Assembly (NCBI GenBank): GCA_043809245.1 | Contig: JAZDDZ010000047.1 | Location: 32,001 to 96,000 of the forward strand | From: Candidatus Iainarchaeum sp. | GTDB taxonomy: Archaea > Iainarchaeota > Iainarchaeia > Iainarchaeales > JAZDDZ01 | Direction: 5' to 3' | Length of the DNA: 64,000 nucleotides | Shown: positions 1 through 64,000 of the stretch, piece after piece | Layout: each line of letters starts with the position of its first letter | Position numbering within the stretch: the stretch's first letter is position 1 | Notes under the pieces: generated by a model | What the model was told of the DNA's origin: nothing | Seen by the model: only the letters and a program-made list of their open reading frames with translations | Database searches by the model: none | Program-made: the position numbers and the translations under genes

Positions 1-125
1 GAATCAGGGGAAAATATTTGGATAATTTGTTAAAGCGCAAGGGAAAAGGATTTGAATTGCTTGACCCCTCGCTTGAAAGAAAAAACAATTTCAACAAAAA
101 ATGGCTTTTGGATGTAAACTGGTGA
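1..125 (+). CDS. Partial (3' end) AbiEi-like type IV TA antitoxin
   Basis: Frame starting at 3 reads ...FELLDPSLERKNNFNKKWLLDVNW*, resembling the LLDP...KW.L.VN C-terminus of AbiEi antitoxins; directly upstream of an AbiEii gene. Confidence 0.6.
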   Translation, partial: IRGKYLDNLLKRKGKGFELLDPSLERKNNFNKKWLLDVNW

Positions 126-130
126 ATGAA

Positions 131-883
131 ATGATTTCAAGGGAAGAACTGGAAAAGGTTAGTGCGGCAAGGAAGACAAGCCTTTACTTCGAGGAAAAAG
201 AATACCTGCAATACGTTTTCCTTCACTCGGTTTCAAGGTTTGCCGAATCATTTGCATTCAAGGGCGGCACTTGCTTAAGAATATGCCATGGCTTTGAAAG
301 GGCTTCAGAGGACCTTGATTTCAGCTCTTCACTAAGCATTCAAAAAACGAGGAAAATCTTCGAGAGATGCCTTAAGGACTTCGCACTGCTCAACATAGAG
401 CAGGAGGTTTTTTCAGAAAAAGAGTTTGAAGGAAACATAAGGTTTGAAGCGCGCTTCAAAGGCCCCCTGTTCAGCGGAAACCGCCACTCAACGAATTCGC
501 TTAAAATTGATTTCAACAAAGGCAAATCAAGGAATACTGTTGCGAAAGCAATTCCCAAGCTGTTCTCTGACATCCCTGTTTTCACAATCCAGGCATTAGC
601 CGAAAAAGAAATCCTCGCGGAAAAAATTCGCACCTTAATCAACAGGGGGCAGGCACGCGACCTATACGACGTCTGGATGCTGCTGCAAAACAAAACACCC
701 ATTGACACAAAGCTCCTTGAAGCAAAACTAAAAGAAGAAAACAGCAGCATATCCAAGCTAAAAATGCCCGAAAAACAGGCATACGAAAGAGACCTAAAGC
801 CCCTTCTGAATTTTCTGCCCCCCTACAAGCAAGTCAAAGAAGAAGCGGAAAAAGAACTCAAAAAAATCAGGCCACTGCATTAA
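131..883 (+). CDS. AbiEii-family nucleotidyltransferase toxin
   Basis: FKGGTCLR..HG..R.SEDLDF, EILAEKIR and RDLYD motifs; ATG at 131 preferred over 101. Confidence 0.85.
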   Translation: MISREELEKVSAARKTSLYFEEKEYLQYVFLHSVSRFAESFAFKGGTCLRICHGFERASEDLDFSSSLSIQKTRKIFERCLKDFALLNIEQEVFSEKEFEGNIRFEARFKGPLFSGNRHSTNSLKIDFNKGKSRNTVAKAIPKLFSDIPVFTIQALAEKEILAEKIRTLINRGQARDLYDVWMLLQNKTPIDTKLLEAKLKEENSSISKLKMPEKQAYERDLKPLLNFLPPYKQVKEEAEKELKKIRPLH

Positions 884-892
884 ACCGAAAAG

Positions 893-936
893 AACGGAGC
901 GCGGAATTGCCCCGCGCAGGAAGGGGTTATGTAGAA
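893..936 (+). repeat. 44-bp site copy 1 (AACGGAGCG...GGTTATGTAGAA)
   Basis: Both ends and length conserved with copies at 2042, 3477 and 3553. Confidence 0.85.
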
Positions 937-952
937 GACAGTTGCATTTCTT

Positions 953-1384
953 TTAACCCTTTTTTACGATTTTTTTCACCGCTTCAAGGAATCCAGTGGC
1001 AATTTTTATAGCTGAATCCGCTTCGGATTCCTGCGCTTCCGCGTTTTTACCCAAGCCGTACATGAAGTCGTGCCTTTGAAGCCTTAACGAGTTAAGTTCG
1101 TTGAGATACTTTCGCTCTATTTTATCCGAATATTTTTCTTTCAGGTAAACGTAGACCGCAAAATGGCTTCTTTCCTTGAACCCGTCCCTAAATAAAAGCG
1201 CCCTAGCCGAATGGAACATGGAAGTGTAGGCGTTTACAATCGCGTCCTCGAATATTTCGTGCTCCAATTCTTTTTCAGCCAAATCAAGCTTGTGCTCTGC
1301 CATTTCAATGGATGACAAGGATTTTTCCTTGTCGGGCTTTTCCCTTACAAGCAAGCCTTCCCTGACGCATTCCTCTACATTCAT
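953..1384 (-). CDS. HEPN domain protein (HEPN-MNT toxin)
   Basis: AY.SMFHSARALL, SH..V, R...DFMY pattern; coupled to an MNT gene. Confidence 0.85.
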   Translation of the reverse strand: MNVEECVREGLLVREKPDKEKSLSSIEMAEHKLDLAEKELEHEIFEDAIVNAYTSMFHSARALLFRDGFKERSHFAVYVYLKEKYSDKIERKYLNELNSLRLQRHDFMYGLGKNAEAQESEADSAIKIATGFLEAVKKIVKKG

Positions 1385-1929
1385 AGTATCACGGGCCTTT
1401 CGCCGAGCAAAACAATTGAATCGTAAATAACCTTTTCATAAAACACCCTGTCTTCGGACGCCTTTTTCTTCCAATCGCCTAAAGACAGCACTGAAACATT
1501 CGCTTCCCTTCCGAGCCTGGAGAGGAAGCCGAAATCAATCTTTGCAGGCTTGTGCGCTATAACCAGCAAGTCAACATCGCTTTTCCCGTCATTCGTTCCC
1601 TTTGCAAGGCTGCCGTACAAAATTATTGCATGAATGTCCTTCAGCCTTTTTTTAATTTCCCCCACAACCCTTGCCTCTGCAAGCAGGTCAAGGTTGAATA
1701 AAACTTTCCACTGCCTGCACAAAGCGCTTTCAAGGTTCGCCTTAACCTGGTGGGTTCTGCCAATCTCCTCAAACGAAACAATTCCCTTCCGCTTCATGAA
1801 TTCCAGTGCATCCCCTGCAGAGCCTGCACTCAAACCCGACTCCAATGCAAGCCCCCTGACGGAAAACGCCTTGTTCGGCCTGGAAAGCACGAATTCAATC
1901 GCTTTAACCAAAGCATACTGTTCAAGCAT
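1381..1929 (-). CDS. wHTH + minimal nucleotidyltransferase (MNT) antitoxin
   Basis: LYGSLAKG...SDVDLLV motif with N-terminal HTH. Confidence 0.85.
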   Translation of the reverse strand: MLEQYALVKAIEFVLSRPNKAFSVRGLALESGLSAGSAGDALEFMKRKGIVSFEEIGRTHQVKANLESALCRQWKVLFNLDLLAEARVVGEIKKRLKDIHAIILYGSLAKGTNDGKSDVDLLVIAHKPAKIDFGFLSRLGREANVSVLSLGDWKKKASEDRVFYEKVIYDSIVLLGERPVIL

Positions 1930-2002
1930 AACAAATAATAAAAAAGACAAATGTATTTTTAAATAGAACATACTCGGGTATAAATCAATATAAAATACAT
2001 AT

Positions 2003-2018
2003 GTTCATTTAAATGAAC
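2003..2018. promoter_or_regulatory. Palindromic operator candidate GTTCATTTAAATGAAC over TATA-like box upstream of MNT-HEPN
   Basis: Perfect 16-bp palindrome seen in sequence. Confidence 0.45.
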
Positions 2019-2041
2019 GTAAACCAGTAAGCCAATTCTTT

Positions 2042-2085
2042 TTCTACATAACCGCTTCCCCTTTTTCCCTTTCCCGCGCTCCGTT
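2042..2085 (-). repeat. 44-bp site copy 2 (inverted)
   Basis: Reverse complement reads AACGGAGCGCGGGAAAGGGAAAAAGGGGAAGCGGTTATGTAGAA. Confidence 0.85.
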
Positions 2086-2168
2086 GAGGCGTTTGCCGCA
2101 AGTAGGTTTAAATATGTATATGCCTATGTATATATCTATTCATATAGATATCTTTGAGGTGTACTGTT

Positions 2169-2774
2169 ATGGTTAACCTTTCCTCTCCGAAAACTTTTTC
2201 CTTTGTTGAATTCATCTTGGAAAAGAAATCGTTCACGCAGTACTCCGCTGTGAAAGAATTGAAGCTTTCCATGCCTTTGGTGAACCAGGTCACGAATTTT
2301 CTTTTGGACAAGGGTTTTTTGTCGCATGACGGCAAAAAATATGTTTTGCGTGACGCTGCTGGGCTTGTTTCCGCGGTGCATTTGTTTCGGGACATGAGGA
2401 AAGCACTGCTTGTTGAGGTTTCCACGAGCCTTGGAAAAGAGGAGGTTGTAAAGCTATTGCCCTCTGCTGCAATTTTTTGCCTTGACAGCGCTTTGGCGCA
2501 TTACTCTAACTGGTGGCGCTCAAACAAGGCATGCGCTTACGTTACCGAAAAAGAGGCATTAGGCATTCAAAAAAAACTGTTTTACAAGAAAGGGGGCAAA
2601 ACAATTGTGCGATTGTTTTTAGAGCAGCCTTTGGTTAAAGACAAGGTGAAATTTCAAGGCAGGCAATTCACTTCAAAAATCAGGACAGTCATTGACATGG
2701 TGTGCGACAACCAAATGAATGCAGTTGAGCCTCTTTTTTCAGAGCTTTGGGGTGAAAGAATTGGAAGGCATTGA
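2169..2774 (+). CDS. wHTH protein, putative antitoxin partner of a nucleotidyltransferase (paralog of 13390-13992)
   Basis: FTQ...KEL..S..LVN.V wHTH; shares CLDSAL..YS...RSN and RT.ID.VCDN with 13390. Confidence 0.65.
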   Translation: MVNLSSPKTFSFVEFILEKKSFTQYSAVKELKLSMPLVNQVTNFLLDKGFLSHDGKKYVLRDAAGLVSAVHLFRDMRKALLVEVSTSLGKEEVVKLLPSAAIFCLDSALAHYSNWWRSNKACAYVTEKEALGIQKKLFYKKGGKTIVRLFLEQPLVKDKVKFQGRQFTSKIRTVIDMVCDNQMNAVEPLFSELWGERIGRH

Positions 2775-3447
2775 ATCAATTTACAATAAGGATGCAACTG
2801 AACTCTCCTTGTCCGAGTTAAAGCGTTTTCTTTCGTGGTGTGAATACACGCTGCATTATGCGCCAGTAATAATCGGCGGCTGGGCTGTTTACGCTTTCAC
2901 TCCAAAAATCGGCTCAATCGACATTGACATTGTATTGAAAAAGAAGGACTTCAAAAAACTTGCGGTTTTTTTCTCTGAAAACGGTTATGCGAAAAAAGAG
3001 GATGAACCGAACATTTACTTCAAGGAAGCCATGCTGCCTTCAGGCAAAACCGAAACAATGCGTTTCGACTTGATTGCATTGGAATCAAAGTATGCAATCA
3101 GCAGGGAGCCGAACGTAAGCATTCCCATAAGGCTTGTGGAAAAACATTCAAAAGAAATTTCCTTCGAAAGACAGAAAATAATTGTGCCGGAAAAAGAATT
3201 GCTGTTAATCCAGAAAGTTGCCGCATATAGGAATCGCGAGGACCTGGCCAGAACAGGGCATTTAAGGCTGGCTTTCGGCCAAAGGGAATGGAATGAAAGA
3301 AAAATAGCCAAAGACAAGGAAGACATTAAAAACCTCATAGAATCAGGCATTGACTTTGAAAAACTGGAAAAACTGCTTGAAAAAACCGGGTTCAAAAAAA
3401 TATACGAAGATGCATTAAAAGAAATCGACGCATTCAGGCAAAAATAA
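2752..3447 (+). CDS. Polbeta-superfamily nucleotidyltransferase (AbiEii-like)
   Basis: IIGGWAV...GS.DIDIV, LL..K..AY..R, KD.EDI motifs; GTG start at 2752 inferred. Confidence 0.75.
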   Translation: MKELEGIESIYNKDATELSLSELKRFLSWCEYTLHYAPVIIGGWAVYAFTPKIGSIDIDIVLKKKDFKKLAVFFSENGYAKKEDEPNIYFKEAMLPSGKTETMRFDLIALESKYAISREPNVSIPIRLVEKHSKEISFERQKIIVPEKELLLIQKVAAYRNREDLARTGHLRLAFGQREWNERKIAKDKEDIKNLIESGIDFEKLEKLLEKTGFKKIYEDALKEIDAFRQK

Positions 3448-3476
3448 AAAGGGAAGGATTACACCCCTGCATAAAT

Positions 3477-3519
3477 AACGGGGCGTCGAACCGCCCGCAG
3501 CGGAATTGGTTATGTAGAA
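3477..3519 (+). repeat. 43-bp site copy 3 (contains CCGCAGCGG)
   Basis: AACGGGGCG...CCGCAGCGGAATTGGTTATGTAGAA. Confidence 0.8.
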
Positions 3520-3552
3520 GGCTGCACTGAAAACCGCTTCCAATTTCCTTCT

Positions 3553-3596
3553 TTCTACATAACCGCCTCCTCTTTTTCCCTTTCCCTCGCTCCGTT
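3553..3596 (-). repeat. 44-bp site copy 4 (inverted; near-identical to copy 2)
   Basis: Reverse complement reads AACGGAGCGAGGGAAAGGGAAAAAGAGGAGGCGGTTATGTAGAA. Confidence 0.85.
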
Positions 3597-3609
3597 AGTT
3601 TCCCGGTTC

Positions 3610-4815
3610 TCAAATTTCTTGGCTTATGTAAAAGATTGGCCTGAATTTTATGTTGTTTTTTTCGGCATTCAATTTTTCCGACAGAATGAGTGCTTTTTTT
3701 GGCTTGTATTTTTCCGTGAAGCTTTGGAATGATTTTGATGCGATTGGCTTGTTTAGGCTGGATTTGATTTCAATTGGGATTATTTTTCCGTTTTTTTCCA
3801 GGACAAAGTCCACTTCGGCTTTTGATTTGGCACGCCAGTATTTCAGCTCGAATTGCTTTTTCACCAATTCTGTTGCCGCAAAGTTTTCGTATAATGCCCC
3901 TTTGTCGGCCCTGTCCTTGGCTGGCTGAAAGTTTTTAATGACCGCGTTCCTGAAGCCGTTGTCGTAAAAAAAGATTTTCGGTGCCTTTACCAGCTCTGTC
4001 CTTTTGTTTGAATAGAACGGCTGGCTTCTCTGGCAGATAAATGTTTTTTCAAGTATGTTCAGGTTTTTCAGCAAATCCTTGTAGTTCAAGGAAGTAATGC
4101 CTGACAACTCGTTATAGTTCAGAATGCCGCCTGTCTGCAGTGCGAGCGCGTGAATCAGTTTGCTGAGCTTGAAGTCCTCTGGAATGTTTAGGATTTCCTT
4201 TATTTCCTTGAGAAAATATGTGTTGTAAATGTTGCGCAAAACAAGCTCTTTTTCCTCCGAATTTTTGCTTAAAACCACCCTTGGATAGCCGCCGTACACG
4301 CAGAATTCATTAAAAAGCGGGATGATTTTCCCAATGACCGGTTCGCTCAGCCTCCCCTTAACGTAAATTTTCCCGAATAATTCGGGTTCCCTGAAGTTCA
4401 AAAATTCCTCGAAAGAGAATGGATATAGGTTAAATACAAGGATTCTGCCTACAAGATACTTTATGCCGTGAATGGACAACCCGCTTGCCGAAGAGCCCGA
4501 AACAAGGATTTTGGTTTCATGGTTATCGTAAATGAATTTCAGGTTTTTCCCGCCTTCCTTGGAGTACTGAAACTCGTCAATGAACAAATACTTGTAGGGC
4601 TTGACGTGCAGTTCAACAAACGACTTAATATCCCCGTTGAATAACTCTAAAGTCTCCCTGTCCTCGAAATCCAGGAAATGCGCTTCCTTTAATCCCGCAA
4701 AAATATGCTTTAACAGCGTGGTTTTGCCGCTCTGCCTCGGGCCAGTAACCGCAATTATCTCCCGCTTGCCCAGATAACGAAAAATCTCCCCCTCCAAAAA
4801 TCTATCTATATACAT
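3610..4815 (-). CDS. AAA_14 ATPase with DUF4143 and C-terminal PD-(D/E)xK-like domain
   Basis: GPRQSGKTT Walker A, FIDEFQ, GGYP, PKIFFYDNG, EVDFV...PIEIK. Confidence 0.9.
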   Translation of the reverse strand: MYIDRFLEGEIFRYLGKREIIAVTGPRQSGKTTLLKHIFAGLKEAHFLDFEDRETLELFNGDIKSFVELHVKPYKYLFIDEFQYSKEGGKNLKFIYDNHETKILVSGSSASGLSIHGIKYLVGRILVFNLYPFSFEEFLNFREPELFGKIYVKGRLSEPVIGKIIPLFNEFCVYGGYPRVVLSKNSEEKELVLRNIYNTYFLKEIKEILNIPEDFKLSKLIHALALQTGGILNYNELSGITSLNYKDLLKNLNILEKTFICQRSQPFYSNKRTELVKAPKIFFYDNGFRNAVIKNFQPAKDRADKGALYENFAATELVKKQFELKYWRAKSKAEVDFVLEKNGKIIPIEIKSSLNKPIASKSFQSFTEKYKPKKALILSEKLNAEKNNIKFRPIFYISQEI

Positions 4816-5022
4816 TTTATCCCTGCTAAAATTTACACAATATAAATAATAGCAGGCATATATTTAAAGCTTTCTGCGCTTGTTTTCCTTGCTTTTTTTG
4901 CCTTTCAGCCGCTTTCTCCCCCCTTGCCTCTTGTTTTTCCGCGATTTTTTTCCAAGAAAGGTTTTTATATTAGGTCATCCTTTATCTATTACTTTAATTG
5001 ATTTGTTTTAAGGTGTTGTTTT

Positions 5023-5778
5023 TTGGTTGAAAAGGTTAAGACTGGCATTCAGGGCTTGGATAAGGCTTTGGAGGGCGGAATCCCCAAGCGAAACATTGTC
5101 TTGGTTTCCGGCGGAGCCGGAACAGGTAAAAGCACTTTATCCATGCAATACCTGGTTAATGGCGCGAAACTGTTCGGGGATCGAGGCCTTTACATCTCCA
5201 CTGAGCAGCGCCGAGAAGAATTGATTAAAGCGGGCATGAATTTTGGCTGGAACATTGAGGAATTAGAGCAAAAAAACCTGCTTAAGATAAAGTTTTTTGA
5301 CGTGGTCGGCGGCGACAACTGGCTGCAGAAGATTTACGACCTCTATACTGCATTCCAACCCAAACGCATTGTAGTTGACTCTTTAACGACTTTCACTGAC
5401 GCCATGCTTGTCGCTGGAATGGGCGAAGACACTGCGTTCTCCATGGTGCAAGTAGCTGAAACCGTTTCACCTGTGCCACGCACCGAGAAGATTATAGCGA
5501 AAACAACGCTGTACCATTTGATGAATAAGCTGAGATTGTTTGATTCAACTGTTATACTTACATCGGAGCTGGACGAGGGAACACAAAGTCTAAGTGCAGA
5601 TGGCGTAAGCGAGTTTATTGCGGATGGAGTAATAATATTACATTATTTGGGCGTAGGCGCGGTCGACTTTAGAAGCCTGCTCGTAAGAAAGATGAGATAT
5701 ACCAACCACAACAAGCAAACTTTGCTATACGATATTTCGCAGAAAGGAATAGAAATTAAAGAAGAACAAAATGTATAA
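5023..5778 (+). CDS. KaiC/RecA-superfamily ATPase (single domain)
   Basis: TGIQGLD..L.GGIP, GGAGTGKS, IVVDS, EFIADGVI, VRKMR. Confidence 0.9.
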   Translation: MVEKVKTGIQGLDKALEGGIPKRNIVLVSGGAGTGKSTLSMQYLVNGAKLFGDRGLYISTEQRREELIKAGMNFGWNIEELEQKNLLKIKFFDVVGGDNWLQKIYDLYTAFQPKRIVVDSLTTFTDAMLVAGMGEDTAFSMVQVAETVSPVPRTEKIIAKTTLYHLMNKLRLFDSTVILTSELDEGTQSLSADGVSEFIADGVIILHYLGVGAVDFRSLLVRKMRYTNHNKQTLLYDISQKGIEIKEEQNV

Positions 5779-5783
5779 CATTT

Positions 5784-6461
5784 ATGCTTAAACACATTTT
5801 AGTTATTCCTGATGGCAATAGACGATACGCAAAAGAACGTAACTGTTCACTTCAGGAAATATACGACTATGCAATAATAGAACTTACAACCAAACTATTA
5901 AAATTTTTCCTAATTGAGAAAAACATCCCAGAAGTTACTATCTACGGTATTTCTTTAAACAATATCCTAAAAAGAAAAGCCGAAGAACTTGAACCAATTT
6001 TTAAGCCACAGATAAAAGCCTATAAAAAATGGTTAACTGATAATGATTTTAAGAATGCCCAAGTCGCATTTAGGTTTTTTGGGGAGATTGAAAAACTTCC
6101 TAAAAATTACAAAAAAATTATTAAAGAATTGGAAGCCGCAGCCCCAAAAAAACCAAAAAAAATGTGCAATCTTTTGGTTGGCTATGACGCAGAAGCAGAG
6201 ATAGTTAATGCTATAAATTGTGCACAAAAAAATAAAGGCAGAATATCCCAAGAAAAATTGCGTGATTTCTTACAACTAAAAACGCCAATTGATGTTGTTT
6301 TTCGCTCAGGTTATGAAAAGAGACTATCGGGAGCACCTTTAATTCAATCTAGCCAAGCAGAGCTGATATTTGCTGACTACTATTACCCCGAATTAAATAA
6401 AAAAAGAATGGAAGGAATAATAGAAGAATACAATAATAGAAAAAGGAGGCATGGCCAATGA
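5784..6461 (+). CDS. cis-prenyltransferase (UppS-like), divergent
   Basis: HILVIPDGNRRYA, DVVFRSGYEKRLSG, AELIF motifs. Confidence 0.85.
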   Translation: MLKHILVIPDGNRRYAKERNCSLQEIYDYAIIELTTKLLKFFLIEKNIPEVTIYGISLNNILKRKAEELEPIFKPQIKAYKKWLTDNDFKNAQVAFRFFGEIEKLPKNYKKIIKELEAAAPKKPKKMCNLLVGYDAEAEIVNAINCAQKNKGRISQEKLRDFLQLKTPIDVVFRSGYEKRLSGAPLIQSSQAELIFADYYYPELNKKRMEGIIEEYNNRKRRHGQ

Positions 6462-7021
6462 TAGACTTATTCCAGAAATTACTAATGATGCAACAAATAA
6501 AGTTCGAAGAAGGCAATATTAGGTTATTCGGTCGAAGAATGGTTCTTTCTCCTGCAGAGATGCCAATCGCGATGACCGACTATATGTTAAATCATCCACA
6601 AGCGATTCCCGAAATATATGAAAAAATTAGGGTTAATATTGAGACTGGTTGGGCAGAAGCAGTACATGATCTTTATAAATTTGGAAGGCGAAATTACATT
6701 GACACTATGAAAGACATAGGAACGTTAAGTGGGTGGGGAAATCATCAATTTCTAACCTATGATGCAGAAAAATTAGAAGGTCTTGTCAGAACACCTAATT
6801 CTCCTGTGGGTGAATATTATAAAAATAAAGTAAAAGAGCCAGTAGACCATATTTTTAGGGGGTTAGCTGCCGGTGTTGGAAGCGCAATACTAAAAAAAGA
6901 GATGGATTGGATAGAGACAAAATGTATTGGAAAAGGAGATCCTTATTGTGAAATGCTTTTTAAGTTGCGAGAAAATATTACTTCTGAAGAAAGAAAAAAA
7001 TATATAAATCAACTTCCTTAA
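6458..7021 (+). CDS. V4R (4-vinyl reductase) ligand-binding domain protein
   Basis: GWG, DHIFRGLAAG, E.KC.GKGD.YC C-terminal motif. Confidence 0.85.
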   Translation: MIDLFQKLLMMQQIKFEEGNIRLFGRRMVLSPAEMPIAMTDYMLNHPQAIPEIYEKIRVNIETGWAEAVHDLYKFGRRNYIDTMKDIGTLSGWGNHQFLTYDAEKLEGLVRTPNSPVGEYYKNKVKEPVDHIFRGLAAGVGSAILKKEMDWIETKCIGKGDPYCEMLFKLRENITSEERKKYINQLP

Positions 7022-7032
7022 CGGTAGTTATT

Positions 7033-7887
7033 ATGAGATTAAGTTTTAGTGATTTGCTAAGCATTTTTGTACCCCATTATATATTGTCTGCCGTTATAAC
7101 GACTTTTTTTGTTTTTTTCCTATCCTCAGGAAGCGTAGTTGAGCAAAATTTGATTTTTGGCATTATTTTATATGCCACTTGCATTGTTGCATTTAACGCA
7201 TATAACATGGTTTTTGATGAGGACATCGACAGCATAAATAAGCCGCTTAGACCAATCCCATCCAAAAAAATTTCGAAGGGTAAAATATTATCATTGAGTA
7301 TATCCCTCTTTTTATTGAGTATTTTTTTGGCAATATTGGTGAACTGGCAGTTGTCGATTTTATTCTTCGCGTTTTTTATTGAAGCTATAATTTATTCAAC
7401 ACCCCCTCTTCGTTTAAGGAAAATTTTATTTTTCCATAACCTAAACGCCACTTTAATTTTTGGGCTAATCCCTATTTTTATAAGCCGAATTGTGACTGGG
7501 CTTATATTGCCGCTGGAATTCTCGTTCTATCTCATTAGTTTAATTTTTGTTACAGCAACTGTTAAAGACTACGAAGATATTAGTGGCGAAAAGAAATTTA
7601 AAATAAAAACAATCCCTAATTATTTTGGAATTGATATTTCAAATAAATTTATTTTATTTGGCTATTTCTTTCTGCACTTCTTTATGGCGCTTTTTTTTAT
7701 TTTTATTAAATTTAGCAGTGGTCTTTTATTTGCGGCTATTTGCGGCATTATATTTTCGTTAACAATTTATTCAAAGTTAGTAAACTTTGAGAATTCTACC
7801 GAAACGAAAATCCACTCTCCGCTAGTTAATTTTGTTTTATTTTTTACCTATTTAGTTCAGCTAATTTTTATAATAGTACCCCGATAA
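7033..7887 (+). CDS. UbiA-family intramembrane prenyltransferase
   Basis: N...D.DID.INKP.RPIPS, YSTPPLRL, KDYEDI.GE; multiple hydrophobic helices. Confidence 0.9.
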   Translation: MRLSFSDLLSIFVPHYILSAVITTFFVFFLSSGSVVEQNLIFGIILYATCIVAFNAYNMVFDEDIDSINKPLRPIPSKKISKGKILSLSISLFLLSIFLAILVNWQLSILFFAFFIEAIIYSTPPLRLRKILFFHNLNATLIFGLIPIFISRIVTGLILPLEFSFYLISLIFVTATVKDYEDISGEKKFKIKTIPNYFGIDISNKFILFGYFFLHFFMALFFIFIKFSSGLLFAAICGIIFSLTIYSKLVNFENSTETKIHSPLVNFVLFFTYLVQLIFIIVPR

Positions 7888-7891
7888 ATCG

Positions 7892-8965
7892 CTAATAAAA
7901 CAATTTTTTCAAGCTATATTTTTTTCGCCAATTGTCTATTTCAAGGCGTATTTTTAACTTAGATACTAGCTGGTCTAAAGTTATGGGAATTTTGTTGTAT
8001 TCACTGACATCAATTTTATCTGAAAAAATTAGTTTCTCGAAATCCTCATCCGCCATATGCTCGTATATTATCCGTCTCTTTAACGCTGCCAACAACTCTG
8101 ATTCGATAGCACCTTTCCAAATTGTATCATAATTTGTCTTGTTAATAATAGATTGAGCTGCTGCGATTGCACTTTCAAGGCAATAATTGACTCCAAATCC
8201 CCTTGCTGCATCTACAAAACCCGCTGCTGATCCAATAAACTTAATTTTATTTATTTCCGCAGTCTTTGGAACATTAGCATAAGTAAAACCGCCGAATTTG
8301 TCTGCAGAACTACTATTTTCTATGATTTTGGATATTATCATATTCTCCTTCAAAAACCTTTCAAAGAGCAAAGGCAAGTTTGCATTTAAGTTAAAACTTA
8401 CCTCGCCAATGCTGGCTTCATGCTTTCCGTAAGGTATTAACCCTAAATATCCGTGGGGCGCAAATTCATTATTCAGAAAAAATAAAATTGTATCTTTTTG
8501 AACGGTCACATCCTTAAAATGAACACCGTAATACGCAATATTTCTGAAAATAGAACTTGAAGAAACAATCTCTGCATTTTTCAAGTTTTTATTTTCTTTA
8601 AATTGAAATTTAACCCCTTCATCTTCTGCCTGTTCAAAAAGCTGGGAATCAAAAGAAGTCAATGCCTCTCCGCGCCGAAATATGTAGAACAGTGGTTCTT
8701 TTGAATTAATTTCCATTTTCCTGCCTGACGGCGAATATTTTGTTATTTTATATATTGGTTTAGTATAGTTTAAATCCAAACCCTCTTTTCTAAATTTCTG
8801 GAGCTGTCCATAATCCGGACCATAATTCCTTATAGCTTGAATATTTTCGCCTGTGTTGAGCCCTATTGCGCGGTTCTTTTCAAAGACAGAGGCCCTTTCG
8901 CCGCCCTTTGCCAAGATTATTGCTGCTGAAAGCCCCGCAATGCCCGCCCCAATTATTTTTTGCAT
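7892..8965 (-). CDS. FAD-dependent oxidoreductase, geranylgeranyl reductase-like
   Basis: IIGAGIAGL..A Rossmann motif, FAP.GY, G.AAGFVD...GFG. Confidence 0.75.
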   Translation of the reverse strand: MQKIIGAGIAGLSAAIILAKGGERASVFEKNRAIGLNTGENIQAIRNYGPDYGQLQKFRKEGLDLNYTKPIYKITKYSPSGRKMEINSKEPLFYIFRRGEALTSFDSQLFEQAEDEGVKFQFKENKNLKNAEIVSSSSIFRNIAYYGVHFKDVTVQKDTILFFLNNEFAPHGYLGLIPYGKHEASIGEVSFNLNANLPLLFERFLKENMIISKIIENSSSADKFGGFTYANVPKTAEINKIKFIGSAAGFVDAARGFGVNYCLESAIAAAQSIINKTNYDTIWKGAIESELLAALKRRIIYEHMADEDFEKLIFSDKIDVSEYNKIPITLDQLVSKLKIRLEIDNWRKKYSLKKLFY

Positions 8966-9067
8966 GTATAGTAATAAGCGCTTTTCATTTTTAAACTTTA
9001 GTAGATTATTATTTTAACTGAAAACCACCAAAAATGGATAAAAAGCTTATTTAACGCTAAAGCCGAC

Positions 9068-9910
9068 TTATTTTCTTCGTTTATTCTCCTTATACACCTT
9101 TTCAGCCTCTTCCCTCAACTTATCCGCCAGCGACGCGTTTTTCGTGATTAGCACGTTTATTTCCGTCTTTTTCGCGCATAATTCGAACAATTTTGGAAGA
9201 TCCACTTCTTTTTGTGCTTTGGTTTCTTCGCACATTTTTTCAAATTCTTGGTAGTATTTTGACTCAAAGTACACTTGGCAGATAAAATCCCCCTGTACAA
9301 ATGTGTCAATTGTGGTGGAAAAGTTAACGCCTGTTAGGTTCTTTTTGCCCATTCCCGTGAGGTATGACGCAAAATATCTGTCCAAAAAGGTATTTTCTTT
9401 TGCAAAACCGTAATGCATATGATCTGTGAAAACTTTTTTCAAATTCTCATGCTCTGTTTCGCTTATGCCTGTTATCGGATAATGGTGTTTCCAGAAACAA
9501 ATGCAATCCTTGTTTTTTTCATTCGGGAATTTTAGAAAATACTCGTTTATCAGGAATTTTCCTAGTTCAATCATGGAATTGAACGTGAGGTGAATTGATC
9601 CGCTGAAATTTTCCGGATCCATTTTGTTGTTTGCGTAAACCTCACTTAAGGTATTGCTGAACTGTCTCACTTTTGAAATCCAATCCTTGTTCAATGACAA
9701 GCCTTTGCCGTTCTTTGTTATAATGCCTTCTTCCTGAAGCAGCGTTATAATCTTATGTGCCGCCTGGTAAGACATTTCACAGCTATACTCCCTTTGCAGC
9801 GTCTTGTATATCTCGTTTGGAGTTAAAGGCCATTTTCTGGACAGAATTGAAACAATTTTGTCTTTAGTGGAAGTGGAGTTCAGTTCGGGGATAGTGATGC
9901 TTATCGTCAT
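9068..9910 (-). CDS. wHTH protein of WPL..SYQA.HK family with C-terminal domain (paralog 4)
   Basis: STKDKIVSILSRKWPLT..EI...SYQAAHK. Confidence 0.75.
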   Translation of the reverse strand: MTISITIPELNSTSTKDKIVSILSRKWPLTPNEIYKTLQREYSCEMSYQAAHKIITLLQEEGIITKNGKGLSLNKDWISKVRQFSNTLSEVYANNKMDPENFSGSIHLTFNSMIELGKFLINEYFLKFPNEKNKDCICFWKHHYPITGISETEHENLKKVFTDHMHYGFAKENTFLDRYFASYLTGMGKKNLTGVNFSTTIDTFVQGDFICQVYFESKYYQEFEKMCEETKAQKEVDLPKLFELCAKKTEINVLITKNASLADKLREEAEKVYKENKRRK

Positions 9911-10326
9911 TTTCTCTCGCCTCCGTAAGCAGCAATTAACTGGTTTCTTATGAAGTCAGCCATTTCTTTGTCTTTTTCGAAGGTAACTGTCATGTGAATT
10001 TTTCTTGATAGCGTCTTGTTTCTGGCGAAATCCATGAAAAGGCTGCCTGCAAGGTTTTTCGAGAAAACCTCCATTTTTTTAGCCCACTCGCGGTTCAAAA
10101 AAATCTTTTTGTCATCGGATTTAAGCAGAATTCCTTCGCCAAGCATTTGGTTCACGATTTTGTGAAGCGCCTGATAGGACAGCTGCCTTTCACCGTTTTC
10201 CTTCAAAAAAGAATGAATTTCGTTAACCGAAGCGCCTTTGTCAACGGAAATGCAGGACAAAATAAACGAACGAGTGGAAGAGCCAGCAATCAGATTGCCG
10301 TTGAATGAGGTATTTGGCAGATTCAT
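9907..10326 (-). CDS. wHTH protein of same family, short form (paralog 3)
   Basis: SVNEIH...LSYQALHK...EGIL...LNREW. Confidence 0.7.
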   Translation of the reverse strand: MNLPNTSFNGNLIAGSSTRSFILSCISVDKGASVNEIHSFLKENGERQLSYQALHKIVNQMLGEGILLKSDDKKIFLNREWAKKMEVFSKNLAGSLFMDFARNKTLSRKIHMTVTFEKDKEMADFIRNQLIAAYGGERK

Positions 10327-11174
10327 TTTCCCACCCCCTCAAAGTATTTTCTTGCTTGTGCGTGGATTTGTTCTGCGGCGATTGGGTTGCGGTTAATTGT
10401 TAAAATGACTTTTGTTTTAAGCGCGCAGACGCTTTTGTATAATTCAATTATGTCCATTTCTTCGATTTTTTCAATTCCGTGAAGGGAGCCATGCAATGCT
10501 TCTTTTAGGTTGTCGCCGAAATAAGCAGTAACTATGCTGTCGCCTGGAACGATTATGTCACAATGTTTTTGTACGGGAATGCCCAGTTTTGGCTTCCATC
10601 CAATTTTTTGATAATAGCCTGCAATCCATTGGTCTGCTTTTTCAGTGCTTGAGCAAATCATGTGGTGATCATATTTTTCCCCCATGCGCAAAAGCTTTTC
10701 AAGGTATTTTTTCCCTAAAATCATTGGAAACCAGTTCCAATAATGATTTAAAAAAGAGGATCCAATACGCGTCTTATTTGAATCAAAGAAATCATTATCC
10801 AATCCGTCGATGACGAATTCGTACATTGCCCAAAGCGTGCTGAATTCCACTTGGGTCGTGGTTAAATCGATTTTTTGCCCAAAGCCTGAGCCGGAATAGC
10901 TGTTTTGGAGTTTTTCCGAGTAATCCTGCATTTTGTTGATCCATTCCTTGGAGATTTTCAGCTGCGAATTGATTTCTTCTAGAATGCCCGCGTCAAGCAG
11001 TTCTTTGGCTGTTTTGTGGACCGCTTGATAGGACACGTCAAGGGAATAGTTTTTCTTTAAAGCCGAATGAATTTCTTTAACCGATAAGGGCCATTGGCTG
11101 GCAAGCACTTCAATTATAAGTTCCTTGGATGACTTTGAACGCGAATTAAGGTTGGGAAGAAAAAGGTCAGTCAT
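10323..11174 (-). CDS. wHTH protein of same family (paralog 2)
   Basis: WPLSVKEIH...SYQAVHK. Confidence 0.75.
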   Translation of the reverse strand: MTDLFLPNLNSRSKSSKELIIEVLASQWPLSVKEIHSALKKNYSLDVSYQAVHKTAKELLDAGILEEINSQLKISKEWINKMQDYSEKLQNSYSGSGFGQKIDLTTTQVEFSTLWAMYEFVIDGLDNDFFDSNKTRIGSSFLNHYWNWFPMILGKKYLEKLLRMGEKYDHHMICSSTEKADQWIAGYYQKIGWKPKLGIPVQKHCDIIVPGDSIVTAYFGDNLKEALHGSLHGIEKIEEMDIIELYKSVCALKTKVILTINRNPIAAEQIHAQARKYFEGVGK

Positions 11175-12034
11175 TGCTTTCGCCCCCCTTCAAAGTGTTT
11201 TTGGACGTTTTCTTTTATTTGTTTTGCGAGTGCGGGGTTTTTGGCTATGATTATGGGGATTTGGGTTTTTTTGAGGAAGATGTTGTCGAATAAGTGTTTG
11301 ACGTCCAGGTCTTGGATGTTTTTGGTTTTGGAGAAAAAGCCGTTGATTTCTTTCATGAGGCTTTTCGGGTAAAAGGCTTGAAGCACTAAGTCGCCCATTG
11401 CAATGATGTCGTTGTCTCCGTAGTTGACTCCGCTTTTGCTGGAAAAGCCTTGTTTGTTCCAGAATTCAGAGCACCATTTGTCAATGACATTGCTGCCCTT
11501 CACTATGCTGTAGATTTTGGCTGTTTTGGGAATAAGCTTTAATTTTTCGTATTCTTTCATTGAAAGGAAAAGCGGCAGCCAGTAGTGCTGCCACTGCCAG
11601 GCAATTGCTTCCCCGTCCCCGGGATAATTTGTGACAAAAAAATCCAAAATGAACTTGTCTGCTTCATGCATTGATTCAAAGGAAAACGAGGACTCGCTAA
11701 AAGAAGGCGAAGCCTTTTTATCAAAGTAAGCCGAGTGAATGGAGTGGCTTGCGTTTTTGAGCTCTTCAATCCACTTCCTGTTCAGCGAATAATTTTTTTC
11801 GCTTTTTTCAAGCACTCCATCCAATACAAGCTGTGAAATGATTTTATGCGTTGCCTGGTAAGAAGAAGAAAAACCATTGCCCTTTGCCAAAGCGTTATGG
11901 ATTTTGCGCGCTGAAAGAGGCCATTCATTGCTCAGCAAGGAAATAACCTTATCCCTTGTAGAGGAAGCCTTTCCATTCAGTTGTGGAACAATAAAACCCG
12001 ACGCCAAAAAAAACCACACCTGAAATATATACAT
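11171..12034 (-). CDS. wHTH protein of same family (paralog 1); true start may be TTG near 12007
   Basis: STRDKVISLLSNEWPLS..KIH...SYQATHK. Confidence 0.75.
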   Translation of the reverse strand: MYIFQVWFFLASGFIVPQLNGKASSTRDKVISLLSNEWPLSARKIHNALAKGNGFSSSYQATHKIISQLVLDGVLEKSEKNYSLNRKWIEELKNASHSIHSAYFDKKASPSFSESSFSFESMHEADKFILDFFVTNYPGDGEAIAWQWQHYWLPLFLSMKEYEKLKLIPKTAKIYSIVKGSNVIDKWCSEFWNKQGFSSKSGVNYGDNDIIAMGDLVLQAFYPKSLMKEINGFFSKTKNIQDLDVKHLFDNIFLKKTQIPIIIAKNPALAKQIKENVQKHFEGGRKQ

Positions 12035-12138
12035 AAACGGAAAAGAATAAAAGCAGCTTTCCGCGAAAAAAACAATGAAAAAACGGCTTTAAATGGGTTT
12101 AATTGGCTAATAAAGCGCTTTTAGGGCTTTTTCGGAAA

Positions 12139-12154
12139 TCAACTTTTTGGTTGA
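12139..12154. promoter_or_regulatory. Candidate operator TCAAC-N6-GTTGA upstream of wHTH array
   Basis: Same spaced palindrome at 15537-15552 upstream of the fifth paralog. Confidence 0.45.
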
Positions 12155-12178
12155 TTTTTTCCTGGGCGAAGCGTTGAT

Positions 12179-12487
12179 TTATTTTGCCAGGTTTTTCAGC
12201 TCTTCGTTTAGGTCTTCAATTGAATACTGTGATTTGAAGCCTTTTTTAACCAGGTATTGCTCTAGTTCCCAGACCGTTGAATTTGACAGCTCCGCTGCCA
12301 TGCTTATTGTTATTTTTCCCGCCATATAGTTTTCTGCTGCCTTTTTTTTGACATAATCGCCGTAACCTTCCTCTAACAGCAGGCGGATTATCGTTGACCT
12401 GTCAAAGTGCTCTGCTTTGCTTAGCCGGTCTATTTTTTCCAAAAGCCCTTTGTCAAGCCTTATCCCTATTGCCTTTGCTTTCTCCAT
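12179..12487 (-). CDS. RHH + UPF0175 antitoxin
   Basis: IGIRLD...DRSTIIR and Y..GKITI..AAEL motifs. Confidence 0.8.
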   Translation of the reverse strand: MEKAKAIGIRLDKGLLEKIDRLSKAEHFDRSTIIRLLLEEGYGDYVKKKAAENYMAGKITISMAAELSNSTVWELEQYLVKKGFKSQYSIEDLNEELKNLAK

Positions 12488-12989
12488 TTTTTTCCACCTC
12501 CAGCAGTATTTTGTCAAGCACTTGGCTGCCGAACCAGCCAATCTTCCTCAGCTTGTTCAGCGCCTCAGCGGTTTTGCCCGAATCAATTGCCTTGACCTTG
12601 AAAAGCGCCAGGATAATTGAAGGGGTTCCAATCAAGTTAAGCCCCAAAACCGCCTTTTTGCTTCTTACATTGTCGTCATCCGAAACCAATAAGCCGGCAT
12701 TCTCCTGCCAGTAAAGCGCAACTGCCTCCGCCTCGCCCCCGAAAATGTTGAAGTTATTCGCATTTTTAACTAGCTGTTTTTTTGACACCCCTTTAACCTT
12801 AATCCATTTCTCTTTAACCAGGCGCTCAATCAGAAAAGAGTCGGCATAGCCCTTTTCTTTTCCCGTACTCACTGCTTCGGCAAAAACAAGTTCAGGGATA
12901 AGTACCTCCTTGAAATGGCGGCAGCTCTTCTCAAGCAGGGAAATCTTCGCCAAATGAATCAAAACCATTGCGTCATTTACAACAAGCAC
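12453..12989 (-). CDS. PIN-domain toxin (DUF3368-like)
   Basis: VVNDA..LI.L, GEAEAVAL, LVSDD, GT..I; GTG start at 12989 inferred. Confidence 0.8.
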   Translation of the reverse strand: MLVVNDAMVLIHLAKISLLEKSCRHFKEVLIPELVFAEAVSTGKEKGYADSFLIERLVKEKWIKVKGVSKKQLVKNANNFNIFGGEAEAVALYWQENAGLLVSDDDNVRSKKAVLGLNLIGTPSIILALFKVKAIDSGKTAEALNKLRKIGWFGSQVLDKILLEVEKNGESKGNRDKA

Positions 12990-13319
12990 AGTCTCTGTAA
13001 TACAATGTGCACAATGTATATATATTCTTTTCGTTTGGTGTTTAAAGGATAGGCGCCAACCTTTGCCTATAGCTTTTGGGAACCGCATGCGCGATTCTTT
13101 CTTTTTGAAGAACAATTTTGGTTTAAATCTTTCTTTTAAAAGAAAGATATGCTTGCAAGGCATAATGCCTGCCGTGTATTCAAATTCAATGCTGCTTTTG
13201 GGCTTTTTTATCTGTGACTCTAAAAGCTCTTTTTCTTTCAATGACTGCAATAAATTATTTATAAAGGTTTCAATAAACGTTGAAACCTATAAAAACAGGC
13301 GCAAATCCCTCCAGCTAAA

Positions 13320-13357
13320 GTATCACTTTTTAGTGATACTATCACTATTTAGTGATA
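13320..13357. promoter_or_regulatory. Tandem palindromic operators GTATCACT-N4-AGTGATAC / TATCACT-N4-AGTGATA
   Basis: Two adjacent inverted repeats directly before a TTTAAA box upstream of wHTH gene 13390; a further palindrome lies at 13265-13288. Confidence 0.6.
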
Positions 13358-13389
13358 CCTTTAAAAGCTTGTTTGCGCATGGTTTTTGT

Positions 13390-13992
13390 ATGAAGCTGAC
13401 TTCAAAGAAGACGTATAAGGTCATTTATTTTTTGCTTGGGAACAGGGGTTTTACGCAGCTGCAGGCTTCAAGGGAGTTGGGCGTTTCTTTCGGGCTCGTT
13501 AACCGTGTCGTTCAGTGGCTTGTAAGCAAAAGGTTCGTTGAGAAACAGAAAAACGGCTATTATTTGACTGACCCTTCGGGTTTGGCTGCATTGTTCGCGT
13601 TTAACCGTGACATGAATTCTTTGCTGGCGGAAAAAATTCTTTTGGCTCTGCCTAAAGCAGGTGCTTTGGAAAGGATTCCGAAAAACTGCGTTTTGTGCCT
13701 TGACTCTGCTTTGGAGAATTATTCCGGCTATTATCGCTCTAACCGCGTGTGCGTTTACGCTGAAGGCAATAAAGAGTTGAAGGAAATCGGAAAGGCGTTT
13801 CAGGGGGAGCCGAAGGGAAACACCGAGTTATGGGTTTTCAAGCCAGACCTTGAACCTGAAACCGTTAAATTAAAGGGAAGGCTGGTGGTCTCCAAGCTTA
13901 GGACTTTGATTGACTTGGTTTGCGACAATAAAACATTTTATGCAAAAGACCTTTTCAAAGAACTGTGGGGGGTTGAATTGCTTGAATCATGA
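13390..13992 (+). CDS. wHTH protein, paralog of 2169-2774
   Basis: FTQLQASRELGVSFGLVNRVV; CLDSAL..YS.YYRSN; RTLIDLVCDN. Confidence 0.7.
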   Translation: MKLTSKKTYKVIYFLLGNRGFTQLQASRELGVSFGLVNRVVQWLVSKRFVEKQKNGYYLTDPSGLAALFAFNRDMNSLLAEKILLALPKAGALERIPKNCVLCLDSALENYSGYYRSNRVCVYAEGNKELKEIGKAFQGEPKGNTELWVFKPDLEPETVKLKGRLVVSKLRTLIDLVCDNKTFYAKDLFKELWGVELLES

Positions 13993-14329
13993 AACTTTTG
14001 GCTATGGCTTAGAGGCAACGCAGAAATCATTCAAGGAACTGGAGGGCTTAGCCGCATGGCTGAACATCCACGGCCATTCGCCTATAGTCATAGGCGGCTG
14101 GGCAACTTTTTTTTATGTGAAGGGAATGGGAAGCAGGGACATTGACTTGATTCTTCCGAAAACCGCTCTGCCTGCAATTCAAAAACAGCAATTGAACGCA
14201 AAGATTTGGAAAGACGAGCAGGACATCAAGGCGCTTCTTGCATTGCCGTTGGATCAGGAAAAGCTTGAAGAATTGCTTAAAAAAACAGGGTTCAAGGAAG
14301 AATATGAAAACGCGGCAAGCCAACTCTAA
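13973..14329 (+). pseudogene. Nucleotidyltransferase paralog of 2752-3447 with large in-frame internal deletion
   Basis: IGGWA...SRDIDL is joined almost directly to KI.KD..DIK.L...LE.LL.KTGFK; roughly 110 central residues missing. Confidence 0.65.
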
Positions 14330-14384
14330 TGCTGCCCAGTAAGCCCGCTATAGGCTTTCCTTGTCTCCCCGCTGAATTTGTTCA
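14326..14384 (-). repeat. Diverged duplicate of the 3' part of wHTH gene 15120-15488
   Basis: 14345-14384 matches 15163-15202 at 36/40 nt; encodes LNKFSGETRKAYSG vs LDKFSGETRKAYGG. Confidence 0.85.
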
Positions 14385-14405
14385 GCCCATCCCATTGCCT
14401 GCAAT

Positions 14406-15095
14406 TCACTTAAACCCTATTATTATTGAAGAGTTGAGGTTTCTGTACGCCACTTCGGTTTTAAAGCCCGCGGCGTTCAGGAATTTGAGGTTATTGTTGA
14501 GTGAGGCGTATTGGTGGTGCTTGCCGTCAATTGAGAGTATTTTGTCCCTGAATTCTTTTCCGTTTTCTTTTTCCATGTGGCCAGCCCATTTTGAATGGAG
14601 GTACTCATTCAATTCTTTTGAATCGCTTGCCATTACATCCGCTAAAATGAATGCCCCGCCCTGTTTTAATGAATCGTAAACTTTTTTGTAAGCCTTTTGC
14701 TTGTCTGCATCGGAGAGGTGATGGTAAACAATGGAGCTTACCGCCAAATCAAACTCGTTTTTCCTGTCAAGGTTAATCACGTCATCGCAGACAGCCTTGA
14801 AGTCAAATCCCTTGAATCTTTTGTTTGCGCATTCCGCCATTTTATCCGAAACATCAAATGCCAATACGCTTGCCTTTGGCTTGGCTTCCAGGGCTGCCTT
14901 GCTGGTGTTCCCTGTTCCAGCCCCCAAATCCAATATTCTCGGCGACTCTGAATGCCCGCAGAACAGGTTAACCATTTCCCTGATTGTTGAAACCATTTCA
15001 GCATAGGATATAACGGTTCCATGCACGAATGACTCGTATTCTTCCACTCTTTTGTTGAAAAGTTCCTTTGTTTTTTCCTTGTTCTCATTAGCCAT
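14406..15095 (-). CDS. Class I SAM-dependent methyltransferase
   Basis: ILDLGAGTG, FDLAVSS..YHH, L..GG.FILAD. Confidence 0.9.
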   Translation of the reverse strand: MANENKEKTKELFNKRVEEYESFVHGTVISYAEMVSTIREMVNLFCGHSESPRILDLGAGTGNTSKAALEAKPKASVLAFDVSDKMAECANKRFKGFDFKAVCDDVINLDRKNEFDLAVSSIVYHHLSDADKQKAYKKVYDSLKQGGAFILADVMASDSKELNEYLHSKWAGHMEKENGKEFRDKILSIDGKHHQYASLNNNLKFLNAAGFKTEVAYRNLNSSIIIGFK

Positions 15096-15119
15096 GTCAT
15101 TCCCCCCAAAAACTTTTTT

Positions 15120-15488
15120 TTAAAATTTTTTAGAACGTTCAAGCAATTGGTTTGCCGGTTCACCGCCATAGGCTTTTCTTGTTTCCCCGCTGAATTTGTC
15201 CAATCTTTCCAGCCACTCCGCGTCAAGCAGATAAAGCGACTGCTCTTTGCAAAGGATTCCCTCGCGCAAAAGTTTTCGCGCGGCCTTGTGGATGCCTTGA
15301 AAGCTCACGTTCACAGCATGCCTGCGGTTGATGCGGTAATGCATGTCCCTCAAAGACAAAGGCCATTCGCGCGCAAGAATCAACACAATCAAATCCGCAA
15401 CTGTTTTCTTTCCCGCGCTGACCTGCGGCAGTTTCAGCGTTGAATCAGCTGTTGCTCCGTTTAATAGTTCGCCGGAAAAACTCGCCAT
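15120..15488 (-). CDS. wHTH protein of WPL..S(F/Y)Q..HK family (paralog 5)
   Basis: LAREWPLSLRDMH...VSFQGIHK...EGIL...EW. Confidence 0.75.
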   Translation of the reverse strand: MASFSGELLNGATADSTLKLPQVSAGKKTVADLIVLILAREWPLSLRDMHYRINRRHAVNVSFQGIHKAARKLLREGILCKEQSLYLLDAEWLERLDKFSGETRKAYGGEPANQLLERSKKF

Positions 15489-15565
15489 ACAATAAATTCG
15501 GTTTAGCGAATTAATATGGGTTTGGTTGAAAAAAGTTCAACTAAAAGGTTGAGGTTTTTCTGCCT

Positions 15566-16189
15566 TTAAAGCACAACCCTCGCGTCAACCGCTATCGCTT
15601 TTTTCTCGTTCACGAATAAGGGGTTGATGTCCAATTCTTTGATTTTTTCTTCCATCATTAAATCGCTGACCCTTAACAGCACGTCTTCAAGTGCTTTGCG
15701 GTTCACGGGCTTCTGTCCCCTAAATTCGCCTAAAACCTTTGCGCCCTTGATTTCGGAAATCATTTTCCGCGCTTCCTTGCGGTCAATTGGGCAAACGCGC
15801 AAAGAAAAGTCCTTGAAAACCTCAGTGAAAATTCCCCCCAATCCAAACAAGATTGTGGGCCCGAACTGTTCGTCCAGTTTTCCCCCGACAATGAGCTCGC
15901 GGCCTTGCTCCATGTGCTGGACTTGCGCTGCCTCAAAGCCTTGAATGCGTTTTAATGACTTGAAGGCATGAATTGCTTCGCCAAGCGAGTGAATGTGCAG
16001 TTTTACTCCCCCTACATCTGATTTATGCGATACCTTGGAGCTAACCAGTTTCAATGCAAGCGGATAGGATGCAAGCTTTTTAACGGCTTTCTGGAGCTCT
16101 AACTCGTCTTTCACGCGAATGAATTCAACGCACGGAATATAGTGTTTTTTCAAGAGCTTCATTGAGGCATTCAGGTCAAGTGTCGGCAT
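15566..16189 (-). CDS. ADP-forming acetyl-CoA synthetase beta (ATP-grasp) subunit
   Basis: YPLALK.VS....HKSDVGGV, FGP..LFGLGGIF.E, ELDINPL, AVDAR. Confidence 0.9.
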   Translation of the reverse strand: MPTLDLNASMKLLKKHYIPCVEFIRVKDELELQKAVKKLASYPLALKLVSSKVSHKSDVGGVKLHIHSLGEAIHAFKSLKRIQGFEAAQVQHMEQGRELIVGGKLDEQFGPTILFGLGGIFTEVFKDFSLRVCPIDRKEARKMISEIKGAKVLGEFRGQKPVNRKALEDVLLRVSDLMMEEKIKELDINPLFVNEKKAIAVDARVVL

Positions 16190-16372
16190 AAGTGATTCCT
16201 TAAGAGATAAAAGCGCTGGAATATTTAAAGCTATTCGCGGACCACAATGCACCCAAAGCCCAAAGGCAGGATGCAGGGGCAAAGGTTTAAAAAGATAATG
16301 TTATCTATTTCTAACATAGTGTTAGAATAAAATAACTTTTAGTTGTTTGCTTCTAACATTGGAGGTGTTTGG

Positions 16373-16795
16373 ATGAAGCATGATTTGAGGGTTCTGATCG
16401 GGCTTGCAGTGGTTGTCCTGGTTGTTGCCTCGCTTGCGGTTTATTTGGCGAGTGTAGGGTCTGCCAATTCATCGGAATTGGTGCTTGTGATAGTTGCTTT
16501 GGTTATTGTTTTCGGCGCAGTGGTTTTTTTGCGCGACAGGATAAAGAGCTCGCGTGAAGGCCTTCCGGCTGAGGATGAGCTTTCCAGAAGAGCCGTGCAT
16601 AAGGCAGGCTATTATGCGTATTTTGCCTCAATCTATACTGCGTTGGGGGCAATGTTCATCAATGATTTTCTGGTTGGCGAATCCGGTTTCCAGGGAATTG
16701 ATGCAGGCCAGCTTTCGGGAATAGTCATTCTTGTTCCCGCGATTGTGTTCATGGCCTTTGCCTTGTATTTCAGGCATAAGGGCGCGGTTGAGTAG
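16373..16795 (+). CDS. DUF2178-like membrane protein
   Basis: Four hydrophobic segments, EDELS....KAGY.AY; paired with an XRE HTH gene. Confidence 0.7.
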
Positions 16796-16802
16796 TGGTG
16801 CA

Positions 16803-16994
16803 ATGAAAACTCGGATTAAGGAGTTCAGGGCGCGGCATAACTTAACACAGGAAGAGCTTGCGAAAAAGGTTGGCGTGAGAAGGGAGACGATTGTTTTCAT
16901 TGAGAGCGGGAAATACAATCCCTCTCTCAGGCTTGCGCATGATGTTGCAAAGGCTTTGAAGGCATCAATTGACGAGCTTTTCATTTTTGATTAG
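16803..16994 (+). CDS. XRE-family HTH regulator
   Basis: [28 protein letters not shown]. Confidence 0.9.
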
Positions 16995-17044
16995 CCGGAA
17001 AACTAAATATTTAAACTTACTGCAATTGAATATTTGCTGATATA

Positions 17045-18310
17045 ATGCATAAAATCAAGTTTTTGGGAGCTGCAAGAGAGGTCGGCAGGAGCTGTTTTTT
17101 GGTTGATGTGGGGGAAAAAATCCTGTTGGATGACGGGGTGAAGCTTTCCTCTGAGGAAACCCAGTACCCTTTGCCTGTGAAAGTTAATTTGGACGCGGCA
17201 ATCATTTCACACGCGCACCTGGACCATTCAGGCAACTTGCCATACTTATTCAACGGCCCCCCATGCCTAACCTATATGACTGCTCCAACGCTTGACTTGG
17301 CGAAAATGCTTTGGTTTGACTCGTTAAAAATAGCGGGCCTCGAGGGAATGGATGCGGGTTTTTCAAAGGAAGAAATACGGCGCACGGAAAAATACACTTT
17401 TGCATTGAATTACAACAAGCACATGGACATCAAGGGAAAGGTTTCAATGGAGTTCTTTGACGCAGGCCACATTTTAGGCAGCGCCATAACAAAGCTGCAC
17501 ATTGGAAAAAAATCCTTGGTTTACACCGGAGACTTCAAGCCAGAGGAAACAAGGCTTCACAATGGCGCGGACTTAAACCGCGTGGGTTCCTGCGATTACT
17601 TGATTACTGAAAGCACTTACGGCAACCGCGAACACGGAGAAAGAAAGCAAACGGAGAAAGAATTTGTTGAGGATGTGCAGGACACGATTGACCGCGGAGG
17701 CCATGCCCTGGTTGCGGCTTTTGCGGTTGGAAGAAGCCAGGAAATAGTTGACATTTTAAACGAATACCACATTAACGCGCCGATTTATTATGACGGAATG
17801 TGCCAAAAAGCCGCGAACATTTATATGAATTTCCCCAAATGGGTGAAAAACCCTTCCTTTCTCAAAAAAGCGTTAAAGAGAGTGACTTGGGTTAGGCGTG
17901 AAAAAGACAGAAAGGAAGCGTTAAAGCAGCCCTCAGTTGTTGTAACAACTAGCGGAATGCTGCAGGGAGGCCCGATTTACGCCTATCTTCCCTCGGTTTA
18001 CAGGGATCACAATTCCAAGTTAATGCTTACAGGCTACCAAGTGAAAGGCACGCCCGGCAGCATACTGCTTGACACTGGCAGAATTCAATTGAACGGAATT
18101 GACGCGGAAGTGAAAATGCGCGTTGAAAAGTTTGATTTTTCGGCCCACGCCGGAAAAGCCGAGTTAATGCGTGCAACGAAAAAGTTTTCCCCTGAAAAGA
18201 TTTTCTGCGTGCACGGAGACGAAGAGGTCTCGGAGTTTTTTGTGAGGGAATTGCGCGCGGAAGGCTTTAACGCAATAGCGCCAAAACAGGGAGAGGAACT
18301 TCCACTATGA
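17045..18310 (+). CDS. beta-CASP metallo-beta-lactamase ribonuclease (aCPSF-type)
   Basis: EVGRSC, SHAHLDH, AGHILGS, ESTYG, AVGRSQE, FSAHA, VHGD. Confidence 0.9.
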   Translation: MHKIKFLGAAREVGRSCFLVDVGEKILLDDGVKLSSEETQYPLPVKVNLDAAIISHAHLDHSGNLPYLFNGPPCLTYMTAPTLDLAKMLWFDSLKIAGLEGMDAGFSKEEIRRTEKYTFALNYNKHMDIKGKVSMEFFDAGHILGSAITKLHIGKKSLVYTGDFKPEETRLHNGADLNRVGSCDYLITESTYGNREHGERKQTEKEFVEDVQDTIDRGGHALVAAFAVGRSQEIVDILNEYHINAPIYYDGMCQKAANIYMNFPKWVKNPSFLKKALKRVTWVRREKDRKEALKQPSVVVTTSGMLQGGPIYAYLPSVYRDHNSKLMLTGYQVKGTPGSILLDTGRIQLNGIDAEVKMRVEKFDFSAHAGKAELMRATKKFSPEKIFCVHGDEEVSEFFVRELRAEGFNAIAPKQGEELPL

Positions 18311-19089
18311 AGCTATCCGAAGCGCTCATTGATTCACTGCGATTGCTTTTAAAGGAACCCAAACTTTTTTTACCAAAACTTTTTGTTGCAGCGATTTACG
18401 GTTTTTTAATGCTTTGGAGCGCGGCAATAGCCCTGGGCCTTTTCAATGCGGTTGCGCAAGGGCAGGGCGCTTCAATTGCATTGGCTTCGCTGCTGCCGGA
18501 AACCGCTTTGTTTTTCCTTTCAATTTTTGCTGCATTCATAATTGACGTTTTCGTTTCCGCAATGTACCCTTCGCTTGCAAAAAACTTTGAGGCAAAGGAA
18601 AAAGTTTCGCTTTCAATGGCGCTTGGCTTTTCACTGAAAAAATCCGCGGTTGTTTTGCCTGCAGCGTTTTTCGCGTTAATTGTTTCAATAGCATTGATTG
18701 CAATCCCCTCGGTTTTTTTTGGCTTCCTTCTTGCAACAGCTTCAATGGAGCTGGTTTGGCTTTCCATTCCCGTGGAGCTAGCGATAATTTTTGCGACTGA
18801 CTTCATTTTCTTTTATCTTTTCGCAGAGGCAGTCCTCGGTAAAGGAAATTTTCTAGGCGCTGTTGGAAAAGCCTTTGGCTTGAGCGGCAAAAACAAAAAG
18901 CTGACAGCAATTGCCGCACTGATTCCGTTCAGCGTTTCACTCATGAATTACGCGCTTGCTTTTCTCGCGGAAACCCCTGCTTTTCTTTTCCTTTTCATTT
19001 TGATGCGCTTCTTCATGGGCTTGTTGGCTGCTTACGCCGCAATAGTGAGCCCTACAATTTACCTCGGGCTGGAAAGCCAAAAAAAGTAA
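18307..19089 (+). CDS. Multi-pass membrane protein
   Basis: About six hydrophobic segments; start overlaps upstream stop. Confidence 0.7.
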   Translation: MKLSEALIDSLRLLLKEPKLFLPKLFVAAIYGFLMLWSAAIALGLFNAVAQGQGASIALASLLPETALFFLSIFAAFIIDVFVSAMYPSLAKNFEAKEKVSLSMALGFSLKKSAVVLPAAFFALIVSIALIAIPSVFFGFLLATASMELVWLSIPVELAIIFATDFIFFYLFAEAVLGKGNFLGAVGKAFGLSGKNKKLTAIAALIPFSVSLMNYALAFLAETPAFLFLFILMRFFMGLLAAYAAIVSPTIYLGLESQKK

Positions 19090-19133
19090 TGTTTATATAC
19101 TTATATATGTATAGATTTGTATAGTGTGTTTTT

Positions 19134-19406
19134 GTGAAAAGCGGTTTAACAGGCACTGTACTGCATTACCCTCGCCTTGACACTGTACTGATGGTTGAAG
19201 ATGCAATTAGGGTTGCAAAGGATTATCCTTCCAAGAACGCGCTTTGGAGAAGCCTTCCAAGGCAGGTCCAATACCAAACTTTTAACGTTATACTGGAGTA
19301 CCTTGAAAAATCCAATAAAATAACTTACATCAAGTCAGGCGGGCTGATGTGGATTGGCTCAAACCAGAAGCTTGACAGCCTTGTGAAAAAGGGAAAGGAA
19401 CTTTGA
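19134..19406 (+). CDS. Small wHTH-like protein, probable antitoxin
   Basis: P.LDTVLMVE..I, YQT...IL.YLE.S.KI; upstream of a RelE-like gene. Confidence 0.6.
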   Translation: MKSGLTGTVLHYPRLDTVLMVEDAIRVAKDYPSKNALWRSLPRQVQYQTFNVILEYLEKSNKITYIKSGGLMWIGSNQKLDSLVKKGKEL

Positions 19407-19750
19407 TGTTCAGGGTAATTTCCTCGGATAGCTTTGAAAAAGAGCTGCAGGGGCTTAAGGAAAGGGCGAAACAGGGAGAAAATGAAAGCATTCAACTGCT
19501 GAAGCTGATTGACAAAGGCGTTGAAAAACTGAAATATGACTTTAAATACGGAGACCACATTTCAAAGGAAAAGATTCCAAGGGAATACAAGGAAAAATTT
19601 GGCGTTGAAAACCTGTGGAAGCTTGATTTAAGTTCTTTCTGGAGAATGATTTACACTGTAAGAGGCACTGAAATAGAGGTAATGTCAATTGTGCTTGAAG
19701 TGCTTGACCATAAAAAGTATGACAGAAAATTCGGCTATAAAACCAGCTAA
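19403..19750 (+). CDS. RelE/ParE-like toxin
   Basis: NLWKLDL...WRMIYT, LDHKKYDR.FGY. Confidence 0.65.
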   Translation: MMFRVISSDSFEKELQGLKERAKQGENESIQLLKLIDKGVEKLKYDFKYGDHISKEKIPREYKEKFGVENLWKLDLSSFWRMIYTVRGTEIEVMSIVLEVLDHKKYDRKFGYKTS

Positions 19751-19766
19751 AATAAGGTGAAAAAAT

Positions 19767-20471
19767 TTGAATGAATTCTGCCCGCGCTGCGGTTCAACTG
19801 AAGGCCCTTTCTTCAAGGGCTTTTGCCAGAAATGCTTTCTGGGGCAAAATGAATTGATTCAGATAGAGCCTGAGCTGCGCGTAAAGCACTGCACGCGCTG
19901 CGGAAGAGTGCAGTTAACCGGAAGATGGCAGGAACAGGAAAGCCTTGCATTGGCAGGATTGGTCAAGTCAAAGGTAAAGCCTGCGCATGCCTTAAATCCT
20001 TCAATCGAAGTGGAGCTGATTCCCCTTGAAAACGGCTCAAGCAAGGCGCTGATTGAAGTGGAAGGCGAAGTAGAGGGGAAAAAAATTGTTGCGGAAAAAG
20101 AAGTGCTTGTAAAGCCAGAGAAAACAATCTGCGATGCATGCATGCGCCTTTCAAGCGATTACCGGGAAGCAGTGCTGCAGGTAAGGTTTGAGGAAACGCC
20201 CTCGCAGAAAAGGTTTGATGAAATGGTCAGGGAAGTAGAGGGTGTTTTAATGCAGCTGCAGAAAAAGGACGCGCTTGCAAAGGCAGTTAAAATTTCCAAA
20301 GAGCAGAAAGGCGTTGACTTCTGGATCGGCTCAAAGCGCGGCGGAAAAATCGCGGCAGAAAAGCTCGCAAAAAAATATTCGTCAAAAGTTGTCCGTTCCT
20401 CAACGCTCACGGGCGTTGACAAGAAAGGAAAGGCAAAAAAAAGATTCACTTTCTGCGTGCGCGTGAAATGA
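19767..20471 (+). CDS. nmd3: NMD3-family 60S/50S export-like Zn-finger protein
   Basis: CPRCG, C..CF, C.RCG, C..C.R....Y.EA.LQVR. Confidence 0.85.
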   Translation: MNEFCPRCGSTEGPFFKGFCQKCFLGQNELIQIEPELRVKHCTRCGRVQLTGRWQEQESLALAGLVKSKVKPAHALNPSIEVELIPLENGSSKALIEVEGEVEGKKIVAEKEVLVKPEKTICDACMRLSSDYREAVLQVRFEETPSQKRFDEMVREVEGVLMQLQKKDALAKAVKISKEQKGVDFWIGSKRGGKIAAEKLAKKYSSKVVRSSTLTGVDKKGKAKKRFTFCVRVK

Positions 20472-20481
20472 GCAGAAAGTG

Positions 20482-20760
20482 TTACTGCCTAAATTCGTAA
20501 GCGCTGTCGTGATGCCCAAACTTAAGCAAAACCACGGCATTCTCTTTTTCTTTTATTGAATAAATCAAAACAAAGCTTTTCATTATGTGAACCCTCCTGA
20601 CGCCGTGAAGAGGCGCGTGCATTGGCTTGAACCTGTGTGGCTCGTTCAGAATCTGCTTAACTTTGCGGTCAATGGCTTTTTTTAATTCGGAATTTTTTTT
20701 GACGGCTTTCTTGTATTCCTTCTCAAAGGCTTCGGCAGTTTCAAGGTCAAAAGCCATCAA
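20482..20760 (-). CDS. RelE/YafQ-family toxin
   Basis: P.RFKP...L.G.RRVHI..SFVLIY, F.HHD.AY. Confidence 0.85.
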   Translation of the reverse strand: MMAFDLETAEAFEKEYKKAVKKNSELKKAIDRKVKQILNEPHRFKPMHAPLHGVRRVHIMKSFVLIYSIKEKENAVVLLKFGHHDSAYEFRQ

Positions 20761-20761
20761 A

Positions 20762-21067
20762 TCACTTAAGCAATTCTGAAAGGCTTTTTATTTTCCTTGA
20801 TTTTGATTTGCCGGCGTTTTGCACTTCTTTAACAAATTCGGGCTTGTAATTCATCGCATCAACCGGGTGCCAGTCCATTTCATCCATCCATTTCCATTCC
20901 TCGGCACTTATCGGTTTTCTTTCAAGGTATTTCTGAAGAATCTCGACCTTTCTCAATTTTTCTGCTTCTTCCCTGATTGCATTTCTGGCTATTTCAGTCC
21001 ATTTAATGTTTTGGTGGCCCTTAACCAGCGATTCAAGTTCCCCGCTTACAGACAAAGTAATATTCAT
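20762..21067 (-). CDS. RHH antitoxin
   Basis: NITLSV...IKW.EIAR.AI; upstream of a RelE gene. Confidence 0.75.
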   Translation of the reverse strand: MNITLSVSGELESLVKGHQNIKWTEIARNAIREEAEKLRKVEILQKYLERKPISAEEWKWMDEMDWHPVDAMNYKPEFVKEVQNAGKSKSRKIKSLSELLK

Positions 21068-21128
21068 AGTTCATCTCCACATAATTATGTGAACCACATA
21101 ATATTTAAAAATATGCATTAGGCAGGAT

Positions 21129-21836
21129 TCATTCGAATTTTTTCAGCGCTTCAAGTATCTCGGAGACAGGCTTGGCGGTTATCAGCAAGGGGATTTTTTC
21201 CGCTTCAGCGATTTTAACCGCAATCGGGTCAACGTTTTTGCTGATGCCGTGAAGCACGACTAACGCGGGCTTCATTTCCGTTGCAAACCTTCCCACTCTG
21301 ACAGCAATCATTGGAGAGCGGCCTGTTTCCACTTTTTCAAAAATAAGCGCCCTGTTAGGCGTTTTGCCGTACAACTGCATGTATTCGTGCACCGGCACTT
21401 CAAGTATTACCTTTAATGAATCAATCAGCGTGAAGCCGTAAATCTTTGTTTCCTTTAACTTTCCTGAGTTCGCCACGACTTCCGCGCCGATTTTTTCAGC
21501 AAAAGCCTTTCCCTCCATCGCGGCTGAAAATTCATGCGTGTCGAATACATCCTGCCTTGGCTGGAAATTCTTTTCAAGCTGTTTTTTTATGCTGCCGCCT
21601 TTTTTTTCATCAATTGCAATCAGCGCGTCCACCAAGCGCTTTACAACTCCTATCCCCGGGCTTTTTCTTCTTCCGCCCTCGTAATCGGAAATCGTCGAAC
21701 TCGAAACCTTCAAATAATCCGCCAAATCAGTCTGCTGTATTCCAAAGATTTCGCGCCATTTCTTCATTGATCCCCCCGGATCCTTGGATAAGGCGATTTC
21801 CCCAGCAATAGTCAACTCCAATTGGTCCAACGTCAA
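21129..21836 (-). CDS. Conserved archaeal HTH transcriptional regulator (COG1709-like)
   Basis: IAGEI.LS..PG..MKKWRE.F, SDYEGGRRKSPG, TGRSPMIAVRV. Confidence 0.85.
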   Translation of the reverse strand: MTLDQLELTIAGEIALSKDPGGSMKKWREIFGIQQTDLADYLKVSSSTISDYEGGRRKSPGIGVVKRLVDALIAIDEKKGGSIKKQLEKNFQPRQDVFDTHEFSAAMEGKAFAEKIGAEVVANSGKLKETKIYGFTLIDSLKVILEVPVHEYMQLYGKTPNRALIFEKVETGRSPMIAVRVGRFATEMKPALVVLHGISKNVDPIAVKIAEAEKIPLLITAKPVSEILEALKKFE

Positions 21837-21979
21837 TCACCGATGCATTAAACAATAAGCCTTTGGAGTTTAAATAGTTTTCGTTGATTGTCAAACAATT
21901 TTTTGGCCGTAATTTTCTCCTCGCATTTAATTTGTTTGCCATATATAGAGTTATAAATTTCTTGTTGAACAATAATATT

Positions 21980-22456
21980 ATGCGCTTGCCTAAGGAACCT
22001 GGACCCTGGCAATATACAGGAAAAAGAGGAATTGTTAAGGCCCATAAAAGCGATAAAAAATTAGCAATGAAAGCCGCTGCAAGGAAAACTGCGGAAAGGG
22101 AGAAATATCAGGCACATTTGAGTACAGGCACCTTGTCATACCCTGAGTTTGTTAAAAGGCGAAACAATTTTCAGAATTGTGTTGAGAACTCTCCTACTGC
22201 AGGGCGGCTGAAGAAAAGCATGCTTGAAAAGGGCATTGACCTTTCAAAGGTAGAGGCCGAAAACCCCAAAGTGTTTTCAGGGCTTTGGAGTCTTGTTAGT
22301 GAATTTAAATCTGCAGCTAAAGAAGGGCGCTGGACTACTGAATTAGAAAAAAAATTGAAAGAAGACGTAACCCCTAGATTGTATAAAGCTTACCTCCTTT
22401 ATAGAAAAGCAGGTGTAAAAGACAACAATGCGCTAGGCATTGAATGGTGGCTCTAA
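21980..22456 (+). CDS. Hypothetical basic protein
   Basis: Open frame with TATA-like box upstream; no recognised motif. Confidence 0.55.
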   Translation: MRLPKEPGPWQYTGKRGIVKAHKSDKKLAMKAAARKTAEREKYQAHLSTGTLSYPEFVKRRNNFQNCVENSPTAGRLKKSMLEKGIDLSKVEAENPKVFSGLWSLVSEFKSAAKEGRWTTELEKKLKEDVTPRLYKAYLLYRKAGVKDNNALGIEWWL

Positions 22457-22474
22457 TTTTTCCAAAGAAAAAGT

Positions 22475-22584
22475 TGGCGGGCGGGGAGGGATTTGAACCC
22501 TCGACCTACAGCTTAGGAGGCTTGCAAGAAATGCAGAAAAAACTGTCACCTCATGTTGCCCTATCCAGGCTAGGCTACCCGCCC
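22475..22584 (-). tRNA. tRNA-Arg(CCT) with 32-nt non-canonical intron (22522-22553) at position 29/30; CCA encoded
   Basis: Stems GGGCGGG/CCCGCCC, ACAGC/GCTGT, GAGGG-TTCAAAT-CCCTC; full BHB: AGG/CCT, GCAA/TTGC, GAGGTG/CATTTC with CAT and AAG bulges. Confidence 0.92.
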
Positions 22585-23510
22585 AGCAATTCAATCATCT
22601 TACGTGACCTTATTGCCTTATTGGGGTGGTAAAAATCTATGTTCTGCAAGAATTTAAAAAGCATCTCCTTATTTCTAATTCTTAGCTCGTAAGTATCAGA
22701 TATACGGTCAGAAGAGGGGGATTTTGCCACCCGCTTGTAAATTTTAAGGGTCTCGATGCCAAAGTTTAGAAGGGTCTCTTTAATTTCTTCTATAAACTTT
22801 TTATCCTTGAAAGTGAGATCTATGAAAAGCTGCTTGGCTTTTTTTGGATTTTTTGGTAAAGTTCCATCAGAATCAAATAAACCGGCTAAGTAATATTTTA
22901 GGACTGATTTATCATTTTTAATTAGGCCCGGAATCCTAAGATTTTCTTTTACTCCCCGATTTATCCCGAATATATTATGCAAAAAAGAATTCACAACAAT
23001 GCTCCTTAGCGGGAGACAAGGGATAAATCTTTTAGATAATGTCGATTTAACGCTTATTATTTTCCCCGATAAACCAAAAAGATATTCTGAAATGGAATTA
23101 ACTTTTTCCAACTGTTCCTTGTATTCATCAGAAAAAATAACCCGCTTTCTATCAGAAGTTAAACAACCAGCCCCTTGCAAATACCCGATGAAATACGCTA
23201 AATTCGGATCAAGTTGTTTAGGCAGGTGCACCTTCTTATTTTTTCCCGTAAATTCAACATTATCCAAAGCATAAACTTTAGAAAAAATCGATGAATCAAT
23301 ATTTTTAGCAAATGATTTAAGCACTCTGATTGAACAACAAGGTTTTGTTGTCAAATGCCTATGGTAATAGCCTTTTGAAATGTTTAGGAGATCAGCTGCT
23401 TGTCTACAAGTTAGACCCGAATTCATATGGCTTTCCTTTAGAATTTTAGCAATGCCGAAAATCATCACATTACTGTCAAGTTCTTCATAGTAATCTAGAA
23501 GTTTAGCCAT
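22575..23510 (-). CDS. Free-standing HTH + LAGLIDADG homing endonuclease-like protein
   Basis: LAYFIGYLQGAG and YLAGLFDSDG motifs; N-terminal HTH; stop codon lies within first 10 nt of tRNA-Arg. Confidence 0.85.
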   Translation of the reverse strand: MAKLLDYYEELDSNVMIFGIAKILKESHMNSGLTCRQAADLLNISKGYYHRHLTTKPCCSIRVLKSFAKNIDSSIFSKVYALDNVEFTGKNKKVHLPKQLDPNLAYFIGYLQGAGCLTSDRKRVIFSDEYKEQLEKVNSISEYLFGLSGKIISVKSTLSKRFIPCLPLRSIVVNSFLHNIFGINRGVKENLRIPGLIKNDKSVLKYYLAGLFDSDGTLPKNPKKAKQLFIDLTFKDKKFIEEIKETLLNFGIETLKIYKRVAKSPSSDRISDTYELRIRNKEMLFKFLQNIDFYHPNKAIRSRKMIELLGG

Positions 23511-23583
23511 AAAAAAAGTTAAATTTTAGAGTATATATTAGTTTCTGGACCTCATTTCCTCTGCCAGCCAAAGGTGCAACCAT

Positions 23584-24147
23584 CTAAATTAAAATTGTTA
23601 ACGCTGCAGCGCAGACAAGGGGAATCATGAGGTTGTCGTCAACAGGCAAGTATTCTGCGAGCATTCCGATTACTGCAACAATTATCGCGGCGCTTAATGG
23701 AAATAGCTGCGCCAAGAGCGCGGCTGAAACGATTATTCCCGCGATTGTCCCCTCAAGCGTGTAAGGCGCAACTGTTTTGATTCTCCCAATTGCCTTTCCT
23801 GCAATTGTGGAAATGGTGTCGCCGTAAACAGAAACCAATAGCGCGCCGAAAACGATTTCCTGCCCTGGAAAAAGAAAGACAAGCAGGAAAAAACCAAGCA
23901 AAAAGTACAGCGCGCCGTAGCCCGGAAAATGCTTTTCCTTTTCCCTGCCGAATTTTTGCACAAAAAAATTTATTGCAGGAATATTCGCGCCCCTTTTCAC
24001 AAACCACGAGATAATTATTCCTGTGAGGAAAATCGCGGCAACAGCCAAAAGAAGCAATTGCCTTTCAATGAAAGCCGCGGCCAGAAGAAAAATTGTGCCA
24101 AGCACCGCGTGGAACAGCTTGCGTTTTGTTTCCCTCATTAAAGTCAT
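23584..24147 (-). CDS. Dolichol/phytol kinase-like (CTP-dependent isoprenoid alcohol kinase) membrane protein
   Basis: RKLFH, GD..ST..G..IG, TLEG..AG, DDNL.IP. Confidence 0.85.
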   Translation of the reverse strand: MTLMRETKRKLFHAVLGTIFLLAAAFIERQLLLLAVAAIFLTGIIISWFVKRGANIPAINFFVQKFGREKEKHFPGYGALYFLLGFFLLVFLFPGQEIVFGALLVSVYGDTISTIAGKAIGRIKTVAPYTLEGTIAGIIVSAALLAQLFPLSAAIIVAVIGMLAEYLPVDDNLMIPLVCAAALTILI

Positions 24148-24878
24148 CGCGTTCTGCCCCTAATGAAATTAATTGCTTCACTTAAGCTTTTTTTATTGCT
24201 GTAAGAGCGCACTATTTTTTTCAAGGAAGTTGTTTTCTTGCCTTTGAGTTTTTTTGCCTCTTTCTCCAGCAATGGAATGCATCTAACAACATTGTCAACG
24301 ATTGAAATGTCTGCCTTCTGCGCTGTCCTGCTGAAAGGGTTTAAGTCAACGGCAACAACTTTTTTCCCGTTTTTGCGGAGCGCTTCCGTTCTATCCCCGT
24401 CCTCAAGCATCACAAGCACGCAGTCAGCGCTCCAGATTCCATTTGAGCTGACGAAAGCGCGCTTTGATTCAAGGAAAGCAAGTTTTTTGCCAGGATTAAC
24501 GCCAAGGATTTTTGCGCCGAACTTGGAGAATTCCTTTGCAATAAGCAACTCTCTTTTTCTGCTGCGGTAGAAAAGATTCACTTCAATTTTTGCGCCAAGC
24601 GTTTTGGCGAGCGAAACAATTTCTTTTGCGCACAACGCGGTTGTGTTTCCGTTAACAGAGATTACGGGTTTTTCCGCGAGCAGCAACTGCGCAGCTGCAG
24701 CAGAAATTGCTTTTTTTGCAAACTTCTGCGTTTTTTCCCCTAAAAGATAATCAAATGCCTCGCCCCTCCCCTGTGCAATCATTCCCGCGTGCGCGGCAAT
24801 CCCTTTTTTTGCGGCCTCTTCAATGAGGTGCCTTTGCATTAGCGAATTAAAGCGGGGATGCGATTTCGGCGGCTTCAT
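24144..24878 (-). CDS. 4-phosphopantoate--beta-alanine ligase (archaeal PPS)
   Basis: P.SHPR..SL..R, GRGEAFDYLLGE, SVNGN, LEDGDR, DLNP.SRT. Confidence 0.95.
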   Translation of the reverse strand: MKPPKSHPRFNSLMQRHLIEEAAKKGIAAHAGMIAQGRGEAFDYLLGEKTQKFAKKAISAAAAQLLLAEKPVISVNGNTTALCAKEIVSLAKTLGAKIEVNLFYRSRKRELLIAKEFSKFGAKILGVNPGKKLAFLESKRAFVSSNGIWSADCVLVMLEDGDRTEALRKNGKKVVAVDLNPFSRTAQKADISIVDNVVRCIPLLEKEAKKLKGKKTTSLKKIVRSYSNKKSLSEAINFIRGRTR

Positions 24879-25738
24879 TGTTCGTGCGCCCCCTTTTCTG
24901 CAATGCGTGAAACAAGCGTGCTTTTAGTGAATTTTTTCAGCTGCGCTTCAATTTTTTCCGGTTCACTTGTTGGAACAAAAACTGTTTCCCCGAGCATTGC
25001 CATTGAAGCCGGGGGAATTTCCTCCATCACTTTGCGCACGTTTTCCGATGCAAGGCCTGTTTCAACTGAAAAAACGCGTGAAAGGTGGATGAATTCCTTG
25101 ATTGAAGGCAATAATGATATTTGTTTCATGCAGTAATCCCCTGAACGGTTGATTTTTTCCATCCAGCTTTTGTCCTTGATTATTTTTTTGGTTTTCATTG
25201 CGGAAAAAAAACCGCAAACCACGAATTCTTCTTCGCATTTAATTTCCTTCACTTTCTCTGAAGGATATGGCTGCAGGCCATACATCACGCCCTTAAACTG
25301 CTGTGCAATCACATCCCCCAAGCCTGTTCCTGCCTCTATTTCAGCTTGTTTTGCGAGCTCCATGCATTCCTTTAAGGAAAGCCTTGCGCCGAGCGCCTTG
25401 TTCAACGCAAGCGTAAGGGAAAATGCGCCTGCTCCGCTTGCACCCAAGCCAAAGCCGATTGGCACTTTTGATTCAAAATTGCATTCAAGCGCGAATTTTT
25501 TGCCTGAAATTTTGGATAATTTTTCCGCTGCAATGCGGGAAGTCGAAGCGTTGAATCTTTCGCCGTTTAGGAAGAAATGCATTGAGTTTTTTTCGGCTTC
25601 CCTAACCTCCACTTCTGCCTTCACGCCTTCGCTTAGATTGATTCCCGCGCCAGTGCTTCCATTGGAATAAATTTTAAAGAAGCAGGTTATGTGTGAGGGC
25701 GCATAAGCGCTTGCAGTTGATTTATGCATTAATTTCAC
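24875..25738 (-). CDS. Pantoate kinase (GHMP family)
   Basis: AP.HIT.FF, GSTGAG, P.GFGLG.SGA, TGLGDV, SMAMLGETVF. Confidence 0.92.
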   Translation of the reverse strand: MKLMHKSTASAYAPSHITCFFKIYSNGSTGAGINLSEGVKAEVEVREAEKNSMHFFLNGERFNASTSRIAAEKLSKISGKKFALECNFESKVPIGFGLGASGAGAFSLTLALNKALGARLSLKECMELAKQAEIEAGTGLGDVIAQQFKGVMYGLQPYPSEKVKEIKCEEEFVVCGFFSAMKTKKIIKDKSWMEKINRSGDYCMKQISLLPSIKEFIHLSRVFSVETGLASENVRKVMEEIPPASMAMLGETVFVPTSEPEKIEAQLKKFTKSTLVSRIAEKGAHEQ

Positions 25739-25806
25739 AAAAGAATTTTTATGCGAATGATTAATAAGGAAAAACGCTGTTAAGTTTTAGGGAAAAGAGA
25801 CTTTCT

Positions 25807-25908
25807 ATGCATGGTCAGGAACTGATAGAAACAAGTCACCGTTTTCTTAAAGAAATAACTTCGAGCATCAAAGACATCAAATCAGGGAGAGTTAGAAGGA
25901 TCCGCTGA
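25807..25908 (+). CDS. 33-aa micro-ORF resembling an antitoxin C-terminus (orphan or remnant)
   Basis: MHGQELIETSHRFLKEITSSIKDIKSGRVRRIR; F..EI..S..DIK.GRV pattern. Confidence 0.35.
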   Translation: MHGQELIETSHRFLKEITSSIKDIKSGRVRRIR

Positions 25909-25919
25909 TTTTTCCTTTT

Positions 25920-26591
25920 TCACTTCCTTTTGCATAAAACCATTGCATGCTCTGTGTCAAAGGGTTCAAGGGAAACGGGCTGGATTATTTCAAATTCTTT
26001 CTCCAGCAGTTTAATCTCTTTTTCAACGACTTTTTGCGCTTTTTCGGTTTGGCTGATTGAGCGCACCTTAATGACCAAGAGGCCATGGCCTTCGCCTTTG
26101 AGGTACATGCGCGCGTTTTTCAGAAAAATCTGCGCCTGGTTTTTCTGGCTGACATCCTGGTACAATAAATCAACTTTTGTTCCGGAAAGGTCTTTCAAAT
26201 AGCTTTGCGGCTGCTCTGCATCGCCTAAAATCGGCGCAATGTTTTTCCTGTGCTCGCACAGCCACAAAAATTTCCTCATGACCCTCTCGCTTATATCAAC
26301 GCCGAAGATGACTCCTTCCTCTCCAATGATATCAGATAGGTGTGAAATAGTCGTTCCCTCTGCGCTTCCAAGGTAAAGGATGTGCGCGCCTTTTTTCACA
26401 GGCATTTCCTTTAAGCCTTTTTTTATCGCTGCAGCAAGCTTTGACCTTTCAGGCATCCACTGCCTGAACTCCTCTCCTTTTGATTCAAGCAATTGTTCGC
26501 CGTAAACTTTTACGCCTTTGCAGAGGTTTTTGGTAAATAAAAGCTGCCCAAACCCGTAGATTCCTGGAAACAATTCCTTCATTTCAGCCAT
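25920..26591 (-). CDS. flpA: Fibrillarin-like rRNA/tRNA 2'-O-methyltransferase
   Basis: VYGE, W.P.RSKLAAAI, LYLG.A.GTT.SHLSDI, YQDV.Q.NQ. Confidence 0.95.
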   Translation of the reverse strand: MAEMKELFPGIYGFGQLLFTKNLCKGVKVYGEQLLESKGEEFRQWMPERSKLAAAIKKGLKEMPVKKGAHILYLGSAEGTTISHLSDIIGEEGVIFGVDISERVMRKFLWLCEHRKNIAPILGDAEQPQSYLKDLSGTKVDLLYQDVSQKNQAQIFLKNARMYLKGEGHGLLVIKVRSISQTEKAQKVVEKEIKLLEKEFEIIQPVSLEPFDTEHAMVLCKRK

Positions 26592-26613
26592 AAAGAATCA
26601 AAAGCAATTTTTT

Positions 26614-27417
26614 TCATTTAAGGGAAGCCGCTCTTTGCTCAAGGCCTTTTCTTAATTTTTCACCCAGGGTTTTTTCTCCGCCAAAATAATCCGCCTTAAC
26701 GGCTATTGCGAGCTTTGCTGCAAGCGACCTCGCAATTTTTCCCCTTGCATTTCGGTTAACGCTTTGCACTAAAGTGTTCTGGAACAAATAACCGTGCTTT
26801 GGCGGCTTTCCTTTTTTCTTAAGGTGCTGGAACAATGCTTTTTCCGCCCCCAAAACCTGCAGAGTGGAGGAAGGCATGAGCATTAATTTTTTCTTTGAGC
26901 CTGCTTTTGCTAAAAGCCTTGCGCCAACAAGCGCCCCAGCAAGCGCTGTGAAGTTTGGCAATTCCTCGTTCATTGATTTTTCAATGAATTTGAACAAAAA
27001 CATCCTTTCCTCCTTTAGGTTCAATGCATTTAATGCAAGCAGCTTTATTTCAGCAAGGTCTGTTTCCTCTATTTCAGAGCCGATTGAGTTTTGGGCTGCC
27101 TTGATTATTTTTGCCGCTGCCTCTTTTTGCGGGTAAATTTCAATGATGCTTTTTTCAGAAAAGTTTTTCCTCTGCCCCAAATTGTAAACCAGCTTAAGGT
27201 ATGCCTCCGGGTCCCTGACAGCGGAATCAAGCTCAGGGAAATGGTAGGCATACCATTCATGCAAATGCTCGCTTAAGAGGTTGAATACCGCGTCAAGGTC
27301 CTGCAAGGCGTTCACTGCGCGGATTATGTGCGCTTCCCTTCCGCTGTATTTTTCCTTGACCTTTTCCTTCACGGAATGCATCATTTTTTTGCGCAAAGCG
27401 TCAATGTTTGAGTTCAT
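26614..27417 (-). CDS. nop5: Nop5/Nop56 C/D RNP protein
   Basis: EWY..HFPEL, LGAEKALF, PKHG..F, GKIARSLA.K..IA...D. Confidence 0.92.
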   Translation of the reverse strand: MNSNIDALRKKMMHSVKEKVKEKYSGREAHIIRAVNALQDLDAVFNLLSEHLHEWYAYHFPELDSAVRDPEAYLKLVYNLGQRKNFSEKSIIEIYPQKEAAAKIIKAAQNSIGSEIEETDLAEIKLLALNALNLKEERMFLFKFIEKSMNEELPNFTALAGALVGARLLAKAGSKKKLMLMPSSTLQVLGAEKALFQHLKKKGKPPKHGYLFQNTLVQSVNRNARGKIARSLAAKLAIAVKADYFGGEKTLGEKLRKGLEQRAASLK

Positions 27418-27492
27418 TTGAGCACCAAGAGATTTAAGCCATTGAATGATTAAAAAGCTTTGCTGTAACTGCCATTAAAAAACAGCTAACCA

Positions 27493-29418
27493 CTAGAACA
27501 ATGGCTTTGAATCGGCTTTTTTTCCGATTGGTTCCAATGGCAGCGTGAAATAAAAAGTTGAGCCTTTTCCTTTAACGCTTTCCACCCAAATTTTTCCGCC
27601 GAGTGCGTCAATGATTCCCTTTGATATTGCTAAACCCAATCCAACTCCGCCGTGTTCCCTGCTCATTGCCTTTTCCTCCTGAAAGAAGGGATTGAATATT
27701 TTAGGCAGGTTTTCTTTTTCTATTCCCGCCCCCGAGTCCTTGACGCTGAAGAGAATGTCTTTTTCCCTCAGCGCGGATTTCACTGTTACTGCGGAGTTGT
27801 TAGGTGAAAACTTTACCGCATTGTTCAGCAGGTTGTTCAGCACCTGCATTGTTCGCATGGAATCAGTTTCAATTTCAGGCAAATCAGCGAGTTCTGTTGC
27901 TATTTTTATTTTTTTTTCGGGAAGAAAGTGTTTTTCCTCCTCTATTAGCTCAACTATAAGTGGATTCAGTTTTGTTTTCCTGAAATCAAATTTAACCCTT
28001 CCTGCTTCAATCATGGATACGTCAAGGAAATCCGCGACTATGCGGTCAAGCTTGTTTGTGTTCCTCAGTATTATTTCAAGCGATTCCCTTTGCTTTCCAC
28101 TGATTTTGCCGTAATAATCCCCTAAAAGAAGCTGTAGCTGGCCTTTTATTGGCGTCATTGGGCTTCTCAGCTCGTGGCTGCTTATGGATAGGAGGCTTGT
28201 TTTTGCGCTTTCAACTTCCTTTCGCTCCCTTTCCATTGCGCCCAATGCATCCATTGCATTGTTGAATGTTTTTCCCAGCTGCTCCAGTTCGTCGTTGGTT
28301 TTTATTTCAACCCTTGTGTCCAGGTTGCCTTTCTCCAGTTCTTTTGTCGCGGAGTAAAGCCTCCTTATAGGCTCTGATATTGTGCTGGAAATGTAGATTC
28401 CTGCGAAAATTGCAAACCCAAATGCAGCTATAACCACAAGCATAATTCTCCTCTGCAGTGCCTGGGCGTTGGTGTTCACTTCATCCAGCTCTTGGTTTAG
28501 CCTCTCGGTTTCAAGGGATGAAATCTCTATCGCGGCAAGCCTCAGGTTTCTTGAGCTTTCAAACCATTGCCTGGTTAATTCAGCGTGCCCTTCAAGCTTG
28601 AATGTTTCGGGGTTTTGTTCACGCAAGGAAACCAATTCGTTTGCAAGTTCAAGCACCTTAGGCGAACCTGATTTTATTGACTCTAATTCCTGTTTTTCCG
28701 CTGCAGTAACATTTTCATCCCTGAAATGCCAGTCAAGCAACGCGATTTTTCCAAGGAATGAATCATAGTTTTCGAAAAACAATTTTTTGTCGGAATCGCT
28801 GCCAAGGGCAAGGTATGCCAGCAGGCTGCTTTCGGATTTTTTTGCATATCTCTGCGCCTCGGTTGCTTCCTCAATTATTCCATGGGTTGTAAGCGCGGTG
28901 GCGTTTTCCATCATTGCGTCTGTTGTTTCAAGCAATTCCTTGGTTAGGCTTTCCTGGGATGCAAGGCTGAAATTTTCAGGGTCGCTGTCATGCAATTCCA
29001 GCAGATTGTTTGCCAGTGCAAGGATTTTGCCTGAACCTGCATTTAATTGCTCTAATTGCAGCCCGCAGCACCCTGTGGGGCCCAGGGTTTCCTCAAGCGT
29101 TTTTATTTGGCTGGCAAGCGATGCGTATCTTTCAAAAAAAATATTCTTGTCGTTCTCGTCGTTCAAGGCAAGGTAAAGCAGCAGCCTTCCTTCCGCGCGT
29201 TTTGCGTAAACGCTTACTTCAAGCGCTGCAACCTGGTCTTCGCTTAGCTTGCCGCTGACTTTTTCGTAAGAGGACGCGATCTGCTGGCTGGCGTAAAAGC
29301 CAAAGGACCCCACAATCGCCACAAACAATGCGGTTGCAATGAAGCCTATGATGAGTTTTCTGCCTATTGTCCCAAGAAAAACCTGCCTTTCCCCTGCAAT
29401 TCGGGTTTGCTTTTTCAT
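27493..29418 (-). CDS. Membrane sensor histidine kinase (duplicated extracytoplasmic helical bundle, HAMP, HisKA, HATPase)
   Basis: SHELRSPM, NLLNNAVKF, DSGAGI, GVGLGL, GKGSTFYF. Confidence 0.95.
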   Translation of the reverse strand: MKKQTRIAGERQVFLGTIGRKLIIGFIATALFVAIVGSFGFYASQQIASSYEKVSGKLSEDQVAALEVSVYAKRAEGRLLLYLALNDENDKNIFFERYASLASQIKTLEETLGPTGCCGLQLEQLNAGSGKILALANNLLELHDSDPENFSLASQESLTKELLETTDAMMENATALTTHGIIEEATEAQRYAKKSESSLLAYLALGSDSDKKLFFENYDSFLGKIALLDWHFRDENVTAAEKQELESIKSGSPKVLELANELVSLREQNPETFKLEGHAELTRQWFESSRNLRLAAIEISSLETERLNQELDEVNTNAQALQRRIMLVVIAAFGFAIFAGIYISSTISEPIRRLYSATKELEKGNLDTRVEIKTNDELEQLGKTFNNAMDALGAMERERKEVESAKTSLLSISSHELRSPMTPIKGQLQLLLGDYYGKISGKQRESLEIILRNTNKLDRIVADFLDVSMIEAGRVKFDFRKTKLNPLIVELIEEEKHFLPEKKIKIATELADLPEIETDSMRTMQVLNNLLNNAVKFSPNNSAVTVKSALREKDILFSVKDSGAGIEKENLPKIFNPFFQEEKAMSREHGGVGLGLAISKGIIDALGGKIWVESVKGKGSTFYFTLPLEPIGKKADSKPLF

Positions 29419-29424
29419 CTGGCA

Positions 29425-29967
29425 TTACCTGCTAAGGTCAATGGCTCTGTCCACAAACATCACGGATTCCTGTATCGCTGTTTGTTTTTCCTTTGAGGCA
29501 AGGGCATAAAACAGCCCGTGCTTGTTTTTTTCCTTTACTTTCGCGGCAAGCCCTGAGAAGAATTTCAATACTTCCTGTTCGTTGTTGTAAATCAGCAGGT
29601 TTGTGAAAGAGTCAAGGACAACAAAATCGTAATTTTCATCCAATAGCTTTGAAAGGAATATCATTACCTGTGTCATTCCGTTTCTTGAGTCCAGGAAATG
29701 GCAGTTTTCAATTTTATCCGCAGGCGGATTGGAAATGGATTTGGTAATGCCGTCAATGAAGAGGAACTTGCTGTAATCAACTTTTTTCCTGTCGAATATC
29801 TCTTTGAGTGACGAAAAGGTTTTGTTGAGTGATATGTAGATTACCCCTTTGCCTGAGAGCTGGCGTGCAAAATCAACCACCATTTCATTGTACTCCATTG
29901 GGGGAAGTATAATGAGAATTGTCTTGTAATCGTCTAGTTCTGCTTTTAGTTCCATGTCAGCCACCAA
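29425..29967 (-). CDS. Inactive KaiC/RecA-fold (DUF835-like) signalling protein
   Basis: IYISLNK, FIDGIT, VVLDS.TNLLIYN; no Walker A. Confidence 0.6.
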   Translation of the reverse strand: MVADMELKAELDDYKTILIILPPMEYNEMVVDFARQLSGKGVIYISLNKTFSSLKEIFDRKKVDYSKFLFIDGITKSISNPPADKIENCHFLDSRNGMTQVMIFLSKLLDENYDFVVLDSFTNLLIYNNEQEVLKFFSGLAAKVKEKNKHGLFYALASKEKQTAIQESVMFVDRAIDLSR

Positions 29968-30313
29968 CGATTTTCCTGACTCTTTTAACCAAGTCGTTTA
30001 TGTCAAATGGCTTTTGAATGAAGTCCACCACGTTTTTTTGCTTTAAGAGGTCGGCTTTCTCGGCTTCGCTTGCCCTTACAACGCTCAGGAAAGCAATCTT
30101 TATGTTCTGGACTTTTTCAACGACTTTTTTTACCGGCATCCCGGGCATCATTATGTCCAAGAGAATCAGGTCAATTTTTCCCGTTCCCATTTTTCCAATG
30201 AAGTCATCGCCGTTTATCGCTGTAAGCACTTTGTAGCCGTTCTTTGACAGCACGGTTTTGACTGTTTCCCTTACATCCTCTTCGTCATCCACAACCATTA
30301 TTGTTTTAGCCAT
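29957..30313 (-). CDS. Stand-alone response regulator receiver
   Basis: VVDDE, LLDIMMPGM, KPF. Confidence 0.95.
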   Translation of the reverse strand: MAKTIMVVDDEEDVRETVKTVLSKNGYKVLTAINGDDFIGKMGTGKIDLILLDIMMPGMPVKKVVEKVQNIKIAFLSVVRASEAEKADLLKQKNVVDFIQKPFDINDLVKRVRKIVGG

Positions 30314-30404
30314 TTTACCCCTCTGAAAAAAATTAAACTTTTAGATATGGTATGGAAGAATTGTTTATAAACACTATCAAAACCAGTTAGTTAAGTGAAA
30401 AGGA

Positions 30405-31892
30405 ATGCCAACAGAGGAAATCATTAATCTAGCGCTCAGGAGAAGCCTTTTCTATCCCACGGCGGAGATTTACGCTAACTCTCCCTCCGGCTTTTGGGAG
30501 TTCGGCCCAATAGGCGAGAGGATAAGGCGCAAGGTAGTTGACTTCTGGCGCAGGGAGCTGGTGGAAAAAGAAGGCTTTATTGAAATCTTTGGCTCGCAGA
30601 TTTTGCCGGAAGCGGTTTTCCGCGCTTCAGGGCACCTTGAGAGCTTTAACGACCCCATAGTCCAATGCAAGAAATGCAATTCCCTGCACCGCGCAGACCA
30701 GTTGATTGCATCTGTTTCAAAGGGATTGGTGCCTGAAAGCCTTGCCACAAAAGAGCTGGATGCACTAATAAAAAAACACGAAGTGAAGTGCCCGAAATGC
30801 AAAAGCAACCAGTTCAATGAAGTCAGGAAATTCAACATGATGATGAAAGTTGATATTGGCGCAACAGGAAACCAGCCCTGCTATCTTCGCCCTGAAACCT
30901 GCCAAAGCATTTTCCTTGACTTTGACCGCTTGTACAAGACAATGCGAAAAAATCTGCCGCTCGGCATTGCACAGGCCGGGGCTTCTTTCCGAAACGAAAT
31001 CGCTCCAAGAAACACTTTGCTGAGGGCGCGCGAGTTCGGGCAGATGGAATTGGAGATTTTCTTCAACCCGAAGAAAGCGGATGAAGTTGAGAAATGGGTT
31101 GAAGTGGAAAAATATGAATTGAATTTAATGCTTGACGGTTCGGAAAAAATTCAGCAAATTTCCTGCTCTGACGCGATTGCGAAAAAAATTATTTCCGGCA
31201 AAATGATTGCCTATTACCTTGCGCGCACCCAGAAATTGTTTGAATTGCTTGGCGTTCCGCTTGAAAAAATGCGCTTCAGGCAGTTAGGCAAAGACGAAAA
31301 GGCGTTTTACGCGAAAGAGGCCTTTGACTTTGAGGTTCTTTCCTCACTTGGCTGGATTGAATTGATTGCATGCAACAACCGAAGCGATTATGACTTGAAA
31401 GGGCATGCAAAGGAAAGCAAAAAGGCTTTGACAGTGAAAGAGGATGGCGAAGAATTTTTGCCGCACATTTTTGAGTTAAGCGCAGGCATTGACAGAACAT
31501 TCTTTGTTTTGCTTGACTTGGCTTACAGGAAAGAAAAGCGCGGGCCGGAGGAAAGGGTTTTCCTTGACCTGCAGCCAAAGCTCGCGCCTTACTTTGTTGC
31601 AGTTTTTCCTTTGGTGAACAAGGAAGGCATTGACTTAAAGGCAAAAAAACTTCATGATGAAATTGTCTCGTTTGGCTTTGAATCACTTTTTGATGGCAGT
31701 GGAAGCATTGGGAAAAGGTATGCGCGCGTTGACGAAATCGGCGTGCCTTATGCAATCACCTGTGACTTTGACTCTTTAAAGGATAACACGGTTACACTGA
31801 GGGAAAGGACGTCAATGAAGCAGAAGCGCGTGAAAACAAGCGATTTGCCTCAAACGCTCTGGCTTTTGTCGCTTGGAAAGGAAAAATTCTGA
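30405..31892 (+). CDS. glyS: Glycine--tRNA ligase (alpha2 type)
   Basis: ASGH..F.DP, LRPET.Q, FRNEI.PR..L.R.REF.QME, SIGKRYAR.DEIG. Confidence 0.95.
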   Translation: MPTEEIINLALRRSLFYPTAEIYANSPSGFWEFGPIGERIRRKVVDFWRRELVEKEGFIEIFGSQILPEAVFRASGHLESFNDPIVQCKKCNSLHRADQLIASVSKGLVPESLATKELDALIKKHEVKCPKCKSNQFNEVRKFNMMMKVDIGATGNQPCYLRPETCQSIFLDFDRLYKTMRKNLPLGIAQAGASFRNEIAPRNTLLRAREFGQMELEIFFNPKKADEVEKWVEVEKYELNLMLDGSEKIQQISCSDAIAKKIISGKMIAYYLARTQKLFELLGVPLEKMRFRQLGKDEKAFYAKEAFDFEVLSSLGWIELIACNNRSDYDLKGHAKESKKALTVKEDGEEFLPHIFELSAGIDRTFFVLLDLAYRKEKRGPEERVFLDLQPKLAPYFVAVFPLVNKEGIDLKAKKLHDEIVSFGFESLFDGSGSIGKRYARVDEIGVPYAITCDFDSLKDNTVTLRERTSMKQKRVKTSDLPQTLWLLSLGKEKF

Positions 31893-31936
31893 AGGAAAAG
31901 AGTTTTAATTCAATTCCACCAAATTCTTCTTTTGCT

Positions 31937-32008
31937 GCCGCGGTAGCACAACGGCAATGCAGCGCACTCGTAATGCGCAGACTGGGGGTTCGATTCCCCC
32001 CCGCGGCT
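31937..32008 (+). tRNA. tRNA-Thr(CGT), intronless
   Basis: GCCGCGG/CCGCGGC, GCGCA-CTCGTAA-TGCGC, GGGGG-TTCGATT-CCCCC, T discriminator. Confidence 0.95.
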
Positions 32009-32082
32009 TTTTCTCTGCTTTTACCTTGTGCCCTGCCAGTTCAGAGACAAAGAATAAAAATTGATTGCTCCTTTTTTATAAT

Positions 32083-33078
32083 ATGAATAATAGGGTTAGT
32101 TTTAGCTCTAAAAAAGAAGCTTCAAATTTTTTTGAGTGCGCTAGAAACACGGGAAAGTTCAATTCATGGCGGGAACTCGCTGTTTTTCTAAATGTGCGTA
32201 TTGGAAAATTGTGGGATTACAGGAAAGGGACATATTCCCTGCCTTCGGGCAAATTCGAGGCTCTGATAAATCTCGTGCCATCGCGCATGCGAAAAAGGTT
32301 CGAAAATGCCGTAACAATAATGCCCTCCAACTGGGGCCAATCAAAGGGCGGCTGCATTACTTATTCTAGACATAAAAAAATTTTCGATGACGGAAGGGCT
32401 AAAGCCAGGGAAAACAGGTTATTAAATGCAAAATACGACTTTGACTCAGCCATGCCTTTAAATGAAAAGCTTTGCGAATTTTTAGGCGCATTTATAGGAG
32501 ATGGTTTCACAAACGCTTACAACGGGCATTACATGACCCAGTTTGCAGGACATTCCAAGTTGGATGCGGACTATTACAACAATTTGATTATTCCGTATGC
32601 GAAGCAATTATTCGGCTTTGAAAAGCCATATATAAGAACAAAAGCCAATGCGTTATGGGTTACTTTTTATTCAAAAAGATTATTTGAATTTATGACTAAA
32701 AGGTTCGGGTTTCCTGCAGGGAAAAAATCCGCTTCAGTTTTAATACCTGGAGAGGTATTGGATTCAGACAAGACCAACATTTGTGCGCTGTTGAGGGGGT
32801 TATTCAATACTGATGGTGGAGTTCACTTTGACAAACGAAAAATTTACAAAACACCTTACATGCGAATCGAATTACACATGAAAAATGAACGGATCATCGA
32901 ACAAGTTTATATTGAGTTAATAAGATTGGGAATTAATGCCAAAAGAAATAGTTCAAGCACGAGAGTGCAGATAAATTCAGAACAAGCAGTTTCAACATAT
33001 CTCAATCAAATCGGGTTTTCCAATAAAAGACATCTGGACAGAATTAGTTCCAGGGGCGTTTCCAATTCCACCTCATAG
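32083..33078 (+). CDS. Free-standing HTH + LAGLIDADG endonuclease-like protein
   Basis: LCEFLGAFIGDG and LLRGLFNTDG; N-terminal SWRELA..L HTH; WGQSKGG linker also seen in 51288. Confidence 0.88.
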   Translation: MNNRVSFSSKKEASNFFECARNTGKFNSWRELAVFLNVRIGKLWDYRKGTYSLPSGKFEALINLVPSRMRKRFENAVTIMPSNWGQSKGGCITYSRHKKIFDDGRAKARENRLLNAKYDFDSAMPLNEKLCEFLGAFIGDGFTNAYNGHYMTQFAGHSKLDADYYNNLIIPYAKQLFGFEKPYIRTKANALWVTFYSKRLFEFMTKRFGFPAGKKSASVLIPGEVLDSDKTNICALLRGLFNTDGGVHFDKRKIYKTPYMRIELHMKNERIIEQVYIELIRLGINAKRNSSSTRVQINSEQAVSTYLNQIGFSNKRHLDRISSRGVSNSTS

Positions 33079-33112
33079 CAGGGGGTCGGGGGTTCAAATC
33101 CCTCTCGGGGCT
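33077..33112 (+). pseudogene. Orphan tRNA 3' half (Thr-like, T discriminator)
   Basis: AGCAGG-GGGTC-GGGGG-TTCAAAT-CCCTC-TCGGGGC-T plus T-run; no matching 5' half found nearby. Confidence 0.75.
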
Positions 33113-33139
33113 TTTTCATTCAGATTAAAGGGATTTCTA

Positions 33140-33469
33140 ATGGTTGCAAACGACAGGCAGCAGAGCTGGAGCGAATACCTTGACAAGGAAAAAGAAAACA
33201 AGCTGTTTGTGAGGTTTGTTTTTTCGCCGGACTTCAAGGAAGTGGAGGAATTCGCAGTAATCTATTTAACGACGGTTGGCGATGAAATATGCGAGGTTAT
33301 TAGATTTGACTGCTCCGAAAGGGAAGCAGTAAACGTCCACCAGTTTTTTCATAAGCCGCCGAAAAAAATTTACCTGAAAAGGGAAAAATGCTACGAAACT
33401 CTTGAAGAGTTTATGGAAGACATAAGGAAAAAATGGGCGGTTTACCGCTCAAAATTCCTTGAAAAATAG
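33140..33469 (+). CDS. Small putative toxin (R.D..H-type fold) paired with HTH gene
   Basis: EVIRFDCS...VNVHQF; upstream of HVO_A0114-like HTH. Confidence 0.5.
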   Translation: MVANDRQQSWSEYLDKEKENKLFVRFVFSPDFKEVEEFAVIYLTTVGDEICEVIRFDCSEREAVNVHQFFHKPPKKIYLKREKCYETLEEFMEDIRKKWAVYRSKFLEK

Positions 33470-33518
33470 GGAAAAACCGCAAAGGTTTATATAACCTAAC
33501 AGGTTATATATCTGTTAG

Positions 33519-33881
33519 GTGAAACAAATGAAACGGCTTGTAATAAACATTGGCGGGGAAATGCAGAGGGACATTAAAGAGGTCTTTGAATACCCTTCAA
33601 AGGCAAAGCCTGGAACGCACTCGCTTTACTTGAAGGACACTGAAGAGTTTCATCAATTGCTTTCCCCTAAAAGGCTTGAACTGCTTGGTTATATTATAAA
33701 GCACCAGAGCGGGAGAAAAACGATTTCCGAACTTGCTAAAAAACTGAAAAGAAAGCAGGAGGCAGTCAGCCGCGATGCAAACATTTTGACAAAGTATAGA
33801 ATCATTGAGAAAATAAGGGAAAAGCAGATGATTTACCTGAAAGCACTCTATAATTCGCTTGAAATAAGGCTGACTGGCTGA
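33519..33881 (+). CDS. HVO_A0114-like wHTH (putative antitoxin)
   Basis: LLSPKRLELL, TISELAKKLKR...VSRD..IL; palindrome TATATAACCT-AAC-AGGTTATATA upstream. Confidence 0.75.
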   Translation: MKQMKRLVINIGGEMQRDIKEVFEYPSKAKPGTHSLYLKDTEEFHQLLSPKRLELLGYIIKHQSGRKTISELAKKLKRKQEAVSRDANILTKYRIIEKIREKQMIYLKALYNSLEIRLTG

Positions 33882-33885
33882 ATTT

Positions 33886-35376
33886 TCACCCGCTTGTCTG
33901 CACAACGAATTGCTGTTCGAATGCGTTGACTTGGCTTCCGCTTGCGGGGTCTGCATAGTCTAAGCGGAAAAAGCAGTATTTGATGCTTTCCGCGGGCTCT
34001 GTGTTGGGCACGTTTATCTGCATGTTAATTAGCTGGTCGTCTCCCGCGTCAAGGCTCTGGAATAGGTCAGGGTTGATTGAAATCCAGTTGCTTATCGTGC
34101 CATTGCACTCTGCGTTAATTGTTATAAGCGAAACCGGCACATCGGAACTGTTTTTCACGGTGACCTGCTCTAACTCGGTCGTGTAAAGGCCTGTGCCAGA
34201 ATCCTTTTTTATTGAATATGATTTCTGCACTCCGCTTACAGAGAACTTTATTTCCGTTGCCTTGACGCTCGTGCTAACCAGGTTTATTTTGCTTGACCAG
34301 AAATCGTTGGAAAAATTAACTGTGCCAGCTATAGAGTCAGCCTGCGCTGAAACAGGCGGCCTGAAAATGACCGTTACAACGGTCTTGCCGCTACTTCCTG
34401 AGGGAAGGGAATCGATTGTAGTCGGGCTGATTTCAAACCATTGCTCGGCGGTTGCAGGGTCGTTGTCGCCTGCAGTGGAAATGGACAGGCCAACGCTTAT
34501 GCCGTCAATCTCGCTTCCAGTGCTGTTTGTCACATCAATTATTTTTGTGACTGTTTTTCCCGCTGAAACCGCGCCAAAGCTAAGGTTTGACAGTGAAAGC
34601 TTGATTTTCGAAAGGTCCAGTTTCACCAGTTCAAATTTCGCGCTGGCCTTTGCGTTCTTATTGTTCAGGCCCTTAACCCTCAACTCTGCTGACAGGCCTT
34701 CCTTGATTTTGTCCTTTGAAACGTCATCCTTCACTTTCAAAACGATTTTTGCGTCAGTTATTCCAGGGGGAATCGAGGAAAGCCTTGTGCCTCCCGCCTG
34801 CAGTTCAAGAGAGGAAACAATTGATGCCAGGTCTCCGCCTGCGACAATCTCTATTGCCTCTTCGCCTGACTCCTTGTTTGAAAGCGAAACATCTATTTCC
34901 TTTGTCTGGCCAGTGTAAAGCGTTGCGGGAAAATCAAGCGATAATTCAAGTGAAACGTTTTTTTCAAGGACAACCGTCTCCTTTGTGCCTTCGCTGCCAA
35001 CTGATAGTGCGCCAGAAACAGCCTTGTAGCCTGGGGCTCCGGCATCGTAAGAGTAGGAGCCTTGCTTGAGCTTGATTGAATCCCCTGCCTTAAGTTCCTT
35101 TATTGGCATGCCGTCTTCGCCTGAAACCTGAACTGTCCAGCCCCCGATTGAATCGCCTTCAGTGTCATTCACCGTGAAAGATACATCGTGATAGCTGCCT
35201 ACAAAGAAATCAAATGCAAACCAGCCGATTGCCGCTATGACAATCACTAAGACAATAAGGGGAAGGAATTTTTTTCCCTGTTCGCCCACTTCCATTGCCC
35301 TGCCTAAAGGCGTTTCCTCGACTATCTCCACCCCGCTTCCATATGAAGGCGAGTCAAACCTGTCAAAATCCTGCAT
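33886..35376 (-). CDS. Membrane-anchored Ig-like/surface protein
   Basis: N-terminal TM helix followed by S/T-rich beta-sandwich-like segments. Confidence 0.65.
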   Translation of the reverse strand: MQDFDRFDSPSYGSGVEIVEETPLGRAMEVGEQGKKFLPLIVLVIVIAAIGWFAFDFFVGSYHDVSFTVNDTEGDSIGGWTVQVSGEDGMPIKELKAGDSIKLKQGSYSYDAGAPGYKAVSGALSVGSEGTKETVVLEKNVSLELSLDFPATLYTGQTKEIDVSLSNKESGEEAIEIVAGGDLASIVSSLELQAGGTRLSSIPPGITDAKIVLKVKDDVSKDKIKEGLSAELRVKGLNNKNAKASAKFELVKLDLSKIKLSLSNLSFGAVSAGKTVTKIIDVTNSTGSEIDGISVGLSISTAGDNDPATAEQWFEISPTTIDSLPSGSSGKTVVTVIFRPPVSAQADSIAGTVNFSNDFWSSKINLVSTSVKATEIKFSVSGVQKSYSIKKDSGTGLYTTELEQVTVKNSSDVPVSLITINAECNGTISNWISINPDLFQSLDAGDDQLINMQINVPNTEPAESIKYCFFRLDYADPASGSQVNAFEQQFVVQTSG

Positions 35377-35453
35377 CGGCAAAAAAAACCACTTTTTAAC
35401 GCTAAGATAAGGCATTAAACATATATAAATATTTTTGTGCGCACAAGCCTTTA

Positions 35454-35846
35454 ATGGATGAAAAGATTCAGCCAAAGGAAAGGGAATTTAACTGGTTTTA
35501 CTGGTTTATGGCAATACTTGTGCTTTTGGTTGCGGCACTCATTGCATTCAGCGTTTACTCCAAGCCCCCCGCGGGTTTTTCCGAGGCATGGCTGAACGAA
35601 TCAAATGGAAACAATTTTTCGTTTTCAATTAAAAATTCTTTTGATTCAGCGAAAAACTTCCAGTACAAAATATTTTTGGACGGCGCTCAAGTTGCGGATG
35701 AAAACGTTTTGCTGCAGGCAAAAGAAGAAAAAAGCTTATCACGCAAAATTGATTTAAGCGCCTCCAATGAAAAGCAGAAAATCGAAGTGCTTGTATGGCT
35801 GGAAGGAAGGCAGGAACCATTTGATTTGTGGAAATGGGTGGAGTGA
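35454..35846 (+). CDS. Single-TM protein (DUF1616-like)
   Basis: TM helix then FSE.WL...F.F.I.N pattern. Confidence 0.5.
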   Translation: MDEKIQPKEREFNWFYWFMAILVLLVAALIAFSVYSKPPAGFSEAWLNESNGNNFSFSIKNSFDSAKNFQYKIFLDGAQVADENVLLQAKEEKSLSRKIDLSASNEKQKIEVLVWLEGRQEPFDLWKWVE

Positions 35847-35851
35847 AAGAA

Positions 35852-36259
35852 ATGAGAATAGCAATAATTTCTTCAAAGGATTCGTCTTTGGATTTGACTG
35901 AGGCAATGCAGGAGTTTTTGGAGACAGAGATAATCAATGCGGAGGCAGAGGTCTTTGTTTTGCCTGGCGCGCTTGACATTCCGGGAAAGGCAAAGCGCCT
36001 TGGGGATGAATTTGAATTGATTGTCGTTTGCTTTTTTTATTCAGAGGGAGAGGAAAGCGGAACTGTAAGCGTTTTGCTTGAAAAGCTTGTTGACGTGGAA
36101 GTCGCTTCCGGTGTTCAGGTGATAAAGGCGGTTGATGAGACTTCAGCGGAAAATGATTCTGATGAAAGGGAAACTGAAACGGAAAAAAAGCGATTGCTCA
36201 AAAAATGGGGCGAGCTGATAATTGAATCGCTGTTCCCGCAGAAAGAAGAAATTGAATGA
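35852..36259 (+). CDS. Lumazine synthase (RibH)-fold protein, degenerate
   Basis: RIAII.S, LPGALDIP (cf. VPGAFEIP), L..V....GV.V; lacks IRG.T.H motif. Confidence 0.5.
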   Translation: MRIAIISSKDSSLDLTEAMQEFLETEIINAEAEVFVLPGALDIPGKAKRLGDEFELIVVCFFYSEGEESGTVSVLLEKLVDVEVASGVQVIKAVDETSAENDSDERETETEKKRLLKKWGELIIESLFPQKEEIE

Positions 36260-36275
36260 AACTTTTTTTTCCGGT

Positions 36276-37028
36276 TTATTTTTGCGCAATCATTTCGTTA
36301 ATCATGTCGTCAATTGAGTAAAAGCCTTTTTTGCCTTTAACCCATTCCGCAGCCTTTAATGCGCCTGATGCAAAGCCAAGCCTGCTTCTCGCAGTGTGTT
36401 TCAGTTCAATAGTATCTGCTTCCGAGTCAAAGCCTATTATGTGCGTGCCTGGAATTCTTCCCCCGCGAACAGAAGCGAAGTGTAGCTCGCTGGCTTCAGG
36501 GGCGCGGTCAAGTTTTTCATAAACTGCTTTTGTTTTTCGCGGATATGATTTCAGCACTGATTCCGCAAGCGTTTTCGCTGTGCCGCTCGGGGAATCCTTT
36601 TTCGTGTTGTGATGCAACTCGTAGCCGAAAACATCGTATTCCGGGAACTTGTGGAACCATTGCGATGCGTCCTCCACAATTCGCTTGAACAACGCCAGGC
36701 CGATTGAAAAATTTGAAGCGTAAATCAATCCAATGCCTGACTCTTCAACGATTTTTTTAACCTCGGCCTCGTGTTCGTTCCAGCCAGTTGTGCCTAAGAC
36801 AATGTTTTTTTTGAATTCCGCGAGCTTTTTTATGTTATCCATTACCGCCGAGGGATTTGTAAAGTCAATGCATACATCCGCTTTATCAACCGCCTCTTTG
36901 CTTATTTCCTTGTAGTCAGCGTCCTTTGCAGTGGGGTCGATTGTTGCCACTATTATTAGTTTTTGTTCTTCCGCCAGCTGTTTTATGGTGCGGCCCATTT
37001 TCCCCAAACCGATTAAAGCGATGTTCAT
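36276..37028 (-). CDS. dapB: 4-hydroxy-tetrahydrodipicolinate reductase
   Basis: G.GKMG, IDFT.P, GTTG, SNFSIG, E.HH..K.D.PSGTA, H.A.SR.GFA.GA. Confidence 0.95.
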   Translation of the reverse strand: MNIALIGLGKMGRTIKQLAEEQKLIIVATIDPTAKDADYKEISKEAVDKADVCIDFTNPSAVMDNIKKLAEFKKNIVLGTTGWNEHEAEVKKIVEESGIGLIYASNFSIGLALFKRIVEDASQWFHKFPEYDVFGYELHHNTKKDSPSGTAKTLAESVLKSYPRKTKAVYEKLDRAPEASELHFASVRGGRIPGTHIIGFDSEADTIELKHTARSRLGFASGALKAAEWVKGKKGFYSIDDMINEMIAQK

Positions 37029-37089
37029 CAATGCTTTTGGGCTTAAAAGAGTTTAAAAAAACTGTGCTTTGTAATTTTTTCGTGGAACA

Positions 37090-38283
37090 ATGCAGTTTAA
37101 GCCTTTTTTAAACCCGAATTTGCGGAAGATTCTGAATGCCCCTTACCCGTTTGAGGCGGTTGAAGCGAAAAAACTTGAAGCGCAAAAAAAATGGGGAGAA
37201 AGGCTGATTGATTTTGGCGTAGGGGACCCCACTGATGCAACTCCAAAAGTTGTCAGGGAGGCATGCAAAAATGCTGTTGATGCAAGGAAAAGCAGCGGTT
37301 ACCCTAATTCAATTGGCGAACAGGAATTCAGGGAGAAAGCAGCGGAATGGCTGAAAAAAAGGTTCAGGGTTAAAGTTTCAGGTTCAGAGATTGTAAGCAA
37401 TTTTGGCGCCAAGCAATGCATTTTTCTGATGCCACAGCACTTCATTGAACCCAATAAAGGGCACATAGTGCTTATTCCAAACCCGGGCTATCCGCCTTAC
37501 ACTGACGGAACGGTTATAGCCGGGGGAAAAACGCATTACCTCAACATTTTAGAGGAAAACGATTTCGAGCCCGATATTGAAAGCCTGCCGAAAGATGCTG
37601 TGAAAAAAGCTAAAATTTTGTATGTGAACAGCCCGCATAACCCAACCGGAAAGGTTTACGGAAAAGAAAAGCTGAAAGAGCTTGTTGACTTTGCGATTGA
37701 CAACGGAGTAGTGCTTGTTTCCGATGAATGCTATTGCGAGAACTATTACAAAGAGCCACCTCACAGCATTCTGGAAGTGCGGAACGCGGAGCAGTGCAGC
37801 ATTGCAGTGCACTCGTTAAGCAAAAGGGCTTTGATGACTGGCTACCGCGTGGGCTTTGCCGCAATAAAAAACCCCGAAATAATGCGCGCTTACAAATTGT
37901 TTGAGCAGAAAAGCCATTCAGGCGTTGCAACATTCATTCAGGACGCTGCGATTGCCGCGCTTGACGCGGATGAAGTTGTTGGGGAAATGAATAAAGTTTA
38001 CGTTCAGAGAATGGACGCATTGGTTCCCGCGCTCCAAGGCATTGGAATGGAAGTGAAAAAACCGGAAGCAACATTTTATTTGTGGGCAAAATTGCCAGGG
38101 AAAAGGAAGCCCGAGGAATTCTGCGTTGAGTTGCTGCAAAAAAAAGGAATCAATGCGACTCCAGGCAACCTCATTAGTGAAACATTTAACGGAGTAAACC
38201 CTGGGGCTGACCGCGCGAGGTTTGCATTGGTTGCATCGCTGGAGCAGACAAAAGAGGCAGCGGAACGCCTTACGGGAAAGTGA
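37090..38283 (+). CDS. dapL: PLP aminotransferase class I/II, probably LL-diaminopimelate aminotransferase
   Basis: IDFGVGDP, PNPGYPPY, NSPHNPTG, SDECY, SLSK...MTGYRVG; operon with dapF-lysA. Confidence 0.75.
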   Translation: MQFKPFLNPNLRKILNAPYPFEAVEAKKLEAQKKWGERLIDFGVGDPTDATPKVVREACKNAVDARKSSGYPNSIGEQEFREKAAEWLKKRFRVKVSGSEIVSNFGAKQCIFLMPQHFIEPNKGHIVLIPNPGYPPYTDGTVIAGGKTHYLNILEENDFEPDIESLPKDAVKKAKILYVNSPHNPTGKVYGKEKLKELVDFAIDNGVVLVSDECYCENYYKEPPHSILEVRNAEQCSIAVHSLSKRALMTGYRVGFAAIKNPEIMRAYKLFEQKSHSGVATFIQDAAIAALDADEVVGEMNKVYVQRMDALVPALQGIGMEVKKPEATFYLWAKLPGKRKPEEFCVELLQKKGINATPGNLISETFNGVNPGADRARFALVASLEQTKEAAERLTGK

Positions 38284-38290
38284 GAAAATT

Positions 38291-39112
38291 ATGCGGATAG
38301 CTTTTTCCAAAATCCACGGAATAGGAAATGACTTCATTGTCATAGACGAGCAGGCAAAGGAACTCGTGCCGGAGAAAAACAAGGCTGCTTTCGCGAAAAA
38401 ATTCTGCAACCGCCGCTTCTCAATCGGCGCTGATGGAGTGCTGTTCATGGTTTCGTCAAAAAAAGCGGATTTCAGGATGCGCCTGTTTAACGCGGATGGC
38501 TCCGAGGCCGAGAACTGCGTTAACGGATTGAGGTGCGTTGCATTGGAAAAATTTTTGTTGGAAGGGAAAAAGAAAAAGGATTTTTTGATTGAAACAATTG
38601 CGGGATTGGTTAATGCAAAAGTTGTTTCATTTCAAGGCAGGGAAAACAAGGCGGAAGTGGAAATACAGGTTTTAGGCAAAGCAGAGGCAGGGGCAAAGGC
38701 AGTTATTTCAGTTGAAGGAAAGTCGTTTGAGTTCTGGCCAGTTGATGTTGGCAATCCGCATGCAGTGATTTTTTTAAAGGAAAAAGTGGAGGGCTTTCCA
38801 GTTGAAAGATTCGGCCATGCAATGGAGTTCAGTGAAAAATTCGCGCCGAAGAGAGTGAACGCGGAATTCGTTAATGTTCTGTCCCCCTCTAACGTGAAAA
38901 TGCGTGTGCACGAGCGCGGAGCATGCGAAACACAGGCCTGCGGTTCAGGAAGCATTGCAATTGTTCTTGCGGGCATAAGCGAAGGTGTTTTGGAGAAAGG
39001 GAAATGGGTGTCAGTGGAGCAGCCTGGCGGAACCTTGCAGATAAAAGTTGATAAAGGCGTGCTGCTAAAGGGTTCCGCGGAAAAGGTTTTTGAAGGTTCA
39101 TTGGAGGCATGA
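38291..39112 (+). CDS. dapF: Diaminopimelate epimerase
   Basis: K.HG.GNDF, IGADG, NADGSEAE.C.NG.RC, GNPH, ERGA.ET.ACGSG. Confidence 0.95.
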   Translation: MRIAFSKIHGIGNDFIVIDEQAKELVPEKNKAAFAKKFCNRRFSIGADGVLFMVSSKKADFRMRLFNADGSEAENCVNGLRCVALEKFLLEGKKKKDFLIETIAGLVNAKVVSFQGRENKAEVEIQVLGKAEAGAKAVISVEGKSFEFWPVDVGNPHAVIFLKEKVEGFPVERFGHAMEFSEKFAPKRVNAEFVNVLSPSNVKMRVHERGACETQACGSGSIAIVLAGISEGVLEKGKWVSVEQPGGTLQIKVDKGVLLKGSAEKVFEGSLEA

Positions 39113-39113
39113 G

Positions 39114-40400
39114 ATGCAGTGGTGGGAGAAAAAAGGGAATTTAGAGGTTAAAGGCAACAGGCTTTTTCTCTGCGGAATTGCATGTGCGGAGCTTGCGCGC
39201 GCTTATGGAACACCGCTTTACGCAATCAATGCGGACAGGGTGATTGAAAACTTCCAAAGCGCCAAAAAGGCGTTCAGTGCCTGCGCTAACAGGGATGTTA
39301 GGGTTCATTTCGCTTTAAAGGCAAACAGCAACCTCTTTCTCTTAAAGCTTTTGCAGAAAGAAGGCGCATGGGTTGACGCTGTTTCGCCGAATGAAGTGAG
39401 AATGGCTTTGCTTGCAGGTTTCCCCAAAGAAAAAATTTTGTTCACTGGCACAAGCGTTTCAAACAATGACCTGAAAGAATTGGCTGAATTGGGTGTTACG
39501 GTCAACGTTGATTCTTTTTCCCAGTTAAGGCGCTTTGCAGCTTTAAGGCCGGAAAACAAGAACATTTCAATCCGCTGGAACCCTGGAGTTGGCGCGGGGC
39601 ATCACGGGCATGTCATTACTGCTGGAAAGTTCATTAAGTTCGGCGTCCCGGAGAAAAAAATTTTGAATGCGTTCAGCGAGGCAAAAAAACTTGGCCTTAA
39701 CGTAATCGGATTGCACCAGCACATTGGTTCCGGCTGGCTGGGAAAAGATGTGAATGCTTTCCTTGCAACTGTTGGCAAAACGCTTCTCATTGCAAGGAAA
39801 GCGGAAAAAATTCTTGGCAAGCCCCTTGAGTTTGTTGATTTCGGCGGAGGCCCGGGAATAAGGTATAAAAAAGAGCAGAAAGATTTTCCGCTTAATGCTT
39901 ATGCGAAAGGAATCTGCAATAAAATGAAGAAATCAAAACTCGGAGCCGCGATTGCAATTGAACCTGGAAGATTCATTGTAGGCGATTCAACTGTGCTTTT
40001 AACGGAAGTGAATACAGTTGAGGAAAAAAACGTTCCAATTCTCGGAGTTGACTCTGGCTTTAATTCCCTGATACGCCCCTCTTTTTACGGCGCCTATCAC
40101 GAAATAGTGAACTGCAATAACGTGCATTCAAGGAAAACGAAAAAAGTCCTTGTTGCAGGCAACTTATGCGAGTCCGGGGATGCATTCAACCAGCCAAAGG
40201 AAAAACTGCGCGCCTTGCCTGAAACAAAGGAAGGCGATGTCCTTGCAATCCTTTGCGCTGGAGCCTATGGTTACTCAATGGCTTCAACTTACAATCTGCG
40301 CGGAAGGCCTGCTGAAGCCATTGTGCAGAAAGGAAGGCATTTCCTTGCGACTGAAAGGGAAAAATTCTATGATTTGATTGCATTGCATAAAAAGCAGTGA
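39114..40400 (+). CDS. lysA: Diaminopimelate decarboxylase
   Basis: YGTPLY, ALKANSN, KFG, H.HIGS, EPGRFIV, G.LCESGD, GAYGYSMAS.YN.R.RP. Confidence 0.95.
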   Translation: MQWWEKKGNLEVKGNRLFLCGIACAELARAYGTPLYAINADRVIENFQSAKKAFSACANRDVRVHFALKANSNLFLLKLLQKEGAWVDAVSPNEVRMALLAGFPKEKILFTGTSVSNNDLKELAELGVTVNVDSFSQLRRFAALRPENKNISIRWNPGVGAGHHGHVITAGKFIKFGVPEKKILNAFSEAKKLGLNVIGLHQHIGSGWLGKDVNAFLATVGKTLLIARKAEKILGKPLEFVDFGGGPGIRYKKEQKDFPLNAYAKGICNKMKKSKLGAAIAIEPGRFIVGDSTVLLTEVNTVEEKNVPILGVDSGFNSLIRPSFYGAYHEIVNCNNVHSRKTKKVLVAGNLCESGDAFNQPKEKLRALPETKEGDVLAILCAGAYGYSMASTYNLRGRPAEAIVQKGRHFLATEREKFYDLIALHKKQ

Positions 40401-40406
40401 ACAAGT

Positions 40407-41498
40407 TTATTTTTTCTTCGCTTTTTTTTTCGCGTTTTTTTCCGCGAGCACTGCATTCAGTTTCCTAATGCTTTCGTCTTTTTCCTCTGCAATGGAGCGG
40501 AAGTGATGCAATAAGTCGTGCTTGTCGCGCAGTTCCTTTTGGAGCCTTGAAGTTGTTTTGCCCAATTGTTCCCTGACTTGCTTTTTTGCCTTTAATTTGT
40601 CCTGCTCCAGATTCAGAAGCTGCTTTGAATAGGAATTGCGGAGCTGCAGTGTTTCGTGCTCTATGTCTAAAACGATTTTTTTCGCGTAATCCCTTTCCTT
40701 TTTCAGCGAGGTAATCAGAATGGAGGATTTTTCCAGCTGCCTCATCAGCAATTCGTCAATTATTTTTTGCCTGCGCTTTAATTCAAATTGCGTTGACAGA
40801 AGGTAGTTCAATTGCTTTTCGTGAGCGCTCATTTCCTTTTCAAACAAAACATTCTGCCCTTCAAGTTTTCTTGACAATTCATTCAATTCGTGCTCCAAAT
40901 CGTTTGAGGTGTTTTCCTCAATTCTTCCTAGGAAAATGTTGCTGCGCGCTTTCTCAAATTTTCCGCGCATTTCCTGCAGCTCCTCTTCTTTTGATTCAAG
41001 CAGCTGCAAAACGTTTCTGTGAACGCCTTTCTCCGCGATTGGCGCAGAGTACACTTTTTTTTCAAAGACGCTTATCCTTTCCCCGAGGTAACGCATTTTC
41101 AGCAGCAGCGACAAAAGCTTTTGTTCAATTGAAGAGTAAAGCTCTCCAGCGTGGACTTTTGCTGCAATGTCCGGCATGGCGCTTTCGCCTTCGCGCATTC
41201 TTTCCTTTTCCTGCCTTGACTGCTCCAGGTTCGCGTTCCTTTTCAGCACAGCCAAAAGCGAGTGAAGCTCTGTCAGATAAGATTCAACGTCAGGGGAATT
41301 TGATTCAGGGCTCCTGTCCAATTCAATGCGCATTGACTCCAAAATTGACTCTATTCCCTGCAATTCGTGGATTGATGAGTTAAGGCTGTGAACGAAGGAT
41401 GCGCGGTTAAAAGAAGACCATTTTTTGGAGCTGACCGAGTTATGCAGCTCATTTAACGATTCAAGCAGCTTGTCGTTTAAGGCGCCGATTTCAGCCAT
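40407..41498 (-). CDS. Long coiled-coil protein
   Basis: E/K/L-rich heptad pattern. Confidence 0.65.
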   Translation of the reverse strand: MAEIGALNDKLLESLNELHNSVSSKKWSSFNRASFVHSLNSSIHELQGIESILESMRIELDRSPESNSPDVESYLTELHSLLAVLKRNANLEQSRQEKERMREGESAMPDIAAKVHAGELYSSIEQKLLSLLLKMRYLGERISVFEKKVYSAPIAEKGVHRNVLQLLESKEEELQEMRGKFEKARSNIFLGRIEENTSNDLEHELNELSRKLEGQNVLFEKEMSAHEKQLNYLLSTQFELKRRQKIIDELLMRQLEKSSILITSLKKERDYAKKIVLDIEHETLQLRNSYSKQLLNLEQDKLKAKKQVREQLGKTTSRLQKELRDKHDLLHHFRSIAEEKDESIRKLNAVLAEKNAKKKAKKK

Positions 41499-41556
41499 TG
41501 CAACCAATAACTATTACGCAACTCAAGTTTATATTTTTTGCCTTCGTATTCTATTC

Positions 41557-42561
41557 ATGCCTGACTTGTTTTCTTTTGGGGGAGGCGTCTGCATCCAGGG
41601 CGCAAAGGGCGCAAAGCTGTTCATTGATGCCTCAAAGTCAAAAAACTCAAATGTTTTGATTTCGCACGCGCACTCAGACCACGCGAAAACCAATTGTTCC
41701 AGTGATTTTTTCGCCTCAAAAGAAACCGCGGAACTGGTCAAGAAAAAGGCTTCGGCTGAAGCGCGGATTCACGGCCATTCCTTCAAAAAAAAATTTTCTT
41801 TGGATGGCTTTGACGTTTCACTGCATTCCTCGGGGCACATTCTGGGTTCAAGCCAGTCAAAAATTGAAGCGGATGGAAAAACAGTTGTTGCAACCTCTGA
41901 TTTCAAATTGCAGAAAAGCCTTTTGTTTGAGCCAGCTGAAATTTTGGCGGGAGATGTTTTGCTGATTGAAAGCACTTTTGGAATGCCGCAGTTTGTTTTT
42001 CCCGAAAGGGAAAGGGTTTACGGGGAAATGGAGAAATGGCTTGAATCAAATTTGAAGCAAAACCGCTTTGTTGTCATGGCGGGTTATGCAACGGGAAAAG
42101 CGCAGGAGTTGACACGCATAGTGAACGAGTTCTCGCATGAAACTCCCATAGTTCATGAAAGCATTTTTGAAAACAATAAAATTTACGAGGCAAACGGCGT
42201 GAAGTTAGGCAAATATTTGAAGCTAAACCATAATTTGAAGGAAAGCTCGGTTTTGATTATGCCGCCTTCGCTTGTTGACGCGAATTTGCTTGAAGCGTTA
42301 AGCTATTCGCTTGGAAAAAAAGTCGTTTCCGCTCTTGCAACCGGCTGGCATTACGGCAACGGCTATTCAAAAATTTTTCCGCTCTCGGACCACGCGGATT
42401 TCTCGCAGTTGACGCGTTACGTGAAGGAAGCCGAGCCAAAGCTTGTTTTGACGCACCACGGCTATGCAAAGGAATTCGCCAGCTCCGTGCAAAGAAAACT
42501 CAAGATTCCTGCCAGGGCGCTTAACGCGAAAGGCCAGAAAGTGCTGGGAGAATTTGCCTAG
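41557..42561 (+). CDS. MBL/beta-CASP nuclease (short exonuclease type)
   Basis: SHAHSDH, SGHILGS, ESTFG, GKAQE, LSDHADF. Confidence 0.88.
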   Translation: MPDLFSFGGGVCIQGAKGAKLFIDASKSKNSNVLISHAHSDHAKTNCSSDFFASKETAELVKKKASAEARIHGHSFKKKFSLDGFDVSLHSSGHILGSSQSKIEADGKTVVATSDFKLQKSLLFEPAEILAGDVLLIESTFGMPQFVFPERERVYGEMEKWLESNLKQNRFVVMAGYATGKAQELTRIVNEFSHETPIVHESIFENNKIYEANGVKLGKYLKLNHNLKESSVLIMPPSLVDANLLEALSYSLGKKVVSALATGWHYGNGYSKIFPLSDHADFSQLTRYVKEAEPKLVLTHHGYAKEFASSVQRKLKIPARALNAKGQKVLGEFA

Positions 42562-42633
42562 AAACTTTGCCGTTTATTGCATGTAATGGCTGTTTTTTTA
42601 AAGCTTTACCAGTTAATTCTATTCGGATAACCC

Positions 42634-44397
42634 ATGTATCGCTCAAATTCATGCGGGGAATTGACTGAAAAGGCGGTCGGCAAAAAAGTCCAGCTTGCGG
42701 GCTGGGTTTCAAGCAGGCGCGACCATGGAAACCTGATTTTCATTGATTTAAGGGACAGGGAAGGGGTAACGCAAGTGGTATTCAACCCTGAAAAGGAAAA
42801 AAAAGCCCATGAAACCGCGAAAGCATTAAGGGACGAGTTTGTTGTCAAGGTTGAAGGCATTGTGGGGAAAAGGCCTAAGGGAACAGAGAACGAGAAAATC
42901 CACACTGGAAAAATTGAGGTTAACGCGAGCGTGCTTGAAATCCTTTCAAAGGCAGAGGCACTGCCATTTGAGTTAGGTGGGAGGATAGGCGTTTCAGAGG
43001 ATGTCAGGCTCAAATACCGCTACCTTGATTTAAGGCGCGGGGAAATGCAGGCAAACATCATTGCAAGGCATAAGGCAGCAAAGGCAATGCGCGATTATTT
43101 TAACGAAAAAGGCTTTTTGGAGATTGAGACGCCGATTCTCGCTAAAAGCACTCCGGAAGGGGCAAGGGATTACCTTGTTCCAAGCAGGGTTCATGAAGGA
43201 AAATTTTTTGCCTTGCCCCAGAGCCCGCAGTTGTTCAAGCAATTGCTCATGGTTTCAGGCTTTGACAAGTACTACCAGCTTGCAAAATGTTTCAGGGACG
43301 AGGATTTGAGGGCGGACAGGCAGCCGGAGTTCACGCAAATAGACGTGGAAATGTCTTTTGTGAACGAGGATGACGTTTTGGCGGTTGCAGAGGGAATGCT
43401 GAAGCGCATCTGGAAAGACGTTTTAGGCGTTGAGGTGAAAACGCCTTTCCCGCGCATAACGCACGAGGAAGCAATGGCGCGCTTTGGCTCTGACAAGCCT
43501 GACACGCGCTTTGGAATGGAATTGATTGACTTGACTGATTTGGTTAAGGGATGCGGCTTTGAGGTTTTCAGCAAAGCTGTGAAGGAAGGCGGGGAAGTCA
43601 AGGCAATTGTCGCGGAAAAATGCGCTGAATATTCAAGAAAGCAAATTGAAGAGTTAACTGAGTTTGTTAAGATTTTCCGCGCAAAGGGACTTGTGCCAAT
43701 AAAAGTTTCCGCTTCCGGAATTGAATCCCCGGTTGAAAAATTTTTGGGAAAAGAGCTTTTGGAAAAAATCGCGAAAAAATGCCTAGCGAAAAAAGGCGAC
43801 CTTGTGCTGGTTGTCGCCGGCCAGAGAAAAATCGTGGCGGATTCATTGGGGAATTTGCGTGTAAAGCTTGGAAAAGAATTGAAATTGATTGACGAAAAAA
43901 AGTTTAATTTTTTGTGGGTAACGGATTTTCCCTTGCTTGAATGGAGTGAAGAGGACGGGAAGTGGAATGCAATGCATCATCCATTCACATCCCCTAGGGA
44001 AGCTGATTTGCCTTTGCTTGAAAAATCGCCTGAAAAGGCAAAGGCCCGCGCCTATGACATCACTTTGAACGGCGTGGAGCTCGGAGGCGGAAGCATTAGG
44101 ATTCACCGCGCGGATATACAGTCAAGGGTTTTCTCTGTTCTCGGAATCTCCAAGGATGAAGCGCAAACAAGGTTCGGCTTTCTCTTGGAGGCATTCAAGT
44201 TCGGCCCCCCTCCGCATGGGGGCATTGCCTTTGGCTTTGACAGGATTGTCGCAATTCTCACTAAAAACGAGTCCATACGCGAAGTCATTGCTTTTCCAAA
44301 AAACAAGTCCTGTGTTTCACTGATGGACGGCGCGCCCTCTGATGTTGATTCAAAACAGTTAAAGGAATTGAAGCTAAAGATTGATTCAGGGAAATAA
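42634..44397 (+). CDS. aspS: Aspartate--tRNA(Asp/Asn) ligase, bacterial-type with GAD insertion
   Basis: RRDHG.LIFIDLRD, STPEGARDYLVPSR, FRDED.RADRQPEFTQ.D.E, PPHGG.A.G.DR; 587 aa. Confidence 0.95.
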   Translation: MYRSNSCGELTEKAVGKKVQLAGWVSSRRDHGNLIFIDLRDREGVTQVVFNPEKEKKAHETAKALRDEFVVKVEGIVGKRPKGTENEKIHTGKIEVNASVLEILSKAEALPFELGGRIGVSEDVRLKYRYLDLRRGEMQANIIARHKAAKAMRDYFNEKGFLEIETPILAKSTPEGARDYLVPSRVHEGKFFALPQSPQLFKQLLMVSGFDKYYQLAKCFRDEDLRADRQPEFTQIDVEMSFVNEDDVLAVAEGMLKRIWKDVLGVEVKTPFPRITHEEAMARFGSDKPDTRFGMELIDLTDLVKGCGFEVFSKAVKEGGEVKAIVAEKCAEYSRKQIEELTEFVKIFRAKGLVPIKVSASGIESPVEKFLGKELLEKIAKKCLAKKGDLVLVVAGQRKIVADSLGNLRVKLGKELKLIDEKKFNFLWVTDFPLLEWSEEDGKWNAMHHPFTSPREADLPLLEKSPEKAKARAYDITLNGVELGGGSIRIHRADIQSRVFSVLGISKDEAQTRFGFLLEAFKFGPPPHGGIAFGFDRIVAILTKNESIREVIAFPKNKSCVSLMDGAPSDVDSKQLKELKLKIDSGK

Positions 44398-44480
44398 ACG
44401 TGGTGAACGGATGAGGCATTTAAAAGCAAAATTGAGTAAAAGTTATTCATTTGTTCAACACGTTTAGAAAAGGCGAATGC

Positions 44481-44774
44481 ATGGCTAAGCCTAAAATTGA
44501 CCGGGAACTGCTTGAAGCCGTTGCAAGGAACGCAAGGCTAAAGCTGAGTGAAAAAGAGATAGCGGTTTTTCTGCCGCAATTGCAGGAAGTACTGCATGCC
44601 TTTTCAAAGCTTGATGAGCTTGACGTGAAAAAAGAAAAGCCTTCCTTTCAGCCGATTCCAATGAAAAACGTTTTAAGGAAAGACACTGTGAGCAAATGCT
44701 TTTCACAGGAAGAAGCTCTTTCGCTCACAAAGCTGAAAAAAGACGGTTACTTCAAGGGGCCGAAGGTGCTGTAA
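44481..44774 (+). CDS. gatC: Asp/Glu-tRNA amidotransferase subunit C
   Basis: VA..ARL.L.E.E, N.LR.D, GYFK.PKV. Confidence 0.9.
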   Translation: MAKPKIDRELLEAVARNARLKLSEKEIAVFLPQLQEVLHAFSKLDELDVKKEKPSFQPIPMKNVLRKDTVSKCFSQEEALSLTKLKKDGYFKGPKVL

Positions 44775-45244
44775 TGGTAAAAGTGCATGCAAAGATAAGG
44801 CGGGCTTCGGCAAAGGATTTTCCCGCAATGCTTGAAATAAACCGGAACGACGGCTTTGATTACGTTGCCAAAATGAATATTGAGTGGCTTAAAAAAGCGC
44901 AAAGGGGAAAGGACGCCTTTTTCATTGCCGAGCACAAGGGAAAGGCACTTGGTTTCTGTTCAGTGCAGCCAAATTACACTTATGGCTCAAGGCTCCGCTT
45001 TCTCTCCGTGCTGAAAAAATTCCAGCACAAGGGAATCGGCGCGGCGTTAATGGAAAAAGCCGAAGAGCACGCAAGGGGAAACGGCAAAAAAAAGCTTTTC
45101 CTTTACGTTAACCAGAAGAATTTTGACGCGATAAGGTTTTACTCAAAGCACAAATTTTATGTCACGGGAATTTTCCTTGAAAAATACGGAAAAGGCGGCA
45201 ATGCCTTGCTGATGGCAAAAGACCTCGGAGAGGGAGAAAAATGA
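44774..45244 (+). CDS. GNAT acetyltransferase (RimI-like)
   Basis: V....Q.KGIG..LM, L.V...N..AI.FY.K. Confidence 0.85.
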   Translation: MVKVHAKIRRASAKDFPAMLEINRNDGFDYVAKMNIEWLKKAQRGKDAFFIAEHKGKALGFCSVQPNYTYGSRLRFLSVLKKFQHKGIGAALMEKAEEHARGNGKKKLFLYVNQKNFDAIRFYSKHKFYVTGIFLEKYGKGGNALLMAKDLGEGEK

Positions 45245-46692
45245 AATTGCTTTCGGTTCAGGAATTCGCAAGGCAAGCGCGGGACGGAAGCCTTTCAGTG
45301 GAAGACCACATGGAAAAATTCCTTAAAGAGGCAAAAAAAAACAACGCGGAATTCAACCACTTCAACCTGCTGGCGGAAAAAAACGCGTTAGAGCAGGCAA
45401 AAGAGCTGGACAGGCAAATAAAAAAAGAAAAAGGAAAAATTAAAGGAAAGCTCCTCGGAGTTCCATTGTCAGTCAAAGATGCAATCTGCGTTAAAGGCAT
45501 GGAGAGCACTGGCGGAAGCAAAATACTTTCAGGTTATAAGCCATTGTTTGATGCGACAGTTGTTGCACGCGCAAAAGCCGAAGGCGCAATAATTGTGGGA
45601 AAAACCGCGCAGGACGAATTTGGCTTCGGCTCATTCAGCGTGAATGTGGGCATTGGCTTTAAGGTTCCAAAAAACCCTTTTGACAAAAACAGGTGCACTG
45701 GCGGAAGCAGCGGAGGCAGCGGCGGGATAACCGCGCAAACCTCTTTAACGCACATTTCCTTCGGTGAAAGCACTGGGGGAAGCATTGCTGCCCCGGCATC
45801 CTTTTGCGGCGTCACGGGCTTCACCCCGACTTACGGAAGGGTTTCCCGCTATGGCTTAATGGATTACGCTTCAAGCTGTGACAAGATAGGCCCGATGGCA
45901 AAAACAGTCGAAGAAAGTGCCTTGCTTTTGGAAGTGATTGCGGGAGCGGATGAAAAGGAAAGCACCACACTCGTGCAAAAAACTGATGATTATGAAAAGG
46001 CTTGCGGTGAAGGCGTGAAGGGAATGAAAATAGGGGTTGTAAAGGAATTAATTGATTGGCAGGGCATTGACAAAAAGGTTTCAGGCGCCTGCTGGAATGC
46101 GATAAAAAAACTTGAAGGAGAAGGGGCAAAAGTGGAGAATGTTTCCCTGCCGTTGAACGCAAAGTACGCGGTTGCCGCATACTATATGATTACAACCGCA
46201 GAGGCAAGCACTAACCTGGCAAAGTACTGTGGAATGCGCTATGGCTTTGAAAAAGAGCTTAAGGGAAACTTTGATGAATATTTTTCTTCGGTGAGAAGCG
46301 ATGCTTTCGGTGAAGAGGCAAAGCGAAGGATAATCATCGGCACGTTTGCGAGAATGAGCGGTTACCGTGACGCCTATTACCTTAACGCAATGAAGGTGCG
46401 CACAAAACTCATCAACGAGTTCAAGCAGGCGTTCAAGAAATTTTCCGTTTTGGCTCATCCGACAATGCCTTTCATTGCGCCAAAGTTCTCGGAAATTGAA
46501 AAACTCACGCCCTTGCAGCATTACCACGCAGACCAGTGCACTGTTCCCGCAAACTTGGCGGGAATACCGCACCTCAGCGTGCCCGCGGGAACTGAAAAGG
46601 ATTTGCCCATTGGATTGCTGTTGAGCGCAGACCATTTAGAGGAAAAGGAATTGTTTAAAGTGGGTTCAGCGTTAGAGGAAGTGGTTAAATGA
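45241..46692 (+). CDS. gatA: Asp/Glu-tRNA amidotransferase subunit A
   Basis: GVP.SVKD, GGSSGGS, TGGSI, PTYGRVSRYGL, FG.E.KRRI..G. Confidence 0.92.
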   Translation: MKLLSVQEFARQARDGSLSVEDHMEKFLKEAKKNNAEFNHFNLLAEKNALEQAKELDRQIKKEKGKIKGKLLGVPLSVKDAICVKGMESTGGSKILSGYKPLFDATVVARAKAEGAIIVGKTAQDEFGFGSFSVNVGIGFKVPKNPFDKNRCTGGSSGGSGGITAQTSLTHISFGESTGGSIAAPASFCGVTGFTPTYGRVSRYGLMDYASSCDKIGPMAKTVEESALLLEVIAGADEKESTTLVQKTDDYEKACGEGVKGMKIGVVKELIDWQGIDKKVSGACWNAIKKLEGEGAKVENVSLPLNAKYAVAAYYMITTAEASTNLAKYCGMRYGFEKELKGNFDEYFSSVRSDAFGEEAKRRIIIGTFARMSGYRDAYYLNAMKVRTKLINEFKQAFKKFSVLAHPTMPFIAPKFSEIEKLTPLQHYHADQCTVPANLAGIPHLSVPAGTEKDLPIGLLLSADHLEEKELFKVGSALEEVVK

Positions 46693-47468
46693 AGCAAAGC
46701 GCTGAAATGAAGGTTGCGTTAAAGGCAGCGCTTGAGGCCGGCAAAATCGCACGCAAAATGTTCGGGAAAAAAATCAAGGTCAAGCCAAAAGGCATCAAGG
46801 GCTTTGTCACCAGCGCGGATTTTGCCTGCGAAAAAAAAATCATCAAAGTAATTTCAAAAAAATTTCCAGGCGACGCCTTTTTCGCAGAGGAAAGCGGGAA
46901 AAGCGCTGACGAAGCTGTTAGGGAATGGCTGATTGACCCCATTGACGGCACAACAAATTTTGTTTACGGTTTCCCTTTCTTTTCGGTTTCCATTGCATTC
47001 GCTGAAAACCGCGAAGTGAAGGCAGGCGTTGTCTTTAACCCTGTATCAAGAAATCTTTTCTCTGCTGAAAAAGGGAAAGGCGCTTTCCTTAACGGCAAAA
47101 AAATCCATGTTTCAGGCAGAAAAAAGCTGGGCGATTCAATCATAATTGCGGGTTATCCTGAGGAGCCAAAGGAACTTGTGGAAAAAAGCATTCAGATAAA
47201 CAACGAGCTTGCATACACTGCGAGAAGGGTCCGTGGCATGGGCTCTGCTGCGCTTGAAATGTGCTTTGTTGCCGCGGGTGTCTTTGACGGTTTCGCGCAG
47301 ATAAGCCTTTCCCCATGGGATTACGCTGCGGCAAAGCTGATTGTCGAAGAAGCTGGCGGAATAGTTACTGACTTCAATGGAAAAAAGATTGACCTCAAGG
47401 AAAGGCACAGTGTTTGCGCTTCAAACCGCTTTATCCGCGAAGAACTGCTGAAAAAAGTGAAGGTGTGA
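46689..47468 (+). CDS. suhB: Inositol monophosphatase family protein
   Basis: EES, WLIDPIDGTTNF, GSAAL, WD.AA. Confidence 0.88.
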   Translation: MKQSAEMKVALKAALEAGKIARKMFGKKIKVKPKGIKGFVTSADFACEKKIIKVISKKFPGDAFFAEESGKSADEAVREWLIDPIDGTTNFVYGFPFFSVSIAFAENREVKAGVVFNPVSRNLFSAEKGKGAFLNGKKIHVSGRKKLGDSIIIAGYPEEPKELVEKSIQINNELAYTARRVRGMGSAALEMCFVAAGVFDGFAQISLSPWDYAAAKLIVEEAGGIVTDFNGKKIDLKERHSVCASNRFIREELLKKVKV

Positions 47469-47471
47469 AAA

Positions 47472-48884
47472 ATGCAAAGCGAGGGAAAAGCAGTCATTGG
47501 CCTGGAATGCCATGTACAGCTCCACACAGCGTCAAAGCTTTTCTGCGGCTGCACAACAAAAGCAACTGAACCTAATTCCGCGACATGTGAAATCTGTTTG
47601 GGAATGCCTGGCTCAAAGCCTTCGCTGAATGAAAAGGCATTGGAATTCGGGTTGAGAGTAGCGCTTGCATTGAACTGCGAAATTAACCGCGAGTTCTTTT
47701 TTTCGCGCAAAACATATTTTTACCCGGACCTTGCGAAAAACTTCCAGATAACGCAGTTTGAGATTCCCCTTGCGAAAAATGGTTTCGTTAAGCTCCGTTC
47801 GGGAAAAACGGTTGTTATTAGGCGCGTTCATTTGGAGGAAGACCCAGCTGCATTAGTGCATGAGGGGGGGATGGCTTCAGCGAATTATTCTCTTGTTGAC
47901 TACAATCGTTCAGGCATTCCCTTGGTTGAAATAGTGACAGAGCCAGTAATTGATTCGCCTGCGGAGGCAAGGGAGTTTTTGGATGAACTGCTTAACATCC
48001 TAAACTATCTCGGTGTTTTTGTGCAGGGCGAGGACACGTTAAAGGTTGACTCTAACATTTCAATCAAGGGCTCTGAGAGAGTGGAAGTGAAAAACATTTC
48101 CGGGTTTCAGGCGGTTGAAAAGGCGCTTTTGTTTGAAATTGAAAGGCAGAGAAAAGCTTTAGGGAAAGGCGGTAAAGTTGAAAGGGAAGTTCGTTCATTT
48201 GACGAGGCAACTGGTTCCACGCGCAGCCTGAGGAAAAAAGAATTTGAAGAGGATTACGGTTACATTTTTGAGCCGGATTTGCCTTCAATTGAGTTAAGCG
48301 AAAAGCAGATTTCCGATGTGAAAAATGCCTTGCCTGAACTGCCGCAGGAAAAAGCGCAAAGGCTTGAAAAGCAATTCGGCTTGCCTGCATACGATGCAAA
48401 GGTCTTAAGCTCTGACATTTCCCTTGCAGGGCTCTTTGATGAAACCGCTAAAACCATTGACCCAAAACTTTCCGCAAAGTTTTTGACGCGCGAGTTGCTT
48501 GCAATACTGAATCACGGCAACCTTTCCCTGAGCCAGTTGCGCCTTGAAGCAAATGAAATTACCGCACTGCTTGAACTGCTGGAGAAAGGAATGGTTTCCG
48601 AGAAAAACGCAAAGGAAGCCATGATCAAGTACGTGAATGAAAAGATTCCGCCAAAAGAATTTTTGCAGAAAAACAATTTATTGAAGGACATGAAGTCTGA
48701 TGAAACCGCTGCAATTGTTGAAAAAGTTTTGAATGAAAACCCGCAGGCGGTTGAGGACCTGAAGAAAGGCGAAACAAAAGCCCTGAATTTTTTGGTTGGA
48801 TTGGTGATGCGGCAGACAAAGGGAAAAGCCGAGGCAAGGGAAGTGCAGAGGATGATTGAGGAAATGATGAAAAATGCAGATTAG
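47472..48884 (+). CDS. gatB: Asp/Glu-tRNA amidotransferase subunit B
   Basis: IGLE.H.QL, RK.YFYPDL.K.FQI.Q, DYNR.G.PL.EIVTEP, VEVKN, EPDLP. Confidence 0.95.
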   Translation: MQSEGKAVIGLECHVQLHTASKLFCGCTTKATEPNSATCEICLGMPGSKPSLNEKALEFGLRVALALNCEINREFFFSRKTYFYPDLAKNFQITQFEIPLAKNGFVKLRSGKTVVIRRVHLEEDPAALVHEGGMASANYSLVDYNRSGIPLVEIVTEPVIDSPAEAREFLDELLNILNYLGVFVQGEDTLKVDSNISIKGSERVEVKNISGFQAVEKALLFEIERQRKALGKGGKVEREVRSFDEATGSTRSLRKKEFEEDYGYIFEPDLPSIELSEKQISDVKNALPELPQEKAQRLEKQFGLPAYDAKVLSSDISLAGLFDETAKTIDPKLSAKFLTRELLAILNHGNLSLSQLRLEANEITALLELLEKGMVSEKNAKEAMIKYVNEKIPPKEFLQKNNLLKDMKSDETAAIVEKVLNENPQAVEDLKKGETKALNFLVGLVMRQTKGKAEAREVQRMIEEMMKNAD

Positions 48885-48962
48885 ATATTTAAATCGTTTA
48901 TCGATTGATATTAATGGGTAATGCCAAACTGGAGAACCTCAAAAAGATTGGAATGTAAATTC

Positions 48963-49448
48963 ATGGCAAAAAGAAGGTTCAGACCAAAATCAAGTGTAAT
49001 GGGGGCGGGTGTAACCCCTAAACACACGCAAAGGAGGCCGAGTGAATTAGGCAATATTAAAGCCAAAATTAAAGCTATACTAGATTTAGAAGCGCTTCGA
49101 AGCCATGCGCCAAAACCAGAACCTTCGCCAAGAGAACAACAAATAAAGGCACTCCGAGGAACGCTTGAAAGCATTCAGAAGCAGATTGTCGGGAATCCGT
49201 ACGCAGGTTCAGGTTTGCTGAAAAAAGAAGAAAAATTGATTGTGGAGATAAGGCAACTTGGCCAAAATGAGCACCCTCATTTTACGGCAAATCTATCGCG
49301 AGAAGAGCAGTTAAGTGGAATGAGAAGACGATTAAGGGTAATTGAAGGGCTTCGTGCACAGGGAAAAATATCTTATGAACTCAACAATGAAAGAATAGGA
49401 TTGGAATCACAAATTAATGCATTTGAAAAAAGTTTAAATAAAAAATGA
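48963..49448 (+). CDS. Hypothetical basic protein
   Basis: Open frame, K/R-rich N-terminus; no recognised motif. Confidence 0.5.
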   Translation: MAKRRFRPKSSVMGAGVTPKHTQRRPSELGNIKAKIKAILDLEALRSHAPKPEPSPREQQIKALRGTLESIQKQIVGNPYAGSGLLKKEEKLIVEIRQLGQNEHPHFTANLSREEQLSGMRRRLRVIEGLRAQGKISYELNNERIGLESQINAFEKSLNKK

Positions 49449-49846
49449 ATAAAATGTTTTCCGAAATCTCCGTCAAATCCTCCAAAAGAAACGAATTGAT
49501 TGACGTTTCAGCGCAAATTGAAAAAGCAGTAAAAGAAAGCGGTGTGAAAGAAGGGTTTTGCCTTGTTTTCTGCCCCCATACGACTGCTGCGGTAACAATT
49601 AACGAGAACGCCGATCCCTCAGTGAAAGAAGACCTGCTTGGCTATTTTTCAAAGCTTGTTCCAGAGCACGGAAGGTATTTGCATTCAGAGGGAAACAGTG
49701 ACGCGCACATTAAATCCTCGCTGATTGGCGCAAGCGTTTTTTTGCCGGTGAAAAACAGCGGGCTTGTTTTGGGTGCATGGCAGGGCATATTTTTCTGCGA
49801 ATTTGATGGGCCGAGAAACAGGAAATTAATGGTGCTGGTGAAATAA
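49445..49846 (+). CDS. yjbQ: YjbQ/UPF0047 family protein
   Basis: PHTTAA.TINEN.DP, H.EGNSDAHIK, LG.WQGIFFCEFDGPR. Confidence 0.92.
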   Translation: MNKMFSEISVKSSKRNELIDVSAQIEKAVKESGVKEGFCLVFCPHTTAAVTINENADPSVKEDLLGYFSKLVPEHGRYLHSEGNSDAHIKSSLIGASVFLPVKNSGLVLGAWQGIFFCEFDGPRNRKLMVLVK

Positions 49847-49902
49847 TTTACGAGTAAAGCTTTAAATAGTATATGACTCATATATGAGTAAGGAGATTTG
49901 TC

Positions 49903-50187
49903 ATGAAAACCCTTACAGCCGTTGTTGATGATGATTACGTTCAAACCCTTGATTTCGTTATCCGTTCATCCAAGCTTTACTCTTCTAGAAGCGAATTCAT
50001 CAAGGATGCCGTTAGGGAGAAAATGGAGGCGCTTGTCAGGCTAAGTGAAGAATTGAGGGACATAAGGGAAGCCTCAAAACGCCTTGCATCAAAGGCAAAG
50101 GCAAGGGGCTGGAACGGCTCTATTCCCTCAAAAAGCGAGAGGGAAAAAAATGCAAACCAGTTTTTGAAGGAAAAAGGCTTCAAATGA
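49903..50187 (+). CDS. RHH antitoxin (convergent with PIN gene)
   Basis: Y.SRSEFIKDAVREK. Confidence 0.8.
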   Translation: MKTLTAVVDDDYVQTLDFVIRSSKLYSSRSEFIKDAVREKMEALVRLSEELRDIREASKRLASKAKARGWNGSIPSKSEREKNANQFLKEKGFK

Positions 50188-50605
50188 AGTCCTTCGGTTC
50201 AATAACGTTTATACTTCGATTTATTTTTTCAAAATCTTTTGCATTGAATGAAACAATACAGTCACACCCTGCCTTGATTGCGATTGCGGCATGAATTGAG
50301 TCTGGTCGGTGGACCCCGCTTAACGCAATCCTTTTTTCTTCCAGGGAATGCTCTTCAGTGAAAGCAGCCTCCTCAAATGTAACGCCAATTGATTGAAAAT
50401 ATTCGTTGGCCTCTTCCCTGCTTATTTTAATGCATTTTTTTACCTCAAAATAAAACAGGCTGGATAAAACAACGGTATCCCTGTTTTTCCTTACCCGGCT
50501 AAAAAACAGCTGTGCTTCTGCCGACAAAAACCTGAATTGCCTGTCCATTTCATCTCTTAACGCGGAAATCAGGACATTGGAGTCAAGGTAAACCCTCTTT
50601 GGCAT
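50180..50605 (-). CDS. PIN-domain (VapC-like) toxin
   Basis: VYLDSNVLI, D..HAA.A, IVSFN.KDF. Confidence 0.85.
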   Translation of the reverse strand: MPKRVYLDSNVLISALRDEMDRQFRFLSAEAQLFFSRVRKNRDTVVLSSLFYFEVKKCIKISREEANEYFQSIGVTFEEAAFTEEHSLEEKRIALSGVHRPDSIHAAIAIKAGCDCIVSFNAKDFEKINRSINVIEPKDFI

Positions 50606-50652
50606 AAAAACAATTAATGCCATACATCTTTTTTATTATCCGCTTAAACAGT

Positions 50653-51156
50653 TCACAGAACGCTTTCCAGAAGTTTTATATGCCCTTCTTCAAATTCAGC
50701 CAGCTCTGAGAAAAGGCTTTTTGCGTCAGGCTCTGTTGTGTTTTCTTTCATGAAATCATAGAACTTTTTTGCCTCTTTTTCCCATTCAACAGCGTAAAGC
50801 AATGCTTCCCTTTTGCTTTTGTCGCTTATCTTGGGAAAAGGGTAATCCTTTGAAAAAATTCCTCCCCCCGCGGCTTTGGACAAAGCCAGTTGCTCTTCGC
50901 TTAAATCCACCCATCCTTTTTCCTGCCTTAACTTCTGCCGCAAGCCCACGACTATTTTGAAGTGAGCCTCTTCCTGTGAAATAAGGAATTCAAAAAGTTT
51001 TTTCAAAGCAGAATCAGCAGCCGCGCCTTTTTGCTGGCGGTAAAAATTCATGCTCTTTTTTTCAAGCTCCACCGCCAACTCCACGCCAACAGCAGCGTCA
51101 AAACTGGAGCCTTCAAGAAAAGAATCAACCTGCTGCTTGAATTCATCTTCCGGCAT
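50653..51156 (-). CDS. Ferritin/rubrerythrin-like diiron protein
   Basis: Two E...FY / EE.H repeats. Confidence 0.85.
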   Translation of the reverse strand: MPEDEFKQQVDSFLEGSSFDAAVGVELAVELEKKSMNFYRQQKGAAADSALKKLFEFLISQEEAHFKIVVGLRQKLRQEKGWVDLSEEQLALSKAAGGGIFSKDYPFPKISDKSKREALLYAVEWEKEAKKFYDFMKENTTEPDAKSLFSELAEFEEGHIKLLESVL

Positions 51157-51202
51157 ACATTAATAGAAAAAGACCGTAAGGGTTAAATTAGTTGTTTTTT
51201 AA

Positions 51203-51220
51203 TGGGCACGGGCGGATTTG
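51203..51220 (-). pseudogene. Orphan tRNA 3'-terminal fragment (CAAATCCGCCCGTGCCCA)
   Basis: T-loop/T-stem/acceptor 3' strand; 51201-51220 matches 52355-52374 at 15/20 nt. Confidence 0.65.
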
Positions 51221-51287
51221 GCAGCGGCAACTCACTGTGTTTGCGGAGATTTAAATATAAAAAAGCCGAATATTTAATAGTGGTTAA

Positions 51288-52436
51288 ATGGAAGATAAAA
51301 GGCTGAAATTTCAGCCCGGCAAGCAGAGGGCTTTGTTGGAGTTATTTTTTTACAAGCACGGTTTCACCCAAAGAGAATTAGCCGGAAGATTAGGGGTATC
51401 AAAAGGCACAATAGCAGCATATTTCACGGAGAAAAACAACCTATTGCTTTCAACTTTCCAAAAGCTTGAATCAATTGATCCCGCTGTAAAAGGATATGAA
51501 AAATTCATAGAAAAAGAATTGCCTCTCGGTTGGGGCGCAAAAAAGGGCGGTATCGAAAGGGCAAAACTTATTCCAAACAAGAAAACCTATTATGAAGGTA
51601 TAAGGCATATAAAAAAATTGAAAGAATTAGCTAACGCTAGGAAAGAAAAAGAAAAAATAGAGAATCACCCTTTAGTTGAGGAGCTAAAGAAGGCTAATGT
51701 TGATTTGGAAGCCGTACTGGCAGTTTGCCTTTTAACGGATGGCTCACTCTGCATTAAAGGAAAAAATCTTAGGATTAGTTACACAACTAAAGACCATATT
51801 CTAGAAAAGCTGCTTTTTTCAATGATGAACGAACTGTCAGCCAGGGTTCCAGGAATTGGTTTTTCACAAAGTGCTAATACCGTAAGGGTGAGTGATGACG
51901 CGCTAGCGAAAAAATTACTCAACCTCAGCCCGAATTTCAAAACAAGCCCAAGCAGACATGAGACCAACGAGGATTATCTTAAAGAACCGCAGCCAACCAT
52001 ACGCTTTCTTTCAAAATCCAATCAACAGACAAAAAAATGGGCTTTGAGGTTTGCATTCACTGCGGACGGCTACATCAGCAAGGCGGCAAATGGAAAAACA
52101 GAATTGGGGCTCTCCTGTTATCACACGAATCTTGCAATTGAATGGAAACAGATTATAGAAGAATTTGGCTTATCCTGCACGCTTGCCCAAAACAAAAATT
52201 CTTGGTGCGGCATATCTGGAATCAGAATTCAAAACATGGATTCTATTGGAAAATTTTTTCAGCTTGGCGGGTTCATAGATGGAGTTAAAATATCCAATAA
52301 AAGCAAAAAATTCAGGGGGCTGGCAAAAAACGAGCTGTTGACACAGATTGTGGAAATGGGAAAGGGAGGACTCGAACCTCCGACCCCCCGGTTATCAGCC
52401 GGATGCGCTAGCCACTGCGCCACATTCCCAAAATAA
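51288..52436 (+). CDS. Free-standing HTH + LAGLIDADG endonuclease-like protein reading through antisense tRNA-Ile
   Basis: XRE-like FTQRELAGRLGVS; LAVCLLTDG and LRFAFTADG. Confidence 0.8.
   Translation: MEDKRLKFQPGKQRALLELFFYKHGFTQRELAGRLGVSKGTIAAYFTEKNNLLLSTFQKLESIDPAVKGYEKFIEKELPLGWGAKKGGIERAKLIPNKKTYYEGIRHIKKLKELANARKEKEKIENHPLVEELKKANVDLEAVLAVCLLTDGSLCIKGKNLRISYTTKDHILEKLLFSMMNELSARVPGIGFSQSANTVRVSDDALAKKLLNLSPNFKTSPSRHETNEDYLKEPQPTIRFLSKSNQQTKKWALRFAFTADGYISKAANGKTELGLSCYHTNLAIEWKQIIEEFGLSCTLAQNKNSWCGISGIRIQNMDSIGKFFQLGGFIDGVKISNKSKKFRGLAKNELLTQIVEMGKGGLEPPTPRLSAGCASHCATFPK
52357..52429 (-). tRNA. tRNA-Ile(GAT), intronless; U6-U67 acceptor mismatch
   Basis: GGGAATG/CTTTCCC, TCCGG-CTGATAA-CCGGG, GGAGG-TTCGAGT-CCTCC. 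Confidence 0.93.
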
Positions 52437-52541
52437 AGCAAACAAAACGAGCAACAAAGAAATTCCGTAAAAAAAGGGTTTTAAACCCTCGCTACGACAA
52501 TAACAAATCCAGTTAAAAAAGGCTTAAAAACGGTATTTTTG

Positions 52542-52556
52542 TTGCCGCAGCGGCAA
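52542..52556. repeat. Palindrome TTGCCGC-A-GCGGCAA
   Basis: Recurrent motif (also 3495, 55838, 62406; half or variant at 51221, 23554). Confidence 0.75.
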
Positions 52557-52602
52557 TCTACTCCCCCGAAAACTGCTTAAAAGACAAAACAAGAATCATT
52601 AC

Positions 52603-53547
52603 ATGAAGTTCTCCATTTTTGATGTAGATAACCAATGGCTTGCAGAAAAAATCTGCATTGATGGAATAAACCAAGAAGCTAAAGACATTATAAAAAGTTT
52701 GGGCGGACCATCAAAAACCTGCAAACTTTTAAACTGCAAATATACGCGATTAAAAGAATGGTCTAACGGCAGGTCGCCCATACCTTTACATGTTTTGCTA
52801 AAAACGCTTAATGCATGCGCCGACAGTTTTAAGGAAAAAATCAAAAACAAGATTGACTCAAAAGAAATTAACCTCAAGGCACAATACTCGCCGCACAAAG
52901 TAAAATTTCCAAAGAAAATGACTCCTAACTTGGCTTACATAACAGGAGTAATTTTAGGGGACGGACATCTAGCCAGCAGCAAAGATAATGAAAAGGGAAA
53001 CTGGGCAATATCTGTTTGCTTTGACAATTTAATGCATCTCAAGGTCTACAATCAATATATTAAGGAAATATTCGGCATCGAGCCTAAATATTATTTTTGC
53101 CAAAAGAAGAATTATTATGTTTCCTATTTTGCATCATTGACTGTCCACTGGTTTTTAAGGAATTTCCTCGAAATTCCAAATGGTAATAAAAGCAGCCTAA
53201 TCCAAATGCCCGAAGTAATTGCCAATGGAGATGAAAAAATAATTTCAGCCTTCATTAGCGGGCTATTTGATTCCGATGGCACAATAACCAAAAACGGGGA
53301 ACTTAAATTTGCAAGCACAAGCGAAAGAATTGTACACCAGGTTAAGGCTGCGCTAGCTTGTTTCTCAATTAAAAGCTATCATTCAAAATGGCTTAAATCG
53401 GAAAAATACAAAATGCTTCACACAATCAGAATAGGCAAGGAATCAATTCAATCATTCGAGAAAACAATCGGATTTAAGCATCCAAGGAAAAAGCAGCTAT
53501 TAAAAATGTTTTCAAATAAGACTTTAGTTAATAGCCCCGTCGTCTAG
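52603..53547 (+). CDS. Free-standing HTH + LAGLIDADG endonuclease-like protein
   Basis: LAYITGVILGDG and FISGLFDSDG; HTH ...W.NGRSPIP; stop codon lies within first 15 nt of tRNA-Gln. Confidence 0.88.
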   Translation: MKFSIFDVDNQWLAEKICIDGINQEAKDIIKSLGGPSKTCKLLNCKYTRLKEWSNGRSPIPLHVLLKTLNACADSFKEKIKNKIDSKEINLKAQYSPHKVKFPKKMTPNLAYITGVILGDGHLASSKDNEKGNWAISVCFDNLMHLKVYNQYIKEIFGIEPKYYFCQKKNYYVSYFASLTVHWFLRNFLEIPNGNKSSLIQMPEVIANGDEKIISAFISGLFDSDGTITKNGELKFASTSERIVHQVKAALACFSIKSYHSKWLKSEKYKMLHTIRIGKESIQSFEKTIGFKHPRKKQLLKMFSNKTLVNSPVV

Positions 53548-53651
53548 CGGCCAAAGCAATAAACGTATTTTCGTTAAAATTATGGTTGTTGCTGCCGAAA
53601 GGATGGCAGGCTCTGGACCTGCGGACAGGAGTTCGAATCTCCTCGGGGCTA
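53533..53651 (+). tRNA. tRNA-Gln(CTG) with 46-nt D-loop intron (53554-53599)
   Basis: AGCCCCG/CGGGGCT, GCAGG-CTCTGGA-CCTGC, AGGAG-TTCGAAT-CTCCT; BHB-like CGGC/GCCG helix, CAA and AAA bulges, AGCAA/TTGCT. Confidence 0.92.
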
Positions 53652-53667
53652 TTATCCTTTTTATTTA

Positions 53668-53752
53668 AAATAAAAAAAGAAAAAGCAGCCCCTTTTTTTT
53701 GGGGCTTTGTTTTTTGCGTTTACACGATTTCGAATTGCACGCTGGCTGTCGC
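53668..53752. repeat. Direct repeat of SIMPL gene 3' end and terminator-like region (partner 54512-54597)
   Basis: Non-coding part essentially identical; coding part ATASVQFEIV* vs ATVSVQFEIV* with mostly synonymous differences. Confidence 0.9.
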
Positions 53753-53822
53753 TTTGAAAGGCAAAAAGGTTAAAAACACTATCTGCACTAATATTAGTGT
53801 AATCACTAGGGGGGTTTTTTGT

Positions 53823-54062
53823 ATGGCTAATGCAACATTAACGCTCGCTATTCCTGAAAAACTTAAGAAGGATATTAGGGAGTTAAAGGAAATCAATTGG
53901 TCCGAGGAAACAAGGTCTTTTTTGGAGGACAGGGTTGAAAGGCTCAAGGCTTTGAGGACACTGGATGAAATCCTGAAGGGCAGCAGGTTAACTGAAAAGG
54001 ACATTGAGGAATTGGGCGCAAAAATAAAGCAGGGAATAGCCAAAGCGCATGAAAGGAAATGA
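53823..54062 (+). CDS. VapB-like RHH antitoxin
   Basis: TLTLAIP..LK, INWSE..R, S.LTE.DI. Confidence 0.85.
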   Translation: MANATLTLAIPEKLKKDIRELKEINWSEETRSFLEDRVERLKALRTLDEILKGSRLTEKDIEELGAKIKQGIAKAHERK

Positions 54063-54066
54063 TTGA

Positions 54067-54501
54067 ATGCAGCCAATTGCATTAATCGCTGACACAAACG
54101 CCTTGCTTTCAGCGCTGCTAAAAGACAATTTGTCAAGAAAAATTTTTTTAAACCCGAAAGTGAAGCTTTCCTCGCCACAGCACATGAACGAAGAAGTCAA
54201 CAGGCACGCAGAAGAATTAGCCAAAAGAATCGGCATAACGCAAAAAGAGTTCGTTCACGCATTCGAATTGCTTTTAGAAAAATCAGGGCTTGAAATTATT
54301 GCGGAAAAACAATACGAATCCCTTAAGCCAATGGCATTGGAATTATGCCCTGAGGGGCACAAGGACGACTGGCCTTTCCTCGCCTTGGCTTTAAAGCAAA
54401 ACTGCGCTTTATGGTCAAACGATAAAGCGCTCAAAAAACAATCAACAATTGAAGTACATTCAACATTTGAATTAAAGCAAAAACTCGGAAAACTGTTATA
54501 G
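54067..54501 (+). CDS. VapC-like PIN toxin
   Basis: IADTNALLSAL, DDWPFLALAL, LWSNDK.L. Confidence 0.88.
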   Translation: MQPIALIADTNALLSALLKDNLSRKIFLNPKVKLSSPQHMNEEVNRHAEELAKRIGITQKEFVHAFELLLEKSGLEIIAEKQYESLKPMALELCPEGHKDDWPFLALALKQNCALWSNDKALKKQSTIEVHSTFELKQKLGKLL

Positions 54502-54564
54502 CGCTGCATTGAAATAAAAAAAAGAAAAAGCAGCCCCTTTTTTTTGGGGCTTTGTTTTTTGCGT

Positions 54565-55449
54565 TTACACGATTTCAAACTGTACGCTGACCGTTGCGCT
54601 GTATTCTATGTCGCCTGGCGTGATTGGCGTTGGCGCTGACGCGGCACCTTCCGCTACTGCGTCCAAGGCGTAGTTTCTGTACATTGGCACTACATAGTTT
54701 GAGCTTTCGCTTGCGCTGAAAACCTGCCCCACGCCTATTCCTAAACCGGAGGCAATGCTTTGCGCTTTGACTTTTGCATTGGCAGCTGCTTCCTGTAAAG
54801 CCTGTGTTTTTAGCTGTGCTTCAACTGCTTTTGAAAGCGCGAAGGTAACTCCTGAAACCCTGTTTGCCCCTGCCTGAACCGCTGCGTCAATAACGCTTCC
54901 TGTTTTTGAAAGGTCTTTGACTGTCACCTGAATGCTGTTCGTTGTCCTGTAACCGACTGACTCGGATTTTCGGAGCGTTGAATTGTATTCAAAGTCCTCG
55001 CTTAAATTATAGGAAGTCGTTTCAATGTCGTCTTCCGCTATTCCCGCGTTCTTTAAAGCAGTCATGACTTTGCCAGCCAAAACAGCGTTGTCACTCTGGC
55101 TTTTTGAAGCGCTTTTGTCAAGCGTTTCAATGCTCAGGTAAATCAATGCTTCATCCGGTGCAGCTGTCTTTGTGATGGTGCCTGAAACAGAGAGCAGCCT
55201 TTTCTGGTTGCCTGAATCATCTGCCGCAAAGCTGATTACTCCCTCGCTTGCAGGCATTACTGCGCCTTCATTTGTTGAAGTGGTGCCCTGGCTTAAATAG
55301 CTTGGAAGCTGGACTGCGAGTTGCTTGTTTTCGCCTGAATTATCCGTGTTGGTTAAGGCGTTAAAGTTAAAGCCGATAACCAGTACAAGCACTGCAATGA
55401 CAACTGCTGCCGCAATTATAACCACATTTTTTGAATCCATTCTTTTCAC
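54565..55449 (-). CDS. SIMPL (DUF541) domain protein
   Basis: SVSG......PD.A, VIDAAV.AGAN.V.GV.F, AL..A...AK.KA, PI.PG. Confidence 0.9.
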   Translation of the reverse strand: MKRMDSKNVVIIAAAVVIAVLVLVIGFNFNALTNTDNSGENKQLAVQLPSYLSQGTTSTNEGAVMPASEGVISFAADDSGNQKRLLSVSGTITKTAAPDEALIYLSIETLDKSASKSQSDNAVLAGKVMTALKNAGIAEDDIETTSYNLSEDFEYNSTLRKSESVGYRTTNSIQVTVKDLSKTGSVIDAAVQAGANRVSGVTFALSKAVEAQLKTQALQEAAANAKVKAQSIASGLGIGVGQVFSASESSNYVVPMYRNYALDAVAEGAASAPTPITPGDIEYSATVSVQFEIV

Positions 55450-55579
55450 CTCCCTTTGCGTTTTTTTCTATAAACCCTTTGTGGCTGAACTTCCTTTAAA
55501 TATCTTTGTTTTAATGAGGGAAAAGGCTAACCAAGGGCTTTAAATTGCTTAGGCAAAAAATAATCTATTGGTGTAATTA

Positions 55580-55837
55580 ATGGGTTTGCTGGATTTTTTG
55601 GGCAAAAAAAAAGATGAAAGCAGTGAAGCAGAAAACGCAAAGGAAGCCAAAGCGGCAAAGGAATCAAAAGAGGCAAAAAAGGAAGCCGCAAAAGAAGACG
55701 CTGCCTCTGACGCAAAGTATGAGGGCAAGGAATGCTCGATGTGCGGCGGCATGGGCGCTGAAAAAAAATGGATGGGGCAATACTGGCACAAAAAATGCCT
55801 TAGGTCGATGAAGAAAGGCGCGCGAAAAATGATTTGA
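55580..55837 (+). CDS. Small Zn-finger protein
   Basis: C..CG.....KW.GQYWHKKC. Confidence 0.6.
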   Translation: MGLLDFLGKKKDESSEAENAKEAKAAKESKEAKKEAAKEDAASDAKYEGKECSMCGGMGAEKKWMGQYWHKKCLRSMKKGARKMI

Positions 55838-55850
55838 TTCCGCAGCGGAA
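55838..55850. repeat. Palindrome TTCCGC-A-GCGGAA
   Basis: Immediately after upstream stop codon, about 17 bp before TATTTAAA. Confidence 0.7.
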
Positions 55851-55914
55851 ACGCACCCTGAAAAGCTATTTAAACAGCCCGAAGCCAACTTTTTCTGGAA
55901 GCAGTGGTGGCAGG

Positions 55915-56337
55915 GTGCAGAGGATTTATTTGGATTCAAATATTTTTATCGCTTATATCAGGAGCGATATGGGCAAGCCGTTCAAGCTGATGTTCAAGGA
56001 TGTTGAGGATTTCTTTGACTGCTGCCCGAATAGGTTCGTTCTTGTTTTGTCCGAATTTTTTATTGAAGAAGTCGAAAAAAAAGTGCACTATTCAAAAAGC
56101 ATGGTTGGAGAATTCTTTAAAGATTACAAAATTTCAACTGAATTTATTGAAACAACCAAAATTGAAAAGAAATTGGCTCCCGAGTTTTTCAAAAAAGGGC
56201 TGCACGCTGGCGATGCATTGCATGCTGCTTTTGCAATAAATTCAAAATGTGATTTTCTTTTGACTTTCAACATTAAAGATTTTAAGCGACTGGAAAACAG
56301 GATTAAGTTAAGAGAGCCAAAAGAACTAGTCGAGTGA
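55915..56337 (+). CDS. PIN-domain toxin (paralog of 50180)
   Basis: IYLDSNIFI, DALHAAFA, LTFNIKDF; GTG start inferred. Confidence 0.85.
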   Translation: MQRIYLDSNIFIAYIRSDMGKPFKLMFKDVEDFFDCCPNRFVLVLSEFFIEEVEKKVHYSKSMVGEFFKDYKISTEFIETTKIEKKLAPEFFKKGLHAGDALHAAFAINSKCDFLLTFNIKDFKRLENRIKLREPKELVE

Positions 56338-56601
56338 AAAACCCTTTTTCTTCATGAACTCCTTCGCCATTTTATCCCTTTCTTCCCTTGTGAGAAGCTC
56401 CCCGTTCCAGCCGTTTTTCAGCGCATTGTCGCGGATTTCCCTCAGCATCTTCCTGACCTTTGAGCGCCTGAACTCCAAAACCTTGCTTCTAACGGCATCC
56501 CTGATGAACTCGTTCCTAGAATTGTGAAGCTTCTCGGATTTGACGATTTTGTCAACCTCCTTAATCAAGGCAGGCTCCATGTTCATTACATACTGCTGCA
56601 T
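56326..56601 (-). CDS. RHH antitoxin (paralog of 49903), convergent
   Basis: SRNEFIRDAVRSK, GWNG...ER.K.A..F...KGF. Confidence 0.8.
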   Translation of the reverse strand: MQQYVMNMEPALIKEVDKIVKSEKLHNSRNEFIRDAVRSKVLEFRRSKVRKMLREIRDNALKNGWNGELLTREERDKMAKEFMKKKGFSLD

Positions 56602-56655
56602 AAAAATCACGCTAATATTAGAGTTAATATTAGTGTTTTTATATGTTTCGGCGGA

Positions 56656-57012
56656 CTATTTTTTCTTTGCCCTTCCGTATTTGTCCTCGAACCTTTTGAT
56701 GTCGTTCTCTTCGAATTTTCCGAAGGAAATCTCCAAAACCATTGCCTCTTTGGAGGAATTGTTTTGAATTCTGTGCCTTGCCCCCTTTGGAATGAAAATG
56801 CTCTGCAGTTTTTTCAGCAGGGTTTTTTTGCTTCCAACCGTTACTGTAATCCCTTCGGTTAACGCAGCCCATTGCTCTGAGCGCTTTTTATGCGATTGAA
56901 GGGAGAGGATTTGCTTTGGCTTGACTGTTAAAATTTTTACGGTTGTTTTTTCATTCAAAGTGAAGCGCCTGAAATTCCCCCAGGGCCTTTTTTCAAAAAA
57001 AGTTTTACCCAA
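56656..57012 (-). CDS. Cupin, mannose-6-phosphate isomerase type II C-terminal-like
   Basis: RPWG, LSLQSH..RSE.W, HRI.N, EDDI.RFEDKYGR-like end. Confidence 0.85.
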   Translation of the reverse strand: MGKTFFEKRPWGNFRRFTLNEKTTVKILTVKPKQILSLQSHKKRSEQWAALTEGITVTVGSKKTLLKKLQSIFIPKGARHRIQNNSSKEAMVLEISFGKFEENDIKRFEDKYGRAKKK

Positions 57013-57016
57013 GCTA

Positions 57017-58924
57017 TCACTCTTTCAATAATTTCCCAATTTCTTGTTTTAAGGCTTTGCTTATCGCGTCACCGGATGCTTTTCCGCGCAGTTGCTTCAT
57101 TGCATCGCCCATTAAGGCGGATAATGCTCCCGAACCTTTGGCTTTCACCATTGAAGCGTTTTTTGCGGCAATTTCCGCAATAATTTTCTGAACTTCCCCT
57201 TCATCTGCGCCCTCAATTTTAAGTTCACCCAAAATTTCTTCAAGGAATTTCTGCGGTGCGCTGCCCCAGTGCTTTAAGACAGCGAGAAGCACTTCCCTTG
57301 TGATTTTCTTTTCCTTCAAGGCAAGAAGCGCTGCCTCAAGCATTTCATCGCTTAAAGCGTCAACGTTTGCCTTTTCGCGCTTGAGCTGCGTCAGGCCTTC
57401 AAGCAAAAGCACAGCAGTCGGAACAGCCTCAAATCCTTTTCCAACAAGGTGCTCAAAAAAGCGCGCAAAATTGCTTGTGGCCATTTCCTTTGCAAGCTTT
57501 TCGCTTAAGCCGAATTTTTCAATGTAAAGTTTAATTCGCTCTTTTTCGCTTGAAGGCAAATGCTTTTTTATTTCTTCAAGCATTCCAGCGCTTAATTTTA
57601 TTGGCGCCAAATCGGTTTCAGGGTACATTCTTGCGGCTCCGGGAAGTGGGCGCGAGTACTCCGTGTTTCCATCAGCCAAGGCGTTGCGTGTTTCTTCTGG
57701 AACTCCTTTCAGGCACTGCTGCGCCCTTTCAATTACCGCATTGAATACATGAACCGCTTTCTGCTGTTCAGCTACAACAATTACAAAGGCATCGTTTGCA
57801 TCAAAACCGCTTTTTTTCCTTAAAGCCTCTTCAACTGAAAAGACTTCTGTCTGCGTTATGCCATAATTCGGGAGTTCATCTGAGTGAAAGATTCCCTTCA
57901 AGCCGGCTTTTGCCTTCACGTGCGCTGCAAACTCCGAGCCAAGCCTTTTCCCGGGCTGCAGTTCTTTTCCGATAATTCCCTTAAAGCCAGCGAGCTTCAT
58001 TGCATAAGACGCTTTTCCTTTCGTGATTTTGCAATCGGATTTGTCAAGGATTTTTGAAACTTCAATGAAATCCATTTTCGCAATCTTTTCCTTTGAAGCC
58101 TGCCTTTTTTCCAGAGCCCATTTCACTTCCACTAACTTCAATTGCCTTTCCACTTCGCGCTGAACATACAAGTCAATCAAGTCCAGTTCCTGCACGCCCT
58201 TAATTTCAACGCGCGCTCCGCCGCGGATTGAAACATTCAAGTCCTGCCTAATTGTGCCCAGGCCGCGCTTCACTCTTCCAGTCAGGCGGAAAATTGTGCC
58301 GATTGCACGCGCAGCTTCCTTTGCTTCCTTTGGCGAGGAAATGCCAGGCGCGGTTGCAAGCTCTATCAACGGAATCCCCAAGCGGTCAAGCCTGTAAAAA
58401 ATTTCATTATCGGTTTTCTTTGTGGGCCTTGCAGCGTCCTCTTCCAATGCAATTGTCTGCACGCCCAATTCTTTTCCGCTTTCCAGCCTTATTTTTCCGC
58501 CTGTTGCAACAAGCGCGGTTCTCTGAAAACCCGAGGTATTGGAACCGTCAATCACTGCTTTTCTCATAACAAATATTTCATCCATTACATCCGCGCCAAG
58601 CATGAGCGAGATTTCAAGCACTGTTTTTAGCGCATCTTTGTCGGCTGGCTTTACTGGCTCTTCGTCCAGTTCAATCAGGCAATTGGTGTCCTTGTATGCC
58701 TCGTAAACAAATGTAATGCCTTTAGCCGCTGCTTCTAGAGCAGCCGCATCATATTCCCCTAACTCTGATGCAACCGCGCGCAGCTGCCTTTTAACCAAAA
58801 GATGCGGTTTGTCTTCGCGTAAAATGCTTGGGCACCTGCAGAACAGTTTGCCGGATTCAAGCTGTTGGTGCACTTCCAAGCCGCATTTCAAGCCCAATTG
58901 TTTGAAGTCAAGGTCCATCAGCAC
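57017..58924 (-). CDS. gatE: Glu-tRNA(Gln) amidotransferase subunit E
   Basis: GLE.HQQL...KLFC.CP, IDGSNTSGFQRT, RGLGTIRQD.N.SI, RPLPGAARMYPETD. Confidence 0.95.
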   Translation of the reverse strand: MLMDLDFKQLGLKCGLEVHQQLESGKLFCRCPSILREDKPHLLVKRQLRAVASELGEYDAAALEAAAKGITFVYEAYKDTNCLIELDEEPVKPADKDALKTVLEISLMLGADVMDEIFVMRKAVIDGSNTSGFQRTALVATGGKIRLESGKELGVQTIALEEDAARPTKKTDNEIFYRLDRLGIPLIELATAPGISSPKEAKEAARAIGTIFRLTGRVKRGLGTIRQDLNVSIRGGARVEIKGVQELDLIDLYVQREVERQLKLVEVKWALEKRQASKEKIAKMDFIEVSKILDKSDCKITKGKASYAMKLAGFKGIIGKELQPGKRLGSEFAAHVKAKAGLKGIFHSDELPNYGITQTEVFSVEEALRKKSGFDANDAFVIVVAEQQKAVHVFNAVIERAQQCLKGVPEETRNALADGNTEYSRPLPGAARMYPETDLAPIKLSAGMLEEIKKHLPSSEKERIKLYIEKFGLSEKLAKEMATSNFARFFEHLVGKGFEAVPTAVLLLEGLTQLKREKANVDALSDEMLEAALLALKEKKITREVLLAVLKHWGSAPQKFLEEILGELKIEGADEGEVQKIIAEIAAKNASMVKAKGSGALSALMGDAMKQLRGKASGDAISKALKQEIGKLLKE

Positions 58925-58974
58925 ACCAAAAGAAAGGTGAACAAAAAGGGTTTTAAATGGCTATTTGCAGCCTA

Positions 58975-59949
58975 TTAAAAGTATTTTATTTTGTGCACTT
59001 TGTGGAACAGGAAGTAATCGTAGTCCTTCACTTTTCCGGGGAATTTTGCGCTGAATTTTTTGACAAAGCGCTCCATTTCCTCGGGCCTTTCAGCCAGGAT
59101 TTCAATTTCCAAGTCTGCGAAGCTGATTGACTTGTCGATGTAGATTGTTGAAGGCTCCGCGAGGGCAAAGGAAACCATTTCAGCGTATTTGTCCAGGTCA
59201 TTTAACTGAAAATTTATCTTGTACATTGCGAGCCCCATTTTCTCCAGGTTCAGCCTTGCCCTGAATCCTTTAATAATTCCGTTTTTTTTCAGGTTTTTCA
59301 TCAGGAGCTTTATGCTTGAAACGGAAATGCCTGTTTTCTTTGCGAGTTCAACAGTAGGCAGCCTTGCGTTTTCGCTTAAGGCGGAGAGGAGCTTTTTTTC
59401 CGAATCAGAAATCGAAATCGAGCCAAATGTTTCCCCCACAACCTGCACCGGCCTATCAAGGATTTTTTCAGGCACAAGGAATGCCGCGGCACAGTCATGC
59501 ACTTTCGTGTAAGGGCAAACCACGCTTTTAAGCATAAATTTTTTGTATTTAGAGGTTATTTTTTCCCAGAATTGCTCAAACTCATATATGTTCTTCATGT
59601 AGGAGACAAAGCCGAAATTGAATTCCCCTGAAATGCTGCCAACCCACCAAGTGAATGGGCTTGAAGTAATTGCTTCAACGAATCCTTTTTCCTCCTCTAC
59701 CGTATCAAACCTTACCCTCAGGTAAATCCCGATTCCCTGGAAGCCAAGCAAAGGCTTGTCAATCACTGTATAAAAAGAAACAATGAATTCTTCCCTTAGA
59801 AGCCTGTTAATGCGGTAATTTACCACATTTTTATCCATTGCCATTTTTTTTGCAATCTGCGAGTTTGACTGCCTTGAATTGCAGTCAAGCTCGAAAAGAA
59901 TAAGCCTGTCCTTTTCATCCAAACCACCAAACTTTGCCTGTTTAGCCAT
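58975..59949 (-). CDS. Tandem (double) Lrp/AsnC regulator
   Basis: Two units: LDEKD..IL.EL..NSR and E..LL..L.ENAR....ELA. Confidence 0.85.
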   Translation of the reverse strand: MAKQAKFGGLDEKDRLILFELDCNSRQSNSQIAKKMAMDKNVVNYRINRLLREEFIVSFYTVIDKPLLGFQGIGIYLRVRFDTVEEEKGFVEAITSSPFTWWVGSISGEFNFGFVSYMKNIYEFEQFWEKITSKYKKFMLKSVVCPYTKVHDCAAAFLVPEKILDRPVQVVGETFGSISISDSEKKLLSALSENARLPTVELAKKTGISVSSIKLLMKNLKKNGIIKGFRARLNLEKMGLAMYKINFQLNDLDKYAEMVSFALAEPSTIYIDKSISFADLEIEILAERPEEMERFVKKFSAKFPGKVKDYDYFLFHKVHKIKYF

Positions 59950-60134
59950 ATTTAATCATATAGCTCAAAATAGCATAAAAATATATCTGTTTGAACAAAA
60001 AATAGTACTTAATTTTTATTAAGTTGAAATGATGCTATTTATTTGTGGTGTTATAAAAAAGAAAAAAAACAAGGCCAGTCTTCCGAAGCATTTGTTTAAC
60101 TGCTTCAGCAAGTTTTGAGGAAAGGCATAAAACT

Positions 60135-61004
60135 ATGCAGCAGAAAAAGTTAGCCTCAGCCATTAGGCGCGAGGCAAAAAAAGGGAAAGCAGTTGTGCTT
60201 TGCTCCGGCGGAGTTGACAGCACTGTTTGCGCAGTGCTTGCAAAAAATGCCTTGGGCAGCAAAGCGGTTTTTTATTTCATTGATTCAGGTTTCCAGCGGA
60301 AATTTGAAGCCCAAAAAGCTGAAAAAAATCTGGAAAAACTTGGAATCACGCTAAAAATTTTTAATGCAGGGCATTGCTTTTCACAGCTGAAAAAAAGCAG
60401 GGCAAATTCAGTTGAAAGAAGGGCGCTTTCCCTGGCTGGTTTTTCCCGCGCGGTTGAATTGATTTCAAAAAAAGAGAAATGCCGGGCATTTATTTTTGGG
60501 ACAACCCAAGATGATTTGGCTGCGTCGGGAAAACAGTCAGGCGCGAATAAAAGCGGGTTCACGATTATTGAGCCGCTTAAATGCCTGGAAAAAAAACAGG
60601 TGCGCGGGCTTGCGGAACAACTGGGCATTCCAAAAAAAATTATTCACGCACAGCACTTTCCTGGGCCTGGGCTTTCATTGAGGGTTTTAGGCAGGCTGGA
60701 TGGCAGAAACATCGCGTTGGCACAGGAACTTCACGCGTTTTTTGAAAAGAAAAAGAATTGGCTTGTCGGGAAAAAGGGGGATTCAATCTTTTTTCCTTTT
60801 GTTATCCCTGCAAATGAAAATGGGAAAAAGTGGGTTGGGATTAGGGCACTAAAACAAGTTAACGCAGAAACTGCAATACTGCCGGAATTAAGGTTAGAAA
60901 AACTATGGCTGCTTGCAGCAGGGATATTGGATGAATTTCCCTCGGTTGGAAGAGTGCTTCTGGATATATCCCCAAAACCACCGGCAAAAATGGAGATGCT
61001 TTGA
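60135..61004 (+). CDS. GMP-synthase-B-like PP-loop ATP pyrophosphatase, divergent
   Basis: SGGVDSTV, IEPL..L.K..VR.LA..LG.P, FPGPGL..R, RVL.DIS.KPPA..E. Confidence 0.75.
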   Translation: MQQKKLASAIRREAKKGKAVVLCSGGVDSTVCAVLAKNALGSKAVFYFIDSGFQRKFEAQKAEKNLEKLGITLKIFNAGHCFSQLKKSRANSVERRALSLAGFSRAVELISKKEKCRAFIFGTTQDDLAASGKQSGANKSGFTIIEPLKCLEKKQVRGLAEQLGIPKKIIHAQHFPGPGLSLRVLGRLDGRNIALAQELHAFFEKKKNWLVGKKGDSIFFPFVIPANENGKKWVGIRALKQVNAETAILPELRLEKLWLLAAGILDEFPSVGRVLLDISPKPPAKMEML

Positions 61005-61778
61005 ATGAAAAAAGAAAACAACATCGCTCTAATCTGGGACGTATTACTTCACTTCATGTATCCACAGGAATACGCGGAATCGCTGGCAGAATTCCTGAAG
61101 AAAAAAAAGGCGCACTCGATTCTTGACGCCTCATGCGGCACTGGCTTTCCGTCAATAGAGCTTGCAAAGAAGGGCTTTAATGTAATAGGCGCTGATGCGG
61201 ATGAAAAAATGCTTGAAAGGGCAAAGCAGAAAAGCGTGGAACAATGCGCGAAACTTGAATTCATGAAGGTTGACTGGACAAAACTATCAAAAACATTCAC
61301 GCAAAAATTCGACTGCGTCATGTGCAGGGGAAACTCGCTTCCTTATGCGGCATCGTGGGGAAAAGAGTCACTTGACATCCCAATTGCAAGGAAAAAAATT
61401 GAAAAGGCCGTTGAAAACTTTTATGCGGTTCTGAAAAAAGGCGGCATATGCTATATTGATGCGGCGCCAAAAGTTGATTTCCTCCCGAACCACAAAAAAG
61501 AAGTCATTTTTGACCCGCTTGTGATTGACGGCAAAAGCGTCAGGATGATCCAGCGAATTTACCACGACAACAAGAAGCACATCAGGCACTGGAAACCAAT
61601 TGTTGAAATTACCGCCAATGGCAAAACCAAAACCATGTGGAAAAAATACAAAGGCTATCACTTGGGGCACGATATCCTTGTCTCGCTGATGAAAAAAGCC
61701 GGTTTTTGCAAAGTGGACGAATACGTTGAAATAAAAGGCGAAAAGAATTATGACGTGTTCGTCGGCTACAAGAAATAA
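61005..61778 (+). CDS. Class I SAM methyltransferase (glycine/sarcosine N-methyltransferase-like)
   Basis: ILDASCGTG, FDCV.C.GNSL. Confidence 0.8.
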   Translation: MKKENNIALIWDVLLHFMYPQEYAESLAEFLKKKKAHSILDASCGTGFPSIELAKKGFNVIGADADEKMLERAKQKSVEQCAKLEFMKVDWTKLSKTFTQKFDCVMCRGNSLPYAASWGKESLDIPIARKKIEKAVENFYAVLKKGGICYIDAAPKVDFLPNHKKEVIFDPLVIDGKSVRMIQRIYHDNKKHIRHWKPIVEITANGKTKTMWKKYKGYHLGHDILVSLMKKAGFCKVDEYVEIKGEKNYDVFVGYKK

Positions 61779-62372
61779 TTAAGCGCTTTTTTTCGCAATC
61801 CAGATTCTCTGGAGTGCCGTGAAGTTTGAGAGCACTGCAAGGAAGGCAATAACGTAAACAAGGAATGAAAGGTCAATTGACGCGGCAATGATTCCAGCAA
61901 ACAATAAAATCATTCTCTCAGCCCTCTCCAAAAGACCGCCTTTCAGTTCCTTTTCCACTAATTCTTTTTCTTTTGCCGCAGCCTTAACGTAAGTTGTCAT
62001 CATTGCGCCGAAAAAGTAAAGGAAAAGCCATGCAACAGCCGGAATGAAGAAAAACGGAAGGGAAACGAATAAAAGAGCGAAAACAATTATTGCCTCAATG
62101 TACCTGTCCACAATTGTGTCCAGAAAAGCGCCGAACTTGCTCACTGTGCCTGTAACGCGAGCAACAGAGCCGTCAACAAAGTCAAGGAACGCGGCAACAA
62201 TCAATGAAACCGCGGCAAAAACAAACTGCTGCTGGAAAATGAACCAAAAAGCCGCAATAGCGGGAAGGATTGAGATAAGAGTCCAGGCGTTAGCGCTGAA
62301 GGGGATTTTGCTGAATGCAATGCCTATTTTTACCGACAACTTTTCAAACCTTTCACGGTTCCTGTAAAGCAA
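61779..62372 (-). CDS. CDP-alcohol phosphatidyltransferase (archaetidylinositol-phosphate synthase-like)
   Basis: D..DG..AR......FGAFLD...DR, G..ERAER; near ino1. Confidence 0.88.
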   Translation of the reverse strand: MLYRNRERFEKLSVKIGIAFSKIPFSANAWTLISILPAIAAFWFIFQQQFVFAAVSLIVAAFLDFVDGSVARVTGTVSKFGAFLDTIVDRYIEAIIVFALLFVSLPFFFIPAVAWLFLYFFGAMMTTYVKAAAKEKELVEKELKGGLLERAERMILLFAGIIAASIDLSFLVYVIAFLAVLSNFTALQRIWIAKKSA

Positions 62373-62405
62373 GCATTCACCTTTTATGAGATAATTTTGC
62401 AGTAA

Positions 62406-62418
62406 TTCCGCAGCGGAA
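62406..62418. repeat. Palindrome TTCCGC-A-GCGGAA followed by TACTCCCCC
   Basis: Extended match to 52542-52567. Confidence 0.75.
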
Positions 62419-62500
62419 ATGTACTCCCCCCAAAGCTAAATAAATGCTATTTTTCCAAATTAATAGGAAACAAAGTAGTTAAAATGCTTGGTGATTAAGA

Positions 62501-63580
62501 TTGGAAAATCCTATTTTGACTTATAACGAATTCATAATACATTTCCCATCAATTAAGCCGAAAAGCAAGAGGTTAGCCAACAAACTGTTGCCACTGTATC
62601 CTTCCACTGAACTTGCCCAGATAACTGGCGCCTTGTTGACCGACGGGCATGTCGACTGGTATGTTTCTGACGGCAGTCCGAGAACAAGGAAAATTATTTT
62701 ATACTCAAGCAATGAAGAGGAATGTGAGTGGTTTTCTGGTTTGGTCAAAAAAGTTTTTGCCGTTGAACCAAAAATTACAGCCTATTTGCCAAAATACGGG
62801 CAATTCAAGTTGCAGCCCTACAAAGCGGTCTTAAATAATTCAGTCGTTGCCCAAACAATGATTCTTTTAGGGGTTTGCGCGGGAGACAAAACAAAATGCG
62901 GGTATAAGGTTCCAGAATGGATTCTGAATGGAAACAAGAAGATTAAAGCTGCATTCCTGAAAACTGTTTTTACTTTCGACGGTTCAAAACCATACAAGAG
63001 AAAAAATACGTGGACTATCAGCTATAGCACAACCGTGACAAAAGAAGCCCTGCCTAACGGCTTTTTGCTTTTCAAACAGCTTAACCAACTTTTAAAAGAA
63101 TTCGGCGTAACTTTCAGTTCAATTCCAACAGCACACTTGAAAGAGAATGGGAAATTCATGCTAATATCATCCGCATCATCTAGAGAGTCAATTACTAATT
63201 TTTTACGGAATTTGGGCTATCTTAACGAAAACAAGCAAAGAAGGCTGGCTTACGCGGTTGCTGAAATTTTTAAGCTCGCAAGAATACGCTCTCCAAAAAA
63301 TAACCACTTGTTAAGCAAATTCAAAAAAATTTTTGGAACAGACAAAGAAACAGCTTTTTTTGTTAATAAGCTCCTTAAAACAAAGTATACAAAAAGGCAA
63401 TTTGAGCATTTCCGGAGAAACGAAACAATGGCGCCTTTGGAAATACTTGCCTTAGCGCTGAAAAAAACCAAAACAAAAAATTATTTGCCTGACTGGGCAA
63501 AATTTTTGCACAGCCATTATCTTTCTCTAGTTCCGTTGATGAATTCTTCAACCATTTCTTTGGCTGCAGATGGAGAGTAG
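62501..63580 (+). CDS. Free-standing LAGLIDADG endonuclease-like protein with C-terminal HTH-like segment
   Basis: [12 protein letters not shown] and [10 protein letters not shown]; VP.WI linker. Confidence 0.8.
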
Positions 63581-64000
63581 TGCACTGGCGGATGTTTCAT
63601 TAAATACGCGCTAGGTGATATTAGGGCTCCGCCAATTTTCCTATCCAATGCAAGTTTTATTGCTCTTATTGCGTCAATTACCACGCCCGCCGAGTTAGGG
63701 CTGTCTTCGACACTTAACCGAAGTTCAAGTTCCACGGGCACATTGCCGAATTTTCTGCCTTCAATCCTAATGAAACAGATTTTATTGTCATTCTGCCAGG
63801 GAACATAGTCGCTTGGGCCAATGTGAATGTTGTCTGGCTCAAGCCTCACGCCAAGCATTGCCTGCACTGCTTCCGTCTTGCTTATCTTTTTGCTTTTAAG
63901 CCTTGCCCTTTCAAGCATGTTAAGAAAATCCGTGTTCCCGCCGGTGTTAAGCTGATAAGTACGGTCAATTTTGATGCCCCTGTCCCAAAATAATTTTGTC
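63517..64000 (-). CDS. ino1: Myo-inositol-1-phosphate synthase (partial, 3' part)
   Basis: [50 protein letters not shown]. Confidence 0.93.

Follow-up and report, generated by a model that had tools for sequence, protein, structure and literature searches.

Bipartite Elements Between the Modules of an Archaeal Toxin–Antitoxin Island Carry a Motif That Elsewhere in the Clade Is Oriented Toward the XerA dif Site

Genes of the Island

The analysed stretch of DNA (the window) comprises 64 kb of the 1.48-Mb genome of Candidatus Iainarchaeum sp., designated here G000, the contigs of which have no established order. An AbiEii-family nucleotidyltransferase toxin gene lies at 101–883 on the plus strand (Pfam PF08843, E 1.1e-30), and the ORFs indicate that its AbiEi-like partner begins upstream of the window. 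On the minus strand follow a HEPN-domain gene (953–1384; PF05168, E 1.2e-15) and, paired with it, a minimal nucleotidyltransferase (MNT) gene (1381–1971; PF01909/PF18765, with a weak NCBIfam MntA match), the product of which has an N-terminal extension and an NTP_transf_2/Polbeta domain. The plus strand then encodes a 206-aa protein without a Pfam or NCBIfam match (2154–2774), and its gene overlaps the next one, a nucleotidyltransferase-like gene (2719–3447; NTP_transf_5, Pfam E 6.5e-5, below the curated cut-off), by 56 nt. A winged-helix label had been given to the 206-aa protein in the preliminary description of this DNA, and no search confirmed it. Of 196 genomes from the order, 32 contained a homologue of the NTP_transf_5-like gene. 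The last gene, at 3610–4815 on the minus strand, encodes an ATPase with AAA_14 and DUF4143 domains (PF13173 and PF13635).

The island sits upstream of a kaiC-like/uppS block. The syntenic locus of archaeon GW2011_AR10 (AR10) contains neither the toxin–antitoxin island nor a copy of the motif described below. As judged from this sequence comparison, the island is a lineage-specific insertion of toxin–antitoxin and defence modules.

Position and Architecture of the Four Sites

The pattern AACGGRGCG-N18-28-GGTTATGTAGAA matched exactly four times in the window and in none of 100 dinucleotide-preserving shuffles. This confirmed the four 43–44-bp sites with conserved ends and alternating orientation (+, −, +, −) reported earlier. 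All of them are full bipartite copies, in which approximately 20 variable bases separate a left arm AACGGAGCGCGG from a right arm GGTTATGTAGAA, and this 12-mer right arm occurs four times without mismatch in the window. Site 1 is located at 893–936 (plus strand, 44 bp; 40.1 bits with model R1), site 2 at 2042–2085 (minus strand, 44 bp; 46.1 bits), site 3 at 3477–3519 (plus strand, 43 bp; 33.1 bits), and site 4 at 3553–3596 (minus strand, 44 bp; 41.7 bits). The coordinates and the Pfam gene calls bear out that the sites stand exactly between the gene modules, with stop codons 10, 17, 30, and 14 nt away from them. Two divergent promoter-like A+T-rich stretches enclose site 2. A search using the sequence model with the filters off revealed no further copies in the remaining window sequence or in the preceding 20 kb.

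The two arms of a site are about 20 bp apart and do not form an inverted repeat. The middles, described earlier as variable, are indeed less conserved than the ends, but they are non-random and fall into two classes, being G+C-rich with short hairpin potential in sites 1 and 3 and purine-rich in sites 2 and 4. Sites 2 and 4 are near-duplicates with 89% identity over 57 bp, and the match between them extends 10–13 bp past the right arm. The left arms face each other at sites 2/3, while the right arms face each other at sites 3/4 across a 33-bp spacer (3520–3552).

The Right-Arm Motif in Other Genomes

The right arm belongs to a motif, RTTATGTAKAA (core TTATGTAKA), that is found throughout a clade including AR10. 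The motif occurs about ten times as often as the reversed pattern used as a control. The counts in individual genomes are 13 versus 2 in G000, 28 versus 4 in AR10, 29 versus 5 in genome G001, and 19 versus 3 in genome G070. It is enriched in many families and also in two families of the sister order (f34 and f35), and is present at about 13–40 copies per genome. A model built from eight copies detected seven strong copies in G000, namely the four in the window, two on contig C23 (C23:67791 and C23:68257), and one inside yggS on contig C36 (C36:2429), as well as copies in five other genomes among the 151 searched. The left arm also accompanies dif-proximal copies of the motif in G000, AR10, G077, and G025, and the full bipartite copies outside the island are mostly dif-proximal.

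Motif copies are often intergenic elsewhere, as are all four in the island. Many of them lie 1–30 nt past stop codons, while others lie upstream of genes. The preliminary description had taken occurrence at ordinary gene ends as evidence against its own proposal of recombination cassettes, and such copies were found after the EF-1beta gene and between polB and a methionine-aminopeptidase-like gene, together with copies inside yggS and other coding genes.

In public collections, the strict two-arm pattern matched 8 genome and 9 metagenome loci. AR10 was the only true relative among these, the other loci looking like chance matches by their G+C content and coding context. One viral contig matched the element weakly (E 0.08). 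No Rfam family matches the elements, and a literature search of limited reach turned up no account of a motif of this kind.

Polarity of the Motif and Its Switch at dif

The dif sites were called as an 11-6-11 palindrome with ATAA-N6-TTAT and were identified as dif by this structure, which is as printed for the dif site of T. kodakarensis in PMC11840125. The palindrome is single-copy in 44 of 196 genomes (at most 3 mismatches), and the arms of the clade's dif read TTATMCNGCAY. The distance from dif to xerA is 5–14 kb in G000, AR10, and G025. We also built a dif profile, trained on 23 of the order's dif sites, which score 26.6–40.8 with it. The dif site of G000 (C23:67676–67703) is a candidate only, with a profile score of at most 12.

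Along a contig, RTTATGTAKAA keeps a single strand orientation, which changes at dif, the XerA site at which linked chromosomes are resolved. In the complete genome of AR10, 21 minus-strand copies span 187482–963873, dif is located at 964001–964028, and seven plus-strand copies run from 964218 round to 55718; all 28 copies thus fall into two strand runs (P ~2e-7). The same rule is followed by 50 of 50 copies on eight further dif-bearing contigs and by 12 of 14 on contig C8 of G111. Around the 24 palindromic dif loci, the motif forms a converging inverted pair, with copies on both sides at 20 loci, on one side at 3, and on neither at 1, while none of seven non-palindromic chance dif matches is flanked by it. 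Within 400 bp of the dif loci, 57 motif matches are correctly oriented and one is wrongly oriented. The inverted pair brackets dif at 23–210 bp, and the density of the motif rises near dif.

The A/T skew of AR10 also flips at dif, but the gene-strand bias does not. A second polarity switch of AR10 lies at 55.7–187.5 kb, away from cdc6 (840.6 kb); the A/T-skew switch (268–310 kb) is not at exactly the same place either. The earlier suggestion that the right arm is Xer-related holds insofar as the motif flanks the 28-bp dif site and flips there, but the arm does not represent a Xer core. It should also be mentioned that the polarity rule seen elsewhere is broken in the island, where four full copies alternate in orientation over 2.7 kb. 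A position of the island at the origin-side polarity switch was rejected, as the uppS homologue of AR10 is located at 476.8 kb, inside one replichore.

The Proposed Site-Specific Recombination

We consider it probable that the sites are full copies of a bipartite putative protein-binding element, that their right arm is the chromosome-polarity motif of the clade, and that the island copies are not recombination sites. The preliminary description had instead proposed a cassette array shuffled by site-specific recombination. In such a model, the sites would serve XerA or any of the five remaining tyrosine recombinases of G000, and modules bounded by alternately inverted sites would be moved or inverted as cassettes, as has been proposed for the pdif modules of Acinetobacter plasmids. 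We regard this model as unlikely. The alternation of the sites and their placement at the module borders agree with it, as do the "empty" pair formed by sites 3 and 4, the 33-bp spacer of which resembles both ends of the MNT–HEPN segment, the six tyrosine recombinase genes in a genome of this size, and the connection of the element to the XerA/dif locus. The gene content near dif also varies, the span between the same conserved flanking genes being about 4 kb in G000 and 18 kb in AR10. The best-scoring recombinase is XerA (NF040815, 266 bits), encoded on a contig other than that of the island; the integron model gave 225.9 against a cut-off of 265.

However, the 11-6-11 dif core is missing from every module border, the best profile score in the window positions 1–6000 being −1.0. 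The sites do not fit a tyrosine-recombinase crossover site because of the ~20-bp spacing of their arms, which are not inverted repeats. G000 contains no second copy of any module and no target duplications at the sites, and none of the homologous nucleotidyltransferase modules at 11 loci of relatives has such sites. Only one sequencing run contained a small share (0.06) of the sequence words, and its short contigs at 80% likeness show a related strain, approximately 85–90% identical, in which the junctions AbiEii|HEPN and MNT|site 2|next promoter are unchanged. One contig of this strain joins 876 to 960, across the position of site 1, which may be deleted or replaced there. The replichore polarity, the in-gene copies, and the copies next to housekeeping genes are likewise unexpected of a cassette site. 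Cassette shuffling is therefore not supported for the island sites by the sequence data, and we infer that the modules are not shuffled on them as att or dif core sites.

Several further candidates were examined and rejected. The copy on contig C36 is in frame within an intact yggS-like gene, and one AR10 copy resembles it, so that yggS was considered as an att source; as AR10's own yggS differs at this position and coding genes contain further copies, we read the C36 copy as an in-gene copy of the motif. Transposon terminal repeats were dismissed, since target duplications are absent and the ends of the IS200-like multi-copy element are unrelated. No serine recombinase was found. The palindromic TTATGTAG-N7-CTACAT, considered as a real recombination core, occurs only at C23:68257 and C23:60532 and is absent from the window sites.

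Mobile Element Remnants and RNA-Level Functions as Improbable Alternatives

The island could also be the remnant of an integrated plasmid or of another Xer-exploiting element with its own multimer-resolution locus, the core of which was lost or replaced by the module of the 206-aa protein and the nucleotidyltransferase. Mobile DNA typically carries toxin–antitoxin, AbiE, and DUF4143 ATPase genes, and the absence of the island from the syntenic AR10 locus would fit such an origin. The geometry of sites 2 and 3 is also that of the chromosomal dif pairs of AR10 (963873 minus, dif, 964184 plus), G077, and contig C23 of G000. Nevertheless, we find this origin quite improbable: neither a dif-like core nor a convincing half-site is left, the island contains no replication or integrase gene, and it does not stand out in G+C content. 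The profile, with a negative score, also spoke against relics of dif half-sites next to sites 2 and 3, which were rejected. The words TTGCCG and CCTGCAT beside the left arms are weak, with an estimated joint chance of ~0.01.

An action in RNA or transcription, as REP-like repeats or gene-end terminators whose polarity is a by-product of gene orientation, is very improbable: many copies do follow stop codons, the commoner arrangement giving a transcript that reads TTCTACATAAC and then a T-rich stretch, and sites 3/4, which lie between convergent genes, are able to form a single long hairpin (3470–3603, −39.2 kcal/mol, z −4.2), but single sites fold no better than shuffles (z −0.2 to −1.3), Rfam gives no match, copies also lie within coding genes and upstream of genes, the motif flips fully at dif where gene-strand bias does not, copies number 13–40 per genome and not hundreds, and the only Y1 transposases are those of the IS200-like element with its unrelated ends.

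A Possible Reader of the Element and Its Meaning

The element as a putative protein-binding sequence is best read by analogy with bacterial KOPS or Ter sites, as part of what may be a dif-associated, polarity-reading system. A factor would read the asymmetric element by its orientation and act together with XerA/dif. One possibility is a motor that tracks along DNA and is guided to dif, in the way that KOPS guide FtsK; another is a polar barrier protein comparable to Tus or RTP at Ter sites. Searches of five genomes for each family gave only P-loop-level matches below the cut-off for FtsK/SpoIIIE (PF01580) and nothing over the cut-off for RTP (PF02334).

A candidate reader would be the conserved 157-aa winged-helix protein encoded beside dif, which belongs to no Pfam or NCBIfam family. 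Among its fold matches, RTP ranked 38th (E 0.058), amid generic winged-helix proteins. The gene was found in 98 of 121 genomes, including families without enrichment of the motif, and had no match in G022 and G006, both of which are motif-enriched; an obligatory partnership of this gene with the motif was accordingly rejected. We propose only tentatively that RTTATGTAKAA, which near dif is part of the 44-bp bipartite element, is recognised by a hitherto undescribed polarity-reading machine of archaea, either a translocase or SMC-type motor steered to dif or a polar barrier to forks or motors, possibly based on the dif-linked winged-helix protein.

The island copies may have come with separately inserted modules or, as sites 2 and 4 are near-duplicates, may have been duplicated locally. 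Either route would account for the mixed orientations, although we offer this account as conjecture. The island may also be linked to Xer/dif biology, since full bipartite copies are otherwise mostly dif-proximal.

To our knowledge, archaea lack FtsK, and the motif bears on how XerA and two dif copies meet in archaea without it and on whether replication termination is defined there. The archaeal precedent reported in PMC2958812 consists only of weakly skewed 4-mers in Thermococcales. The conserved 11-mer with its essentially complete replichore polarity and its fixed inverted pair around dif provides a testable sequence. If a polarity-reading machine does act on it, Archaea would have their first equivalent of KOPS or Ter, and the facing pairs of the island could be two-way barriers or insulators around toxin–antitoxin modules, or marks of modules that entered via the dif region. 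The motif can be used in practice for orienting contigs and locating dif in the genomes of this uncultured clade. The analysis also advises caution: alternating repeats around toxin–antitoxin genes should not be taken for recombination cassettes before the other locations of the repeat have been checked.

Comparison with Known Systems

The pdif modules of Acinetobacter plasmids comprise toxin–antitoxin and other modules between alternately oriented, complete 28-bp XerC/XerD sites. The sites of the island alternate around modules in the same way (+, −, +, −), but the island has no 28-bp Xer site, and the same module was not found in different contexts. Like the attC sites of integrons, the elements have conserved ends and a variable middle; attC arrays, however, have one orientation, complementary ends, and an adjacent integron integrase, none of which holds here. 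REP/BIME sequences are also short intergenic elements just past genes that sometimes form inverted pairs (REP doublets), whereas the present motif has 13 copies in G000, no stable hairpin in single sites, and no RAYT.

The XDS of B. subtilis are XerD-binding half-sites in the terminus region that unload SMC, as cited in PMC11840125. The motif resembles them, as described there, in that dif-related short sites with a role other than recombination are scattered around the terminus. In contrast to XDS, it has only TTAT in common with the dif arms of the clade, and its binding by XerA is therefore doubtful.

The SRS of B. subtilis are polar words likewise oriented by replichore. Over-represented polarised words that converge on dif have been described as KOPS (FtsK-orienting polar sequences) in E. 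coli and ASPS in Thermococcales (PMC2958812). RTTATGTAKAA shares with these three classes an asymmetric, over-represented word whose orientation follows the replichore, switches strand at dif with convergence on it, and whose density increases near dif, but no FtsK/SpoIIIE translocase was detected over the cut-off in the five genomes. The present motif is also longer (an 8–9-nt core in a conserved 11-mer) and much rarer (~13–40 per genome). Around dif, within ~200 bp, it stands as a fixed inverted pair, and some lineages extend it with a second arm at a distance of 21 nt. The ASPS, according to PMC2958812, are 4-mers with partial skew.

As in the Ter/Tus system of E. coli and its Ter/RTP counterpart in B. 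subtilis, long asymmetric putative protein-binding sites form two opposed groups around the terminus. The copies here differ from Ter sites in being spread over the whole replichore, and no RTP match exceeded the cut-off in the five genomes. In B. subtilis, the innermost Ter sites are bipartite and form a closely spaced inverted pair adjoining the gene of the binding protein; similarly, the inverted bipartite pair described here brackets dif and adjoins the conserved winged-helix gene.

Full Copies of the Element in the Island and Elsewhere

The four bipartite sites of 43–44 bp (left arm, middle of ~20 nt, right arm) proposed in the preliminary description were borne out by a two-arm pattern search. 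Exactly four matches were found in the 64-kb window (C47:32001–96000 of a 1.48 Mb genome in 55 contigs), namely site 1 (893–936, plus strand), site 2 (2042–2085, minus), site 3 (3477–3519, plus), and site 4 (3553–3596, minus), and none of 100 shuffles matched. The 12-mer GGTTATGTAGAA occurs four times in the window without mismatches, and the conserved part of the left arm is the 12-nt AACGGAGCGCGG. Two classes of middles can be distinguished, and sites 2 and 4 share 89% identity over 57 bp. Stop codons lie 10–30 nt from the sites, and on each side of site 2 there is an A+T-rich stretch resembling a promoter, the two being divergent.

Most of the gene labels proposed for this toxin–antitoxin island were confirmed by Pfam (AbiEii, HEPN, minimal nucleotidyltransferase, and AAA_14 with DUF4143). 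The match of an NTP_transf_5-like protein was below the threshold, and the 206-aa protein labeled as wHTH matched no family. Two short fragments at about 14003–14326 resemble the island nucleotidyltransferase (E about 1e-7) and are probably a decayed paralogue of it. Two 563-bp direct repeats, 77% identical, are located 2.4–3 kb upstream of the window start (C47:28988–29550 and 29831–30393) in a stretch without convincing genes.

A sequence model built from eight copies of the full element detected no further ones in the window or the adjoining 20 kb upstream. Three full copies lie on other contigs of the same genome, at C23:67791–67834 (plus), C23:68257–68300 (plus), and C36:2429–2473 (minus), the last of which lies in frame within an intact yggS-like gene and reads NGAREMGKRLPCYVE. 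At E <= 0.001, the model matched 6 of 151 genomes of the order, this genome included. The others are archaeon GW2011_AR10 (AR10), G149, G077 with an inverted pair of copies, G008 with a copy located 2 nt past the EF-1beta gene and ahead of a rad50-like gene, and G013, whose match lies within a coding frame and may be due to chance. The rad50/SMC-like gene that follows the copy in G008 (G008:C6, locus L046, 6305–9952) carries an apparent intein-like insert directly after the P-loop. The strict pattern, searched against public genome and metagenome collections, retrieved AR10 as the sole true relative. The order is Iainarchaeales, and the homologous proteins carry the label "Candidatus Diapherotrites".

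Over-Representation and Strand Polarity of the Right-Arm Motif

The right arm, RTTATGTAKAA, defines a family of elements that has a strand polarity and is associated with dif, the 28-bp XerA site; sites 1–4 are full versions of this clade-wide element. Compared with the reversed control, the motif was found 13 versus 2 times in the genome of the window, 28 versus 4 in AR10, 29 versus 5 in G001, and 19 versus 3 in G070. It was also enriched in many other families, as well as in f34 and f35 of a sister order, and no enrichment was seen in families f3, f30, f25, and f5 or genus g38.

AR10 is a closed genome, in which the 21 copies on the minus strand all fall within 187482–963873 and the seven on the plus strand all lie from 964218 across the record start to 55718, a pattern with a chance probability of about 2e-7. 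As the minus run ends at 963873 and the plus run begins at 964218, we conclude that there is one switch exactly at dif. The same polarity rule is kept by 50 of 50 copies on eight dif-bearing contigs (minus and plus copies, respectively: G001:C2, 9 and 6; G070:C11, 5 and 4; G104:C33, 5 and 2; G117:C18, 4 and 1; G026:C20, 2 and 3; G068:C77, 2 and 1; G023:C1, 1 and 1; C23 of the window's genome, 3 and 1) and by 12 of 14 copies on G111:C8. The same strand switch is also present on G062:C1 (6|6) and G032:C9 (5|5). A core of 8–9 nt, TTATGTAK(A), retains the polarity in the samples from AR10, which are biased by some loci having been picked for containing the motif.

Samples of 20 kb from AR10 show a flip of the A/T skew at dif and another near 268–310 kb. 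The gene-strand bias does not flip; therefore, the motif polarity is not explained by gene orientation. Intergenic copies adjoin ordinary genes, among them polB, a methionine-aminopeptidase-like gene, and ftsZ, and some copies lie within coding genes. It should be noted that two polarity-breaking copies (G111:C8:16859 and G104:C48:12641) precede the same conserved PRC-barrel gene by about 60 nt in both genomes, which suggests a second, local role for these copies.

The dif Site and Its Flanking Pair

The xerA gene is located at C23:61335–62549 (NCBIfam XerA equivalog, 266 bits), in a block xerA–HAD–nadE–membrane protein syntenic with AR10. In AR10, a perfect candidate dif (964001–964028; an 11-6-11 palindrome with ATAA-N6-TTAT) lies between an inverted pair of sites, and its architecture is the same as that of the T. 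kodakarensis dif as presented in the text of PMC11840125. A pattern derived from the AR10 and G025 sites, with up to three mismatches allowed, matched 44 of the 196 genomes of the order, mostly once per genome. The canonical order-wide form is WTGCNGKATAA-N6-TTATMCNGCAY (e.g., AR10 964001–964028 and G117:C18:20362–20389), in some cases with a central TGTATA.

The 31 fetched dif loci were sorted independently, those with at most three mismatches between the arms being taken as palindromic, and the motif was counted within 400 bp at up to two mismatches. It flanked 20 of the 24 palindromic loci on both sides, three on one side, and one on neither, and it was found at none of the seven non-palindromic chance loci. 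Its orientation around dif was correct in 57 matches and wrong in one.

In the genome of the window, a diverged candidate (C23:67676–67703) lies between a minus copy at 67466 and a plus copy at 67791. Its assignment as dif is tentative because no position of this genome exceeded a score of 12 in the dif profile. Between the inverted copies of G077 there is also a diverged palindrome. A perfect 11-7-11 palindrome with the motif core in both orientations was seen at C23:60532–60560, about 800 bp from xerA, and G077 has a motif-like word at the syntenic place.

Origin of the Island

The preliminary description read the island as a pdif-like cassette array shuffled by site-specific recombination. 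The proposed link to Xer held, as a polarity motif converging on dif, but the cassette part was not supported. Short-range alternation of copies was found only in the island and in a small cluster beside dif in G111. The dif profile revealed no dif-like core in the island, and the genome holds no second copies of its modules. Homologues of the island nucleotidyltransferase occur in 32 of 196 genomes, and no element sites were present at the 11 homologous loci fetched. Two junctions were kept in a related strain (roughly 85–90% identity), seen only in short contigs from one sequencing run: AbiEii still adjoins HEPN, and the order of the MNT gene, site 2, and the following promoter is preserved. 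Around site 1, this strain shows either a loss or a replacement of the sequence.

Island and motif are both missing from the syntenic kaiC-like/uppS locus of AR10; therefore, the island was inserted, together with its sites, in the lineage of the window's genome. As a working account, the alternating orientation would have arisen by separate insertions and local duplication. A second toxin–antitoxin cluster with paralogues of MNT, HEPN, and AbrB-nucleotidyltransferase (C49:13296–15943) carries no copy of the element. The main repeat breaking this assembly is an IS200-like element of roughly 760 bp that carries a Y1 transposase. It was seen at C23:37323–38089 and at no fewer than 11 contig ends, and the hairpins at its own ends bear no relation to the sites.

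Candidate Reader and Comparison with Known Systems

We infer that the element may be an asymmetric site bound in one orientation by a factor acting with XerA/dif, which could either steer a DNA motor, as KOPS does, or form a polar barrier, as Ter does. In the five genomes covered for each family, no homologues of FtsK/SpoIIIE or RTP were found over the cut-off. A candidate reader is a single-copy protein of 157 aa, from a family with lengths of 155–160 aa, present in 98 of the 121 genomes that make up the class sample. Its gene is located at C23:68818–69291, outside the window, and at AR10 955874–956338, and it lies 1–11 kb from dif whenever a single contig carries the two. The fold was predicted (pLDDT 93) as a winged helix plus a long helix at the C-terminus. 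The protein belongs to no Pfam or NCBIfam family, its matches by fold, at E about 0.01, are of a generic kind and include RTP at rank 38, and it had no match in two motif-enriched genomes.

The more interesting outcome is a clade-wide motif whose polarity converges on dif. In the literature searched, including PMC2958812, PMC3646895, and PMC11840125, only ASPS, short words of Thermococcales (PMC2958812), came up for comparison, with nothing for this clade; any dif logos in the figures and supplements of these papers may bear on the comparison. The element fails a tested defining feature of each of the pdif site, the attC site, and the REP element. The bacterial KOPS/SRS and Ter sites are closest to it in their manner of working, but the protein components set it outside each of these families.

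What the first reader, a model, noticed from the sequence alone, without database searches (positions are those of the whole stretch)
5023..8965. AT-rich cluster joining KaiC-like ATPase and V4R sensor with cis-prenyltransferase, UbiA and a GGR-like reductase
Seen: a tight operon (KaiC-like, UppS-like, V4R, UbiA) with a convergent FAD reductase, visibly more AT-rich than the flanks. Established: KaiC-like ATPases and V4R domains act in archaeal signal transduction, and V4R binds small hydrophobic ligands; the three enzyme families make, transfer and saturate isoprenoid chains. Inference: a self-contained module that synthesises a prenylated small molecule or lipid and senses it (quorum- or host-sensing-like), rather than a core lipid pathway.
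Basis: partly seen in the sequence, partly recalled or inferred. Interest (0 to 1): 0.7.

Follow-up and report, generated by a model that had tools for sequence, protein, structure and literature searches.

The report
KaiC–V4R-linked isoprenoid enzyme module
A small DPANN archaeon carries a conserved, non-housekeeping gene cluster that ties a KaiC-like ATPase and a ligand-sensor-like V4R protein to isoprenoid-building enzymes, which suggests a built-in way to make and monitor a special lipid-like molecule.

Summary
Window 5023-8965 encodes KaiC-like ATPase, cis-prenyltransferase (cPT), V4R and UbiA on the + strand and a convergent GGR-like flavoprotein. GC is 34% against 44% for the genome.

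These are not the housekeeping genes. A canonical UppS and two canonical GGRs lie elsewhere, and the UbiA scores far below the DGGGPS clade found in relatives. No DGGGPS-type UbiA was found in this 92%-complete genome.

Of 39 module-type UbiA loci in the phylum, labelled Iainarchaeota in named records, 35 have KaiC and 35 have V4R within 5 kb. None of 10 DGGGPS loci has either. The cPT is a separate paralog clade, with KaiC nearby in 13 of 16 loci. The window merges both submodules and adds four TrmBL2-like regulators (9068-12034). A second KaiC-V4R-UbiA-GGR-like cluster lies on another contig.

The V4R model matches PoxR/DmpR phenol-sensor domains over its full length. My best reading is an accessory pathway for a tailored isoprenoid, monitored by a V4R-KaiC switch. 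Nothing supports quorum or host sensing. The product and the mechanism are inferred.

The parts
4964..4971 (+). TATA-like box TTTATATT upstream of the KaiC gene. GGTG (5012-5015) lies 7 nt before the TTG start.
   Evidence: Read directly from the sequence. Inference only; no transcript data.
5023..5778 (+). Single-domain KaiC-like (RecA-superfamily) ATPase, 251 aa
   Evidence: PF06745 177.9 bits. It falls below all NCBIfam KaiC equivalog cut-offs. Walker A G30/G33/T34/K36 and D119 are invariant in 14 module KaiCs. 53-66% identical to KaiCs of four related modules.
5784..6461 (+). Diverged cis-prenyltransferase paralog (cPT), 225 aa
   Evidence: PF01255 124.5 bits; TIGR00055 94.5, below the 109.55 cut-off. 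D10, G11, R13, R14, N60, R64, R174, R180, S182, E193 and R221 are invariant. The paralog clade has 100/99 support beside the housekeeping UppS of the same order.
6458..7021 (+). Stand-alone V4R protein, 187 aa, with a PoxR/DmpR-type sensor-domain fold
   Evidence: PF02830 33.1 bits. AF2 model pLDDT 90. Foldseek matches PoxR 5frw at E 1.5e-10, TM 0.75-0.77 over about 190 columns. G92, G94, G139, E153, C156 and C164 are invariant.
7033..7887 (+). UbiA-family prenyltransferase of the module type (not DGGGPS-type), 284 aa
   Evidence: PF01040 110 bits. NF009521 DGGGPS 69 bits against a 296 cut-off, while relatives' DGGGPS-type genes score 130-260. Both Asp-rich motifs are conserved: N58, D66, R73, P74 and D182 invariant, D62 and D179 in at least 90% of rows. 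It clusters with module UbiAs, apart from the DGGGPS-type.
7892..8965 (-). GGR-superfamily flavoprotein of a Cys-less subclade (GGRl), 357 aa. It has its own TATA-like TTTAAAAAT upstream.
   Evidence: TIGR02032 73.1, below the 158.8 cut-off. 39% identical to the C42 paralog and 35% to the L043 one. Canonical GGRs and the FADb clade carry a Cys at the aligned position, but the GGRl clade does not, and GDAAG is replaced by GSAAG. Promoter-like sequence seen.
9068..9910 (-). TrmBL2-like wHTH + PLD-fold protein, 280 aa (paralog 1 of 4)
   Evidence: No Pfam hit. AF2 pLDDT 87.5. Foldseek matches TrmBL2 5bpd at E 1.9e-8. The C-terminal domain matches the Nuc/PLD fold at Z 9.8. 36% identical to a homolog in the G028 module.
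9907..10326 (-). Short paralog (139 aa): wHTH part only
   Evidence: BLASTP to the three long paralogs, E 1e-12; profile hit of 67.5 bits.
10323..11174 (-). TrmBL2-like paralog, 283 aa
11171..12034 (-). TrmBL2-like paralog, 287 aa
15120..15488 (-). Further short wHTH homolog (122 aa) beside a UbiE/COQ5-like methyltransferase (14406-15095). Membership in the module is uncertain.
   Evidence: Profile hit of 87 bits; Pfam for the methyltransferase.

Best explanation
The window holds one of two copies in this genome of an accessory gene module found in the phylum that named records label Iainarchaeota (DPANN).

The near-invariant core has three parts: a single-domain KaiC-like ATPase, a stand-alone V4R protein with the fold of the PoxR/DmpR small-ligand sensor domain, and a UbiA-family prenyltransferase that is not the lipid enzyme DGGGPS. 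A GGR-superfamily flavoprotein and arrays of TrmBL2-like wHTH proteins often join them. In this window the core is merged with a second recurrent submodule built around a diverged but catalytically intact cis-prenyltransferase paralog.

Proposed mechanism (inferred):
1. The cPT makes a dedicated polyprenyl diphosphate.
2. The UbiA enzyme uses it, or adds a prenyl unit, on a hydrophobic acceptor in the membrane.
3. The flavoprotein alters double bonds.
4. The V4R protein binds the isoprenoid or hydrophobic substrate or product and gates the KaiC ATPase.
5. KaiC in turn acts on the TrmBL2-like DNA-binding proteins, or on the enzymes, as feedback control.

Shown: gene content, paralogy, conservation of adjacency, folds, and intact catalytic motifs. 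Inferred: the product, the ligand, and the KaiC-V4R-regulator wiring.
For: Paralogy. The own genome has a canonical UppS (C28, 191.7 bits) and two canonical GGRs. The window enzymes fall below all equivalog cut-offs.

Conservation of the UbiA module:
- A module-UbiA profile finds 34 of 215 phylum genomes at E<=1e-42.
- Of 39 such loci, KaiC lies within 5 kb in 35, V4R in 35, a GGR-family reductase in 20, wHTH in 23.
- Of the 26 loci not used to build the profile, 23 have KaiC+V4R+UbiA.
- Of 8 loci picked blind by mid-range DGGGPS score, 7 have KaiC and V4R.

Conservation of the cPT submodule:
- The cPT paralog is in 10 of 196 genomes of the order.
- KaiC is within 5 kb in 13 of 16 loci and V4R in 10. 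The 3 loci without KaiC are cut by contig ends.
- 23 of 33 metagenome loci also have KaiC.

Controls: V4R in 0 of 10 DGGGPS-type UbiA loci and 0 of 10 housekeeping UppS loci; KaiC in 0 of 10 and 1 of 10.

Second module in the same genome on C42: KaiC-V4R, a CrtI-like gene, UbiA and GGR-like.

Other isoprenoid enzymes swap in at related loci: CruF-like PF04240 in 5 loci, HD hydrolase in 2, a weak terpene-synthase-like hit in 1.

Sensor reading:
- The V4R model matches PoxR/DmpR/MopR sensor domains over its whole length.
- One wHTH gene (L047:10616-11536) is fused to a V4R-like C-terminus.
- The wHTH proteins match TrmBL2.

The catalytic residues of cPT, UbiA and KaiC are conserved.
Against: - No experiment or transcript supports any step.
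- The product is unknown, and the cPT chain length could not be read from the sequence.
- The V4R fold also occurs in BchJ-type biosynthetic proteins and in the redox regulator MsvR, so ligand sensing is not the only reading.
- V4R genes also occur away from isoprenoid enzymes. The third V4R of this genome (C8) has no KaiC or UbiA beside it. A V4R + ~100 aa + PHP trio recurs in several loci.
- The GGR-like protein lacks the Cys present in canonical GGRs, so 'saturation' is not assured.
- No DGGGPS-type UbiA was found in this genome, so a module UbiA might do that job here.
- Related genomes are not independent, so the counts overstate the number of independent events.
Confidence: 0.5

Rival explanations
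1. Purely biosynthetic machine. The V4R protein acts like BchJ, as a carrier or chaperone that hands a hydrophobic substrate to the membrane UbiA enzyme. KaiC is an ATP-driven accessory for loading, extraction or assembly. No signalling is involved.
For: V4R is almost always directly next to UbiA, often less than 100 nt away or overlapping, across 35 of 39 loci. The UbiA and the FADb reductases hit ChlG/BchG and BchP models about as well as the DGGGPS and GGR models. The trio therefore mirrors BchG-BchP-BchJ; the role of BchJ is recalled, not read here. The Bet3 relatives of V4R bind palmitate (entry titles).
Against: The best structural matches are regulatory sensor domains. wHTH arrays accompany 23 of 39 loci, and one wHTH is fused to V4R. 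All scores to the chlorophyll families are far below their cut-offs.
Confidence: 0.2
2. Redox or oxidative-stress switch. The conserved V4R cysteines (C156 and C164, a C-x7-C pair) sense redox as in MsvR. KaiC and the TrmBL2-like proteins then adjust isoprenoid modification, for example saturation or antioxidant isoprenoids.
For: C156 and C164 are invariant in 14 V4R proteins. MsvR is a DNA-binding + V4R regulator whose V4R cysteines C206, C232 and C240 affect redox-dependent DNA binding (PMC3729527, passages read). A wHTH-V4R fusion exists in L047.
Against: The same cysteines fall within the stretch that aligns to the MopR/PoxR sensor domains. In those sensors they bind zinc (recalled), so they may be structural. 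Nothing links the enzymes to redox.
Confidence: 0.12
3. One reading: the module makes a diffusible prenylated signal and senses it (quorum- or host-sensing-like).
For: A synthase and a sensor-like protein are encoded together with transcription-factor-like proteins. The module is patchily distributed and compositionally atypical, as accessory traits often are.
Against: No exporter, receptor or secretion gene is conserved in the loci. UbiA products are membrane-bound lipids in all the families it resembles. No data bear on release or cell-density effects.
Confidence: 0.08
4. Core lipid genes after all: in this genome a module UbiA serves as DGGGPS, and the cluster is part of ordinary membrane synthesis.
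For: The genome has GGGPS and a polyprenyl synthase, but only two UbiA genes, both of the module type, and no DGGGPS-type one.
Against: The assembly is 91.8% complete. 33 of 40 sampled relatives have a separate UbiA scoring 130-260 bits to NF009521. Most carriers of the module also show a second, DGGGPS-type match, for example G052, G016, G047, G035 and G004. UppS and GGR housekeeping copies exist elsewhere.
Confidence: 0.07

Closest known systems
KaiC-like ATPases as archaeal signal-transduction hubs (Makarova, Galperin, Koonin 2017; seen only as cited in PMC5847659, passages read; the paper itself is not held)
   Same: A single-domain KaiC-family ATPase is encoded next to a putative sensor domain and DNA-binding proteins.
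   Different: Here the ATPase is hard-wired to UbiA, cPT and GGR-type isoprenoid enzymes. I could not check whether that paper lists a KaiC-V4R or KaiC-UbiA neighbourhood.
XylR/DmpR/PoxR/MopR phenol-responsive activators
   Same: The whole 187-aa V4R protein superposes on their ligand-binding sensory domain. In those proteins the sensor controls an ATPase (recalled).
   Different: The window protein stands alone. The neighbouring ATPase is RecA/KaiC-type, not AAA+ sigma-54-type. The DNA-binding parts are separate TrmBL2-like genes.
MsvR (methanogen-specific V4R regulator), PMC3729527
   Same: It combines a DNA-binding domain with a V4R domain carrying a conserved Cys pair. An analogous wHTH-V4R fusion occurs in the related locus L047.
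   Different: The window V4R has no DNA-binding domain. MsvR regulates oxidative-stress genes, not isoprenoid enzymes.
BchG/ChlG - BchP/ChlP - BchJ of (bacterio)chlorophyll synthesis (roles recalled)
   Same: It has the same three protein families side by side: a UbiA-type prenyltransferase, a GGR-type reductase and a V4R protein.
   Different: Scores are far below family cut-offs: ChlG 80 bits against 313, BchP 110-119 against 343. No tetrapyrrole genes were seen, and a KaiC ATPase is added.
Haloarchaeal bacterioruberin genes LyeJ (UbiA) - CrtD (CrtI family) - CruF (PF04240) (recalled)
   Same: Module UbiAs sit beside CruF-like genes in 5 loci and beside a CrtI-like gene in the C42 module.
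   Different: Phytoene/squalene synthase PF00494 was found in only 1 of 5 carrier genomes, and not in the window's genome. CruF is absent from this genome. A C40 carotenoid substrate is therefore unlikely.
Housekeeping UppS, and the versatile archaeal cPT MM_0014 (PMC8131916, abstract and introduction read)
   Same: It has the cis-prenyltransferase fold and catalytic residues. Like MM_0014, it is an extra archaeal cPT beside the glycosyl-carrier-lipid enzyme.
   Different: It forms a separate clade on a long stem next to the order's own UppS. The profile scores only 72 bits to MM_0014, against 162 to the UPPS 3ugs. It has a one-residue insertion in the S..N...R loop.
TrmB/TrmBL2 archaeal regulators and chromatin proteins
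   Same: wHTH + long helix + PLD-like C-terminal domain.
   Different: No Pfam TrmB hit. The genes occur in tandem arrays of 2-6 beside KaiC-V4R modules. The family is large and unnamed: 634 cluster representatives at E<=1e-30.

Membership tests
cis-prenyltransferase (PF01255) / UppS equivalog TIGR00055 | Pfam domain over the gathering score | tested here: met
   124.5 bits against a cut-off of 27
cis-prenyltransferase (PF01255) / UppS equivalog TIGR00055 | Equivalog cut-off for the housekeeping polyprenyl diphosphate synthase | tested here: not met
   94.5 bits against 109.55; the genome's C28 copy scores 191.7
cis-prenyltransferase (PF01255) / UppS equivalog TIGR00055 | Catalytic and diphosphate-binding residues (DGNRR, N..R, R..R.S, E, R.R) | tested here: met
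   Invariant in 18 paralogs. The assignment of their roles is recalled from E. coli UPPS.
DGGGPS (NF009521 / NF009522) | Equivalog score, or a score typical of the order's DGGGPS clade | tested here: not met
   69 and 56 bits against cut-offs of 296 and 353. The DGGGPS-type genes of relatives score 130-260.
Geranylgeranyl reductase (TIGR02032; NF041080) | Family cut-off | tested here: not met
   73.1 against 158.8, and 36.3 against 580
Geranylgeranyl reductase (TIGR02032; NF041080) | Cys after the first FAD-binding motif (its catalytic role is recalled from archaeal GGR structures) | tested here: not met
   The Cys is present in both canonical GGRs of the genome and in 4 of 4 FADb proteins. 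It is absent in 7 of 7 GGRl proteins, including the window's.
KaiC family (PF06745) / circadian KaiC (TIGR02655) | KaiC/RecA-like domain with a Walker A motif | tested here: met
   177.9 bits; GxxGxGK invariant
KaiC family (PF06745) / circadian KaiC (TIGR02655) | Double-domain clock protein | tested here: not met
   251 aa with a single domain; 99.9 bits against 546
V4R domain (PF02830) | Domain over the gathering score, and the V4R fold | tested here: met
   33.1 against 31. Foldseek matches PoxR, DmpR, MopR, MJ1460 and Bet3. The profile hits MJ1460 and MopR in the PDB.
XylR/DmpR-type activator | Sensor domain fused to an AAA+ sigma-54 ATPase and an HTH | tested here: not met
   The protein is 187 aa, and V4R is its only Pfam domain
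TrmB/TrmBL2 | Pfam TrmB wHTH / sequence membership | tested here: not met
   No Pfam family for the four window paralogs
TrmB/TrmBL2 | Two-domain architecture: wHTH + PLD-like domain | tested here: met
   Foldseek E 1.9e-8 to 5bpd over 285 columns. VIA gives Z 9.6 to 5bpd, and Z 9.8 to Nuc for residues 102-277.
Bacterioruberin pathway (LyeJ-CrtD-CruF) | A lycopene supply (phytoene synthase) and CruF in the same genome | tested here: not met
   PF00494 and PF04240 were not found in G000, which is 91.8% complete
Known anti-phage defence systems (PADLOC) | A hit to a defence-system model | tested here: not met
   None of the nine window module proteins matched a defence-system model in a meaningful way. 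Three had only marginal hits of 16.5-20.4 bits over short stretches: KaiC to mad8, the GGR-like protein to C3a186, and the 283-aa wHTH to GajA. Only the flanking genes (PDC-S01, PDC-S70) hit clearly.

The most novel reading that the evidence does not exclude
Iainarchaeota, and by record labels perhaps some Micrarchaeota, possess a previously undescribed split, ligand-gated KaiC switch. It consists of a stand-alone PoxR/DmpR-type V4R sensor, a KaiC-like ATPase and arrays of TrmBL2-like chromatin or transcription proteins. It is dedicated to sensing isoprenoid or lipid molecules and is genetically welded to the enzymes that make them. That would make it an archaeal lipid-sensing signal-transduction system, with candidate natural ligands for the V4R domain and a first defined input for an archaeal KaiC-like hub.
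Probability: 0.3. Interest if true: 0.78.

Novelty: new variant of a known kind. Interest (0 to 1): 0.66.

Why it matters
KaiC-like ATPases and V4R domains are abundant in archaea, yet almost none has a known input or ligand. This module ties both, in dozens of genomes, to a defined chemistry: prenyl transfer, chain synthesis and double-bond modification. That gives concrete candidate ligands and cheap in-vitro tests. It also points to non-core isoprenoid metabolism in genome-reduced DPANN archaea. It defines a large unnamed TrmBL2-like family (about 1,870 cluster representatives at E<=1e-10) and a new cis-prenyltransferase subfamily.

Tried and rejected
- KaiC + V4R complex prediction: no verdict (score 0.05). 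Not evidence either way.
- Sequencing runs: no RNA holder listed, and only two DNA runs with small word shares.
- The key paper on KaiC hubs (mBio 2017) is not held. I could not check whether it already lists KaiC-V4R or KaiC-UbiA neighbourhoods.
- Literature searches found no paper linking the families: 'KaiC-like'+'V4R'+'archaea', 'V4R'+'prenyltransferase', 'Diapherotrites'/'isoprenoid'/'KaiC', 'KaiC'+'vinyl reductase' (0 papers), 'KaiC'+'prenyltransferase'+'archaea' (2 papers listed, one checked and irrelevant, the other judged from title and abstract only).
- The paper on GGR multiplicity (PMC10821996) does not mention UbiA, KaiC, V4R or DPANN.
- PADLOC: no meaningful hit for the module proteins.
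- The ~172-212 aa 's172' protein that accompanies the cPT elsewhere is absent from this genome. It has no Pfam family, and hhalign to the HD proteins that replace it in two loci gives probability 0.8%. The idea that it is a cryptic HD hydrolase is dropped.
- Protein Atlas for the UbiA: only generic UbiA clusters.
- A bacterial origin of the cPT, suggested by the best PDB hit 3ugs, is rejected. The tree places the paralog clade with the order's own UppS.
- cPT chain length: there are no indels in the helix-3 region relative to the housekeeping copy, so the length was not determinable.
- A carotenoid (bacterioruberin-like) product was considered because of the CruF and CrtI neighbours. It is set aside because phytoene synthase is missing in 4 of 5 carriers.

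Full report
**1. What is in the window.**

ORF listing and Pfam/NCBIfam scans confirm the five genes at the stated coordinates.

| Gene | Coordinates | Key scores |
|---|---|---|
| KaiC-like ATPase | 5023-5778 (+) | PF06745 177.9 bits; single domain, 251 aa |
| cis-prenyltransferase (cPT) | 5784-6461 (+) | PF01255 124.5; TIGR00055 94.5 < 109.55 |
| V4R protein | 6458-7021 (+) | PF02830 33.1, cut-off 31 |
| UbiA prenyltransferase | 7033-7887 (+) | PF01040 110; best DGGGPS model 69-81 bits against cut-offs of 269-353 |
| FAD protein (convergent) | 7892-8965 (-) | TIGR02032 73.1 < 158.8 |

The four + strand genes are separated by a 5-nt gap, a 4-nt overlap and an 11-nt gap. A TATA-like TTTATATT (4964-4971) and a GGTG (5012-5015) precede the TTG start.

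The region is among the most AT-rich of the genome. Window 5500-9500 is 34.2% GC against 44.4% for the genome, and only 0.3% of 1297 4-kb windows are as low. KaiC itself has normal composition (44.7%), while cPT, V4R, UbiA and the flavoprotein are at 30-36%.

**2. These are not the housekeeping copies.**

The window's genome is 1.48 Mb in 55 contigs and 91.8% complete.

- A canonical UppS lies on contig C28 (TIGR00055 191.7 bits) next to a canonical GGR (207.9 bits). A second canonical GGR lies on C25 (258 bits).
- The genome has GGGPS and a polyprenyl synthase, so it appears able to make archaeal lipids.
- It has only two UbiA genes: the window's and one on C42.
- Against the DGGGPS model NF009521, 33 of 40 sampled relatives have a gene scoring 130-260 bits. 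This genome's best are 88 (C42) and 68.5 (window).
- A FastTree of 49 UbiAs puts the DGGGPS-type genes apart from the window/C42 type (no support values were printed).

So neither UbiA looks like the lipid enzyme. The true DGGGPS was not found in this incomplete assembly, and that caveat stands.

**3. Taxonomy.**

All 40 nearest genomes are 'same order' with 0.5-1.5 Mb genomes. Named public records carrying the same genes are titled Candidatus Iainarchaeum, Diapherotrites, 'archaeon' or Micrarchaeota. The tree tool labels two of them Candidatus Iainarchaeota. I therefore treat the organism as a DPANN archaeon of the Iainarchaeota.

**4. The cPT paralog and its neighbours.**

- A word-indexed search finds only 10 other proteins at 38% identity or more, all unnamed.
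- In the order, 10 of 196 genomes have the paralog at E<=1e-35, scattered over 9 families including the window's own.
- A maximum-likelihood tree (67 rows; rows shorter than 190 aa or longer than 300 aa and duplicates were dropped from 78 hits) gives a paralog clade with 100/99 support on a long stem (0.75). It sits inside a 26-row clade (100/99) with the order's own housekeeping UppS.
- The tree indicates duplication and divergence within the lineage, not import from bacteria. One long-branch Methanosarcinales row falls inside the clade, and its place is unsure.
- The catalytic residues are invariant, and the paralogs share a one-residue insertion in the S..N...R loop.
- The profile scores 162 bits to the UPPS 3ugs and only 72 bits to MM_0014.

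Neighbourhoods were annotated with my own profiles:

- Of 16 genome-derived loci, KaiC lies within 5 kb in 13, V4R in 10, TrmBL2-like wHTH in 7, an unnamed ~172-212 aa protein ('s172') in 5, an HD hydrolase in 2, UbiA in 4 and a GGR-family reductase in 4.
- The 3 loci without KaiC end within 2-1740 bp of the gene on at least one side.
- A 17th locus (L053) is a fragment with KaiC directly upstream.
- From the 66 genome-contig loci I annotated 8. The others were duplicates of loci already held, or were 31% identical or less.
- Of 80 metagenome loci I annotated the 33 with at least 32% identity. 23 of them have KaiC. The commonest order is KaiC-cPT-V4R-s172, and several are duplicates across samples.

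**5. The larger pattern: a KaiC-V4R-UbiA triad.**

- I fetched the 8 UbiA genes that scored mid-range against the DGGGPS model, without knowing their context. Six sit in KaiC-V4R-UbiA(-reductase) clusters, one more does so on a 2.5-kb contig, and one has only wHTH beside it.
- A profile of 12 module UbiAs (A6) then separates 38 matches of 146 bits or more in 33 of 196 genomes of the order. The phylum tally is 34 of 215 at E<=1e-42.
- The threshold sits at a fuzzy gap: DGGGPS-type genes score 143 bits or less.
- Of the 26 loci not used for the profile, 23 have KaiC, V4R and UbiA together, one has KaiC+UbiA, and two have UbiA alone.
- Over all 39 loci: KaiC 35, V4R 35, GGR-family reductase 20, wHTH 23, cPT 3.
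- Controls with ±1.5 kb of flank: V4R in 0 of 10 DGGGPS-type UbiA loci and 0 of 10 housekeeping UppS loci; KaiC in 0 of 10 and 1 of 10.
- Related genomes are not independent, so these are counts, not statistics.

The window's genome has a second such cluster on C42. It comprises KaiC, V4R, a CrtI-like gene broken by a frameshift in an A-run, UbiA, a GGR-like protein 39% identical to the window's, an Lrp/AsnC regulator and a short wHTH. That cluster is also among the lowest-GC windows of the genome.

The window is one of three genome-derived loci where the cPT and UbiA submodules are merged; the others are in G052 and G126. In two more distant loci (L051, L052) a UbiA gene overlaps the cPT start.

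**6. The other parts.**

*wHTH proteins.* The four minus-strand genes at 9068-12034 are paralogs (25-30% identical) with no Pfam family. Homologs flank the modules in other genomes in arrays of 1-6. An AF2 model (pLDDT 87.5) matches TrmBL2 (Foldseek E 1.9e-8). It splits into a wHTH (Z 10.8 to MecI) and a PLD/Nuc-fold domain (Z 9.8). The family is large: 634 cluster representatives at E<=1e-30 and 1870 at E<=1e-10. One member (L047:10616-11536) carries a V4R-like C-terminus instead of the PLD-like domain.

*V4R protein.* The model (pLDDT 90) aligns over its whole length with the phenol-sensing domains of PoxR, DmpR and MopR (E 1.5e-10, TM 0.75-0.77). It then matches TRAPP Bet3, one entry with bound palmitate, and MJ1460. 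G92, G94, G139, E153, C156 and C164 are invariant.

*Flavoproteins.* They form two clades.
- 'FADb' scores 143-148 bits to TIGR02032 and 212-228 to NF008519, and keeps the Cys seen in canonical GGRs.
- 'GGRl', the window's clade, lacks that Cys in 7 of 7 members and has GSAAG in place of GDAAG.

*Variable enzyme partners elsewhere.* CruF-like PF04240 occurs in 5 loci, an HD hydrolase in 2, FIST plus a weak terpene-synthase-like protein in 1, and xylose-isomerase-like TIM barrels in 4. Phytoene/squalene synthase was found in only 1 of 5 carrier genomes, and not in the window's, so a C40 carotenoid substrate is unlikely.

**7. How it most likely works.**

Shown:
- a conserved, non-housekeeping association of a KaiC-like ATPase and a sensor-fold V4R protein with membrane prenyl-transfer, chain-synthesis and double-bond-modifying enzymes;
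- frequent company of TrmBL2-like DNA-binding proteins;
- intact catalytic motifs in cPT, UbiA and KaiC.

Inferred:
- the cPT supplies a dedicated polyprenyl diphosphate, and the UbiA enzyme couples it (or a prenyl unit) to a hydrophobic acceptor;
- the flavoprotein modifies the chain;
- V4R binds substrate or product and gates KaiC, which acts on the wHTH proteins or on the enzymes.

The split arrangement resembles XylR/DmpR logic, where a sensor domain controls an ATPase (recalled), but uses different ATPase and DNA-binding parts.

I give this reading 0.5. The rivals are:

| Rival | Confidence |
|---|---|
| BchJ-like carrier role for V4R, with no signalling | 0.2 |
| MsvR-like redox switch through the C-x7-C pair (PMC3729527, passages read) | 0.12 |
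| A housekeeping DGGGPS role for a module UbiA in this genome | 0.07 |

**8. Genomic setting.**

The cluster sits between toxin-antitoxin and candidate defence genes: AbiEii at 101-883, a HEPN/nucleotidyltransferase pair at 953-1971, PDC-S01/DUF4143 at 3610-4815 and PDC-S70 at 12453-13250. Transposase genes flank two related loci. Together with the low GC and the patchy distribution, this fits an accessory, horizontally mobile trait. That conclusion is an inference.

**9. Novelty.**

Five full-text searches found no paper linking KaiC or V4R to UbiA, cPT or GGR genes. The key 2017 paper on KaiC hubs is not held, so prior description of a KaiC-V4R pairing cannot be excluded; I recall that it treats KaiC neighbourhoods broadly.

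I class the finding as a new variant of a known kind. It is a KaiC-centred sensor module, here dedicated to isoprenoid enzymes. It comes with a new cPT subfamily, a Cys-less GGR-like subfamily and a large unnamed TrmBL2-like family.

Noticed in passing
G000 contig C42:52681-59203 (locus L120 4682-11204): A second KaiC-V4R-UbiA-GGR-like cluster in the same genome. Its CrtI-like gene is split into 225-aa and 188-aa ORFs by a frameshift in a run of A's (L120 ~6622-6747). This could be an assembly error, a pseudogene or slippage.
   Followed up: partly
G000 contig C8:30492-32657 (loci L108, L109): The only polyprenyl synthase (PF00348) hit is split into two pieces about 1.4 kb apart inside one 844-aa open frame. 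That suggests an intein or a large insertion in the GGPP/FPP synthase.
   Followed up: no
window 101-883, 953-1971, 3610-4815, 12453-13250: The module is flanked by an AbiEii toxin gene, a HEPN + nucleotidyltransferase pair, a DUF4143/AAA_14 ATPase (PADLOC PDC-S01, 296 bits) and a PDC-S70-like gene. Together these form a variable defence/TA neighbourhood.
   Followed up: partly
L024:6219-6737, L034:8315-8869, L043:5805-6476, L047:8681-9319, L050:9223-9771 and 9 metagenome loci (alignment A7): An unnamed ~172-212 aa helical protein ('s172') accompanies the cPT paralog wherever UbiA is absent. H19, D20, D60 and H142 are invariant. It has no Pfam family and no detectable relation to HD domains, and it is absent from the window's genome.
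   Followed up: partly
L047:10616-11536 (-): One TrmBL2-like wHTH gene carries a V4R-like C-terminal domain (C..C motif) in place of the PLD-like domain, an MsvR-like architecture inside the module.
   Followed up: partly
L037:17026-19001; L124:11275-13242; L125:10602-12534: A separate recurrent trio of V4R + ~100-aa protein (weak Penicillinase_R-like wHTH) + PHP-domain phosphoesterase lies a few kb from several modules. V4R is therefore also used outside isoprenoid contexts.
   Followed up: partly
window 14406-15488 (-): A UbiE/COQ5-like SAM methyltransferase (229 aa) lies directly downstream of a short wHTH homolog of the module's regulators. A similar methyltransferase lies beside a module UbiA in L126.
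   Followed up: no
whole genome G000: No DGGGPS-type UbiA was detected although GGGPS is present. It is either missing from the 92%-complete assembly or replaced.
   Followed up: partly
L102:7962-8825: A cPT from a record titled uncultured Methanosarcinales falls inside the paralog clade on a very long branch (2.14). It may be an artefact or a link to the methanogen extra-cPT group.
   Followed up: no

What the first reader, a model, noticed from the sequence alone, without database searches (positions are those of the whole stretch)
51201..52436. LAGLIDADG ORF reads through an entire antisense tRNA-Ile and is bounded by a diverged tRNA 3' fragment
Seen: the last ~26 codons are the reverse complement of tRNA-Ile(GAT). 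At the other end an 18-nt tRNA 3' fragment in the same orientation (15/20 identity) is fused directly to the GCAGCGGCAA motif. The resident tRNA has a U6-U67 acceptor mismatch, consistent with a chimeric 3' end. The layout resembles attL/attR of tRNA-integrated elements, but the only cargo is an endonuclease and I saw no integrase in the window. With the neighbouring Gln element, two such elements lie within 2.4 kb.
Basis: partly seen in the sequence, partly recalled or inferred. Interest (0 to 1): 0.7.

Follow-up and report, generated by a model that had tools for sequence, protein, structure and literature searches.

The report
Homing endonuclease gene beside tRNA-Ile
A selfish DNA-cutting enzyme gene sits hard against the isoleucine tRNA gene of this small archaeon, as its relatives do in other genomes, and a leftover 17-base tRNA end beside it suggests that it arrived by breaking into that gene.

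Summary
All parts of the observation are real. ORF 51288-52436 runs through antisense tRNA-Ile(GAT) (52356-52430). A 17-18 nt tRNA 3' end lies at 51203-51220. The resident tRNA has a U6-U67 mismatch.

- **The gene.** ORF1 is an HTH + two-motif LAGLIDADG endonuclease (model pLDDT 92, I-DmoI-like fold). Its family is rare and patchy (27 of 196 genomes of the order). Its coding end almost always abuts the 3' end of tRNA-Ile(GAT) on the opposite strand.
- **The read-through tail is incidental.** Orthologues enter the tRNA in different frames or stop at its edge.
- **GCAGCGGCAA is not element-specific.** It is a genome-wide promoter-upstream motif (31 copies against 1.7 in shuffles).
- **The fragment is a genuine tRNA-Ile relic.** It matches a gene-free relative's allele at 16 of 17. 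Three other loci carry equivalent relics (one 17 of 17).
- **No recombinase lies in the element.** The repeats are only 12 of 17 alike.

Best reading: a free-standing, tRNA-Ile-targeted homing endonuclease cassette, whose arrival displaced the old tRNA 3' end. The U-U mismatch also occurs in gene-free genomes, so it is weak evidence. The neighbouring ORF2 family is specific to tRNA-Gln(CTG), and that tRNA's D-loop intron occurs only together with it.

The parts
51203..51220 (-). Relic 3' end of a tRNA-Ile(GAT) gene (positions about 56/57 to 73; CAAATCCGCCCGTGCCCA). It has no 5' partner in the genome.
   Evidence: sequence; 16 of 17 to the G134 tRNA-Ile allele; genome background; no GGGCACG + D-arm partner in the genome; equivalent relics in L033, L109, L129.
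51221..51236 (+). Promoter-upstream motif GCAGCGGCAACTCACT. It is a genome-wide element and its left half is replaced here by the relic.
   Evidence: 31 copies against 1.7 in shuffles; 26 of 31 are followed by an ATG-started ORF of at least 50 codons within 120 nt. The same motif class lies before orthologues in other genomes.
51250..51259 (+). TATA-like box (TTTAAATATA) of the ORF1 promoter. This is inferred.
   Evidence: sequence. The position relative to the motif and the ATG is the same as at other motif copies. Not tested experimentally.
51288..52352 (+). Conserved coding region of ORF1 (355 aa): N-terminal Xre-type HTH (aa 23-62) followed by a single-chain two-motif LAGLIDADG core.
   Evidence: HTH_3 29.8 bits, LAGLIDADG_3 27.5 bits; alignments; D151 and D260 at least 90% conserved; pLDDT 92.4; Foldseek hits to I-Tsp061I, I-DmoI, WhiA.
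52353..52436 (+). Non-conserved C-terminal tail and stop codon, read from the antisense strand of the tRNA. It is incidental.
   Evidence: the tails of orthologues are in different frames and of different lengths; frame arithmetic.
52356..52430 (-). Resident tRNA-Ile(GAT), complete, the only one found in the assembly, with a U6-U67 mismatch.
52547..52562 (+). Second copy of the promoter-upstream motif (GCAGCGGCAATCTACT), before ORF2.
52603..53547 (+). ORF2, a second stand-alone LAGLIDADG gene. Its stop codon lies in the D-arm of tRNA-Gln(CTG).
   Evidence: LAGLIDADG_3, 62 bits; all 20 orthologous loci lie directly before tRNA-Gln(CTG).
53533..53651 (+). tRNA-Gln(CTG) with an intron of about 46 nt in the D-loop (about 53555-53600).
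   Evidence: sequence; ARAGORN calls Gln(CTG) after deletion of 45-47 nt; partial Rfam hits; homologous introns in relatives, only where the gene or a remnant of it is present.

Best explanation
ORF1 is a free-standing homing endonuclease gene with its own promoter. The protein is an Xre-type HTH followed by a single-chain, I-DmoI-like LAGLIDADG core. It belongs to a small family whose members sit with their coding end against the 3' end of the tRNA-Ile(GAT) gene, on the opposite strand.

Shown here:
- The position is conserved across many genomes at 39-58% protein identity.
- The distribution is patchy.
- The catalytic aspartates are conserved.
- The gene has no stop codon of its own, so translation ends wherever the antisense tRNA supplies one. 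The tail is therefore incidental.
- The 17-18 nt at 51203-51220 are the 3' end of a different tRNA-Ile allele.

Inferred mechanism:
1. The enzyme cuts tRNA-Ile genes that lack the cassette, somewhere inside the gene at or 5' of the T-loop.
2. The break is repaired from a cassette-bearing donor.
3. When the donor is from another lineage, only the tRNA side offers homology. The copied strand (donor tRNA 3' part, endonuclease gene, promoter) is then joined to the other broken end without homology, possibly at the shared ATTT.
4. This leaves the recipient's own tRNA end (about positions 57-73) stranded beyond the promoter.

The resident tRNA is then wholly or partly of donor origin. GCAGCGGCAA is simply the gene's promoter-upstream motif, and the join cut into it.
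For: Family and fold:
- Pfam HTH_3 and LAGLIDADG_3 are above their cut-offs.
- The model has pLDDT 92.4, and Foldseek top hits are I-Tsp061I, I-DmoI and WhiA (TM normalised to target about 0.7).
- D151 and D260 are at least 90% conserved and G152 and G261 are invariant in 21 sequences.

Site specificity:
- Among 10 full-length or nearly full-length homologue loci from whole genomes, ARAGORN finds tRNA-Ile(GAT) on the opposite strand at the end of the homology in 9. The tenth has it by T-arm match.
- Among 45 metagenome loci, 17 have it by ARAGORN. Six more carry an intron-bearing tRNA there (3 odd ARAGORN calls, 3 by eye).

Patchiness:
- 27 of 196 genomes and 17 of 73 genera have a match.
- Only 20 proteins match among 5.8 billion at E <= 1e-10, and none is named.

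Incidental tail (the same pattern appears in database proteins):
- 4 of 10 loci read through in one frame.
- 3 read in a second frame.
- 3 stop at or before the tRNA edge.

Relic:
- It matches 16 of 17 to the allele of G134, which lacks the gene.
- L033 (G011) has a relic in the same place, 17 of 17 to the allele of G032 and 12 of 17 to its own resident tRNA.
- L109 and L129 carry longer relics starting at positions 54 and 52.
- Three of the relic-bearing loci (L029, L033, L129) lie in three different sub-clades of the tree; L109 was dropped from the tree for internal stops.

Absence of a recombinase and general nature of the motif:
- No recombinase lies in the 1.15 kb or on the contig.
- The motif is general.

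Ancestral state:
- GatB, YjbQ-like gene, tRNA-Ile(-), tRNA-Gln(+) is seen without the gene in G036.
- G134 shows a gene-free tRNA-Ile flank.
Against: - Nuclease activity, target and cut site are untested.
- Only 4 of roughly 27 convergent-type loci with enough upstream sequence have a relic, so most insertions left none, or the relics decayed.
- The restored resident tRNA keeps an intact T-arm. If the target lies there, immunity of the cassette-bearing allele is unexplained.
- The resident 5' acceptor strand (GGGAATG) pairs no better with the relic (A4-G69 mismatch) than with the resident 3' strand (U6-U67), so a chimera is not demonstrated.
- The U6-U67 mismatch also occurs in 2 distinct alleles with no ORF1-type gene within 700 nt downstream.
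- Short, nearly identical tRNA 3' duplications without any endonuclease gene are common in these genomes (own C16, 25 of 25; L027, L049, L083, L007). A second, unknown process therefore also makes such repeats.
- No closely related pair of genomes with and without the gene was found; flanks were only about 70% identical. Public reads were uninformative.
Confidence: 0.62

Rival explanations
1. This is the remnant of a recombinase-driven integrative element. An element integrated at the T-loop-to-3'-end att site of tRNA-Ile, restoring the gene with its own attP copy. It later decayed until only the endonuclease gene was left, or a mini-element is moved in trans by one of the genome's tyrosine recombinases.
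For: - The repeated segment (T-loop to 3' end) is the classic tRNA att segment (recalled general knowledge, also summarised in PMC3293823, section 7 read).
- The genome has 6 tyrosine recombinases, some near other tRNAs.
- Short, nearly perfect 3' tRNA duplications without an endonuclease gene exist in these genomes.
- Sugahara et al. interpreted a like layout in Caldiarchaeum in this way.
Against: - No recombinase lies in the element or on the 108-kb contig.
- The repeats are 12 of 17 alike and represent two different alleles.
- The inner ends of the relics vary (positions 52, 54, 57, 57) rather than being fixed.
- The endonuclease gene holds the same spot against tRNA-Ile in dozens of loci with no recombinase seen in the flanks that were listed.
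Confidence: 0.15
2. This is a descendant of an intron-borne endonuclease. The gene once lay in a bulge-helix-bulge intron at position 56/57 of tRNA-Ile. Later a complete tRNA copy replaced the 5' exon, leaving the old 3' exon as the relic.
For: - Relic boundaries fall in loops where archaeal non-canonical introns are known (recalled; reviews listed, listing only).
- In the sister clade and in the ORF2 family, the gene is linked to a D-loop intron of the adjacent tRNA, and 5' relics end in the D-loop.
- Archaeal rRNA introns carry LAGLIDADG genes (PMC6125680, passages read).
Against: - The resident tRNA is complete and scores 67 bits.
- ORF1 is antisense to the tRNA and has its own promoter.
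- By eye I saw no complementarity between the resident T-loop region and the sequence before the relic that could form a bulge-helix-bulge.
- No convergent-type locus has a T-loop intron.
Confidence: 0.1
3. The protein is a domesticated DNA-binding factor, WhiA-like in combining HTH and LAGLIDADG domains. It acts on the tRNA-Ile/tRNA-Gln locus, and the relic is unrelated debris.
For: WhiA is the top Foldseek hit. An HTH domain is present. The position next to a tRNA promoter region is fixed.
Against: - The distribution is patchy (27 of 196 genomes).
- Both catalytic aspartates are conserved.
- Decayed copies exist: the frame is broken by a TGA in G089, and there are internal stops in L109 and L128.
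- Relics recur beside the gene.
Confidence: 0.06

Closest known systems
Free-standing homing endonuclease genes with 'intronless' or 'collaborative' homing in phages (T4 seg and mob genes; F-CphI beside the psbA intron of cyanophage S-PM2)
   Same: - A stand-alone endonuclease gene with its own promoter sits beside a conserved host gene.
- Spread is presumed to occur by break repair with co-conversion of flanking DNA.
- For the neighbouring ORF2, the adjacent gene carries an intron that occurs only together with the endonuclease gene, as in collaborative homing.

Sources: PMC2790892 and PMC6083498, search listing and abstracts only. SegB in the T4 tRNA region is recalled from memory.
   Different: The enzyme here is of the LAGLIDADG type. 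The host is a cellular archaeon, not a phage. The target is a chromosomal tRNA gene end. The ORF has no stop codon of its own. Displaced tRNA ends are left behind. Cleavage is untested here.
Archaeal intron-encoded LAGLIDADG endonucleases (I-DmoI, I-Tsp061I) in rRNA introns
   Same: Single-chain two-motif LAGLIDADG fold (Foldseek TM to target about 0.7), archaeal host, and a stable-RNA gene as home.
   Different: ORF1 is not inside an intron. It is antisense to the RNA gene, carries an extra N-terminal HTH domain, and is only about 15% identical in sequence.
The tRNA-Thr(GGU) locus of Caldiarchaeum subterraneum (Sugahara et al. 2012, PMC3293823; abstract, Results and Discussion read)
   Same: The layout is a displaced tRNA fragment, then an insert of about 1.9 kb holding a repeated region and one ORF directly against the tRNA, then a complete tRNA. 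The insert brings a replacement tRNA end (there with a new intron at 24/25). This matches the co-directional relatives (L115, L118, L123), C10 in this genome and, in mirror image, the finding.
   Different: In that paper the 813-bp ORF was called a putative recombinase by a function classifier, and the event was modelled as pNOB8-type integration. Whether that ORF is a LAGLIDADG protein could not be checked here because the supplement could not be read. In the finding the relic is a 3' end and no intron is involved.
Integrative elements at tRNA genes (SSV-type and pNOB8-type integrases; attL/attR)
   Same: A partial tRNA 3' end, from the T-loop to the discriminator, is repeated on the far side of the insert, and the tRNA gene stays intact.
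   Different: There is no integrase. The repeats are not identical (12 of 17). The inner boundary varies among loci. The cargo is a single endonuclease gene.
Mitochondrial free-standing endonuclease ORFs that insert into the 3' end of protein genes and bring a replacement gene end (e.g. Allomyces atp6; recalled from memory, not looked up)
   Same: The mobile unit carries a substitute terminus for the gene it interrupts, and the original terminus is left downstream as a pseudo-fragment.
   Different: The host gene here is a tRNA, the organism is an archaeon, and the orientation is antisense.

Membership tests
LAGLIDADG homing endonucleases (single-chain, two-motif) | Two LAGLIDADG helices, each ending in a conserved acidic residue | tested here: met
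   The motifs are LAVCLLTDGSL and LRFAFTADGYI. D151 and D260 are at least 90% conserved and G152 and G261 are invariant in 21 sequences. Pfam LAGLIDADG_3 scores 27.5 bits against a cut-off of 22.5.
LAGLIDADG homing endonucleases (single-chain, two-motif) | Alpha-beta-beta-alpha-beta-beta-alpha core fold repeated twice | tested here: met
   AlphaFold2 model with pLDDT 92.4. There are 137 PDB chains at E <= 0.001, led by WhiA, I-Tsp061I and I-DmoI.
LAGLIDADG homing endonucleases (single-chain, two-motif) | Site-specific double-strand cleavage of an allele that lacks the gene | not testable with these tools
   This needs purified protein and substrate DNA.
LAGLIDADG homing endonucleases (single-chain, two-motif) | Mobile-element behaviour: a fixed genomic site combined with a sporadic distribution | tested here: met
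   The gene holds the same site against tRNA-Ile(GAT) in 9-10 of 10 genome loci and in at least 17 of 45 metagenome loci. It is present in 27 of 196 genomes and 17 of 73 genera.
tRNA-integrating elements with attL/attR | An integrase (tyrosine or serine recombinase) encoded in the element | tested here: not met
   ORF1 is the only ORF between the repeats. PF00589 matches lie on 6 other contigs and none on C47. Serine recombinases were not searched.
tRNA-integrating elements with attL/attR | Identical or nearly identical direct repeats of the tRNA segment at both ends | tested here: not met
   The repeats are 12 of 17 alike (15 of 20 with flanks). Each copy matches a different natural allele.
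tRNA-integrating elements with attL/attR | The repeat covers the 3' part of the tRNA starting in a loop | tested here: met
   The relic starts in the T-loop (position 56/57) and ends at the discriminator.
Archaeal bulge-helix-bulge intron carrying an endonuclease gene | The gene lies within an intron of the RNA gene, on the sense strand, bounded by a bulge-helix-bulge motif | tested here: not met
   The resident tRNA is complete (67.4 bits). ORF1 is antisense. By eye, no complementarity for a splice motif was seen. No formal fold of the two junctions was run.
Collaborative homing (free-standing endonuclease gene plus protective intron) | The adjacent target gene carries an intron that occurs together with the endonuclease gene | tested here: not met
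   For ORF1 and tRNA-Ile there is no intron at the relic boundary in any convergent locus. For the neighbouring ORF2 and tRNA-Gln(CTG) the feature is met: the D-loop intron occurs in 12 of 21 loci with the gene or a remnant, against 0 of 44 without.

The most novel reading that the evidence does not exclude
LAGLIDADG cassettes that home to the ends of specific tRNA genes may be a general engine of tRNA gene disruption in archaea. Each clade is tied to one tRNA and one side:
- the tRNA-Ile 3' end;
- the tRNA-Ile 5' end;
- tRNA-Lys or tRNA-Arg;
- the tRNA-Gln(CTG) 5' end.

The cassette enters inside the D- or T-loop and brings a replacement gene end. This strands the old end as a fragment, and on the 5' side it installs a new non-canonical intron that then protects the allele. 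If so, this would supply the missing route for the gain of non-canonical tRNA introns and for the birth of tRNA fragments and split tRNA genes. It would also re-read the Caldiarchaeum 'recombinase' element as an endonuclease cassette.
Probability: 0.35. Interest if true: 0.85.

Novelty: new variant of a known kind. Interest (0 to 1): 0.62.

Why it matters
How archaeal tRNA genes acquire non-canonical introns, fragments and split forms is an open question. [quoted passage not shown]

This window and its relatives show endonuclease gene families that are each locked to one end of one tRNA gene. These genes leave displaced tRNA ends behind. In the neighbouring Gln case they are the only context in which a D-loop intron occurs.

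This turns the question into bench tests. One can ask whether these enzymes cut intron-free, gene-free tRNA alleles in the D- or T-loop, and whether repair installs the cassette, the new gene end and the intron.

There is also a practical caution. ORFs that 'read through' tRNAs here are artefacts of a missing stop codon, and short tRNA-like pieces next to such genes are relics, not genes.

Tried and rejected
- **Split-tRNA reading of the fragment.** I searched the genome for a 5' partner (GGGCACG followed by a D-arm) and found none. The assembly is 91.8% complete, so absence is not proven.
- **GCAGCGGCAA as an element terminus or an endonuclease site.** Rejected, because the motif precedes many unrelated genes.
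- **Functional C-terminal tail encoded by the antisense tRNA.** Rejected by the frame comparison.
- **Empty-site comparison with genomes of the same genus** (G133 against G130-G135; G125 against G123-G129). The flanks are only about 70% identical and the inserts differ by several genes, so exact cassette borders could not be defined.
- **Public reads.** One run held 0.05 of the sampled words. Laying it gave a 151-nt contig inside ORF1 and a tRNA-like piece. No joints, no empty site and no circle were seen, so this is uninformative.
- **PDB sequence search with the family profile.** It found only HipB-like HTH matches. The fold search was needed to see the LAGLIDADG core.
- **Supplement of PMC3293823** (alignment of the Caldiarchaeum ORF). 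It could not be read, so the idea that this ORF is a LAGLIDADG protein stays untested.
- **Weak relic hits.** Hits of 14 of 17 in L110, L117 and L118 (3' type) look like chance. The hits in L131 and L134 look like part of a complete neighbouring tRNA. None of these was counted as a relic.
- **T-loop sequence as an immunity mark** (G57 against A57). There is no consistent difference between alleles with and without the gene.
Full report
**What is there.**
- The window is G000:C47:32001-96000 of a 1.48-Mb, 55-contig archaeal assembly with about 44% G+C. One related locus is titled Candidatus Iainarchaeum, so the order is probably a DPANN lineage. The genome stands alone in its family.
- ORF1 (51288-52436, +, 382 aa) has an Xre-type HTH (aa 23-62) and a LAGLIDADG_3 domain.
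- tRNA-Ile(GAT) lies on the minus strand at 52356-52430. Codons 357-381 of ORF1 are its exact antisense.
- At 51203-51220 the minus strand reads CAAATCCGCCCGTGCCCA. It is 15 of 20 identical to the resident tRNA's end when flanks are included.
- It is followed at once by GCAGCGGCAA, which recurs at 52547 before ORF2.
- cmscan flags the 6-67 pair as non-canonical.
- All parts of the observation are therefore confirmed.

**The protein.**
- An alignment of 21 family members keeps both LAGLIDADG motifs. D151 and D260 are at least 90% conserved, and G152 and G261 are invariant.
- The AlphaFold2 model has mean pLDDT 92.4.
- Foldseek returns 137 PDB chains at E <= 0.001, led by WhiA, I-Tsp061I and I-DmoI (TM to target about 0.7 over about 200 columns).
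- A sequence-profile search of the PDB saw only the HTH, which is HipB-like.
- The family is tiny. Only 20 proteins match at E <= 1e-10 among 5.8 billion, and none is named.

**The position is the conserved feature, not the read-through.**
- ORF1 (without its tail) matches 27 of 196 genomes of the order, in 17 of 73 genera.
- Among the 10 loci with full-length or nearly full-length homologues (39-52% identity), ARAGORN finds tRNA-Ile(GAT) on the opposite strand at the end of the homology in 9. The tenth (L031) has it by T-arm match.
- The conserved protein ends at ...KNELLxxVV, one to three codons before the tRNA's 3' end. No member has a stop codon before the tRNA.
- The tail then differs among the 10 loci. 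Four read on in the frame giving G(F/L)EPPT. Three read in the frame giving RNRT. Three stop at or before the tRNA edge.
- Database proteins show the same three patterns.
- About half of all combinations of allele and frame of antisense tRNA-Ile are stop-free (57 of 108).
- The tail is therefore an accident of a gene whose end is butted against the tRNA.

**A wider sample.**
- 46 metagenome loci were returned, and 45 were analysed. L153 was left out because its match was only 29 aa.
- ARAGORN finds tRNA-Ile(GAT) on the opposite strand just after the homology in 17. Three more give odd ARAGORN calls, and three more carry an intron-bearing tRNA there by eye.
- A sister group (37-43% identity) instead has its coding end against the 5' end of tRNA-Ile on the same strand: 3 loci by ARAGORN and 9 more by eye, most with introns.
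- A third group (32-34% identity) lies before tRNA-Lys(CTT) or tRNA-Arg.
- On a maximum-likelihood tree of 32 rows, the three arrangements need only 2 changes, the minimum. The shuffled mean is 10.3, and 0 of 200 shuffles are as low. L109 and L128 were dropped for internal stops.
- Branch supports are 82/73 for the convergent group, 83/83 for the co-directional group and 99/98 for the Lys/Arg group.
- In every arrangement the sequence that follows the gene begins (A/T)GGGNNNG. This is the acceptor stem, read from either end of the tRNA gene.

**The motif.**
- GCA[CG]CGG[AC]AN, then 2-3 nt, then AC[TC] occurs 31 times in the genome, against 1.7 in shuffles.
- 26 of the 31 copies are followed within 120 nt by an ATG-started ORF of at least 50 codons, usually 40-60 nt away, with a TATA-like box between.
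- The genes behind it are varied. Examples are a DNA methyltransferase-like gene on C42 and the other stand-alone LAGLIDADG genes.
- Versions of the motif precede ORF1 orthologues in other genomes.
- It is a general promoter-upstream element, not part of a mobile-element terminus.
- At ORF1 its left half (consensus ...ATTTCCGCA) is replaced by the relic, giving ...GGATTT|GGCAGCGG.

**The fragment is a real tRNA-Ile relic.**
- It matches the tRNA-Ile(GAT) 3' end of G134, a relative without the gene, at 16 of 17. It matches three other alleles at 15 of 17. It matches the resident tRNA at only 12 of 17.
- Genome-wide, 13 of 2.96 million positions reach 15 of 17 against any of 23 alleles, real tRNAs included.
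- L033 (G011) has the same layout. Its relic AAATCCCTCCTTTCCCA is 17 of 17 to the allele of G032 and 12 of 17 to its own resident tRNA, and it is fused to the (truncated) motif. The chance of this is about 2e-9 per position for 35 alleles.
- L109 has TTCAAATCCGTCCTTGCCCA fused to CGCACCGGAA, 86 nt before the start codon.
- L129 has GGTTCAAATCCGGGCATGCCCA 350 nt upstream, beyond a small ORF.
- Among 23 loci scanned, 2 had a second copy at 15 of 17 or better. Among 30 scanned, 2 more had credible 3' relics.
- The inner ends of the relics vary (positions 57, 57, 54, 52). Each relic resembles a different natural allele. Three of the four relic-bearing loci (L029, L033, L129) fall in three sub-clades; L109 was not in the tree. 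Independent events are therefore more likely than one inherited scar.
- No 5' partner for a split tRNA was found.

**Ancestral state.**
- In many relatives tRNA-Ile(GAT) and tRNA-Gln(TTG) form a divergent pair.
- G036 has GatB, a YjbQ-like gene, tRNA-Ile(-) and tRNA-Gln(+) with 70 nt between the YjbQ-like gene and the tRNA, and no endonuclease gene.
- G134 has a regulator gene 30 nt from the tRNA-Ile 3' end.
- In the window, 2.5 kb lie between the YjbQ-like gene and the tRNA: an RHH/PIN pair, a rubrerythrin-like gene, the relic and ORF1.

**Recombinase or endonuclease.**
- The genome has six PF00589 matches, none on C47.
- The flanks that I listed for other loci showed no recombinase.
- Non-identical repeats, variable boundaries and strict linkage of one endonuclease clade to one tRNA end all argue for endonuclease-driven spread.
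- I infer a break inside gene-free tRNA-Ile genes, at or 5' of position 52-57. This is followed by one-sided homologous repair from a foreign donor. The copied strand is then joined without homology to the stranded tRNA end, perhaps at the ATTT shared by the T-loop complement and the motif's left flank.
- None of these steps has been tested.
- Two problems remain. The restored tRNA keeps an intact T-arm, so self-immunity is unexplained. And only about 4 of about 27 convergent loci keep a relic.

**The U6-U67 mismatch.**
- Among 50 distinct tRNA-Ile(GAT) sequences, 4 have it.
- One is the window's allele. One is the G009 allele, which has a 445-aa variant of the gene reading through it.
- The other two are alleles of G072 and G063, with no ORF1-type gene within 700 nt downstream.
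- The resident 5' strand GGGAATG is one change away both from a strand that would pair with the relic and from one that would pair with the resident 3' strand.
- The mismatch is therefore not good evidence for a chimera.
- The resident gene is the only tRNA-Ile(GAT) found in the assembly, so it presumably works.

**The neighbouring element.**
- ORF2 orthologues (41-52% identity) were taken from 20 loci. In all 20, tRNA-Gln(CTG) starts 0-70 nt after the homology on the same strand.
- Ten of the 19 complete tRNAs there have a D-loop intron with conserved ends. The window's intron is about 46 nt.
- I then sampled 80 tRNA-Gln regions from genomes without a known orthologue, and 77 could be parsed.
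- Of these, 42 Gln(CTG) genes had no intron and no LAGLIDADG match in at least 1.1 kb upstream. Two had only an anticodon-loop intron.
- Three had the D-loop intron. Two of those three have a decayed ORF2 fragment just upstream (E 1e-5 and 6e-16). The third sits 353 nt from a contig end.
- In total the D-loop intron occurs in 12 of 21 loci with the gene or a remnant, against 0 of 44 without. The Fisher test gives p = 7e-8, but related genomes are not independent.
- This is the pattern expected if the endonuclease gene and the intron travel together.

**Literature.**
- Four full-text searches found no paper that links LAGLIDADG genes to archaeal tRNA gene flanks or relics.
- Sugahara et al. 2012 (PMC3293823; abstract, Results and Discussion read) describe a like layout in Caldiarchaeum. 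A 5' tRNA-Thr fragment is followed by a 1,868-bp insert. The insert holds a repeated region, an 813-bp ORF and a new tRNA 5' part with an intron. They model it as pNOB8-type integration.
- Collaborative homing is known from phages (listing and abstracts only).
- A 2026 preprint states that the route by which Asgard tRNA introns arrive remains open (passages read).

**Verdict.** The att-like reading is partly right in form but wrong in agent. What is here is a free-standing, tRNA-Ile-specific LAGLIDADG cassette with a genuine displaced tRNA end. It is a new variant of a known kind, and its wider context bears on how archaeal tRNA genes become interrupted.

Noticed in passing
window 52603-53651 (ORF2 + tRNA-Gln(CTG)); loci L073-L092, L154-L233: The ORF2 family lies directly before tRNA-Gln(CTG) in all 20 loci examined. 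The D-loop intron of that tRNA was seen in 12 of 21 loci with the gene or a remnant and in 0 of 44 without (Fisher p = 7e-8; related genomes are not independent). This fits an endonuclease gene and an intron that spread together.
   Followed up: yes
genome-wide; window 51221, 52547, 55842, 62410 and 27 other sites: A promoter-upstream motif, GCA[CG]CGG[AC]AN, 2-3 nt, AC[TC], lies about 10-15 nt before a TATA-like box. It occurs 31 times against 1.7 in shuffles, precedes varied genes, and is also seen before orthologues in other families of the order. Its binding factor is unknown.
   Followed up: partly
window 22478-23525 (-): Another stand-alone LAGLIDADG ORF (C47:54578-55525) has its stop codon (TAG) inside the 5' end of an intron-bearing tRNA (C47:54478-54584, Rfam 46.5 bits). 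The layout is the same as for ORF2.
   Followed up: partly
window 31937-33135 (+): The layout is tRNA-Thr(CGT) (31937-32008), then a LAGLIDADG ORF (32065-33075), then a tRNA 3' part of about 40-55 nt (about 33080-33135; T-arm, acceptor TCGGGGC and discriminator T). This is a second case of 'complete tRNA, endonuclease gene, relic' in the window, here with the gene in the sense orientation.
   Followed up: partly
window 62495-63577 (+): A stand-alone LAGLIDADG ORF with the promoter motif but no tRNA seen beside it.
   Followed up: no
G000:C10:38843-40121: A 5' tRNA fragment (24 nt, ending in the D-loop) is followed by the promoter motif, a 304-aa HTH+LAGLIDADG ORF and a complete tRNA with a D-region insert. 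ARAGORN misreads the whole stretch as one tRNA with a 1186-nt intron.
   Followed up: partly
G000:C16:36577-36814 (-): tRNA-Arg(TCG) is followed about 155 nt later by a perfect 25-nt copy of its 3' end. The spacer is a run of hairpins with no ORF. Similar short duplications occur in relatives (L027, L049, L083, L007), and a 5' tRNA-Gln fragment lies 125 nt upstream of tRNA-Gln in G134 (L094).
   Followed up: partly
G000:C2:4254-5600: A LAGLIDADG ORF with the promoter motif is cut short after its first domain. An IS200/IS605-like transposase frame lies just downstream (named by eye from the HVHL motif, not tested).
   Followed up: no
L115, L116, L118, L123 (metagenome loci): In the co-directional sister clade, a tRNA-Ile 5' fragment of about 21 nt, ending ...GGT in the D-loop, lies about 75 nt before the start codon. 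It is fused to a conserved promoter stretch (TTTAnnCGTTAAnnTTAAATA). The resident tRNA-Ile has an intron at that D-loop position.
   Followed up: partly
L060:2169-2431 and copies in G123, G124, G127, G129: A module of about 200 nt, holding a small ORF of about 33 aa with a strong Shine-Dalgarno-like GGAGGTGA, lies upstream of the ORF1 orthologue. It is repeated several times per genome in one genus, each time before a different LAGLIDADG gene. In L129 a relic lies beyond it, so it may be part of the cassette.
   Followed up: partly
window 52356-53651 against relatives (L016, L017, L024, L025, L028): In relatives the divergent partner of tRNA-Ile(GAT) is tRNA-Gln(TTG). In the window it is tRNA-Gln(CTG), preceded by ORF2. 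The genome's tRNA-Gln(TTG) is on C28.
   Followed up: no
window 49903-50623: An RHH (CopG-like) gene and a PIN-domain gene converge and overlap by 8 nt. A further PIN_2 gene lies at 54067-54501, with a small upstream ORF. These are likely toxin-antitoxin pairs flanking the tRNA island.
   Followed up: no
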